A stretch of 39,476 nucleotides of DNA, taken from NCBI GenBank assembly GCA_046734675.1, contig JBKPRU010000332.1, forward strand, positions 1-39,476, written 5' to 3'. The position numbers were made by a program, and so were the translations under genes. Below the pieces are notes generated by a model, which saw only the letters and a program-made list of their open reading frames with translations, did no database searches and was not told the origin of the DNA. Shown here piece by piece: positions 1 through 39,476 of this stretch; within the stretch, counting starts at the first letter, position 1; the number at the start of each line of letters is the position of its first letter. The stretch comes from Acidobacteriota bacterium. GTDB lineage: Bacteria; Acidobacteriota; Vicinamibacteria; Vicinamibacterales; 2-12-FULL-66-21.

Positions 1-317
1 GCGAGTACGCCAAGCGCGCCGAGAACGGCACGCTCTCGCTCGCCGACTTGAAGGGCGGCACCTTCACGATCACGAACGGCGGCGTCTTCGGCTCGCTCCT
101 GAGCACGCCGATCCTCAACCCGCCGCAGGTCGGCATCCTCGGGCTTCATGCCATCAAGGATCGGCCGGCCGCGGTCAACGGTCAGATCGTGCTGCGGCCG
201 ATGATGTACACCGCCCTCACCTACGATCACCGCATCGTCGACGGCGCGGAAGCGGTGCGCTTCCTGGTGCGCGTCAAGGAACTGATCGAGGATCCGGGAG
301 CGATGCTGCTGGAATAA
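1..317 (+). CDS. sucB: 2-oxoglutarate dehydrogenase E2 (dihydrolipoyllysine succinyltransferase), C-terminal fragment; the 5' end lies outside the window
   Basis: The frame of ORF 48..317 stays open to the window edge. The translation [25 protein letters not shown]...[17 protein letters not shown] carries the 2-oxoacid dehydrogenase acyltransferase catalytic DHRxxDG motif. TAA stop at 315-317. Confidence 0.9.
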
Positions 318-351
318 CAGCGCGCGGTCCGGTATCCTCAACAGCAACAAC

Positions 352-2265
352 TTGGCAACCTACACAGCAAAAGACATCACGGTTCTGGAAGGGTTGGAGC
401 CCGTCCGGAAGCGTCCCGGCATGTACATCGGCGGCGTCGGGAGCGCGGGGTTGCATCACCTGGTCTGGGAGATCCTCGACAACGCCATCGACGAGGCGAT
501 GAACGGCTACGCGTCGAACGTGTCGGTCACGCTCCATGACGACGGCGCGTCGATCACGATCGTCGACGATGGACGCGGTATTCCGGTCGACAAGCATCCG
601 AAGACGAAGAAGAGCGCGCTCGAGGTGATCTTCACGACCCTGCACGCGGGCGGGAAGTTCGAGGCGGGCAACTACAAGACGGCCGGCGGGCTGCACGGTG
701 TCGGCGCCAGCGTAGTCAACGCGCTCTCGAAGGAGCTCGTTGCCACCGTGAAGCGCGACGGCGCGCTGTGGGAGCAGCGGTTCAAGCAGGGCGTACCGGT
801 CAACGGGGTGAAGAAGCTCGGGCCGGCGCGCGGCACCGGCACGACCGTGTTCTTCCGTCCCGATGCGACGATCTTCCCGAAGGTCGAATTCGATCCTGCC
901 CTCATCAAGCAGCGGCTCGAGATCTCGAGCTACCTGCACAAGGGCCTGCGCATCTCGTTCGAGGACGAGGCGACGAAGGAAAAGGTCGTCTATCAGCACG
1001 CCGAAGGGCTCGCCGATTACCTGAAGACGATCATCGCCGAGCGCACTGCCACGCAGGTGCACGACGCGCCGTTCACGGTGACGCGCGAAAACGACGAGAG
1101 CGGGATCCGCCTTGACGTCGCGCTGCAGTGGACGCAGTCGACCGACGAGCACGTGCGCAGCTACGTCAACGGCATCCCCACCGGATCGGGCGGCACGCAC
1201 GAGAACGGGTTCCGCGCCGGGCTCGGCAAGGCGGTGCGCAACTTCATCGACACCCACAACCTCTCGCCGAAGGGCGTGACGCTCACCGCGGAAGACATCC
1301 GCGAAGGGCTCATAGCGGTGCTGAGCGTGTTCCTGCAGGAGCCGCAGTTTCAGGGGCAGACGAAGGATCGGCTGAACAACCCCGAAGCCACCGCGGCCGT
1401 CGACTCGCAGGTGCGCCCCGCGCTCGAGCACTGGCTGAACACCAACATCTCGGTGGCCGAGTCGATCGTCGCGCGCATCATTCTCGCGGCGCGTGCCCGC
1501 GAGGCGAGCCGCGCCGCGCAGCAGGAGGTGTCGCGCAAGACGGCGACCTCGAATCGACTGACGCTCCCCGGGAAATTGAGCGACTGCACCTCTCCCGGCC
1601 GCGACGACAGCGAACTGTTCATCGTCGAAGGGGATTCGGCCGGCGGCTCGGCGAAGCAGGGGCGCGATCGCGCGCGCCAGGCGATTCTGCCGCTGCGCGG
1701 CAAGGTGCTCAACACCGAGAGCGCGTCGCTCGCGAAGGTGCTCGAGAACAAGGAACTGTCGGATCTGGTCACCGCGCTCGGCTGCGGCCTCGGCAAGAAC
1801 TTCGATCTCACGCGCCTCCGCTACGGCAAGGTCATCATCCTCGCCGACGCCGATTCGGACGGCCACCACATCGCCACGCTGCTGATGACGTTCATCTACC
1901 GTCACATGCCGCAGCTCATCACCTCCGGACGCGTCTTCCTCGCGCAGCCGCCGCTCTATCGCATCGACATCGGCAAAGAGACGTTCTGGGCGCTCGACGA
2001 TGCCCACAAGGACCGGCTCCTGAAGGCCCACGGCAACGGTCGCGCCAATCCCGAGATCACCCGCTTCAAGGGTCTCGGCGAGATGATGCCGAAGGTGTTG
2101 TGGGAGACGACGCTCAACCCGCGCACGCGGCGCCTGCTGCGCGTCGACATCGCCGATCAGATCGTGACGGACCGAGTCATCAACGAACTGATGGGAAAGG
2201 ATCCGTCGGCGCGCTTCCGGTTCATCATGGAGCGCGCCGAGGACGCGGTAGAACTCGACGTGTGA
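352..2265 (+). CDS. Type IIA DNA topoisomerase subunit B (GyrB/ParE family, 637 aa)
   Basis: TTG start at 352, with no in-frame ATG before the conserved N-terminus. Motifs: VLEGLEPVRKRPGMYIGG, GHKL ATPase box EILDNAIDEA, GLHGVGASVVNALS, PLRGKVLN, and TOPRIM ELFIVEGDSAGGSAKQGRDR plus ILADADSDGHHI. I cannot separate GyrB from ParE by eye. Confidence 0.9.
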   Translation: MATYTAKDITVLEGLEPVRKRPGMYIGGVGSAGLHHLVWEILDNAIDEAMNGYASNVSVTLHDDGASITIVDDGRGIPVDKHPKTKKSALEVIFTTLHAGGKFEAGNYKTAGGLHGVGASVVNALSKELVATVKRDGALWEQRFKQGVPVNGVKKLGPARGTGTTVFFRPDATIFPKVEFDPALIKQRLEISSYLHKGLRISFEDEATKEKVVYQHAEGLADYLKTIIAERTATQVHDAPFTVTRENDESGIRLDVALQWTQSTDEHVRSYVNGIPTGSGGTHENGFRAGLGKAVRNFIDTHNLSPKGVTLTAEDIREGLIAVLSVFLQEPQFQGQTKDRLNNPEATAAVDSQVRPALEHWLNTNISVAESIVARIILAARAREASRAAQQEVSRKTATSNRLTLPGKLSDCTSPGRDDSELFIVEGDSAGGSAKQGRDRARQAILPLRGKVLNTESASLAKVLENKELSDLVTALGCGLGKNFDLTRLRYGKVIILADADSDGHHIATLLMTFIYRHMPQLITSGRVFLAQPPLYRIDIGKETFWALDDAHKDRLLKAHGNGRANPEITRFKGLGEMMPKVLWETTLNPRTRRLLRVDIADQIVTDRVINELMGKDPSARFRFIMERAEDAVELDV

Positions 2266-2347
2266 TGGGAAGCGCCTGCGGCCGCGGCGAGCGAGCGCAG
2301 CGAGTCGAGCCGCAGCGCGTGGGGGTGGGGCCCCACGCGCGTTGAGA
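2266..2347. repeat. Spacer module between the two topoisomerase 3' ends; it contains a 10-bp hairpin and is related to a module at 37042..37078
   Basis: GCGCGTGGGG (2315-2324) pairs with CCCCACGCGC (2331-2340). GGCCCCACGCGCGTTGAGAAA (2329-2349) matches the reverse complement of TTTCTCAATGCGCGTGGGGCC (37042-37062) with one mismatch. The GAGCGCAGCG segment is also shared. Confidence 0.7.
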
Positions 2348-2416
2348 AAAGATCCGTCTGCACGCTTCCGCTTCATCATGGAGCGCGCAGAAGACGCAGT
2401 GGAGTTGGATGTCTAG
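2348..2416 (+). pseudogene. Relic second copy of the last 22 codons plus stop of the upstream topoisomerase B gene
   Basis: It translates to KDPSARFRFIMERAEDAVELDV*, identical to the product of 2197..2265. There are 13 nt differences in 12 codons, all synonymous, and the stop is TAG versus TGA. It lies in the +1 frame relative to the intact gene and has no start codon of its own. Confidence 0.7.
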
Positions 2417-2417
2417 A

Positions 2418-2475
2418 CAGGTGTAGGGCGGGTCTTTAGACCCGCCGTGATGGCGCACCTGAAGGTGCGCCCTAC
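2418..2475. repeat. Inverted pair of REP-like hairpin elements (module R1: GTAGGGCGGGTCTTTAGACCCGCC type)
   Basis: GTAGGGCGGGTCTTTAGACCCGCC (2423-2446) faces GGCGCACCTGAAGGTGCGCCCTAC (2452-2475). The stretch 2418-2446 equals the reverse complement of 22378-22406 at 28 of 29 nt. Confidence 0.85.
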
Positions 2476-2504
2476 TCCGCCCGCCCGTCCGCCACCGCCC
2501 CGCC

Positions 2505-2540
2505 GGCAACCGACAACCGGCAACCGACCACCGACAACCG
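2505..2540. repeat. Tandem CAACCGACAAC-type oligomer array (module R2)
   Basis: The sequence is GGCAACCGACAACCGGCAACCGACCACCGACAACCG. The same motif recurs at 14972-14992, 15051-15060, 34791-34839 (opposite orientation) and 37028-37040. Confidence 0.8.
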
Positions 2541-2599
2541 TTTTCCTCCCATTGGTGTCTAAATCCCCAGCCAGCGTCACTCGCAGGGGAGGATCGTTC

Positions 2600-4528
2600 A
2601 TGCGCGTCCTGATTCACTCGGCGGTCGTGTGCCTGCTCGTCTTCTGCGCATCCGCGGCGGTCCGCGTCGCGGGCCTTTCCGTATCCGGGACGATTTCAGA
2701 TTCGTCAGGCGCCCCGCTCCCGCGCGTCACCGTGGAGTTGGTCTTCGACGCCAAGGTCGTGTCGACGACCACGACCGACGCACGCGGCGCGTTCGAGTTC
2801 AAGAACGTCGCGTCGCGGCGCTATGAGCTGCGCGCGCGGCTGAACGGGTTCAAGGAACTGCGGACGCGCGTGCTCGTTGCCGGCACGAAATCGCCGGCGC
2901 CGCTGACACTGATGCTGCAGCCCGGCAGCGTCACCGAGACCGTCGTCGTGGACGCAAGGGCGGGGAAAATGGCAAGTCCCGTCGCGTCGGCTCCGCCGCC
3001 GGCAGCCGCCGCGCCAGCGCCGCGGCAGGAAATGCTGCGTGCAATGCCAGGCGCCGGCGGCGGCGTCCTGGGCGGTGCGATTGCGCCCTTCAACACCGAG
3101 GCCTACGACCGCATCGAGGACAACACCTTCCGCCGCGTCAGCGACGCGCCGCTCTCGACGTTTTCGATCGACGTCGATACCGCGTCGTATGCCAACGTTC
3201 GCCGTTTCCTGAACCAGGGGACGCTCCCGCCCGCCGACGCGGTGCGCGTCGAAGAGTTGATCAACTACTTCCGCTTCGAGTACGCAGACTCGGTGAACAA
3301 GGCGCCGTTCGGGATCACCACCGAGCTCGCCGCGTGCCCGTGGAACGAGAAGCACCGGCTCGCGCTGATCGGCCTGCAGGCGAAGCGGCTGTCGGCAGGG
3401 AAGACGCCCCCGTGCAACCTCGTGTTTCTGCTCGACGTGTCTGGCTCGATGATGCCGTCGAACAAGCTGCCGCTCGTCAAGACGGCGATGAAGATGCTGG
3501 CGGAAACGCTGACGAAGGACGACCGCGTCGCGATCGTCGTCTATGCAGGCGCAAGCGGCCTGGCGCTGCCGTCGACTTCCGGCGATCGCTCGCACGAGAT
3601 CCAGGAAGCGATCTCTTCGCTCAATGCCGGCGGCTCGACGAACGGCGCCGAGGGAATCGAGCTCGCCTACGACATCGCGTCCCAACATTTCGTCAAGGGC
3701 GGCATCAATCGCGTGATTCTCGCGACCGACGGCGACTTCAACGTCGGCGTCACCAGCCAGGGAGAGTTGCTGCGACTCATCGAAGAGAAGCGCGCGTCGG
3801 GCGTGTTCCTCTCCGTCCTCGGCGTCGGCGAAGGCAATCTCAAGGATTCGACGATGGAGAAGCTGGCGGACGCGGGTAACGGCAATTACTCGTACCTCGA
3901 TTCGCTGCACGAGGCGCGTCGCGTGCTGATCGCGGAAGCCGGGTCGACGCTCGTCACGCTCGCAAAGGACGTCAAGATTCAGGTGGAGTTCAATCCGGCG
4001 GCGGTCGGCGCGTATCGCCTCGTCGGCTACGAGAACCGCATTTTGAAGAACGAGGATTTCAACAACGACAAGAAAGACGCCGGCGACATGGGGGCGGGAC
4101 ACACCGTCACGGTGTTGTACGAGATCGTGCCGCCCGGCGAATCGATCGACGTGCCGGGTGTCGACCCGTTGAAGTACCAGACGGCGCCGCGTCCTGCGGC
4201 CGACGCGAGCACCGCGGAGCTCATGACCGTCAAGGTGCGCTACAAGGATCCGGATGGGAACGAAAGTCGCCTGCTCGAGGTCCCGGTCGCGAATCGAACG
4301 GCCGCGCTCGGACGAAACATCGGCTTTGCGTCGGCGGTCGCGGAATTCGGCATGCTGCTGCGGCAGTCCGCGTTCAAAGGGGAGTCGTCCTGGGCGGAAG
4401 CCGCCGAGCTCGCGCGCACGCATCGCGGCGTTGATCCAGACGGCTACCGTGCCGAGTTCGTCCGCATGATCGACCTCGCCGCCGCGCTCGATCGTCAGCG
4501 GGCAACGTCTCCCATCACGCGACGGTGA
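2600..4528 (+). CDS. Secreted von Willebrand factor A protein, YfbK-like, with an N-terminal CarboxypepD_reg-like domain
   Basis: ATG at 2600 is preceded by GGGGAGGA (2586-2593). Signal peptide MRVLIHSAVVCLLVFCASAAV. Beta-sandwich segment SGTISDSSGAPLPRVTVEL...ARGAFEF, then an Ala/Pro linker. MIDAS motif LLDVSGSM, followed by a DUF3520-like C-terminal region. The track ORF start at 2447 runs through repeat modules and is rejected. Confidence 0.85.
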   Translation: MRVLIHSAVVCLLVFCASAAVRVAGLSVSGTISDSSGAPLPRVTVELVFDAKVVSTTTTDARGAFEFKNVASRRYELRARLNGFKELRTRVLVAGTKSPAPLTLMLQPGSVTETVVVDARAGKMASPVASAPPPAAAAPAPRQEMLRAMPGAGGGVLGGAIAPFNTEAYDRIEDNTFRRVSDAPLSTFSIDVDTASYANVRRFLNQGTLPPADAVRVEELINYFRFEYADSVNKAPFGITTELAACPWNEKHRLALIGLQAKRLSAGKTPPCNLVFLLDVSGSMMPSNKLPLVKTAMKMLAETLTKDDRVAIVVYAGASGLALPSTSGDRSHEIQEAISSLNAGGSTNGAEGIELAYDIASQHFVKGGINRVILATDGDFNVGVTSQGELLRLIEEKRASGVFLSVLGVGEGNLKDSTMEKLADAGNGNYSYLDSLHEARRVLIAEAGSTLVTLAKDVKIQVEFNPAAVGAYRLVGYENRILKNEDFNNDKKDAGDMGAGHTVTVLYEIVPPGESIDVPGVDPLKYQTAPRPAADASTAELMTVKVRYKDPDGNESRLLEVPVANRTAALGRNIGFASAVAEFGMLLRQSAFKGESSWAEAAELARTHRGVDPDGYRAEFVRMIDLAAALDRQRATSPITRR

Positions 4529-4592
4529 CCACGAAGCGGCTTCGATACTTCGCCGTCGTTCGACGCTTCGCGACGGGGACCCGGCACGCGCC

Positions 4593-5282
4593 GTGCTCGT
4601 CCTAAGAAGGATGTACGCTGGTTCCCCCTTTGCCGTTTCGCTCGGTGTCGCGGCGCTCTCGGCCGCGTTGATCGCCTGCGGCGCGAGCTCGTCCGGCCCG
4701 ACCTCGCCGGCCGCAGCTGCGTCACCGCCGATCGTCGTGGCGCTTGGTGACAGCCTGACGGCAGGGCCCGGCCTCGCGAGGAGCGAGACCTATCCCGCCG
4801 TCCTGCAGCGGCGCACGACGGCGGCCGGGTATCCGCATCGCATCGTCAACGCCGGCGTGTCGGGCGACACGTCAACCGACATCGCGCGGCGCTTCGACCG
4901 CGACGTCATCGCGGGGACGCGCGTGTTGATCCTCGCCGCCGGTGCGAACGACGGCCTGCAGGGCGTGCCTGTCGCGACGATGCGCGCCAACCTCGCGCAG
5001 ATGATCGAGAAGGCGCAGGCGCGCGACATTCGCGTGCTGCTCTGCGGGATGGAGACGCCGCCCACGCGCGGCTTTCAGTACTCGATCGACTTCCATCACG
5101 TCTTTCCGGAGCTGGCCGAGCAGTACAACGTCCCGCTCATGCCGTTCCTGCTGCTCGGCGTCGTCGGCCTGCCGGAGTACAATCTCGGCGACCGCGTCCA
5201 TCCGAATGCGCGCGGCGCTGAGCTCATTGCCAACAACCTGTGGCCGTACTTCGAACCACTGTTGAAGGAAACGGCGCCCTGA
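4593..5282 (+). CDS. SGNH/GDSL hydrolase lipoprotein (TesA/arylesterase-like)
   Basis: Block I VVALGDSLTAG, then NAGVSGDTS, GANDG and block V DRVHPN. Lipobox LIAC follows a positively charged N-terminus. GTG start at 4593; ATG at 4611 is an alternative. Confidence 0.85.
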   Translation: MLVLRRMYAGSPFAVSLGVAALSAALIACGASSSGPTSPAAAASPPIVVALGDSLTAGPGLARSETYPAVLQRRTTAAGYPHRIVNAGVSGDTSTDIARRFDRDVIAGTRVLILAAGANDGLQGVPVATMRANLAQMIEKAQARDIRVLLCGMETPPTRGFQYSIDFHHVFPELAEQYNVPLMPFLLLGVVGLPEYNLGDRVHPNARGAELIANNLWPYFEPLLKETAP

Positions 5283-5363
5283 TTATGCGGCGCTCTGTCG
5301 AGGAGCGAGGAGCGTTTCGGAGTAGTTCGGGCGGGCTGGCTGAAATTCCCGCAGCCTTCACAC

Positions 5364-6479
5364 ATGCGATCAGGTACCGCTAACCTTCCGCTCCATACCG
5401 GCCGCGCGCCCGCGTGGCTGTTCTCCCGCATGGTCCGCCTCGCGCGCGAGATCACCGCGAACATCGTCCAGGAGTATGGCAGCGACGAAGTGCTGCGGCG
5501 TCTCGCCGACCCGTACTGGTTTCAGGCCTTCGGCTGCGTGCTCGGGTTCGACTGGCACTCGAGCGGCGTGACGACGACGGTGACCGGCGCGCTGAAGGAG
5601 GGCCTGCGCGGCACCGAGCACGAGCTCGGGATCTATGCCGGCGGCGGCAAAGGGGCGGTGTCGCGGAAGACGCCCGGAGAGATCGCGACCTACTGTGAGC
5701 GGCTGTCGATCGATGCCCGGCCGCTCGTCTACGCCAGCCGCATGTCCGCCAAGGTCGATAGCGCTGCGGTTCAGGACGGGTATCAGCTGTACCACCACGC
5801 ATTCTTCTTCACGCCGTCGGGCGGATGGTGCGTCGTGCAGCAGGGCATGAACGACGACACGGGGATGGCGCGCCGCTATCACTGGCTCGCCGACCGGGTA
5901 CAGAGCTACGTCAACGAACCGCACGCCGCGATCTGCAGTGAAGCGCAGGCGCCGACGCTGAATCTCGTCGCCGCCGAAAGCGACGCGACCCGCGGGCACT
6001 CGGCGGCGCTCGCGCGCGAAAAGCCGCGCGTCGTGCTCGGGGCGTTGACGGAGCTGCCGATCCTCTCGATGCCGAAGCGGCACGCGGTGATGATTGCCGA
6101 CGTGAACGCGCAGCATCTCGAGCGCATCCTGCTGAAGACCTACGATCGTGCGCCGGAGAATTTCGAGACGCTCCTGGGAATGGAAGGCGTCGGCGCGAGG
6201 ACGCTGCGTGCGCTCGCGCTCGCGTCCGAGGTGATCTACGGCACACCCGCCAGCACGCGGGATCCCGCGCGCTTCTCGTTCGCGCACGGCGGCAAGGACG
6301 GCACGCCGTTTCCGGTCGATCTCGAAACCTACGACAAGACGATCGAGGTGCTGCGCGCCGCCGTCAACAAGGCGAACATCGATCGATCGGAGCGCGTGAA
6401 GGCTCTGAAGCGGCTGGTCGACTACGGGCGCGAAAAGGTGCGGAAGAAGCTGGAAGGACCGGGACCCAAGTCCCCATAA
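5364..6479 (+). CDS. DUF763 domain protein
   Basis: The N-terminus GTANLPLHTGRAPAWLFSRMVRLAREI...DPYWFQAFGCVLGFDWHSSGVTTT is, as I recall the family, the DUF763 signature. ATG at 5364. Confidence 0.7.
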   Translation: MRSGTANLPLHTGRAPAWLFSRMVRLAREITANIVQEYGSDEVLRRLADPYWFQAFGCVLGFDWHSSGVTTTVTGALKEGLRGTEHELGIYAGGGKGAVSRKTPGEIATYCERLSIDARPLVYASRMSAKVDSAAVQDGYQLYHHAFFFTPSGGWCVVQQGMNDDTGMARRYHWLADRVQSYVNEPHAAICSEAQAPTLNLVAAESDATRGHSAALAREKPRVVLGALTELPILSMPKRHAVMIADVNAQHLERILLKTYDRAPENFETLLGMEGVGARTLRALALASEVIYGTPASTRDPARFSFAHGGKDGTPFPVDLETYDKTIEVLRAAVNKANIDRSERVKALKRLVDYGREKVRKKLEGPGPKSP

Positions 6480-6485
6480 CGCGAC

Positions 6486-6545
6486 GGCGCCTCTCTAAAG
6501 AGGCTCCCTACCTAAAAATGCGTAGGGCGCACCTTTAGGTGCGCC
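6486..6545. repeat. Inverted pair of R1-like REP hairpins
   Basis: GGCGCCTCTCTAAAGAGGCTCCCTAC (6486-6511) faces GTAGGGCGCACCTTTAGGTGCGCC (6522-6545). The GTAGGG tails are shared with the other R1 copies. Confidence 0.8.
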
Positions 6546-6547
6546 TC

Positions 6548-6591
6548 ATAAGAAAACGGGACGCCGGAGCCCCCAGCTAACCGGCGTCCCG
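6548..6591 (-). terminator. Candidate intrinsic terminator (11-bp GC stem plus a U-rich tail on the minus strand)
   Basis: CGGGACGCCGG (6557-6567) pairs with CCGGCGTCCCG (6581-6591). On the minus strand the hairpin is followed by TTTTCTTAT. It lies about 180 nt downstream of the qor stop and between convergent genes. Confidence 0.4.
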
Positions 6592-6772
6592 CCAGCCGGC
6601 CGAATGCGCTCGGTCCGGCCCCTCTGTATGCCCCTCGACAGTGCAATCGTGCTGCCGCGCTGACGCGGTCAGCATCATCCGGTTATCGCAACAGATTCAG
6701 GAACTTGCGGCGAGCGACCGCGGAAAGGCTGCTGCAGAATCGCCACATCGGGGCGGTTTGCCGAAGCGGCAG

Positions 6773-7744
6773 TCAGATGGTCAGGACGGCCTTGCCGATG
6801 ACCTGACCGGTCTCCAGCGCGCGGTGCGCCTCCGCCGCGTTGGCGAGCGGGTAGGTCGCCGAGACCATCGGGCGGACGCGGCCGGCGGAGAGCAGCGGCC
6901 ACACGTGCTCCTCGAGGCTTCGCGCGATTGCGCCCTTCTCCTGCGGCGACCGCGCGCGAAGCGTCGATCCCGTGATCGTCAATCGCTTCTGAAGGATCGG
7001 CGACAGGCTGATCGTCGCGCGTGCGCCGCCAAGCAGTCCGATCTGCACGAGCCGGCCGTTCATCCGGAGACACTCGATGTTGCGGGCCGCGTAGTCGCCG
7101 CCAATGATGTCGAGCACGACGTCGACGCCGGTGTGCTGGGTTGCGTCCGCAACGGCGGCCACGAAGTCTTCGGTGCGGTAGTTGATCGCGCGTCGGGCGC
7201 CAAGGCGCCGGCAGGCGTCGCACTTCTCGTCCGATCCCGCCGTCGCGATCGCGGTCGCGCCGAAGGCGGCGGCAAGTTGAATCGCGGTCGTGCCAATGCC
7301 ACTCGTGCCGCCGTGGATCAGCACGGTCTCGCCGTGGCGCAGCCGGCCTCTGTCGAAGAGATTCGTCCAGACGGTGAAGAACGTTTCAGGGATCGCGGCC
7401 GCGTGTTCGAGGCTGACGCCTTGCGGGACGGCGAGGCACTGCTCCGCGGGCGCGGTGCAATATTCGGCGTAGCCGCCGCCCGCGACCAGCGCGCACACCA
7501 CGTGGCCGGTATTCCAGCGGCTGCTGCGCGACTCGACGATCGTCCCGGAGATCTCCAGCCCGGGAATGGGCGAGACCCCGGGCGGGGGCGGGTACTTGCC
7601 CAGACGCTGCAGCACGTCGGGCCGGTTGACGCCGGCGGCGGCGACGCGGACGAGGACGCTACCGTCGTCGGGCCGCGGGACGTCGAGCTCGGCGACGCGC
7701 AGGACGTCGGGACCGCCGGGTTGGGCGATCTCGATCGCGCGCAT
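6773..7744 (-). CDS. qor: NAD(P)H:quinone oxidoreductase (zinc-type alcohol dehydrogenase superfamily, PIG3/Qor-like)
   Basis: MRAIEIAQPGGPDVLRVAELDVP...AAGVNRPDVLQRLGKYPPPPG...IHGGTSGIGTTAIQLA. I took the ATG at 7744 as start because it gives the typical Qor N-terminus; the track ORF extends to 7765. Confidence 0.85.
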   Translation of the reverse strand: MRAIEIAQPGGPDVLRVAELDVPRPDDGSVLVRVAAAGVNRPDVLQRLGKYPPPPGVSPIPGLEISGTIVESRSSRWNTGHVVCALVAGGGYAEYCTAPAEQCLAVPQGVSLEHAAAIPETFFTVWTNLFDRGRLRHGETVLIHGGTSGIGTTAIQLAAAFGATAIATAGSDEKCDACRRLGARRAINYRTEDFVAAVADATQHTGVDVVLDIIGGDYAARNIECLRMNGRLVQIGLLGGARATISLSPILQKRLTITGSTLRARSPQEKGAIARSLEEHVWPLLSAGRVRPMVSATYPLANAAEAHRALETGQVIGKAVLTI

Positions 7745-8567
7745 CGCGCGCGGGATCGACATCACCGAGATGCGCGGAGCGCACGCCGCGCAGCGGCAGG
7801 TAATAGCGTGTCAGCCATCGGCTCAATCCGTCGAGATCGGGGAACAGGATACGCTCGTTGATGTTCGCCTGATCCAGCTTGTCGCGGATCTCCCACTTGA
7901 GCGCCGCCGGCACGACGACGAGGCGGCACAATTCCGGGTGCGCGCGCAGCCAGGAATCCATGCGCGCGGTCGGGCTCGACATCAACGAAAACAGCGCGAA
8001 CTGATTCAGGATGCGCCGATCGATCGCCGGGGGCTCCATGAACACCAGGAAAGGGTCGCGCGCGAGCGCATCGAACTCGCGCAGCGAGCGGAACCCGCCG
8101 AGCATCTCCACGGTCAGCGTTTCCGATCCATCCTGCTCGAGGATCTTCTTCAAGCGACGCGGCAACCGCTGGTTCGCCTGCACGAAGTTCACACACCAGA
8201 CCGCGCCGTCGACGTCGAAGTCGTCCGGGTGCTCGGTTGCGAAGTGGAGCGCGACGAGCGGCGAATACGTCCAGTCGAGCAGCCGCGTCGGCAGGCCGCG
8301 ATGCTGCCCGAGCGCGAGCCAGTCCCAGATGGAATCCGCGTGCGCCCCTTCAGCGTGCGCGTACTTGCGGAAGTTCCGTAGCAGCGCCATCTCGAGGCGC
8401 GTCGTGTCCGCGCCGCCGGACGAGAGGCGCACCAGCGAACTCGTCAGGTCGTGGTCCTTGCGCGAGAGACCGCGGAACGCGAACGGCGATCGGAACCGCT
8501 GCAGCGCGGCGTTCCACGAACCGGCATACAGATCGTCGAGGAGGTCGGTCCAGGTGCGCGTCGGCAT
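7659..8567 (-). CDS. FRG domain protein
   Basis: FAFRGLS and LALGQHRGLPTRLLDWTYSPLVALHFA match the FRG domain signature as I recall it. ATG at 8567. An Arg-rich 45-aa tail overlaps the start of qor in another frame. Confidence 0.7.
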   Translation of the reverse strand: MPTRTWTDLLDDLYAGSWNAALQRFRSPFAFRGLSRKDHDLTSSLVRLSSGGADTTRLEMALLRNFRKYAHAEGAHADSIWDWLALGQHRGLPTRLLDWTYSPLVALHFATEHPDDFDVDGAVWCVNFVQANQRLPRRLKKILEQDGSETLTVEMLGGFRSLREFDALARDPFLVFMEPPAIDRRILNQFALFSLMSSPTARMDSWLRAHPELCRLVVVPAALKWEIRDKLDQANINERILFPDLDGLSRWLTRYYLPLRGVRSAHLGDVDPARDARDRDRPTRRSRRPARRRARRPAARRR

Positions 8568-8599
8568 GGTGCGTCAGAGGCAAACGATATCATCGAGGA

Positions 8600-9940
8600 A
8601 TGGTCTCCGCCCTCGTGACCGATCTCTACCAGCTTACGATGCTGGCCGGCTACGTCGCGCGCGGCCGGCACCTCTCGACTCGTGCGACGTTCGAGCTGTT
8701 CGTCAGGCGCCTGCCGCGCAACCGCAACTTCATAATCTGCGCCGGCCTCGAAGAGGTGCTGTCGTTCCTCGAGGCGCTCCATTTCGAAGAGGCAGAGGTT
8801 GCGTGGCTCGGACGACAGCCACAGTTCGCGTCCGCGCCGCGCGCGTTCTTCGACTACCTGCGGACCCTCGCCTTCTCGGGCGACGTGTGGGCGGTCCGCG
8901 AGGGCACGCCGGTGTTCGCGAACGAACCGATGCTGCGCGTCACCGCGCCGCTTGGCGAAGCGCAGCTCGTCGAGACGGCGCTCCTCGCAACGGTGAATTT
9001 CCAGACGTCGATCGCGAGCAAGGGAGCGCGCGTGGTGCTCGCGGCAGAGGGGAGGCCAGTGATGGAATTCGGCGCGCGCCGAGCCCATGGTCTGGAGGCG
9101 GCGCTGCAGGCGGCTCGCGCGGCGTGTCTTGCCGGATGCGCCGGCACGTCCGTCGTCGAGGCCGGCCGCCGCTGGTCGGTGCCGCTGTCGGGGACGATGG
9201 CGCACTCGTGGGTGATGGCGGCGCCCGACGAGATCAGCGCGTTCGACGATTATCAGTCGCTGTTCGGCGCGCACTCCGTGCTGCTCCTCGACACGTACGA
9301 CACCGCCGCGGCCGCGCGCGCGATCGTGGCGCACGGATTGCGGCCGCCGGCCGTGCGCCTCGACAGCGGCGACCTTGCCGCGCTCAGCCGCGAGGTGCGT
9401 GCCATCTTCGACGAGGGAGGCCTCGGCGCCACGCGCATTCTCGCCAGCGGCGATCTCGACGAGTACGAGATCGCGAAGCTGATCGCGGCCGGGGCGCCGG
9501 TCGACGGCTTTGGCGTCGGCACCAGCGTCGCGACCTCGATCGACGCGCCCGCGCTCGGCGGCGTCTACAAGCTCGTCGAAGTGGAGGACGAGCGCGGCCC
9601 GCGGATGGTGCGAAAGGCGAGCGCGGGCAAGGCGACCTGGCCCGGGCGAAAGCAGGTGTGGCGCGTGATGGAGGGGGAGTGTGCCGTACGCGACGTCATC
9701 GCGCTTCACGACGAACCACCCGTCGCCGGCGCGCGTCCACTGCTCGACCCGGTCATTCGCAACGGCACCGTCGTCTGCCGCGACTCGTTTGCGGACGCGC
9801 GCGCCTATTGCGCGACGCAGATCGCGGCGCTGCCTTCAGATCTGAGACGGATCGATGCGGGTGCTGCGTACGCCGTGCAGCCGAGTGACGTGCTGCGTCA
9901 TGCGATCGAGCGTCCGCTGATCGGTGAACGCCGGGTCTAA
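8600..9940 (+). CDS. pncB: Nicotinate phosphoribosyltransferase
   Basis: ATG at 8600 follows GAGGAA. The N-terminus ALVTDLYQLTMLAGY, together with GTMAHSWV and FGVGT, is typical of NAPRTase. The track ORF start at 8237 is an Arg-rich over-extension. Confidence 0.9.
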   Translation: MVSALVTDLYQLTMLAGYVARGRHLSTRATFELFVRRLPRNRNFIICAGLEEVLSFLEALHFEEAEVAWLGRQPQFASAPRAFFDYLRTLAFSGDVWAVREGTPVFANEPMLRVTAPLGEAQLVETALLATVNFQTSIASKGARVVLAAEGRPVMEFGARRAHGLEAALQAARAACLAGCAGTSVVEAGRRWSVPLSGTMAHSWVMAAPDEISAFDDYQSLFGAHSVLLLDTYDTAAAARAIVAHGLRPPAVRLDSGDLAALSREVRAIFDEGGLGATRILASGDLDEYEIAKLIAAGAPVDGFGVGTSVATSIDAPALGGVYKLVEVEDERGPRMVRKASAGKATWPGRKQVWRVMEGECAVRDVIALHDEPPVAGARPLLDPVIRNGTVVCRDSFADARAYCATQIAALPSDLRRIDAGAAYAVQPSDVLRHAIERPLIGERRV

Positions 9941-10011
9941 AGACCCGGCCTACGTGGAATCAATTTTTGCGGGCTACGTGATCAGTCGTAGGCCGGGTCT
10001 TTAGACCCGGC
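9930..10011. repeat. Inverted pair of R1 REP hairpins between convergent genes
   Basis: GCCGGGTCTAAAGACCCGGCCTAC (9930-9953) faces GTAGGCCGGGTCTTTAGACCCGGC (9988-10011). The pncB TAA stop (9938-9940) is the loop of the first hairpin. Confidence 0.85.
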
Positions 10012-10036
10012 AACACGAAACCCCAAACGCGTTTCA

Positions 10037-10477
10037 TCAGCGCGCGTCGACTTCAGTGATCATCACGCCACGGTTACCGTCGCGGACGATGTTCGTGTGG
10101 ACGTCGATGCGGCGGAAGCGACGTGAGGCGCGTGGCGGCATCGCGATCTCGACGAGCCGCCAACTCGAGTCCGTGAGCGCCACGCGACTGACGTTCTCAT
10201 CATCCAGCCTCACCGTTGCGATCATCGGCCGGCTGTCGCTCGCGTCGAACGTCGTGGCGATGCGAAACCCGACGCGTGACGGGTTGGACGGCACGAAGAA
10301 CGACGCGTGGCCGCCCGACCACCGGTAGCGCGTGCCATCGGGCGCCTGCTGCCAACCGCGGAGACCGGTGGTCTCCGTCGCCAGCCAGCCGGGATCGCGG
10401 AGGTACGCGAGCGCGACGAGGATGACGAGCAGCACCGCGCCGGTGACGACAAGACGGCGGGCCGTCCTCACCACCAT
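10037..10477 (-). CDS. Small N-terminally anchored hypothetical protein (146 aa)
   Basis: ATG at 10477 overlaps the upstream gene's TGA (10468-10470) by 10 nt. TM anchor LVVTGAVLLVILVALAYL is followed by a beta-rich domain (RYRWSGGHASFFVP...VRLDDENV...WRLVEIAMP). The rest of track ORF 10037..11341 is shadow. Confidence 0.6.
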   Translation of the reverse strand: MVVRTARRLVVTGAVLLVILVALAYLRDPGWLATETTGLRGWQQAPDGTRYRWSGGHASFFVPSNPSRVGFRIATTFDASDSRPMIATVRLDDENVSRVALTDSSWRLVEIAMPPRASRRFRRIDVHTNIVRDGNRGVMITEVDAR

Positions 10478-11766
10478 GGCTCGAGAAAGACAGCGCGGTA
10501 CCGGGACCACGTGAGATCGGCCATCGGCAGCACGCCGTGCCAGTACTGCAGCATCTGAAACACAGATAACGCGCAGAGCGCGGTGACGACGAGGGCGACG
10601 GCGAGTCGCGCGCGCGGAACGGACGCGATGCGTGCGTAGAAGGAGGCCAGCCCGAGCGCGAACAGCGGATACACGTCCACGAACGCGCGATGGCCGTAGC
10701 TGGCGCCGAACTGCCAGTCCCACCAGCTGGCGATCAGGTAGGTGTCGACGACCAGGATCGCCATAATCGCGGGTAGCCAGCGGTGCAGCGATTGCGGAAG
10801 CCACCCGAAGCCGACGACCGCGAGCAGGAGCACGGGCGCGTAGAAGAACAATCCCTTCTGCACGCTCACCAGCACACCCGCGAGGTGCGGCGCCGCGAAC
10901 GTGAACCCGAGATTGCCGTACGAGCTGACGATCCAGTTCCCGGTCGCGGCACGATAGAGCAGCAGCTGCGGAAGAACGATCGCAAATGCCACGATCCCGA
11001 TGGTGGCGGTGAGACGCAGGCGATCGCGCCGATCGACGATCGCGAGCGTGGCGACGATCGCCACGACGACGATCGCGTTGGTGTGGCGGACGAGCACGAC
11101 CAGGCCGCTGACGATTCCGAGCGGGATCGCGCTCCGTGCCGGGCGCCACTCGTCCGCGAGATCGAGCAGGATGGCAACGAGCGCGAACGAGAACGCGTGG
11201 CTCCACGTGCTGTCGAACGTGGCGTAATGAAAGAGGCTGGTGCCGGCAAGGAGCGTCGCGAGCGTCGCCAGCGTGACCGCGGGCGAAACGTGACGCCGCA
11301 GCAGACGGTCGAGGCTCCACAGGCCGACGATCACGTAGCACAGGCCGGCTACGCCCGCGGCGTGTTGGTAGTAGCGGCTGAAGCCGTCCGGCGTGAGATT
11401 GGTCCAGCGCGTCAGCGCGTGCGCGACGGCAAAGAATGGCGCGATCAGGACGGCTTCACCGATCGGGTGCGCGTTCACCCACCGGTTCGTGCCCGGCCAG
11501 CGGATGATGGCCGTCCACGACGGAAACGATCCGCCGCAGCAATCGCTGGCGACCGACTGCAGGGTCGGGTCGTGATAGAGCAGCCACGACGGCAGGTAGA
11601 CGTAATACGAAAACGCGTCGGAGCGAATGGGCGTGCCGGCGCGTCCGTGCGTGTAGGCGTAGACGTAGCCGGCCAGGCAGAGGGCCGCCGCAAGCGCGAT
11701 CGACCACCGCGACGAAGCCGAAGCATCACGGATGGACACGGATGGATACGGACACAAGCCGCGCAT
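10468..11766 (-). CDS. Polytopic membrane protein, GT-C/ArnT(PMT_2)-like putative glycosyltransferase
   Basis: There are many TM helices, and the first periplasmic loop IRSDAFSYYVYLPSWLL resembles the Dxx..Y loop of GT-C enzymes. ATG at 11766; GTG at 11739 is an alternative. The first ~13 codons are read from an R3 repeat module. Confidence 0.5.
   Translation of the reverse strand: MRGLCPYPSVSIRDASASSRWSIALAAALCLAGYVYAYTHGRAGTPIRSDAFSYYVYLPSWLLYHDPTLQSVASDCCGGSFPSWTAIIRWPGTNRWVNAHPIGEAVLIAPFFAVAHALTRWTNLTPDGFSRYYQHAAGVAGLCYVIVGLWSLDRLLRRHVSPAVTLATLATLLAGTSLFHYATFDSTWSHAFSFALVAILLDLADEWRPARSAIPLGIVSGLVVLVRHTNAIVVVAIVATLAIVDRRDRLRLTATIGIVAFAIVLPQLLLYRAATGNWIVSSYGNLGFTFAAPHLAGVLVSVQKGLFFYAPVLLLAVVGFGWLPQSLHRWLPAIMAILVVDTYLIASWWDWQFGASYGHRAFVDVYPLFALGLASFYARIASVPRARLAVALVVTALCALSVFQMLQYWHGVLPMADLTWSRYRAVFLEPWW
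11727..11755. repeat. R3 module (CACGGATGGA / TCCATCCGTG tandem oligomers)
   Basis: The sequence is CACGGATGGACACGGATGGATACGGACAC. The same motif family occurs at 23906-23940, 34891-34925 and, degenerate, at 36897-36947. Confidence 0.75.
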
Positions 11767-11795
11767 GCGGGCGACGGAATCGCAGGAGCCCCCGG

Positions 11796-13109
11796 CTACT
11801 GCAGCCCTGAGGGCAGCCGCGGCGAGGAGAGCAGCCGCTCGAACTCCTGCCATCGGCGCTCGGGATGGTCGGCCGTGCCGCCGCGGGTCTCGATGTAGCG
11901 GCGCACCAGGTCCTTGCCGTAGTTGTAATTGATCACGTAACTGCGGTACTGGTCGAAGAAGCGGACCCGCTGTGCGGCGCGATCGTGCGCCATCAGCGCG
12001 AAGCGTTCCAGCCACGCGACCGCCGCGGCCGCGTCGATCTGTCCGTTCAAATAGCGGCGCGCCGCTTCATTCCCCGCATACGACAACTGGTCGACGAGCG
12101 CCTGCACGTCGTAGTACTCGCCGGCCTTCGATGGATCGAGGCCGGCCAGAGGAAAGAGCGTCTTCTGCTCGAACGCGCCGCGCTCCTTGCCGGGGAACGC
12201 GACCTCGATCCCGAAGTTCGCGGTGCCTTCCGCGATCAGCGACTGCGGCGAGAAGAGCGGGTACACGGAGAACTCGATCCAGCCGCGATCCTTGACCAGG
12301 TGCTTCTCCAGCAACGCGTTGTAGACGTGATGCCCGGGATACCCCTCGTGGCACGCGAGGTCGATCGCGCGGTCGATGTAGATCGGCAGGTCCGTGTTGA
12401 TCTGAATCAGGCTGCGGAAGCCGCCCTGATACCAGTTGTAGCCGCTCCACGCTTTGTTCGTGACGTACTCGAGCGTGAACTTTTCGCCCGTCGGCACGCT
12501 CACGTGATGCATCGTCCGCTCGCGGCACGCGGCGATCGCCGCCTGAAACACCGGGTCGAGCTTGTCGCGCGGGATGACGAAGCGCCGGCGCCACGCTTCG
12601 TAGCGCTCGACGAGCGGTCCCTCGCCGGGAAACCGTTTCTCCAGCTGATCGAGGATCGCCTGGAAATGTGACTCGGGGTAGGTCGGGGCGACCGCGTCGT
12701 ACAGCGCTTTCGACTCCTCGTCGAACGTGAGGCGTTCCCCCTTCAACATGCGCACGCGCGCGCTCATCGCCGACAGCTGCCGATCGAGATAGCGATGCCG
12801 CAGGCGCGACAACTCGTCGTCGCCTTCCGGGATGGCGCCGAGTTTCTGACGAAGCGCAGCGGCGTCCGCTCCGATGGCGTCGAGACCGGGGTGCGCCGCT
12901 TCGGCCTGCTGCTTCAACTCCGCGGGACCGTAGTACGCGTCGACGTAATCCTTGTCGTGCGTGCCGAGGGCAAGGACGAGTGTCACGTACTTCCGCGCAA
13001 TCTCCTGCATCGCGTCCTCGCCGCCACTTCGCGCCGGCGTCTGGGCTGCCGGGTGGCCTGCCGCCAGCGCGGCCGCCACGGCAGCTGCCCACAAAAATCG
13101 CCCGCTCAT
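11796..13109 (-). CDS. Secreted putative metallopeptidase-like protein with HEGYPGHH motif (DUF885-like)
   Basis: Signal peptide MSGRFLWAAAVAAALAAGHPAAQ. CHEGYPGHHVYN resembles the HExxPGHH motif of DUF885. ATG at 13109. Confidence 0.6.
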   Translation of the reverse strand: MSGRFLWAAAVAAALAAGHPAAQTPARSGGEDAMQEIARKYVTLVLALGTHDKDYVDAYYGPAELKQQAEAAHPGLDAIGADAAALRQKLGAIPEGDDELSRLRHRYLDRQLSAMSARVRMLKGERLTFDEESKALYDAVAPTYPESHFQAILDQLEKRFPGEGPLVERYEAWRRRFVIPRDKLDPVFQAAIAACRERTMHHVSVPTGEKFTLEYVTNKAWSGYNWYQGGFRSLIQINTDLPIYIDRAIDLACHEGYPGHHVYNALLEKHLVKDRGWIEFSVYPLFSPQSLIAEGTANFGIEVAFPGKERGAFEQKTLFPLAGLDPSKAGEYYDVQALVDQLSYAGNEAARRYLNGQIDAAAAVAWLERFALMAHDRAAQRVRFFDQYRSYVINYNYGKDLVRRYIETRGGTADHPERRWQEFERLLSSPRLPSGLQ

Positions 13110-13201
13110 TCGTGCCCCCCTGCCTATCTTGACACTAGACGCCGCCGGTCGCGGCGGAGCACGATCGCGGCATCCATATTGAATCAGCGGCGTCGTTCGA
13201 T

Positions 13202-13861
13202 ATGCGCGCGTTCTTCTTTTCCGTTCTTGGCTATTTCCTGACGCCGGTCGGCGTCGTGTTGATGGGGGTGCTCGACGCCTCCCTGATCTTCTTTCTGCCG
13301 CTCGGCATCGACTTCGTCGTGATCATCATGGCGGCGAGGAAGCCGGAGGTGTTCTGGCTGTACGCGCTGCTCGCGACGGTCGGGTCGCTGCTCGGCGCCG
13401 CGCTCACGTTCTGGATAGGGCGCAAGGTCGGTGAGGTCGGTCTCACGAAGCTCGTGAATCCGAAGCGGCTGGAACACGTGAAGGCGCGCGTCAACCGCGG
13501 GGCCGCGGTCGTCGCGGCGCTGGCGATCATTCCGCCGCCCTTCCCGTTCACGCCGTTCGTGTTGACCAGCGGCGCGCTCGGGATGAACGCGTGGTCGTTC
13601 CTGGGAACCCTCGCCGCGGTGCGCGTGTTCAGGTTCAGTGTGGAGGCCGCGCTCGCCTCGCGCTACGGCAGCCAGATCATTCGTTGGATGAAAACGCCGA
13701 CGTTCACGGCGATCGTCGGCATCTTCATCGCGCTGGCCGTGATCGGGACGGTCGGATCCGCGATCGCGTTGTGGCGCAGCTCCAGGCGGAGCGTCAAATC
13801 CGATAACGAAGCAGCGCCGCTACGCCGCCGAACGGCTCGAGCAGCGACGCGTCCTCGATGA
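13202..13861 (+). CDS. YqaA/DedA-related (SNARE-associated) membrane protein
   Basis: LMGVLDASLIFFLPLGIDFVVIIMA...TFWIGRKVGE plus further TM segments. The 3' end overlaps the convergent baeRF1 gene by 68 nt. Confidence 0.7.
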   Translation: MRAFFFSVLGYFLTPVGVVLMGVLDASLIFFLPLGIDFVVIIMAARKPEVFWLYALLATVGSLLGAALTFWIGRKVGEVGLTKLVNPKRLEHVKARVNRGAAVVAALAIIPPPFPFTPFVLTSGALGMNAWSFLGTLAAVRVFRFSVEAALASRYGSQIIRWMKTPTFTAIVGIFIALAVIGTVGSAIALWRSSRRSVKSDNEAAPLRRRTARAATRPR

Positions 13862-14954
13862 AGGTGACGCGCGCGGCGGTCTGCTGCGCCTTGGTGACCA
13901 GTTCGTCCGCCAGGCGGACGGTACCGACGTCAGCCTGCGCCGCCTCTCCCGCGGCCATCGGCTCGATGGCCGGTTCCACCAGCCCGGCGTCGTTCGCCAT
14001 CGCCATTTCGGCCGCCCGGCTGTGCGGCAGCGCGCCGAGGCTGCCGAGCGACGCCGTGATCAACAACTCGTCGACCTGACCATTGGTCAAAGCGAGCAGC
14101 GTCCGATCCGGGCCGACCACGCCGAGCCCGCCCGCACGATACGCGCCGACGGCCGCATCCACCTTCTCGCGATCCGTGCGCTCGTTCGACTTCTTCATCG
14201 AATCCAGCGCCGCTTTGATCACCTCGTCGTTCGAGGTGCCGGCAAGGTCCACGTTGAGCTCGTCGACGACTTTCTCGGTGAGGTGCTTCGGCATCTGCTC
14301 GCGCAGCAAGGGCAGCACGGCCGGATCACCGGCGATGAGAATCTGCTCGATGCCGTCCCTGGCGACGATCCGCTCGAGCGCGTCGATGACGTCCTTCACG
14401 TGCTGCAGGTGGTAGTTCTCGATATGCCGCTGGAAGCGCGCCTGCGACCAGCCTCCCTGCGACGTGCGTCGCGTCTTCACGCCTTCAATCTTCTGAGTGT
14501 CGGCCACCGCGTTCTGCGCGATCACCAGGATGCGGGTTGCGTGCGTGTCGGCGAGGACGGCGGCGAAGCGCGGAAACTGCGACACGACCCGGGCCAGCGG
14601 ATAGAGGTGCGGCTGGTCGCCGATGAACAGCCAGTGATCGTCGATTGGCGCCTCGAGCTGGACCGCTTCGAAAAGGTTGCCCGCATCGCACGCGAAGATG
14701 GCGACGCCGTGCGCGGACGGTTGCACCTCGGCCTCGAGATACTGTGAGATGCGCTCGAGGTCACGGTCGAGGCACTCGCGCTCCGGAGTGTTGGGCGCGT
14801 AGGTCTGCTGCCGCGCTTTGAACTCCTTGCGTGTGAACGTCTGGTAATTGTCACGCCCGTGCTGATTCGGCTGGGTATTCAGATACAGGCTGATGACCGG
14901 GTAAGGGGCTGGCTCGAAGGCCGCGAGCCGCTCGAGCTGTTCCGTCAATGACAT
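13794..14954 (-). CDS. Bacterial eRF1/Pelota-fold protein (baeRF1; Vms1/Ankzf1-family peptidyl-tRNA hydrolase-like), 386 aa
   Basis: ATG at 14954 is preceded by GGAGGAAAC. Features: N-terminus PVISLYLNT, a GGQ-like loop KTRRTSQGGWSQARFQRH, and a C-terminal domain ending GGVAALLRYRI. The upstream 435 codons of track ORF 13794..16259 are antisense shadow of the FAD gene. Confidence 0.7.
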   Translation of the reverse strand: MSLTEQLERLAAFEPAPYPVISLYLNTQPNQHGRDNYQTFTRKEFKARQQTYAPNTPERECLDRDLERISQYLEAEVQPSAHGVAIFACDAGNLFEAVQLEAPIDDHWLFIGDQPHLYPLARVVSQFPRFAAVLADTHATRILVIAQNAVADTQKIEGVKTRRTSQGGWSQARFQRHIENYHLQHVKDVIDALERIVARDGIEQILIAGDPAVLPLLREQMPKHLTEKVVDELNVDLAGTSNDEVIKAALDSMKKSNERTDREKVDAAVGAYRAGGLGVVGPDRTLLALTNGQVDELLITASLGSLGALPHSRAAEMAMANDAGLVEPAIEPMAAGEAAQADVGTVRLADELVTKAQQTAARVTFIEDASLLEPFGGVAALLRYRI

Positions 14955-14971
14955 GTTTCCTCCGCGTTGCG

Positions 14972-14992
14972 GGTTGTCGGGTGCCGGTTGCC
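14972..14992. repeat. R2 module fragment (GGTTGTCGG..GGTTGCC)
   Basis: GGTTGTCGGGTGCCGGTTGCC, with a further ACCGACAACC at 15051-15060 in the same divergent spacer. Confidence 0.6.
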
Positions 14993-15143
14993 GTCCGCTA
15001 CCACCACACTGTTGAACGGTTCGGGGCACGCGTACTTCCGGCCACCGAGCACCGACAACCCACAAGCGATTGCCAGCAAACGGCGTGCTCGATTGCCGCA
15101 GCTCTGCTGCGGGCGAGGGCTCGCGATACAATCGTCGCGCCGA

Positions 15144-16361
15144 ATGCGGACCGTTCCGTACTTCTTCGACACGTTCCCACGCAGCCGTCGTCCCGAGTAT
15201 CCACGCCAGAGAGGGGAAGCCCGCTTTACCGTCGCCATCGTCGGCGGAGGACTGACGGGATGCGCATGCGCAGCCGCGTTTGCCACCGCCGGCATCCGGG
15301 CGGTCCTCCTCGAGGGCGAGCGCATCGGCGCGTCGGCGACCGCCGCGAGCGCGGGTCTGCTCAGGCAGGATTTCGATGCGTCGTTTCAGGCGACGGAGAG
15401 TCAGCACGGGCTGCGTGCCGCGCGCCACCTCTGGCAGTCGATTCGCCGCGCCTCGCTCGATTTCGCGGCGGCGGTGCGGCGGCTGGGCGTGCGCGCGGAT
15501 CTCGCGCCGCAGGATCTGCTGCGCTTCACAAGCGGGGGCGCCGACGCCGGAAAGCGGCTCGCGCGCGAATATCAGGCGCGGCGCGACGCGGGTCTCGAGG
15601 TGTCGTGGCTGAACGCGCGCGCGCTCGCACGTGACGCGGACATCGCCGGCTCTGGCGCGATCCGCGTCAAAGGGGACGCGTTCGATCCGTATCGCGTGTG
15701 CGTCGCGTTGGCCGCTGGCGCGGCGGCCCGGGGTGCCGCGATTCACGAGCGCACGATCGTGCGCCGGGTGCGCGCCGGCCGCAAGTCTGTAGAGATCCGT
15801 ACCGAGAGCGGCGCCATCACCGCTGATGCGGTGATCATCGCGACCGGCGGTCCGATCGACGATCTTCGCGCGCTCCGCCGTCACTTCCGTCCGCTGCAGT
15901 CGTACGCGGTCGTCACCGAGCCGCTCCCCGCCGTCGTGCGACGTGCGGTCGGATCGCGCACGGCCGCGCTCCGCGACACCGCCGATCCGCCGCATCTCCT
16001 GCGATGGATGAAAGAGGATCGCGTCCTCTTCTGCGGCGCGGATCAGGAACCGGTGCCGGCGCGCGCGCTCGACAAGACGCTCGTCCAGCGCGCGAACCAG
16101 TTGATGTACGAGCTCACGACGATCTACCCGGCGATCTCGGGTCTGCAGCCGCAGTGGGCGTGGCCGCTCGTGCACTACGGATCGCCGGACGGCCTTCCGG
16201 TGATCGGTCCGCACCGGAACTTTCCCCGACACCTCTTCGCGCTCGGCCACGGCCGCCACGGCGCGGGCGTCGCCTGGCTCGCCGCGCGGTTACTTCTCCG
16301 CCACTTCACGGGCGAGCCCGCTAAAGGGGATGAGCTCTTCGGCTTCGCGAGAGTCCTTTAG
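15144..16361 (+). CDS. FAD-dependent oxidoreductase (DAO/glycine oxidase-like)
   Basis: ATG at 15144. Dinucleotide-binding fold VAIVGGGLTGCACAAAFATAG...LLE, and a C-terminal GHGRHG. The track start at 14967 is rejected because it runs through repeats. Confidence 0.8.
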   Translation: MRTVPYFFDTFPRSRRPEYPRQRGEARFTVAIVGGGLTGCACAAAFATAGIRAVLLEGERIGASATAASAGLLRQDFDASFQATESQHGLRAARHLWQSIRRASLDFAAAVRRLGVRADLAPQDLLRFTSGGADAGKRLAREYQARRDAGLEVSWLNARALARDADIAGSGAIRVKGDAFDPYRVCVALAAGAAARGAAIHERTIVRRVRAGRKSVEIRTESGAITADAVIIATGGPIDDLRALRRHFRPLQSYAVVTEPLPAVVRRAVGSRTAALRDTADPPHLLRWMKEDRVLFCGADQEPVPARALDKTLVQRANQLMYELTTIYPAISGLQPQWAWPLVHYGSPDGLPVIGPHRNFPRHLFALGHGRHGAGVAWLAARLLLRHFTGEPAKGDELFGFARVL

Positions 16362-16393
16362 CGGCGGTCTTCACTTGTCACGCCCGACGGCTC

Positions 16394-16482
16394 ATCACGA
16401 AGATCACGAAGGTCACGAAGGTCTTATTGGTTAAACCTTTTAATCTTCTTCGTGGTCTTTGTATCTTCGTGAGCTTCGTGAG
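16394..16482. repeat. R5 module: three direct RTCACGAAG 9-mers, an AT-rich centre, then four inverted CTTYGTNNN 9-mers
   Basis: The direct 9-mers are at 16394-16402, 16403-16411 and 16412-16420. The inverted copies are CTTCGTGGT (16448-16456), CTTTGTAT (16457-16464), and CTTCGTGAG at 16465-16473 and 16474-16482. The array is followed by GGCCGTGACTGTGAA, and the same tail follows the R5 copy at 24173-24222. Confidence 0.85.
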
Positions 16483-16558
16483 AAGGCCGATGGCCGTGAC
16501 TGTGAAAGTTGTGGGAATGCGTTTCTGCGGGGAGTAGGATGCGCCCTCGGAGGACCCC

Positions 16559-18013
16559 ATGGGCCCGCGAGATCCCCTGATCGAACACGTGCTCCGGCGG
16601 GCGGGCTTTGGTGCGGCTCCCGCCGACGTGCAGGCGTACGGCGACATGGGCTACGCCACGGCGCTCGACGCGATCATCAACTACGAGTCGATCTTCGACG
16701 ATGTGGATACGAAGATCGGCAAGCCCGGCTTCGTTCTTGTGACCGCGCGCGCCGGCTTTGCGCCCAACACCAACATCACCGACGCGCGCCAGCGCTGGTT
16801 GTTCCGGATGGTCCACACCGCGCGCCCGCTCCAGGAAAAGATGGCGCTCTTCTGGCACAACCACTTCGCGACCGCATTCAGCAAGATCGCCGGCGCGGTC
16901 GGTGCGACGGAAGCGACGCGCACGCTGGCGGCGAAGCCCTCCGAGGATTCGGCAGGCGTCAAAGGGCAGCTCGAGCTCTTTCGCGAGCTCGCCACGGGCA
17001 ACTTCCGTGACCTGTTGATCGCGGTGGCGCAGGATCCCGCGATGCTCATCTGGCTCGATGGGCGCACCAACGTCAAGGCGAAGCCACAGGAGAACTTCGC
17101 GCGCGAGCTGATGGAGCTCTTCACGATGGGCGTCGGCACGTTTCCCGAAACCGACGTTTACGCCGGCGCGCGCGTGTTCACCGGCTGGAATCTGGCACGC
17201 ATCGGCGGCAACGGTGCGGCCGGCCGGTTCGCGTTCAACTACAACGCGAACCAGCACGACACGGCTGCGAAGGAGTTTTCCTTTCCCATTTACCGCAACG
17301 GCAGCCGCACCATCGCGCCCCGTGCCGCCGGCGCAGGCATGCAGGACGGCATCGATCTCATACAGGCCGTCGCGAGCCATCCCGCCACCGGTCCACGCCT
17401 TGCGCGCAAGCTGTATGGCTATTTCGTCAACGAGATCGATCCACCCGACGAGGGCCTCATCGCCGATCTCGCGCGCATCTATTACGCCGGCAACTTCGAG
17501 ATCAAGCCGATGCTCGTGCGGCTGTTCACCTCGGACGCGTTCACGTCATCGAGCAGCCTCTACAAGCGCTACTCGTGGCCGGCGGAATTCGTCGCGCGGG
17601 CGCTGCGCGAAGTAGGCTGGGCGGGCTTCTCGGTCAACGACGCGCTCACGCCGATGATCACGATGGGCCAGCAGCTGTTCGAGCCGCCCGACGTCGCCGG
17701 CTGGGACCTCGGTCCGGCGTGGTTCACGAGCGGCTCGATGCTGGCGCGCATGAATTTCGCGGCACAGCTCGCGACCAACCAGAAGTTCGAGCTGCGGGAT
17801 CGCGCGAAGGCGTCCGTGACCTCTCCGGAGTCGCTCGTCTCGTGGGCGATGGATGCGATCACCGCGCCCGACTTTCCGACAGATTCCTACAACGCGATCC
17901 TCGACTACGCGAGGGCGGGCGGCAGTTGGACGGGATCCGACACGCAGATCGCGACGAAGGCGTCCGGCATCGCGCACCTGATCGTCGGGTCGGCGCACTA
18001 CCAGCTCGTTTAG
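16559..18013 (+). CDS. DUF1800 domain protein
   Basis: ATG at 16559 follows GGAGGA. HVLRRAGFGAAPADV...FWHNHFAT is the DUF1800 signature. It is paired with DUF1501 downstream. Confidence 0.85.
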   Translation: MGPRDPLIEHVLRRAGFGAAPADVQAYGDMGYATALDAIINYESIFDDVDTKIGKPGFVLVTARAGFAPNTNITDARQRWLFRMVHTARPLQEKMALFWHNHFATAFSKIAGAVGATEATRTLAAKPSEDSAGVKGQLELFRELATGNFRDLLIAVAQDPAMLIWLDGRTNVKAKPQENFARELMELFTMGVGTFPETDVYAGARVFTGWNLARIGGNGAAGRFAFNYNANQHDTAAKEFSFPIYRNGSRTIAPRAAGAGMQDGIDLIQAVASHPATGPRLARKLYGYFVNEIDPPDEGLIADLARIYYAGNFEIKPMLVRLFTSDAFTSSSSLYKRYSWPAEFVARALREVGWAGFSVNDALTPMITMGQQLFEPPDVAGWDLGPAWFTSGSMLARMNFAAQLATNQKFELRDRAKASVTSPESLVSWAMDAITAPDFPTDSYNAILDYARAGGSWTGSDTQIATKASGIAHLIVGSAHYQLV

Positions 18014-18022
18014 GGTGACCCG

Positions 18023-19282
18023 ATGATTACCAGACGCGAATTCATTCGTGGCGGTGTCGCGGCCTTCACCTTCAGCTTCGCCGCGCCGGAATTTCTCAGC
18101 GATCTCGCGCGCGCACAGGGCACCTCGCGCCGCAACCTCGTCGTCCTGTATCTGAGCGGCGGCAACGACGCGCTCAGCATGCTGATTCCCTACAACGATC
18201 CGCAGTATCGCGAGCGCCGGCCGGTGCTGGCGATCCCCGCGTCGAGCGTGCTGCAGATCGGCTCGGATCGCGCGAACAATGCGCTGGGGCTGAACCCGCG
18301 CCTGACCGGAGTGAAATCGATCTTCGACGCCGGCCGCCTCGCCTTCATTCAGCGGACCGGTTATCAGAATTCAAGCCGATCGCACTTCCAGGGAACCGAT
18401 ATCTGGTCGACGGGGAACCCGCAGGTGGCGCAAGGCGCGGGCTGGCTTGGACGCTATCTCGACACGATCCCGCAGTCCGATCCGCTCGTCGGCTGGTCGA
18501 CGACGCGCGACGTGCCGCGGTCGCTCCTGGCCAACAGGGTCGGCGTAGCCGCCATCCCCACCGTCACCGGCTATGCGCTCGCGAGCCCGAATCCCGGCGC
18601 CGAAGCGGGGTTCGCGCGCCAGGCCGCCACCCGAATCGCGTCGCACGTGCCGGTCGACATGCCGCACCTCGCGTTCGTGAATGCCAGCGCGCAGCAGGCG
18701 TTCGCGACGCTCGATCGCGTTGCGCAGGTCGGGCTCTATCGTCCGACGGTGACGTATCCCAATAACGGCTTCGGGCAGGCGCTGCAGGCCGTCGCGGGCG
18801 CGATGGCTGTTGGCGTCGGCACGCGCGTCTTCTTCGTGCAGACCGGCGGCTACGACACGCATGCAGGACAGAACACGAACCAGGCGAACGGTTCGTACAC
18901 GCAGCTGATGGGGACGCTGAACGACGGGCTGTTCGCGTTCTACACCGATCTCGTGCGCCAGGGGCTCTTCAGCGACACGATGATCCTGCAGTTCTCCGAG
19001 TTCGGCCGCCGTATCAACGAGAACGGGAGCGCCGGCACCGACCACGGCGCTGCCAGCGTGATGATGGTCATGGGGGGCAACGTCCGCGGCGGCATCTACG
19101 GCACCGCCCCGAACCTGGCGCCATTTCCTGACAACCCGACGCTCGAAAACAACGGCAACGACGTGCGCTACGAGACCGACTTCCGATCGGTCTACGCACG
19201 CGTCATCGACAACTGGCTGGGCGGGAATTCGATTCAGGTGCTCGGCGGCGATTTCCGGGCGGCTGCGCCGCAAGTTGTTTGA
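18023..19282 (+). CDS. DUF1501 domain protein (sulfatase-fold, Tat signal)
   Basis: Twin-arginine signal MITRREFIRGGVAAF. Also GGYDTHAGQ and SEFGRR...GTDHG. It starts 10 nt after the DUF1800 stop. Confidence 0.85.
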   Translation: MITRREFIRGGVAAFTFSFAAPEFLSDLARAQGTSRRNLVVLYLSGGNDALSMLIPYNDPQYRERRPVLAIPASSVLQIGSDRANNALGLNPRLTGVKSIFDAGRLAFIQRTGYQNSSRSHFQGTDIWSTGNPQVAQGAGWLGRYLDTIPQSDPLVGWSTTRDVPRSLLANRVGVAAIPTVTGYALASPNPGAEAGFARQAATRIASHVPVDMPHLAFVNASAQQAFATLDRVAQVGLYRPTVTYPNNGFGQALQAVAGAMAVGVGTRVFFVQTGGYDTHAGQNTNQANGSYTQLMGTLNDGLFAFYTDLVRQGLFSDTMILQFSEFGRRINENGSAGTDHGAASVMMVMGGNVRGGIYGTAPNLAPFPDNPTLENNGNDVRYETDFRSVYARVIDNWLGGNSIQVLGGDFRAAAPQVV

Positions 19283-19287
19283 CGCGC

Positions 19288-20220
19288 CTAATCTCCGAAA
19301 ATGCCTCGGAACGCGATATCGATTTCCGGGTAGCGGAAATGAAACCCTGCGTTCAGCGCGCGTGATGGGAAGACGCGCTGGCCGGTGAGGAGCGATTGCG
19401 CCATCTCGCCGAGCGCGACACGGAGCGCGAAGCCGGGCGCCGGTGCGAGCGCCGGGCGATGCATGGCGCGGCCGAGCGCTTTTGCGAGCTCCGCATTCGT
19501 GACCGGGTGCGGTGCCGTCGCGTTCACCGGGCCGGCGATCTCCGGCGTCTCGACCAGCCATCGCACCATCTCCATCCAGTCGATGCGATGAATCCACGAG
19601 ACGTACTGGCGCCCGGATCCCATGCGGCCGCCGGCGAAGAAGCGGAAGGGCAGCATCATCTTGCCGAGCGCGCCGCCGCCGCGCTCGAGCACGATGCCGG
19701 TGCGGAGCAGCACGACGCGGATCGATGGCCCCGCCGCCTGCTGCGCCTCGGCCTCCCAGTCGACGCACAGCCGCGCGAGAAAATTGTCGCCGGGTCCAGA
19801 CGTTTCGGTGAGCGGCTCGCTGCCGCGCGCGCCATAATAGCCGGTCGCGCTCCCGCTGATGAACGTGCGCGGCGGGTTGGCGCAGCTACGGAGGGCGGTG
19901 ACGAGCGTGCGCGTCGAGAGGATGCGGCTGTCGCGGAGCGCCTGCTTGCGTGCCGGCGTCCATCGGCCATCTGCGACCGACGCCCCGGCGAGGTTGATGA
20001 TGGCGGCCGCGCCGTCGAGGACGGGCGCGAGCGTGCCGTCCGTCCCGTCCGGGCGCCAGCCGACCCGCGTGATGCCCGGCACGCCGGTGCCCGAGTCGTG
20101 CCGCGCCTCGCCCGGCTTCAGCGCGCGCGTCAGCAGACGCACGTCGTGGCCCTCCTCGGCCCAGGACTCGCATAACGGCGCACCGAGGAACCCGCTGCCT
20201 CCGGCGACTACCAGTTTCAT
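19288..20220 (-). CDS. TIGR01777/YfcH-type epimerase-family protein (SDR fold plus DUF1731)
   Basis: MKLVVAGGSGFLG Rossmann N-terminus and a C-terminal DUF1731-like FHFRYPEI. I took the ATG at 20220 as start; the GTG at 20241 in the track is possible. Confidence 0.8.
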   Translation of the reverse strand: MKLVVAGGSGFLGAPLCESWAEEGHDVRLLTRALKPGEARHDSGTGVPGITRVGWRPDGTDGTLAPVLDGAAAIINLAGASVADGRWTPARKQALRDSRILSTRTLVTALRSCANPPRTFISGSATGYYGARGSEPLTETSGPGDNFLARLCVDWEAEAQQAAGPSIRVVLLRTGIVLERGGGALGKMMLPFRFFAGGRMGSGRQYVSWIHRIDWMEMVRWLVETPEIAGPVNATAPHPVTNAELAKALGRAMHRPALAPAPGFALRVALGEMAQSLLTGQRVFPSRALNAGFHFRYPEIDIAFRGIFGD

Positions 20221-20269
20221 CGGACTCTTGGACGTGGCCACCCGCCCCGAAGTTTGCGACCGAGTGCAC

Positions 20270-20275
20270 TATAAT
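20270..20275 (+). promoter_or_regulatory. Candidate -10 box (perfect TATAAT) upstream of the S9 peptidase gene
   Basis: A perfect TATAAT lies in an otherwise GC-rich divergent spacer, 44 nt upstream of the signal-peptide start at 20319. I found no convincing -35 at 17 nt spacing. Confidence 0.25.
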
Positions 20276-20318
20276 GAACATCAGAGCTCCCCTGCACTCT
20301 GGTTCGGACAGGACGTCG

Positions 20319-22280
20319 ATGCGCCACCTGATTTGCGCCGCGATCATTGCGCTCGCGGCCTGGCCCGCGGGAGCCCGGCAGACACCATCGGTCCCCATCC
20401 CCGCGACCGTGAAAGTCGAGGGGATGCCGCCAATTTCCGCGTCCATCGCCGAGGATCTCGCGCGGTATGCGGCCTACCGCGACGCGCAGATCGTCGCCTG
20501 GCACCCCACAAAGCGTCAGCTGCTCGTCAACACGGTGTTCGGGCAGTTCCCGCAGATCCATCTCGTGGATGGACCAGGCCGCGCCCGCACGCAGCTCACG
20601 TTCCTCTCGCCCGGCGTCCCGCGTGCGACCGCCGCCGTGCCCGTCTCGCCCGCGTCGTTCGACCCTGCCGATGCGAACACGATCGTGATCCGGCGCGACG
20701 CGACCGGCGGCACCGAAGGCTACTCCCTGTATCGCTACGACCTGTCGACCGGTGCGGTCGCGCCGCTGAACGAGGCGAAATCGCAGTCGGGCGTGCCGGT
20801 GTGGTCGCGGCAGGGGAAGTGGATCGCGTATCGCTCGAGCGAGCGCAACGGCAAGGATCGCGACATCTTCGTCATGCAGCCGGCCGATCCCTCGACCGCG
20901 CGGCGCGTCGGCGACACCGCCGGCAACTGGGACGTCGAGGACTGGTCGCCCGACGGCTCGTCGCTGCTCGCGCTGGAGCTGCTCTCGAACACCGAGACGC
21001 GGCTCTGGACGATCGACGTCGCGAGCGGGGCGAAAAAGCCGGTGACCCCGCAAGGGACCGAGCCGGTGGCGTGGTTCAACGCGCGCTTTGCAGCCGACGG
21101 CAAGTCCATCTATGCACGCTCGGACAAGGGCGGCCGCATGCGCGTCTGGCGCGGCTCGCTCGCGAGCGGCACGTGGACGGCGGTCAGCGCCGAAGCGGAT
21201 GCGGTCGATTCGTTCGAGCTCTCGCCCGATGGTCTGATGATCGGGTTGATCGTCGATCGCGGCGAGCACACTGATCTGCAGGTCCTCGATCTCGGGACGC
21301 TGAAGCCGCGTCCGCTTCCGGGGATCGGACCCGGGGTCATGTCGCAGGTCATGTGGCGTCCCGGCTCACGCGAGCTCGGATTCACGCTCGCCTCGATCAA
21401 GTCGCCCGGCGATGTCTATTCAGTCGACACCTCACTCGGCACGCTGACGCGCTGGACCTACAGCGAGGTCAGCTTCAACCCCGACGTCTTGCCGGCGCCG
21501 GAAGTCATCCACTGGAAGAGCGAGGGCGGGCTGACGATTTCCGGGATCCTCTACCGACCGTCGACCCGGTTCACCGGTCCGCGCCCGGTGATGATCTCGC
21601 TGCACGGTGGTCCCGAGCAGCGCGATCGCGTCCGCTTCCAGGGCCGCAGCAACTATTTCCTCAACGAGCTGGGGATCGCCATCATCTACCCGAACGTCCG
21701 CGGGTCGGCCGGGTTCGGCCGGAGCTTCGTGGACGCGGACAACGGCAAGGCGCGCGCCGGCGCGATCAAGGACGTCGGGGCGCTGCTCGATTGGATCGCG
21801 ACCGAGCCCGCGCTCGACAAGACGCGCGTCCTCGTCCAGGGCCCGAGCTACGGCGGCTATCTCGCGCTCGAGTCCGCGATCGCCTACGGCGATCGCATCC
21901 GCTGCGTGATGGCCGGCGCCGCGATGACCAACCTGGTCACGTTCCTCGAGCAGACCAGCCCGGATCGTCAGGCCAATCGCCGCGTTGAGTACGGCGACGA
22001 GCGTGACCCCGACATGCGCACGTTCCTGCTCTCGATCTCACCGATTACCCGCGCGTCGGAACTGAAGCGCCCCACGATGATCATTCATCCGGGCAACGAC
22101 ACGCGCGTCCCCGTCGCGCAGGCGCAGGAGCTGGTGAAGGCCCTCAAAGACAACAACGTGCCGGTCTGGTATCTGGAGTTCACCGGCGTGGGGCACGACA
22201 ACTTTCCGGGCACCGCCGCGAACAACGACCTCATGCTCGCCGCATGGACGTCGTTCATGAAGACCTATCTTTTGAACTAA
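20319..22280 (+). CDS. S9 prolyl oligopeptidase-family serine peptidase with an N-terminal beta-propeller
   Basis: Signal peptide MRHLICAAIIALAAWPAGA. WD40/TolB-like repeats (WSPDGS, LSPDG). Nucleophile elbow GPSYGGYLA, then HPGNDTRVP and GVGHD. Confidence 0.85.
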   Translation: MRHLICAAIIALAAWPAGARQTPSVPIPATVKVEGMPPISASIAEDLARYAAYRDAQIVAWHPTKRQLLVNTVFGQFPQIHLVDGPGRARTQLTFLSPGVPRATAAVPVSPASFDPADANTIVIRRDATGGTEGYSLYRYDLSTGAVAPLNEAKSQSGVPVWSRQGKWIAYRSSERNGKDRDIFVMQPADPSTARRVGDTAGNWDVEDWSPDGSSLLALELLSNTETRLWTIDVASGAKKPVTPQGTEPVAWFNARFAADGKSIYARSDKGGRMRVWRGSLASGTWTAVSAEADAVDSFELSPDGLMIGLIVDRGEHTDLQVLDLGTLKPRPLPGIGPGVMSQVMWRPGSRELGFTLASIKSPGDVYSVDTSLGTLTRWTYSEVSFNPDVLPAPEVIHWKSEGGLTISGILYRPSTRFTGPRPVMISLHGGPEQRDRVRFQGRSNYFLNELGIAIIYPNVRGSAGFGRSFVDADNGKARAGAIKDVGALLDWIATEPALDKTRVLVQGPSYGGYLALESAIAYGDRIRCVMAGAAMTNLVTFLEQTSPDRQANRRVEYGDERDPDMRTFLLSISPITRASELKRPTMIIHPGNDTRVPVAQAQELVKALKDNNVPVWYLEFTGVGHDNFPGTAANNDLMLAAWTSFMKTYLLN

Positions 22281-22287
22281 TCGTGAG

Positions 22288-22552
22288 GCCGCCGCGAAGC
22301 GGCGGCAAGCCCGTAAGGGCGTCGCGCGAAGGGCGTGAGCGCATCGGGTTGGGCCGGGCCTTCCGGCCCGGCTCGTCGGCGGGTCTACAGACCCGCCCTA
22401 CACCTGTCACACGTGCGTCGGTCTCTATGGTGTTGTTTCACGTAGGCCGGGTCTTCCGCCTTCGCGCGAAGCGCTTCGGCGAGACTCGCCGGAGCCTTGG
22501 CGGAGGCGGTTAAACCCGGCAAGGGCCTGAGTCCTAAGCCGTGAGCCCTGAG
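22288..22552. repeat. Mosaic of repeat modules: R8 (inverted), a GC hairpin, R1, a partial R1, R7 and R6
   Basis: The reverse complement of 22288-22328 aligns with 37155-37191 (CGCGCGACGCCCTT(A)CGGGCTTGCCGCCGCTYCGCGGC). Hairpin GGGCCGGGCCTTCCGGCCCGGCTC at 22351-22374. R1 at 22378-22401 and a partial R1 at 22442-22456. 22473-22509 aligns with 37092-37130. TGAGYCC/TAAGCC units at 22526-22552. Confidence 0.8.
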
Positions 22553-23859
22553 ACGGAGCGCTCGGCCTGGCGCGCAGCACGCCGCCCCTCGTCGACATCG
22601 ACCTGCGTCAGTAACGCGCCTCCCACCACGAAGAACACCAGCACCGAAAGAATCGCGGCGCGGCTCGTGCCGCTGTGCTCGACGACCCACGCGAAGATGG
22701 CCGGTCCGAGAATGCCGGCGTAGCGCTCGAACACGCCGAAGAACGCGAAGAATTCCGACGATTTGTGGCGCGGGATCATGCTCGCGAAGAGCGACCGGCT
22801 GAGCGCCTGCGTCCCGCCCTGCACCATGCCGACCAGCACCGCGAGCGCGAAGAACTGCACCGCGGAGTGCAGAAAGTAGCCGAGCACGCTGATGGCCGCG
22901 TACACCGCGAGACCGACGAACACCGCCGCCTTCGCGCCAATCTTCCCCGCGAACATGCCGAACAGGAACGCGAACGGCACGCCGATGAACTGCGTCACGA
23001 GCAGCGCGGCAATCATCGCGTTGTCGTCGATGCCGATCTCGGTGCCGTAGGTCGTCGCCATCCGGATGATCGTCTGGATGCCGTCGTTGTAGAGGAGGAA
23101 CGCCAGGAGCAGCAGGAATGCCTGCCGGTAGCGGCGCAGCTCGTGAAAGGTCTCGAGCAGCCGCCGCGCCGCGGTCGTCAGCGGATTCCCGGACGCCGGT
23201 TCGTCGCGCTCGATCATCCGCCGTGGCTCCGGCACGCGGCGGAACAGGGGGATCGAGAACACGACCCACCACACCGCGACGCTCGCGAGGCTGGCGCGTA
23301 CCGCCGTCTCGCGGTCCGGCAGCCCGAACCACTCGGGCTTGCTCATCATGGCGATGTTGATGGCGAGTAGCACGCCGCCGCCGATGTAGCCAAGCGCGTA
23401 TCCCGCGGACGAGACGCGATCGAGCTCGTCTTCTCCGACCAGGTGCGGCAGCAGCGACTCGTAGAAGACGATGCTGCCCGCGACGCCGACGTTCCCGATG
23501 ACGAACAGGACCAGGGCGAGCATCCAGTCGCCGCGGCCGATGAAATACATCGCTCCGGTGGCGATGGCGCCAATCGCGAGAAAGACCGCGAGGAACCGCT
23601 TCTTGACTGCCGCGTAGTCCGCGATCGCACCGAGCAGCGGCGCCACCACGGCGACGATGACGATGGCAATCGTCGTCGCCCACGCGAACCGCGTCGTCGC
23701 GATGGGGCCCGGGAGGTCCGCCGCCGCGACCTTCTGGAAGTAGATCGGAAACACGGCGGCGATGATCGTTGTCTGGAAGGCGGAGTTCGCCCAGTCGTAC
23801 ATCGCCCAGGCACGAAGATCAGGCCGCCCGAGGCCGAGGCGAGTGAGCAAGCGCTGCAT
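22534..23859 (-). CDS. MFS transporter, UMF1 (Atg22-like) family
   Basis: ATG at 23859. LRAWAMYDWANSAFQTTIIAAVFPIYF is the typical UMF1 N-terminus, and there are about 12 TM segments. The track start at 24165 runs through repeats and is rejected. The last codons lie in R6 units. Confidence 0.85.
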   Translation of the reverse strand: MQRLLTRLGLGRPDLRAWAMYDWANSAFQTTIIAAVFPIYFQKVAAADLPGPIATTRFAWATTIAIVIVAVVAPLLGAIADYAAVKKRFLAVFLAIGAIATGAMYFIGRGDWMLALVLFVIGNVGVAGSIVFYESLLPHLVGEDELDRVSSAGYALGYIGGGVLLAINIAMMSKPEWFGLPDRETAVRASLASVAVWWVVFSIPLFRRVPEPRRMIERDEPASGNPLTTAARRLLETFHELRRYRQAFLLLLAFLLYNDGIQTIIRMATTYGTEIGIDDNAMIAALLVTQFIGVPFAFLFGMFAGKIGAKAAVFVGLAVYAAISVLGYFLHSAVQFFALAVLVGMVQGGTQALSRSLFASMIPRHKSSEFFAFFGVFERYAGILGPAIFAWVVEHSGTSRAAILSVLVFFVVGGALLTQVDVDEGRRAARQAERSVSGLTA

Positions 23860-23905
23860 GTGTCGACAGCAAATGTACCACCGACCTTCACGGCGCACCG
23901 GCAAC

Positions 23906-23940
23906 GATCCACCACGGATGGACACGGATGCACACGGATG
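23906..23940. repeat. R3 module
   Basis: The reverse complement of 23906-23939 is identical over 34 of 34 nt to 34891-34924 (ATCCGTGTGCATCCGTGTCCATCCGTGGTGGATC). Confidence 0.9.
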
Positions 23941-24100
23941 CTGTCCTGCGGCAATCCAGACGCTGAGAAGGATGGCTGCGGGTGAGCGTGCCGCCGACCG
24001 CCGGCCTTTCAGCCGGCGCCGTGAGGGCGCGCGGATCGTGCGCCCTCTCGTTCGCGCGAAGCGCGGGTCGGTGACACGATCGCGCAGCCCTCCGTTGGTG

Positions 24101-24222
24101 CTCTGCGTCTCGGCGCCTCTGCGTGAGATCCGTCGGCTCCGCGCGTGTGCGCGGCCACGGCCCACGGGCCGCCTTTGTGGTCTTCGTCCCTTCGTGACGA
24201 GGCGTCGGGCCGTGACAGTGAA
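24101..24222. repeat. CTCTGCGT-type units (R10), then an R5 module with its GGCCGTGACAGTGAA tail
   Basis: CTCTGCGTCTCGGCGCCTCTGCGTGAG at 24101-24127. CTTTGTGGTCTTCGTCCCTTCGTGACGAG at 24173-24201. GGGCCGTGACAGTGAA at 24207-24222; compare 16448-16506. Confidence 0.75.
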
Positions 24223-24231
24223 TTCCGCCGC

Positions 24232-25371
24232 TTAGAACGTCCTTCGCGCGACCCACTCGCGGAACAGCGAATCGACGACCAGGTAGCGGGTGCCCTCCTT
24301 CGCGAGCACGTCATCGCGGACGAGCGCGGCGAGCGATGCCTGCACCCCGGACGGGCCGGCCAAGCGGTGGCGGGCGCGCACGTCCGCGCCGAGGAGCTCG
24401 CGGCCGTCCTCGAGGACCGCGGCGCGCAATGCGCCGCGCTGCGGGATGGTGAGGCGCTGCCACGTCGCCTCGAAGATCGCGTGATGCTCGTTGAGGAGGC
24501 GGCGCAGCGTCGCGTGCAGCTGATCGAGATCGACGCGCCGCAGCCCCGCCGCCCGCGCATCGTCCCATAGTTCGTGCGCGAGGCGCTGAACGTCGTACGG
24601 CAGGTTGCCGGCGAGCTCGACGATCGCGGCGCCGATCTCCGGCTCGGGCTTCAGCGCGGTCTTCTGAAAGCGCGCCTCGAGGAACTCAGCGAACTGGTCG
24701 GCCGGAATGCGGTCGAGGCGCATCACGGGACCGGCTTTGTAGAACGGGCGATTGCGCGCGAGCATGCGTTCCATCAAACTCGGTTCCGACCCGGAGAAGA
24801 CGTAACCAACTTGACGCTGGTGTTGAATCGCGGCGCGCAGCGCGTGCTCGACCTCGTGCGACCCTGCGTCGAACGCATTGATCGCCTGGAACTCGTCGAG
24901 CGCCACCGCGAGCTTGCGTCGCCGCAGTTCGGCGATCCGTCCGGGCAGCGCGAAGACGGCCTCGGCGAGGCGGGACACGTCCGATTTGGTACGCGCAGAG
25001 GGAAACGACAGCGAGACCTGCGAACCGGGCTCGAGCCGCAGCTCGGGACGAAGACCACCGAGCAGATCGCCGATCCACTTGCGGATCCGATCGGGCTGCG
25101 TGTCGGCGGTCACGAGCGCCCGGGCGTAGCCCTCGAGAAACGCGGGATACGAGCTGTAGCTGCTGACGGTGACGTTGATGGTGAGCGCCCGTGCCTTCGC
25201 GGCGGCACCCAGCGCCTGCTGGACCAGCGACGACTTGCCGTAACGCCGCGGCGAGATCAGGAACACCTTCTGCCCGGCGAGCAGGTCCTGCGTGAGCCGC
25301 TCGAGCTCCTGCTCGCGATCGACGAATGCCGACGCGGGCACGACCTCGCCGTAGACGAAAGGGTTCTCCAT
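24232..25371 (-). CDS. AAA-type ATPase of the Arch_ATPase (PF01637-like) family
   Basis: ATG at 25371. N-terminus MENPFVYGEVVPASAFVDREQEL, Walker A ISPRRYGKSSL, Walker B LAVALDEFQ. The upstream 167 codons of the track ORF are rejected. Confidence 0.75.
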   Translation of the reverse strand: MENPFVYGEVVPASAFVDREQELERLTQDLLAGQKVFLISPRRYGKSSLVQQALGAAAKARALTINVTVSSYSSYPAFLEGYARALVTADTQPDRIRKWIGDLLGGLRPELRLEPGSQVSLSFPSARTKSDVSRLAEAVFALPGRIAELRRRKLAVALDEFQAINAFDAGSHEVEHALRAAIQHQRQVGYVFSGSEPSLMERMLARNRPFYKAGPVMRLDRIPADQFAEFLEARFQKTALKPEPEIGAAIVELAGNLPYDVQRLAHELWDDARAAGLRRVDLDQLHATLRRLLNEHHAIFEATWQRLTIPQRGALRAAVLEDGRELLGADVRARHRLAGPSGVQASLAALVRDDVLAKEGTRYLVVDSLFREWVARRTF

Positions 25372-25406
25372 CGCCAATACGTCAACCGACGTAACGGCTA
25401 CGGAGT

Positions 25407-27725
25407 TTAACGTAGCGGCGGGACGGGCGCAATCGCCGGCGGCGGCTCCAGCACCCAGGTCACGGTCAGGTTCCAGACCGCGTGCTCCTGCGGCAGCCAC
25501 GCCGGCAGGCTCTGCCAGCCCTCGCCGCCCGGGAATCGCTCCGACATGATCTTTGCGCGCACCGCCGGCAGCACGGTTTCGCGCCCTTTGGGAAACGAGG
25601 CGCGCCACGTGATCCCCTCGCGGGGAAGCGATACGAACGTCGCTTCCCATCGCCCGCGCGAGATGACGCCCGGGAGATTGCTGCGCGCCGGCTGGACGCC
25701 CTCGGGCAGCACGAACGCCGCCGCGAGACTTTCCGTCTTCGGCACGATCGTCAGGCTCAGCTCCGTACCGGCGGCCACGGGTGTCAGCGTGAACGCGGAG
25801 ATCTCCGCCGGCGGTGGTCCCGGTGCCGCCGCTTCGGTGCGGAACACGAACGGCAAGCGGTACTGCCCCCACGGAACGCTGCCGCGCGGCGCATCCGTCG
25901 CTCGGTACCAGCCGGCAGGCGCCTGTTCGTCGAGGTCGAGCCCCGGCTCGTGCGACGCCACTTCGTAGGTGGCACGCGTGGCGCCCGGCTCGATCAGCGC
26001 GCGCGCGAATCGGCGCTGCGGCTGCAGGTTCGTATACGCGGGCGCGGCGTAGGCGAAGCCTGCCGCGATCACGACCGCGACGAGCATCAGTGCGGTGATG
26101 AACTTCGGTCGGATCAGCGGCGTCGTGGACGCGACCGAGGCGACGAACGGCGGCGCCACCATTGCGCCAGCGAGCATCATGAGCGCCGCGTACGTGTAGA
26201 CCGGGGTGATGAGCGGGAGGCGGCCGAGCAGCGCGACCACGAATCGCATCAGTTCGACCGTGTCACGCAGCCACAACGTGCCCGCAGCCGCCAGCACGAC
26301 GACGGACACGGCGCGCACCGCGTGGACGCTCGCGATCGGCGCCGCCAGCAGTCCGAGTGCGGCCACCAGCAACGGCAGCGTCCAGAGGTATGACGCGGCC
26401 GGCGTTTGCGATGCCGCGAGCCCCGCGAGCGCGATCCACAACGGGAGCGTGAAGCTCCAGGCGAGCACGGGATGACGCGGCCCATGCGCGCGGCGCGGCA
26501 GATACGCGCCCAGGCGCGCGGCCGCCCACGCCATCAGGACCCCTGTGCACAGCAGCAGCGCGAACAACCGATCCGGCCGCGCGTACCACGGGTGATAGAC
26601 CTCACGCGCTTCGCGCAGCAGCCACGTGACCCCCACCATCGACGCCGCGACCAGCGCGACGCCGATGAGCGTCCACACGAGATCCAGGATCCATCGCCCC
26701 AACCCGACGAGGCGCACCGCGCCCGTAAAGGTCTTGAACCATGCGAGCACGCCGAGCGCGACCGCCGCCATGGCCACGAACCACGCGGTCACCGGCCCCC
26801 ACGTCGCTGCGCTCACCTGACCGATGTCGAAGTAGGTCGCGTCCGATCCGGAACGCGCGGAGAGGTCGAGCGCGTCCATCGCCTCCATCGTGGCGACGAT
26901 GTTCTCGCCGCTGGTGCGGAGCGACGCGTCCGGCACGCGATCCGCCGTATCGCGCGCCGTGTGATACGCGTAGCTGTCGGCGACGAGCGCGAAGTTGAGG
27001 CCGGGCAGGTCGTGGCGCTTGAAGATGGAGAAATCGGTGTCGTTCGGCAGGCGCCGGTAGATCTCGAACGCATACGAGCTGCCCCGCGGGTGCGGCGCGT
27101 GCCGCGCCCACGGTCTTACTATCCACGCATTCATCGGCCCGGTCTCGAACAGCAGCGCCGTGCCCGACGATCCCGTCGCCTCGACGTTCACGTACGCCTG
27201 CACGCGCGCCATGACCTCGCGATCCGCGACGAGGCCCGCCGCCCCCATCAGGCCCTGTTCCTCGCCGTCGGTGACGAGCACCATGAGCGCGTGCCTCGGC
27301 TGCGCCCGCGCCGCGAGCACCCGCGCGGCTTCGAGCGACACGGCCACGCCGAACCCGTCGTCGCCGCCGCCAGGCGAGGCAGAGGCGGAGTCGTAATGCG
27401 AGACGATCGCGAGCGCGGTCCGTTCGGTCCCGGCGCGCACCGCAACGATGTTGGCGACGCGTGCGGTGAGCCCGAGCTCGGGCCGCCGCGCGTCGGTCTC
27501 CTGCACGCGCACCTCGAACCCGTACAAACGCAGCTGGTCGATGATGTATTGCCGGGCGCGCGCGTTCGCGGCGCTGCCAATGGGCCGGCTGCCGATCGTA
27601 CCGGCCAGCATCTCGAGATGGGCGCGGGCGTTGTCGGTGGAGAAGCGCGGCGCCGGGCGGCTGCACGCCGCCCAGCACGGAAGCACGAGGAGGAAGAGGA
27701 TGCGGGCGACCCGCCGGCCACTCAT
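25407..27725 (-). CDS. M28-family zinc aminopeptidase fused to a polytopic membrane domain (ERMP1-like architecture)
   Basis: ATG at 27725, followed by a signal/anchor segment. M28 motifs IVSHYDS, GGGDDGFGVAVSLE and TDGEEQGLMGA. These are followed by about 8-9 hydrophobic helices and a ~190-aa C-terminal domain. Confidence 0.8.
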   Translation of the reverse strand: MSGRRVARILFLLVLPCWAACSRPAPRFSTDNARAHLEMLAGTIGSRPIGSAANARARQYIIDQLRLYGFEVRVQETDARRPELGLTARVANIVAVRAGTERTALAIVSHYDSASASPGGGDDGFGVAVSLEAARVLAARAQPRHALMVLVTDGEEQGLMGAAGLVADREVMARVQAYVNVEATGSSGTALLFETGPMNAWIVRPWARHAPHPRGSSYAFEIYRRLPNDTDFSIFKRHDLPGLNFALVADSYAYHTARDTADRVPDASLRTSGENIVATMEAMDALDLSARSGSDATYFDIGQVSAATWGPVTAWFVAMAAVALGVLAWFKTFTGAVRLVGLGRWILDLVWTLIGVALVAASMVGVTWLLREAREVYHPWYARPDRLFALLLCTGVLMAWAAARLGAYLPRRAHGPRHPVLAWSFTLPLWIALAGLAASQTPAASYLWTLPLLVAALGLLAAPIASVHAVRAVSVVVLAAAGTLWLRDTVELMRFVVALLGRLPLITPVYTYAALMMLAGAMVAPPFVASVASTTPLIRPKFITALMLVAVVIAAGFAYAAPAYTNLQPQRRFARALIEPGATRATYEVASHEPGLDLDEQAPAGWYRATDAPRGSVPWGQYRLPFVFRTEAAAPGPPPAEISAFTLTPVAAGTELSLTIVPKTESLAAAFVLPEGVQPARSNLPGVISRGRWEATFVSLPREGITWRASFPKGRETVLPAVRAKIMSERFPGGEGWQSLPAWLPQEHAVWNLTVTWVLEPPPAIAPVPPLR

Positions 27726-27747
27726 GGCCGGAAGGGTAGCCCAAACG

Positions 27748-28440
27748 CTACTTGATGCGCACGTCGCCGCTGAAGGTCTTGAACTTGTATGTCGTATCGC
27801 CGCCACCGCCGATGTCGCCGCGGATGTCGCGCCGGCCGCTGCCGCGATACGTCATCGCCATAGCGGTGTCGAGCGAGCCGCTGAAGCTGTTGAACTCGAC
27901 GTGCCCCTTGGCCGCCATCACGAGATCGACGTCGATGTCGCCGCTGAACGTTTCCGCATCGATTGCTCCCGCGGCGTCTTCGACCGTGATCTCGCCGGAG
28001 AACGTGTGCAGCCGCTGGCGCGCCTCGACGCCTTTGACGTGCACGTCGCTCGAGAACACCTGTACGTCGAGGCTCGTCCCCTGCGGCACCTCGATGTCGA
28101 AGTCGGTTTCGACGACGTTGTCGTTGCGATCCTGCCAGGAGCTGTCCTTCCTGTTCGCCTCGATCGAGATCTCGGACTGCGACGCTTCGATGTCGAGATG
28201 AATGCCGTTGAGACGTTCGCGGGTCCCCCGGCGCACCGCGTGCACGACGACGTTGGCGCGGTTGCTGCCGGTGATCGTGACCTTGCCGGAGAAGTTCTTC
28301 AGCTTGAGTTGCCCGTTCGTGCTGAACGGGAAGCTGCGGTCGACGGTTTCGGTTTCTTTCTGGGCTGCGCCGGCCGGGGCGGCCGACAGCCACAGGGCTG
28401 CGGCCAACCCCGCAATCGTGCGAATTCTTGCTGATTTCAT
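27748..28440 (-). CDS. DUF4097 (putative adhesin beta-helix) secreted protein
   Basis: ATG at 28440 follows GAGGAG. Signal peptide MKSARIRTIAGLAAALWLSAAPAGA. Repeated FSGxIxV strands (NFSGKVTI, TFSGEITV, TFSGDIDV, SFSGSLD, TFSGDVRI). Confidence 0.75.
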   Translation of the reverse strand: MKSARIRTIAGLAAALWLSAAPAGAAQKETETVDRSFPFSTNGQLKLKNFSGKVTITGSNRANVVVHAVRRGTRERLNGIHLDIEASQSEISIEANRKDSSWQDRNDNVVETDFDIEVPQGTSLDVQVFSSDVHVKGVEARQRLHTFSGEITVEDAAGAIDAETFSGDIDVDLVMAAKGHVEFNSFSGSLDTAMAMTYRGSGRRDIRGDIGGGGDTTYKFKTFSGDVRIK

Positions 28441-28585
28441 GCGGATTCTCCTCACGTCCCAGGCGCGCCACGGGCGCGCCCGCCGGAGCGGAGCGGGGAG
28501 TATGGGGCCCCCGCGAGCGACGGCGTAAGGGGTCCGGGGGCGAAGCCCCCGGATGCAACTTAGACGGGAAGGGATCCGCGAGGGT

Positions 28586-29275
28586 TCATCGCGCGGGTGG
28601 AGAAATCTTGAGCCGGCCGGTGTAGACGGCCATCCCGACGACCGCGTCGACGCCAATCGAGTCGAGCCAGTCGATCTCTTCCTGGGTCGTGATGCCGCCG
28701 GCCGCCGTGACCTCCCGCCGCGTCGCGCGTCGGACCTCCTGGATCGCCGTGCGATCGGTTCCCTGCATCAGCCCTTCGATGTCGACGTTGGTGAAGAGGA
28801 ACTCGCTGAAGAACGGCTCGAGCGTGTGCACCGCTTCGACCGACGAGATTTCGAGGCGGGTGCGCCAGCCGTGGATGGTGACGCGGCCGCCGCGCGCGTC
28901 GACGGCGGCAATGAGCCGCTCCTCGCCAACCATGTCGCGCAGCTCCTTCGCGAGACCAACGTTGACGCGGCCGCCGCTGAAGAGCGCGGACCCGAGGATC
29001 ACTTTCTTCGCGCCGCGCGCCAGCACCGTCTGCGCGCGCTCGACCGTGCGGATGCCGCCGCCGACCCGGCAGGGCAGCCGTCCGCAGATCATCTCGACGA
29101 GCGCGGAGTTGTCGCCGTCCCCCTTCGCGGCGTCGTGGTCGATCACCTGCACCTTGTCGAACCCGAGAAAGCGCTCGATCCACCCCTCGAAATCCGCGCT
29201 GACGATGGCGAGCCGCTCACCCTGAACCAGCTGCACGATGCGGCCGCCCTGAAGATCAATCGAAGGAATCAGCAT
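28586..29275 (-). CDS. hisA: ProFAR isomerase (HisA)
   Basis: MLIPSIDLQGGRIVQLVQG...GGGIRT...GGITT. ATG at 29275 lies 1 nt after the hisF TGA. Confidence 0.8.
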   Translation of the reverse strand: MLIPSIDLQGGRIVQLVQGERLAIVSADFEGWIERFLGFDKVQVIDHDAAKGDGDNSALVEMICGRLPCRVGGGIRTVERAQTVLARGAKKVILGSALFSGGRVNVGLAKELRDMVGEERLIAAVDARGGRVTIHGWRTRLEISSVEAVHTLEPFFSEFLFTNVDIEGLMQGTDRTAIQEVRRATRREVTAAGGITTQEEIDWLDSIGVDAVVGMAVYTGRLKISPPAR

Positions 29276-29276
29276 G

Positions 29277-30032
29277 TCACCGACGCATGGGTACACCGCG
29301 ATCGTGAAGGTAACTCTTGAGATCGGCGACCGCGTGTTCGGAAAAATGAAAGATGGATGCGGCCAGGGCGGCGTCCGCCCGGCCGGCTGTGAACACCTCG
29401 AAGAAGTGCTCGAAGCTGCCGGCGCCGCCCGAGGCAATGACGGGGATGGAAACCGCTGACGAGACGGCGGCCGTGAGCTCGCAATCGAAGCCGCTGCGCG
29501 TGCCGTCGCGATCGATCGACGTGAGCAGGATCTCGCCGGCGCCGCGGTCGGCCGCTTCGCGCGCCCACTCGACCGCGTCACGCCCGGAGGGAGTCGTTCC
29601 GCTTCTCGCAAACACGGCAAAGCGGCCCTCCATCCGCTTTGCATCGATGGCAACAATCACTGCTTGGGATCCATATCTCGCAGCTAAGGAAGTAAGCAAC
29701 GTTGGATCCGCCAGCGCCGCGCTGTTGAGGCTCACCTTGTCGGCTCCCGCGTCGAGCGCCGCCGCCGCGTCCGCTTCCGAACGGATGCCGCCACCGACCG
29801 CGAGCGGGATGAAAATGCGCGACGAAACCTCGCGGATGGTGACCGCGAGCGCCTGCCGCCCCTCGAGCGTCGCGGTGACGTCGAGGATCACCAGCTCGTC
29901 GATGCCCTCTTCGTTGTAGCGCGCCGCGAGCACCGCGGGGCTGCCTGCGTCTGCGAGTCCTTCGAAGCGGACGCCTTTCACGACACACCCGTGTCGGACG
30001 TCGAGACACGCGATGATGCGTTTCGCAAGCAC
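29277..30032 (-). CDS. hisF: Imidazole glycerol phosphate synthase, cyclase subunit (HisF)
   Basis: The GTG start at 30032 gives [20 protein letters not shown]. Also [15 protein letters not shown] and ASGGAGS. There is no ATG near the conserved N-terminus. Confidence 0.9.
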
Positions 30033-30037
30033 GGCCG

Positions 30038-30670
30038 TTACGAGCGTTCCTGACGGGCCGGTTCCGCGCCATGCGGAGCGTTGACCACGGTCACGAAATT
30101 GCGAAGCAGCTGCAGGCCTGCGTCGCTGGACTTTTCCGGATGGAACTGCGCGCCGAACACGCGGCCGCGTTCGACGATCGCCGCGAACGGCGCACTGTGC
30201 CTCGTCTCGGCGACGGCATCGGCGGTCACGGGCGCCGCGTAGGAATGCGTGAAATAGAACGACGTGCCGTCCGCGATGCCCTCGAGCATGCGCGACACGC
30301 GCAGCGTGCGCATGGTATTCCAACCGACGTGCGGCACTTTCAACGTCGGCGGCAGCAGCGTGACGCGGCCGGGCAGCAGCCCGAGGCCGGCGAGGCCCGG
30401 CGCTTCGTCGCTCGCGTCAAAGAGGTATTGCAGGCCGAGACAGATGCCGAGTAGCGGCACGCCGCGGTTCACCCGATCGAGGATCGCCGCGCGCCAGTCT
30501 TGGTCGATGGCCGCGGTCGCTCCGAAATGGCCGACGCCAGGAACGATGATGCCGGCGACGTCGGCGAGCGCCGCCGGGGCCGACGGCGTGAACACTGGCG
30601 CCTCGATTGCGGCGAGCGCCTTGCGCACGGACGTGAGGTTTCCGGCGCCGTAATCAATCAGCGCGATCAC
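30038..30670 (-). CDS. hisH: Imidazole glycerol phosphate synthase, glutaminase subunit (HisH)
   Basis: The GTG start at 30670 overlaps the hisB TGA (GTGA). [10 protein letters not shown], nucleophile GICLGLQ, HVGWN and FHPEKS. Confidence 0.9.
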
Positions 30671-31254
30671 AGTAGCCCCTTTGTCGACGGCAGCATCCGC
30701 CCGAGTTGTCGATCGCGCGAGCACGCGACGCGCAGCGCACGCGCGAACGCTTTGAAGATCGCCTCGATCTGATGATGGCTCGATCGACCGTAGAGCACTT
30801 TCACGTGCACGTTCGCGCGCGCGCCCTGCGCGAATCCTTCGAAGAAATCCTGCACGAGCTCCGATTGCAGGTCGCCGACGCGTTCGACTTTCAATTGCAG
30901 ATCCACGACCGCATGCGGCCGTCCGCTGAGATCGATGGCCGCGACCGCCAGCGTTTCATCCATCGGCATGACGAAGTAGCCGGCGCGATGAATGCCGCGG
31001 CGTGTACCGAGCGCCGACGCGACGGCTTCGCCAAGCGCGATCCCGACGTCCTCGACGGTGTGATGCTGATCGACGTCGAGGTCCCCCTTGACGCGCAGCA
31101 CGAGGTCGAACGCGCCATGTCGTGCGAACAGCTCCAGCATGTGATCGAAGAAGCGGATCCCGGTCCTCACTTCGTAGCGGCCGCGGCCTTCGATCGTCAG
31201 CTTCAACCCGATATCCGTCTCGCGCGTCGTCCGGGTCAGCGTCGCTTTGCGCAC
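30667..31254 (-). CDS. hisB: Imidazoleglycerol-phosphate dehydratase (HisB, monofunctional)
   Basis: The GTG start at 31254 overlaps the hisC end by 19 nt. [30 protein letters not shown] and SSHHQIEA. There is no phosphatase domain. Confidence 0.9.
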
Positions 31255-32282
31255 AAGGCCTCCTCGAGCGCGGCGATCAGCTGGTCGGTGTGTTCGACGA
31301 TGCCGGTGGTCATGCGGAGGCAGCCCTCGCAGCCCGGCTCGGACGATTTGTTGCGGACGTGGATGCCGCGCGCCGCCAGCGTCGACGCGAGCTCGGACGC
31401 GCGCGCGCCGGCGTTCACGAGCATGAAGTTCGCGACGCTCGGCCACGTCTGCAGTCCGAGCCGCTCGCACGCGGAGGCGAGCCGCGCCCGCGACTCCGCG
31501 GCTTGCGCGATGTACCAGTCGCGATATTCGCGATCCGCGAGCGCGGTGGGAAGCACCGCCGTCGCCCACGCGTTCACGCTGTAGGGGGGCACGACCAGCC
31601 GCATCGGCGCCAGCGTGTCGGGGTGCGCGATGAGCACGCCGACGCGCAGTCCGGCCAGGCCATAGGCCTTCGCGAACGTCCGGCCGACGACGAGCGTGCG
31701 GTGTCGTTCGAGCAGCGCCGCGTCGATCAAGGAGTCGCCGGAGAAATCCGCATACGCCTCGTCGAGGAACACCAGCGCCGGCGCAACGTCGGGGATGAGC
31801 GCTCGCACGGGATCGAGCGGGACGCGCATGCCCGTCGGGTTGTGCGGATTCGTGAGAAAGACGATGCGCGTCTGCGGGGTGCGCGCGCGGAGCAGATCGT
31901 CGAATCGGTATTCGAAGTCGCGGCCGAGCGGAACGGTTACGAGCCGGCCGCCGAGCGCGTGGCTGCAGACTTCGTACATGTCGAACGCGGGCAGCACGCC
32001 GAGCCCTTCGGGGACGCCGCCGGTGCGGTCGCGAAAGGCCGCGGCCGTGACGGCGAGGATCCCCTCGTCGAGGCCGTTGGTGAGCAGCACGAACTCCGGA
32101 TCGACGCCGAAGTACGCGGCGACGGCCGCCTGCGCCACGTCGTACTCGGGATAGAAGGCGGCGTCGAGCCGCGTCAGCGCGCGCAGTCTCTCATAGACGG
32201 CTGGCGAGCATCCGGCCGTGTTCTCGTTCAGGTGCAGGCGGAGCCCGTCGGTGCCTTCTGGTTTCCGGTATTCGCCGCTCAT
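31236..32282 (-). CDS. hisC: Histidinol-phosphate aminotransferase
   Basis: [12 protein letters not shown] and the PLP-lysine context [15 protein letters not shown]. The ATG overlaps the hisD TGA (ATGA). Confidence 0.9.
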
Positions 32283-33520
32283 GACGACAGTCTCATGCGA
32301 ATGGAGGCGGCGTGCGCGTGCAGGCCCTCGGCCTCGGCGAGCGCGACCGCCGCTGGTCCGACGCGGGCAATCCCGTCTGCGGTGAGGCGCTGCACGGTGG
32401 CGACGCGCACGAAGTCTGCCGCGCTGAGGCCGCCGCGCGTTCGCGCGGCGCCGCTCGTCGGCAGCACGTGATTCGATCCGGTGATGTAATCGCCCGAAGC
32501 CTGGGCACTGTAACGACCGACGAACACGGTGCCGGCGCGCCGCAGCCGTGCGGCGAGCGCCGGCGAATCGCAGACGAGATGTTCGGGGGCCATGCGTTCG
32601 CTGAGCGCGATCGCTTCGTCGAGCGATGCGGTGACGATGATGGCGCCGTTTCGGGCGAGCGCCTGACGTGCGGGTCCCTCCTGCGGCAGCTGGCGGCGCA
32701 CGGCCGCGGCGGTCGCACGGGCCAGTGCCCGGCGAGGCGTCAGCAGGATCGCGCGCGCGTTGGGATCGTGTTCCGCCTGCGCGATGAGATCGGCGGCCAG
32801 CCAGTCGGGGCGGCCGACCTCCGACACGATCAGGATCTCGCTCGGCCCTGCGAAGAAATCGATGCCGCAGACCGACGAGACCATCGCCTTCGCGCTCGCC
32901 ACGTAGGCGTTCCCCGGGCCGACGATCTTGTCGACTCGCGGAACCGTTCGCGTGCCGAAGGCGAGCGCGGCGATGGCGTGTGCGCCGCCGATTCGAAAGA
33001 GACGCGTGACGCCGGCTTCGAGCGCCGCCAACATCACGGTCGCATCCGGCCGTGGACAGACCGCAATGACTTCTCGTACACCGGCCACGCTGGCCGGGAT
33101 CGCCGTCATCAGCAGCGACGAGGGCAGTGGATACCGGCCGCCAGGCACGTAGCAGCCAACGCGGTCCAACGGCATGACGCGCTGTTCAATCGTGACGCCC
33201 CTCACCGGGCTCGTTGCCCACGGTTTCGGCACCTGCCGGCGCGCCACGTGACGGATGTTCCGTGCGGCCAGCCGAATCGCGTTGCGCACGTCGCGCGGGA
33301 CCGTCCCTGCCGCTTGCGCGATCTCGGCGCGCGGGATCTCGATTTCGCCGGCCAGACCGTCGAACTTGTTGGCGTAGGCGACGAGCACACGGTCACCGCC
33401 GCGCCGGACCCGCTCGACGATCTGTGCGACACGCCGCTCGATCGCCGCATCGCGCCGCGGTGCGCGATCCAGAAGCGCCGCGACACGCCGGCGATCCGTC
33501 GCTTCGAGAATCCGAATCAT
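32279..33520 (-). CDS. hisD: Histidinol dehydrogenase
   Basis: Full-length similarity to HisD as I recall it (YANKFDG, GPGNAYV, AQAEHD, TGSNHVLPT). ATG at 33520; the track start at 33532 is a TTG inside an R6 repeat. Confidence 0.9.
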   Translation of the reverse strand: MIRILEATDRRRVAALLDRAPRRDAAIERRVAQIVERVRRGGDRVLVAYANKFDGLAGEIEIPRAEIAQAAGTVPRDVRNAIRLAARNIRHVARRQVPKPWATSPVRGVTIEQRVMPLDRVGCYVPGGRYPLPSSLLMTAIPASVAGVREVIAVCPRPDATVMLAALEAGVTRLFRIGGAHAIAALAFGTRTVPRVDKIVGPGNAYVASAKAMVSSVCGIDFFAGPSEILIVSEVGRPDWLAADLIAQAEHDPNARAILLTPRRALARATAAAVRRQLPQEGPARQALARNGAIIVTASLDEAIALSERMAPEHLVCDSPALAARLRRAGTVFVGRYSAQASGDYITGSNHVLPTSGAARTRGGLSAADFVRVATVQRLTADGIARVGPAAVALAEAEGLHAHAASIRMRLSS

Positions 33521-33577
33521 GCCCTGAGCCAATGAACTCTAAGCCCCTTGAACCGTAAGCCCTGAGCCGTGAGCCCT
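33521..33577. repeat. R6 module (TGAGCCC / TAAGCCC units) filling the hisG-hisD spacer
   Basis: The sequence is GCCCTGAGCCAATGAACTCTAAGCCCCTTGAACCGTAAGCCCTGAGCCGTGAGCCCT. The same units occur at 22526-22552. Confidence 0.75.
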
Positions 33578-33578
33578 T

Positions 33579-34469
33579 TCACAGCACGATCTTGTTGAGG
33601 GGATATTCCACGATGCCCTGGGCGTTCGCCGCTTTGAGACGCGGAATCAGGTCGCGCACGGTGCGCTCTTCGATGATCGTGTTCAGCGCGACCCAGTCGC
33701 TGTCGCTGAGCGGCGAGATGGTCGGCCGCTGCAGCGCCGGCAGCAGCGCCAGCACCGCGTCGAGATCAGCGCGCCGCACGTTCAGCATGATCCCGACCCG
33801 CCCATGCGCCTCGATCGCGGCCTTCAGCAGCAGCGCGACGTTCTCCAGCTTCGTGCGCTTCCACCTGTCCTCCAGCGCGCGCGCATTCGCGATGAGCCGC
33901 GTGTTCGACTCGAGCACGGTGTCGATGATGCGCAGCCGATTCGCGCGCAGCGACGAGCCGGTCTCGGTGACTTCGACGATCGCGTCGGCGAGGACCGGCG
34001 GCTTGACCTCCGTCGCGCCCCACGAGAACTCGACGTTGACGGTCACGCCCAACCGAGCAAAGTACGCCTGCGTGGCGCGCACCAGCTCGGTCGCGACGGT
34101 GGCGCCTTCGAGATCGCGCGCCGACTGGAAGCGCGAGTCTTCCGGCACCGCGAGCACCCACCGCACCTTGCCGAAGCTCTGCTTCGCGTAAACGAGATCC
34201 GCGAGCGACACCACGGTCTGTCCGTTGCTGGCGGCCTCGTGCTCCGCGATCCAGTCCAGCCCGGTGAGCCCGGCATCGAGTACGCCGTCGGCGACGTAGC
34301 GCGCCATCTCCTGCGCGCGGATCAGCATGCACTCGATCTCGGGGTCGTCGATGCTCGGAAAATATGAGCGCGGGCTCGCGTAGATGTTGAAGCCGGCCCG
34401 CGCGAACAACTGGATCGTCGCGTCCTGCAGCGACCCTTTCGGGATCCCGAGCTTCAGCCTCTGCGCCAT
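33579..34469 (-). CDS. hisG: ATP phosphoribosyltransferase, long form
   Basis: [12 protein letters not shown]...[11 protein letters not shown]. Its 296 aa include the C-terminal regulatory domain. Confidence 0.9.
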
Positions 34470-34473
34470 CGAG

Positions 34474-34785
34474 CTACTCCAGCGCGCGGAAGAAGCAGGT
34501 CCGCTCTCCGGTGTGGCAGACGTTGCCCTCCCCGAGCCGCGTCACCTTCACGAGGATCGTGTCGTCGTCGCAGTCGACCAGCATCTCGTCGACCTGCAGC
34601 CGGTTGCCGGACGTCTCCCCCTTCGTCCAGAGCGCGTTGCGCGTGCGGCTGAAGAACGTGACGTAGCCGGTCGCCCGCGTCCGATCGAGCGCCTCCTGGT
34701 TCATGAAGCCGACCATGAGCACTTCGTTCGAAGTCACGTCCTGCACGACGGCCGGAATCAGTCCGCCTAGCTTTGAGAAATCCAT
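34474..34785 (-). CDS. hisI: Phosphoribosyl-AMP cyclohydrolase (monofunctional HisI, no HisE domain)
   Basis: ATG at 34785 ([16 protein letters not shown]). [21 protein letters not shown] and [10 protein letters not shown]. The 20 upstream codons of the track ORF are read from an R2 repeat and are rejected. Confidence 0.9.
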
Positions 34786-34790
34786 AACGT

Positions 34791-34991
34791 CGGTTGTCGT
34801 TGTCGGTTGTTGGTTGTCGGTTGCAGGTTGTCGGTTGCCATTCACCGGCGGGTCTGAAGACCCGCCCTACGTGGAACTACCCTCCGACCAATCCGTGTGC
34901 ATCCGTGTCCATCCGTGGTGGATCCTTCTCTTTTTCTGTGTTCTTCTGTGGCGGTGTTCTTCTGTATTTTTCTGTGGCGCTCTTCTGTGGC
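34791..34991. repeat. Mosaic of modules R2 - R1 - R3 - R4 between the terminator and hisI
   Basis: R2 GTTGTCGGTTG array at 34791-34839. R1 GGCGGGTCTGAAGACCCGCCCTAC at 34847-34870. R3 at 34891-34925. R4 TTCTGTGGC-type units at 34926-34991. Confidence 0.85.
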
Positions 34992-35028
34992 AAAAAAAAA
35001 GCCCCGCGCGGCGCTGGCCGGCGGGGCT
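34992..35028 (-). terminator. Rho-independent terminator
   Basis: The minus strand reads AGCCCCGCCGGC-CAGC-GCCG(C)GCGGGGCT, giving 12 bp with one bulge, followed by nine U residues. Confidence 0.85.
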
Positions 35029-35054
35029 GTCGAAAGTCGCTCTGGGACGTTAGC

Positions 35055-35126
35055 TCAGTGGCGCAGATCGACCGGCCCGCCGGAACGGGAATGGTGGTGC
35101 CGGTGGTAGCGATGCGCCAGGAACAT
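35055..35126 (-). CDS. Candidate his operon leader peptide (23 codons, His-rich)
   Basis: ATG TTC CTG GCG CAT CGC TAC CAC CGG CAC CAC CAT TCC CGT TCC GGC GGG CCG GTC GAT CTG CGC CAC TGA translates to MFLAHRYHRHHHSRSGGPVDLRH*. It has 6 His, 5 of them within 8 codons. I see no Shine-Dalgarno sequence. It starts 22 nt after the ggt stop. Confidence 0.35.
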   Translation of the reverse strand: MFLAHRYHRHHHSRSGGPVDLRH

Positions 35127-35148
35127 CGTGCGAGCGAGCGTAGCCGCT

Positions 35149-36870
<1,722 letters not shown>

Positions 36871-36896
36871 TCGCGACACTCCCGATCGCTCAGCTT

Positions 36897-37191
36897 ACCA
36901 CCACCACGGACGGCAGGAATGAATCCACGACGGATTCACACGAATGCAGGTCACAGCGCAACACAACAACGCCACAGAAAAACACAACCAAACACAAACA
37001 CTGTGTCGTTGGGTGGCCGTGCGGGCCGGCAACCGACAACATTTCTCAATGCGCGTGGGGCCCTCCGCCGCTGCGCTCACGCTTCGTGTGCGCTACGGCG
37101 AGACCTCGCTGTAGCCTTGGCGAAGGCGGGCACCCCACGCGCTTTTACGCGCTGCGCGCGACGCCCTTCGGGCTTGCCGCCGCTCCGCGGC
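36897..37191. repeat. Mosaic of modules: degenerate R3, R4, R2, R9, R7 and R8, in the ggt/glgX divergent spacer
   Basis: ACCACCACCACGGACGG..GAATCCACGACGGATTCACACGAATGC at 36897-36947. GCCACAGAAAAACAC at 36971-36985. GGCAACCGACAAC at 37028-37040. 37042-37078 relates to 2290-2349. 37092-37130 relates to 22473-22509. 37155-37191 relates to the reverse complement of 22288-22328. Confidence 0.8.
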
Positions 37192-37256
37192 ACCCCGGCG
37201 ACCCTTGCGGGCATAAGACTTGCTCGCCTGAGCGAGGCATTAGAAGGACGAAATGA

Positions 37257-39382
<2,126 letters not shown>

Positions 39383-39386
<4 letters not shown>

Positions 39387-39476
39387 AGGGCGGCACGATC
39401 GAATCCCACTATGTCGACGCGCTCGGACAGCGCCACGAGGTCCCCGCGAAGACGATAGAGGCGATTCGGGCTGCGA
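39383..39476 (+). CDS. Start of a downstream alpha-glucan gene, possibly 4-alpha-glucanotransferase (MalQ); the 3' end lies outside the window
   Basis: The ATG at 39383 overlaps the glgX TGA (ATGA). [31 protein letters not shown] resembles the N-terminal segment of actinobacterial-type MalQ as I recall it. Only 31 codons are visible. Confidence 0.3.

Follow-up and report, generated by a model that had tools for sequence, protein, structure and literature searches.

The window, the whole 39,476-nucleotide stretch of DNA that was analysed, from a genome of Vicinamibacterales (Acidobacteriota), very likely carries a ribosome-mediated, histidine-specific leader-peptide transcription attenuator of the hisIGDCBHAF operon. 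A short open reading frame (ORF) with clustered His codons lies upstream of hisI, which would be the first gene under its control, with a putative promoter on one side and an intrinsic terminator on the other. The promoter, the His-codon ORF, the terminator, their spacing and their potential for alternative base pairing are conserved among relatives. An earlier interpretation of the DNA letters (hereafter, the sequence-only reading) had proposed a regulator of the hisL kind here, and this proposal gains support from all of these conserved features and from simulations of a ribosome on the leader.

The leader unit and its conservation

On the minus strand, ggt (Pfam G_glu_transpept, E 5e-167) ends with a TGA codon at 35151-35149, and 22 nt past this stop an ATG at 35126 opens a leader ORF of 23 codons plus a stop codon (35055..35126, with the stop codon at 35057-35055), which encodes MFLAHRYHRHHHSRSGGPVDLRH and has equivalents in relatives. 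The ORF contains 6 His codons, 5 of which fall within the 8 codons CAT CGC TAC CAC CGG CAC CAC CAT (codons 5-12, 35091..35114). A terminator hairpin (35001..35028) begins 26 nt past the leader stop and consists of 12 pairs with one bulge at about -23 kcal/mol. Its 5' arm (~35028-35016) includes CCCGCCGG at 35025-35018, hereafter segment 3, and its 3' arm (35012-35001) is followed by a U-tract of T9 (34992..35000). An intrinsic terminator thus separates the leader ORF from the first structural gene, hisI, for phosphoribosyl-AMP cyclohydrolase (34474..34785, ATG at 34785; Pfam PRA-CH, E 3e-31). Pfam domains identify the genes that follow as hisG, D, C, B, H, A and F. The sequence-only reading had described the 23-codon ORF with its His codons, had named the GC stem with nine U as the strongest terminator in the window, and had placed hisI first among eight his genes. 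The sequence, a ranking of all hairpin-plus-T-run structures in the window and the Pfam domains bear out these three descriptions, and each coordinate given for the leader and the terminator is exact on re-reading. Public gene callers mis-call the leader region as a protein of 68 residues.

Clusters of His codons are rare in this DNA and are concentrated at this position. When all six frames of the window are searched for at least 5 His codons within 8 codons, the leader is the only site found. The same search over 652 kb, again in six frames, gives 57 clusters, and 53 of them lie on the sense strand within the 420 nt before hisI.

To find relatives, one genome per species was scanned with HisI, which gave 80 loci at 76-87% identity, nearly all of which carry the label Vicinamibacterales, Vicinamibacteria or Acidobacteriota. 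A separate HisI protein search returned matches of at least 80% identity only and is thus silent on the presence of the element outside Vicinamibacterales. In 77 of these loci the spacer directly before hisI holds a His-run ORF of 18-31 codons, with a GC-rich hairpin and then a U-tract beyond it. The distance from the leader stop to the terminator arm is 22-42 nt in relatives; a hairpin comparable to that of the window is found in 74 parsed loci, and the U-tract is T5-T10 in most relatives and T4 in a few. The gene after hisI is hisG in 79 of the 80. One locus, L009, has no leader before hisI and carries the full unit of promoter, His-rich ORF and terminator 13 nt before hisG, so that the module appears to be mobile as a unit. 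Two loci (L073 and L078) are the only ones of the 80 with no such element. The mini-ORF that the sequence-only reading expected in orthologous spacers is accordingly present there, with the one before hisG in addition. Metagenomic relatives whose HisI is 95-96% identical share the promoter, the terminator hairpin and the same or a near-identical leader peptide; two of them have a single His-to-Tyr change in the peptide.

The leader peptides fall into at least five unrelated types, for example MFRAQHHHRHHHHSCSGGPVELHAY, MMLRHGHHTAQPTVHRGGAADLHVR, MTLRQRHHHTHHPATAAGQWTCV, MVRVLAHAHVHHHHGHIGRPAGLRA and MFVRHHHVHHHAGQAAGGVRV, and their common feature is the His run. CAC and CAT swap freely within the runs, CAT accounting for 41% of the His codons in leaders versus 15% in the adjacent hisI genes. 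Gaps in the coding part of the alignment of type-A leaders are multiples of three. When 25 leaders of the same type as that of the window (A1, R1) are used to seed a covariance model, it matches the sense strand just 5' of hisI in 77 of 81 sources, with bit scores of 18-135 and E <= 0.0025 save for two. Matches to the 25 seeds and to the window are built in, which leaves about 50 as independent evidence. No comparable match occurs at other sense-strand positions, and the remaining ones are weak and mostly on the reverse strand of the same terminators.

Such a distribution bears directly on a simpler explanation, namely that the hairpin with U9 is a plain ggt terminator and the His ORF a chance frame in GC-rich, CCACC-rich sequence. 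The window taken by itself lends this some plausibility, because ggt ends just before the leader ATG without a terminator of its own and spurious ORFs are many in GC-rich genomes. However, ggt is the upstream neighbour in just 20 of the 80 loci, and the ORF and the terminator stay with hisI in the other 60. By a GC3-based gene call, the upstream gene is divergent in roughly every second locus. A conserved promoter moreover lies between the upstream gene and the ORF, and the concentration of His clusters in this spacer, with exactly one in the window, is not what a chance frame would give. We consider this explanation extremely improbable, and the caveat of the sequence-only reading that the terminator might simply belong to ggt falls with it. 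The terminator may well stop ggt transcripts in the window too, although this is not its conserved role.

Promoter, predicted leaderless start and spacing to hisI

The putative promoter of the leader is a sigma-70-type element on the minus strand. Its -35 hexamer TTGACT (35161..35166) lies inside the last codons of ggt and is conserved among relatives, and its -10 hexamer TACGCT (35137..35142) lies 18 nt after the -35 hexamer and 10 nt before the leader ATG. The promoter was not seen in the sequence-only reading and was added by the comparison of relatives. A -10 hexamer of the form TAnnnT was found 5' of the leader start in 67 loci, most often as TAGGCT (25), TAGGGT (13) or TACGCT (7). About 50 of the 67 have a clear TTGACA or TTGACT 17-18 nt 5' of TAnnnT, and most of the remaining loci with a -10 hexamer combine a TTGCGC-like hexamer with a TGA-extended -10. 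The window contains a single match to TTGAC-N17/18-TAnnnT when both strands are scanned, and neither further units of promoter, short ORF and terminator nor further matches to the promoter consensus were found elsewhere in it.

A general scan for promoters and terminators missed both elements, because TACGCT scores 3/6 against TATAAT and because the terminator has a bulge. The sole nearby match of that scan, a weak promoter-like TTGCCA-16-AAAAAT at 34993->34966, is not conserved and was rejected as the promoter of the leader.

The distance from the end of the -10 hexamer to the leader ATG is about 7-11 nt in some 67 loci, with modes at 10, 9 and 7. Transcription from sigma-70 promoters starts about 7 nt past the -10 element. 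The predicted 5' UTR of the leader is 0-4 nt, and the promoter spacing suggests that the leader is probably translated from a leaderless mRNA. There is no space for a Shine-Dalgarno sequence between the promoter and the leader ATG. The sequence-only reading had listed the missing Shine-Dalgarno sequence as a caveat; it is indeed missing, and because leaderless translation is probable, its absence is to be expected.

The distance between the unit and hisI is usually short. From the U-tract to the hisI ATG there are usually 5-70 nt, with a median of about 40 nt, and in more than a third of the loci there are 30 nt or less, which leaves no space for a separate promoter. The window has the longest spacer of the set, with 206 nt between the attenuator and hisI (34786..34991), and Tandem Repeats Finder identifies short tandem repeat modules in it. 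In the closest relatives (HisI 95-96%) about 30 nt precede hisI, ending in CACAGAAGAACACAG before the ATG, and the repeat modules of the window are thus a recent, window-specific insertion outside the conserved switch. The repeats, which the sequence-only reading had put at about 205 nt and counted as a caveat, are real and are accounted for by this insertion. They contain the weak promoter-like match mentioned above, and some transcription of hisI independent of the attenuator may occur in the window.

Because the unit of about 135 nt from promoter to terminator is so complete, it could instead be an independent small gene, either for a His-rich micropeptide (e.g. metal-binding) or for a trans-acting small RNA, with read-through into hisI being incidental. 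Such a gene would have its own promoter and terminator, as this unit does, and type-A peptides look conserved towards their C-terminus (SCSGGPVELH). Attenuator RNAs can also act in trans elsewhere once released, as does rnTrpL in other bacteria (PMC6614838). However, the types do not share the peptide sequence beyond the His run, and wherever that sequence is conserved, the third codon positions are as well. In the codons GGC GGG CCG GTC, within the stretch termed segment 2 below, the third positions are 96-100% conserved, which points to selection on the RNA rather than on the protein. Furthermore, the unit is always attached to the his operon, at the short distances given above and often without space for another promoter, and in L009 it moved together with the operon body. 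An independent small gene is in our estimate quite improbable, and a secondary role in trans may exist and would be compatible with attenuation, which we retain as the preferred reading.

Competing pairings and the simulated ribosome

An attenuator of this type depends on mutually exclusive RNA pairings, and three segments of the leader transcript are candidates for them. Segment 1 (35093..35119), which forms the 5' side of the leader hairpin, overlaps the His codons and has the cores ACCGGC (35104-35099) and TGGCGCA (35119-35113). Segment 2 (35059..35083) has two alternative partners, segment 1 or the terminator 5' arm: its GCCGGT (35076-35071) and TGCGCCA (35065-35059) would pair with the two cores of segment 1, and its candidate antiterminator strand CCGGCGGG (35083-35076) would pair with segment 3. 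Each of these six short sequences is present exactly once. The minimum-energy fold of the free RNA has -73.3 kcal/mol (z = -3.46; none of 200 shuffles folds as well) and comprises the enclosing pairing and the His-codon pairing, both of which the sequence-only reading had folded by hand, together with the terminator.

Folded to a consensus, 25 type-A leaders retain the pairing of ACCGG..C.CC.CC with GG.GGG.CCGGT. The stem between segments 1 and 2 has one covarying pair (CG 18, UG 4, UA 3), and the terminator stem shows compensatory changes at two positions (CG 15 / UA 9; UA 9 / CG 9) in the same leaders. The antiterminator pairing of CCGGCGGG with CCCGCCGG is formed by standard pairs in 97% of the cells of the 25 sequences, a share that falls to 30-60% if the partner is shifted by 1 to 3 columns. 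Double changes occur in only two cells; segment 2 is nearly constant, which leaves the antiterminator with hardly any true covariation. To the question raised by the sequence-only reading whether the pairings covary, the answer is therefore yes for the terminator and for segments 1 and 2, whereas the antiterminator is conserved but nearly invariant. The other leader types use different sequences for the His-codon hairpin and retain a GGCGGG-like stretch complementary to the terminator 5' arm.

With a genome G+C of 66%, GC-rich pairings are cheap, and static comparisons with background are to be read in this light. The antiterminator duplex is modestly more stable than those of random genomic windows, with a median p of 0.08 (0.15 in the window), and the narrow duplex of segments 1 and 2 is not significant, with a median p of 0.66. 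The leader without its terminator is on average slightly more structured than shuffled sequences (mean z = -0.86; -1.7 in the window).

Simple minimum-energy folding combined with a ribosome mask does not by itself flip the structure. In minimum-energy folds of the window, the nascent RNA already forms the antiterminator with no ribosome present, and in the RNA of full length the terminator is invariably favoured. Because these folds do not switch, any switch must be kinetic, as in classical attenuators.

A scan of ensemble free energies was more informative. In 75 leaders, a 28-nt ribosome footprint was placed at every codon, the nascent RNA was taken up to the terminator loop, and the ensemble free energy gained when the terminator 5' arm pairs with upstream sequence was computed, with shuffled upstream sequence as the control. 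With no ribosome, this gain is -6.3 kcal/mol in real leaders, -5.8 in shuffled ones and -4.6 in the window. When the A site is on the His codons, it becomes -10.2 in real leaders and -12.9 kcal/mol in the window, compared with -5.9 in shuffled leaders. With the ribosome at the stop codon, it returns to -6.1 in real leaders, -5.8 in shuffled leaders and -5.8 kcal/mol in the window. The difference between real and shuffled leaders has a Mann-Whitney p of 7e-25, which overstates independence because the sequences are phylogenetically related. The ribosome-dependent difference of the window is reached by 0.2% of shuffles. The best ribosome position lies inside the His run, give or take one codon, in 60 of the 75 leaders, where 34% would be expected. 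The effect is seen in all five peptide types and is weak in type B, whose leaders have only 3 clustered His codons. In the model, then, a ribosome on the His codons frees the antiterminator, and a ribosome that is absent or at the stop codon does not. Of the folding with the His segment masked that the sequence-only reading had suggested, the minimum-energy version left the fold unflipped, and the ensemble scan with shuffles gave this ribosome-dependent signal.

The same evidence can be set against another kind of cis-acting leader, whose sensing does not depend on the His codons, such as an RNA resembling a T-box, a metabolite riboswitch, an antiterminator that requires a protein, or a hairpin that hides (as its main action) the hisI ribosome-binding site. 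The his operons of Firmicutes and Actinobacteria are often associated with T-boxes or the HisR repressor (PMC9413887). In some relatives, moreover, the U-tract is only 5-15 nt from the hisI ATG, and the terminator 3' arm (GGCGAGGC) could overlap a Shine-Dalgarno-like GAGG. In the window, however, hisI is 206 nt away, and the hiding of its ribosome-binding site cannot apply there. The window and 8 representative loci contain neither the T-box nor any other Rfam family at the gathering score, and RF00514 (His_leader) and RF00230 (T-box) are not found in 34700-35250 even at E <= 10, the matches at that threshold being chance ones driven by the terminator hairpin. With about 100 nt, the leader is too short for a T-box. 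Apart from the terminator, all leader types share just an in-frame His run behind a start codon at a fixed promoter distance. A leader that senses histidine by such other means is thus highly improbable, and sensing by a ribosome on the His codons is the reading that we carry forward.

Proposed switch, related systems and implications

In the cycle that we propose, the start site, the translation of the leader, its response to histidine and the kinetics are as we infer them, and the details of the switch follow from computation. The sigma-70-type promoter (TTGACT 35166-35161, 18-nt spacer, TACGCT 35142-35137) would fire from within and just beyond the ggt end, and the transcript would start at or a few bases from the AUG at 35126, so that a ribosome would load in a leaderless manner without a Shine-Dalgarno sequence. 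When His-tRNA is ample, the ribosome would pass the His codons, reach the stop codon at 35057-35055 and depart. Segment 1 (35119-35093) would then pair with segment 2 (35083-35059), the hairpin at 35028-35001 with U9 would form, and RNA polymerase would terminate at about 34992. When charged tRNA-His is scarce, the ribosome would stall at codons 5-12 and cover segment 1. The freed CCGGCGGG (35083-35076) would pair with CCCGCCGG (35025-35018) once that arm has been made, and the terminator would be blocked long enough for the polymerase to continue into hisI.

Transcripts that read through from ggt would be treated differently. In such transcripts the leader AUG is internal and lacks a Shine-Dalgarno sequence, so that it would be left untranslated and the transcripts should terminate. 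In this way the element would serve, in addition, as an insulator between ggt and the his operon. This leads to a more specific proposal, for and against which we see the chances as evenly balanced: the leader is truly leaderless, and the RNA 5' end serves as a licence, such that transcripts from its own promoter alone load a ribosome and upstream read-through is terminated by default. If true, one module of 175 nt would combine promoter, insulator and histidine sensor, and it would be the first evidence of leaderless initiation used for regulation in Acidobacteriota.

The proposed element resembles the enterobacterial hisL attenuator (RF00514) in its organization. In both, a short His-rich ORF stands directly before the his operon and is followed by an intrinsic terminator, and competing 1:2, 2:3 and 3:4 pairings, which are predicted here, allow a stalled ribosome to prevent termination. 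However, the element has no detectable sequence or structure homology to RF00514 and belongs to a different phylum. The first gene is hisI here and hisG in the hisL operon, and the His codons are interrupted here (HRYHRHHH), whereas hisL has 7 in a row. In addition, there is no Shine-Dalgarno sequence here, the start codon lies about 7-11 nt past the -10 element, and leaderless initiation is predicted.

Attenuators with His leaders have also been predicted in the Bacillus cereus group, Peptostreptococcaceae and Erysipelotrichales (PMC9413887) and before hisS/hisZ in bacilli (PMC2965389), with three to five or more His codons each (PMC9413887, PMC2965389). Like the element described here, they came to light through comparative genomics and are lineage-specific, independently evolved His leader peptides combined with a terminator and an antiterminator hairpin. 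In contrast to them, the present element is unrelated in sequence, belongs to another phylum, and is conserved order-wide with at least five peptide types; the Firmicutes leaders have not been reported as leaderless.

The closest parallels for a leaderless start come from Actinobacteria. In Streptomyces lividans, trpL1, ilvL and leuL2 are leaderless leader peptides followed by a hairpin and a U-stretch (PMC8079986), and in mycobacteria, poly-Cys leaderless short ORFs unmask a ribosome-binding site instead of acting through intrinsic termination (bioRxiv 10.1101/834739). In these systems, as the promoter spacing suggests for the present leader, a sensory short ORF lies at the 5' end of the transcript without a Shine-Dalgarno sequence, and stalling on cognate codons, which is predicted here, controls the downstream operon. 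Unlike the present element, the actinobacterial systems sense Trp, Leu, Ile/Val or Cys rather than His, and none of them is in Acidobacteriota.

In the literature searched, no description of a His attenuator in Acidobacteriota was found, and in a 2010 survey almost none of the predicted acidobacterial attenuators had an assigned function (PMC2965389). Judged by its distribution among the loci compared, the element very probably represents an order-wide family of His attenuators that has not previously been described for the phylum Acidobacteriota, the kind of regulator being already known. Such a family would add to the catalogue an order-wide cis-regulatory RNA that is absent from Rfam, and it would represent an independent origin of His attenuation beside those in Proteobacteria and Firmicutes. 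The comparison also provides a promoter consensus that is usable for Vicinamibacterales, TTGACA-N17/18-TAGGCT or TAGGGT, and the leader offers a testable case for leaderless translation in Acidobacteriota. Acidobacteriota are among the most abundant soil phyla, and their regulation is almost uncharted.

Placement of the proposed attenuator unit and the spacer before hisI

The attenuator unit, consisting of a promoter, a His-rich leader ORF and an intrinsic terminator, lies upstream of hisI in the window. At the hisI locus of one related species (L009), the entire unit is found between hisI and hisG instead of before hisI (L009:4335-4560), where TTGACG-18-TAGGGT is followed after 9 nt by the ORF MHAYVHHAHGEHPRHGRGRHPGPRVARPAGRWICV* and then by a terminator with U7. 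The unit may thus be able to change its place within the operon.

The spacer from the attenuator to hisI is occupied over its whole length by short tandem repeat modules in the window (34786-34991, minus strand), namely a CACAGAAGAA-type module with a period of 26, CACGGAT[GC]NA, and AACCGAC/CCGACAA in five to seven copies. These repeats are a recent expansion, since the spacer is no longer than about 30 nt in the closest relatives, which are metagenomic sequences with 95-96% identical HisI. Related CACGGA modules occupy the equivalent his-site position in L019 and in L081, a further relative from a public assembly. The modules of the window's spacer are also found at other intergenic spots of the window (2503-2540, 11727-11752, 14966-14993, 16395-16481, 23913-23941 and 33549-33577). 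They may belong to an intergenic repeat family that is mobile or prone to slippage. Within the repeat insertion, about 65 nt upstream of the hisI ATG, lies a perfect 8-bp GC hairpin without a U-tract, GGCGGGTC-TTCA-GACCCGCC (34848-34868, minus strand), which is absent from the closest relatives.

Some relatives have a very short spacer, with the U-tract 5-6 nt upstream of the hisI ATG (L029, L047, L057, L066 and others), and in these the 3' arm of the terminator (GGCGAGGC) occupies the expected Shine-Dalgarno position of hisI. Therefore, the hairpin may also mask initiation of hisI translation in these relatives; such masking is inapplicable to the window.

Codon usage, annotation and absence of the leader

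Among the leaders of the window and of the 80 loci from related species (L001-L080, one genome per species), CAT accounts for 41% of the His codons (181/445), compared with 15% (15/100) in the hisI genes next to them. The proposed sensor is enriched in the rarer codon, which may serve either sensitivity or RNA pairing.

Automatic gene calling in the public assembly has placed a 68-residue ORF over the leader and terminator region (L081:1230-1436). Its counterpart in the window is a spurious 91-codon ORF (34877-35152, minus strand). The real leader, with 23 codons, is shorter than the length limits of gene callers.

Neither a His leader nor a covariance-model match was found near hisI in two relatives, L073 and L078. 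The label of L078 is Propionibacteriaceae and that of L021 and L072 is Bifidobacteriaceae, although HisI of these three is 77-82% identical to that of Vicinamibacterales. Errors of binning or labelling are the probable cause.

A promoter consensus for Vicinamibacterales

The promoter in the window (35137-35166, minus strand), taken together with its counterparts in about 67 loci, gives a Vicinamibacterales consensus of TTGACA, a spacing of 17-18 nt and a G/C-rich -10 hexamer, TAGGCT/TAGGGT/TACGCT. An alternative form, TTGCGC with a TGA-extended -10 element, is present in some loci. This consensus could seed genome-wide promoter prediction in the little-studied Vicinamibacterales.
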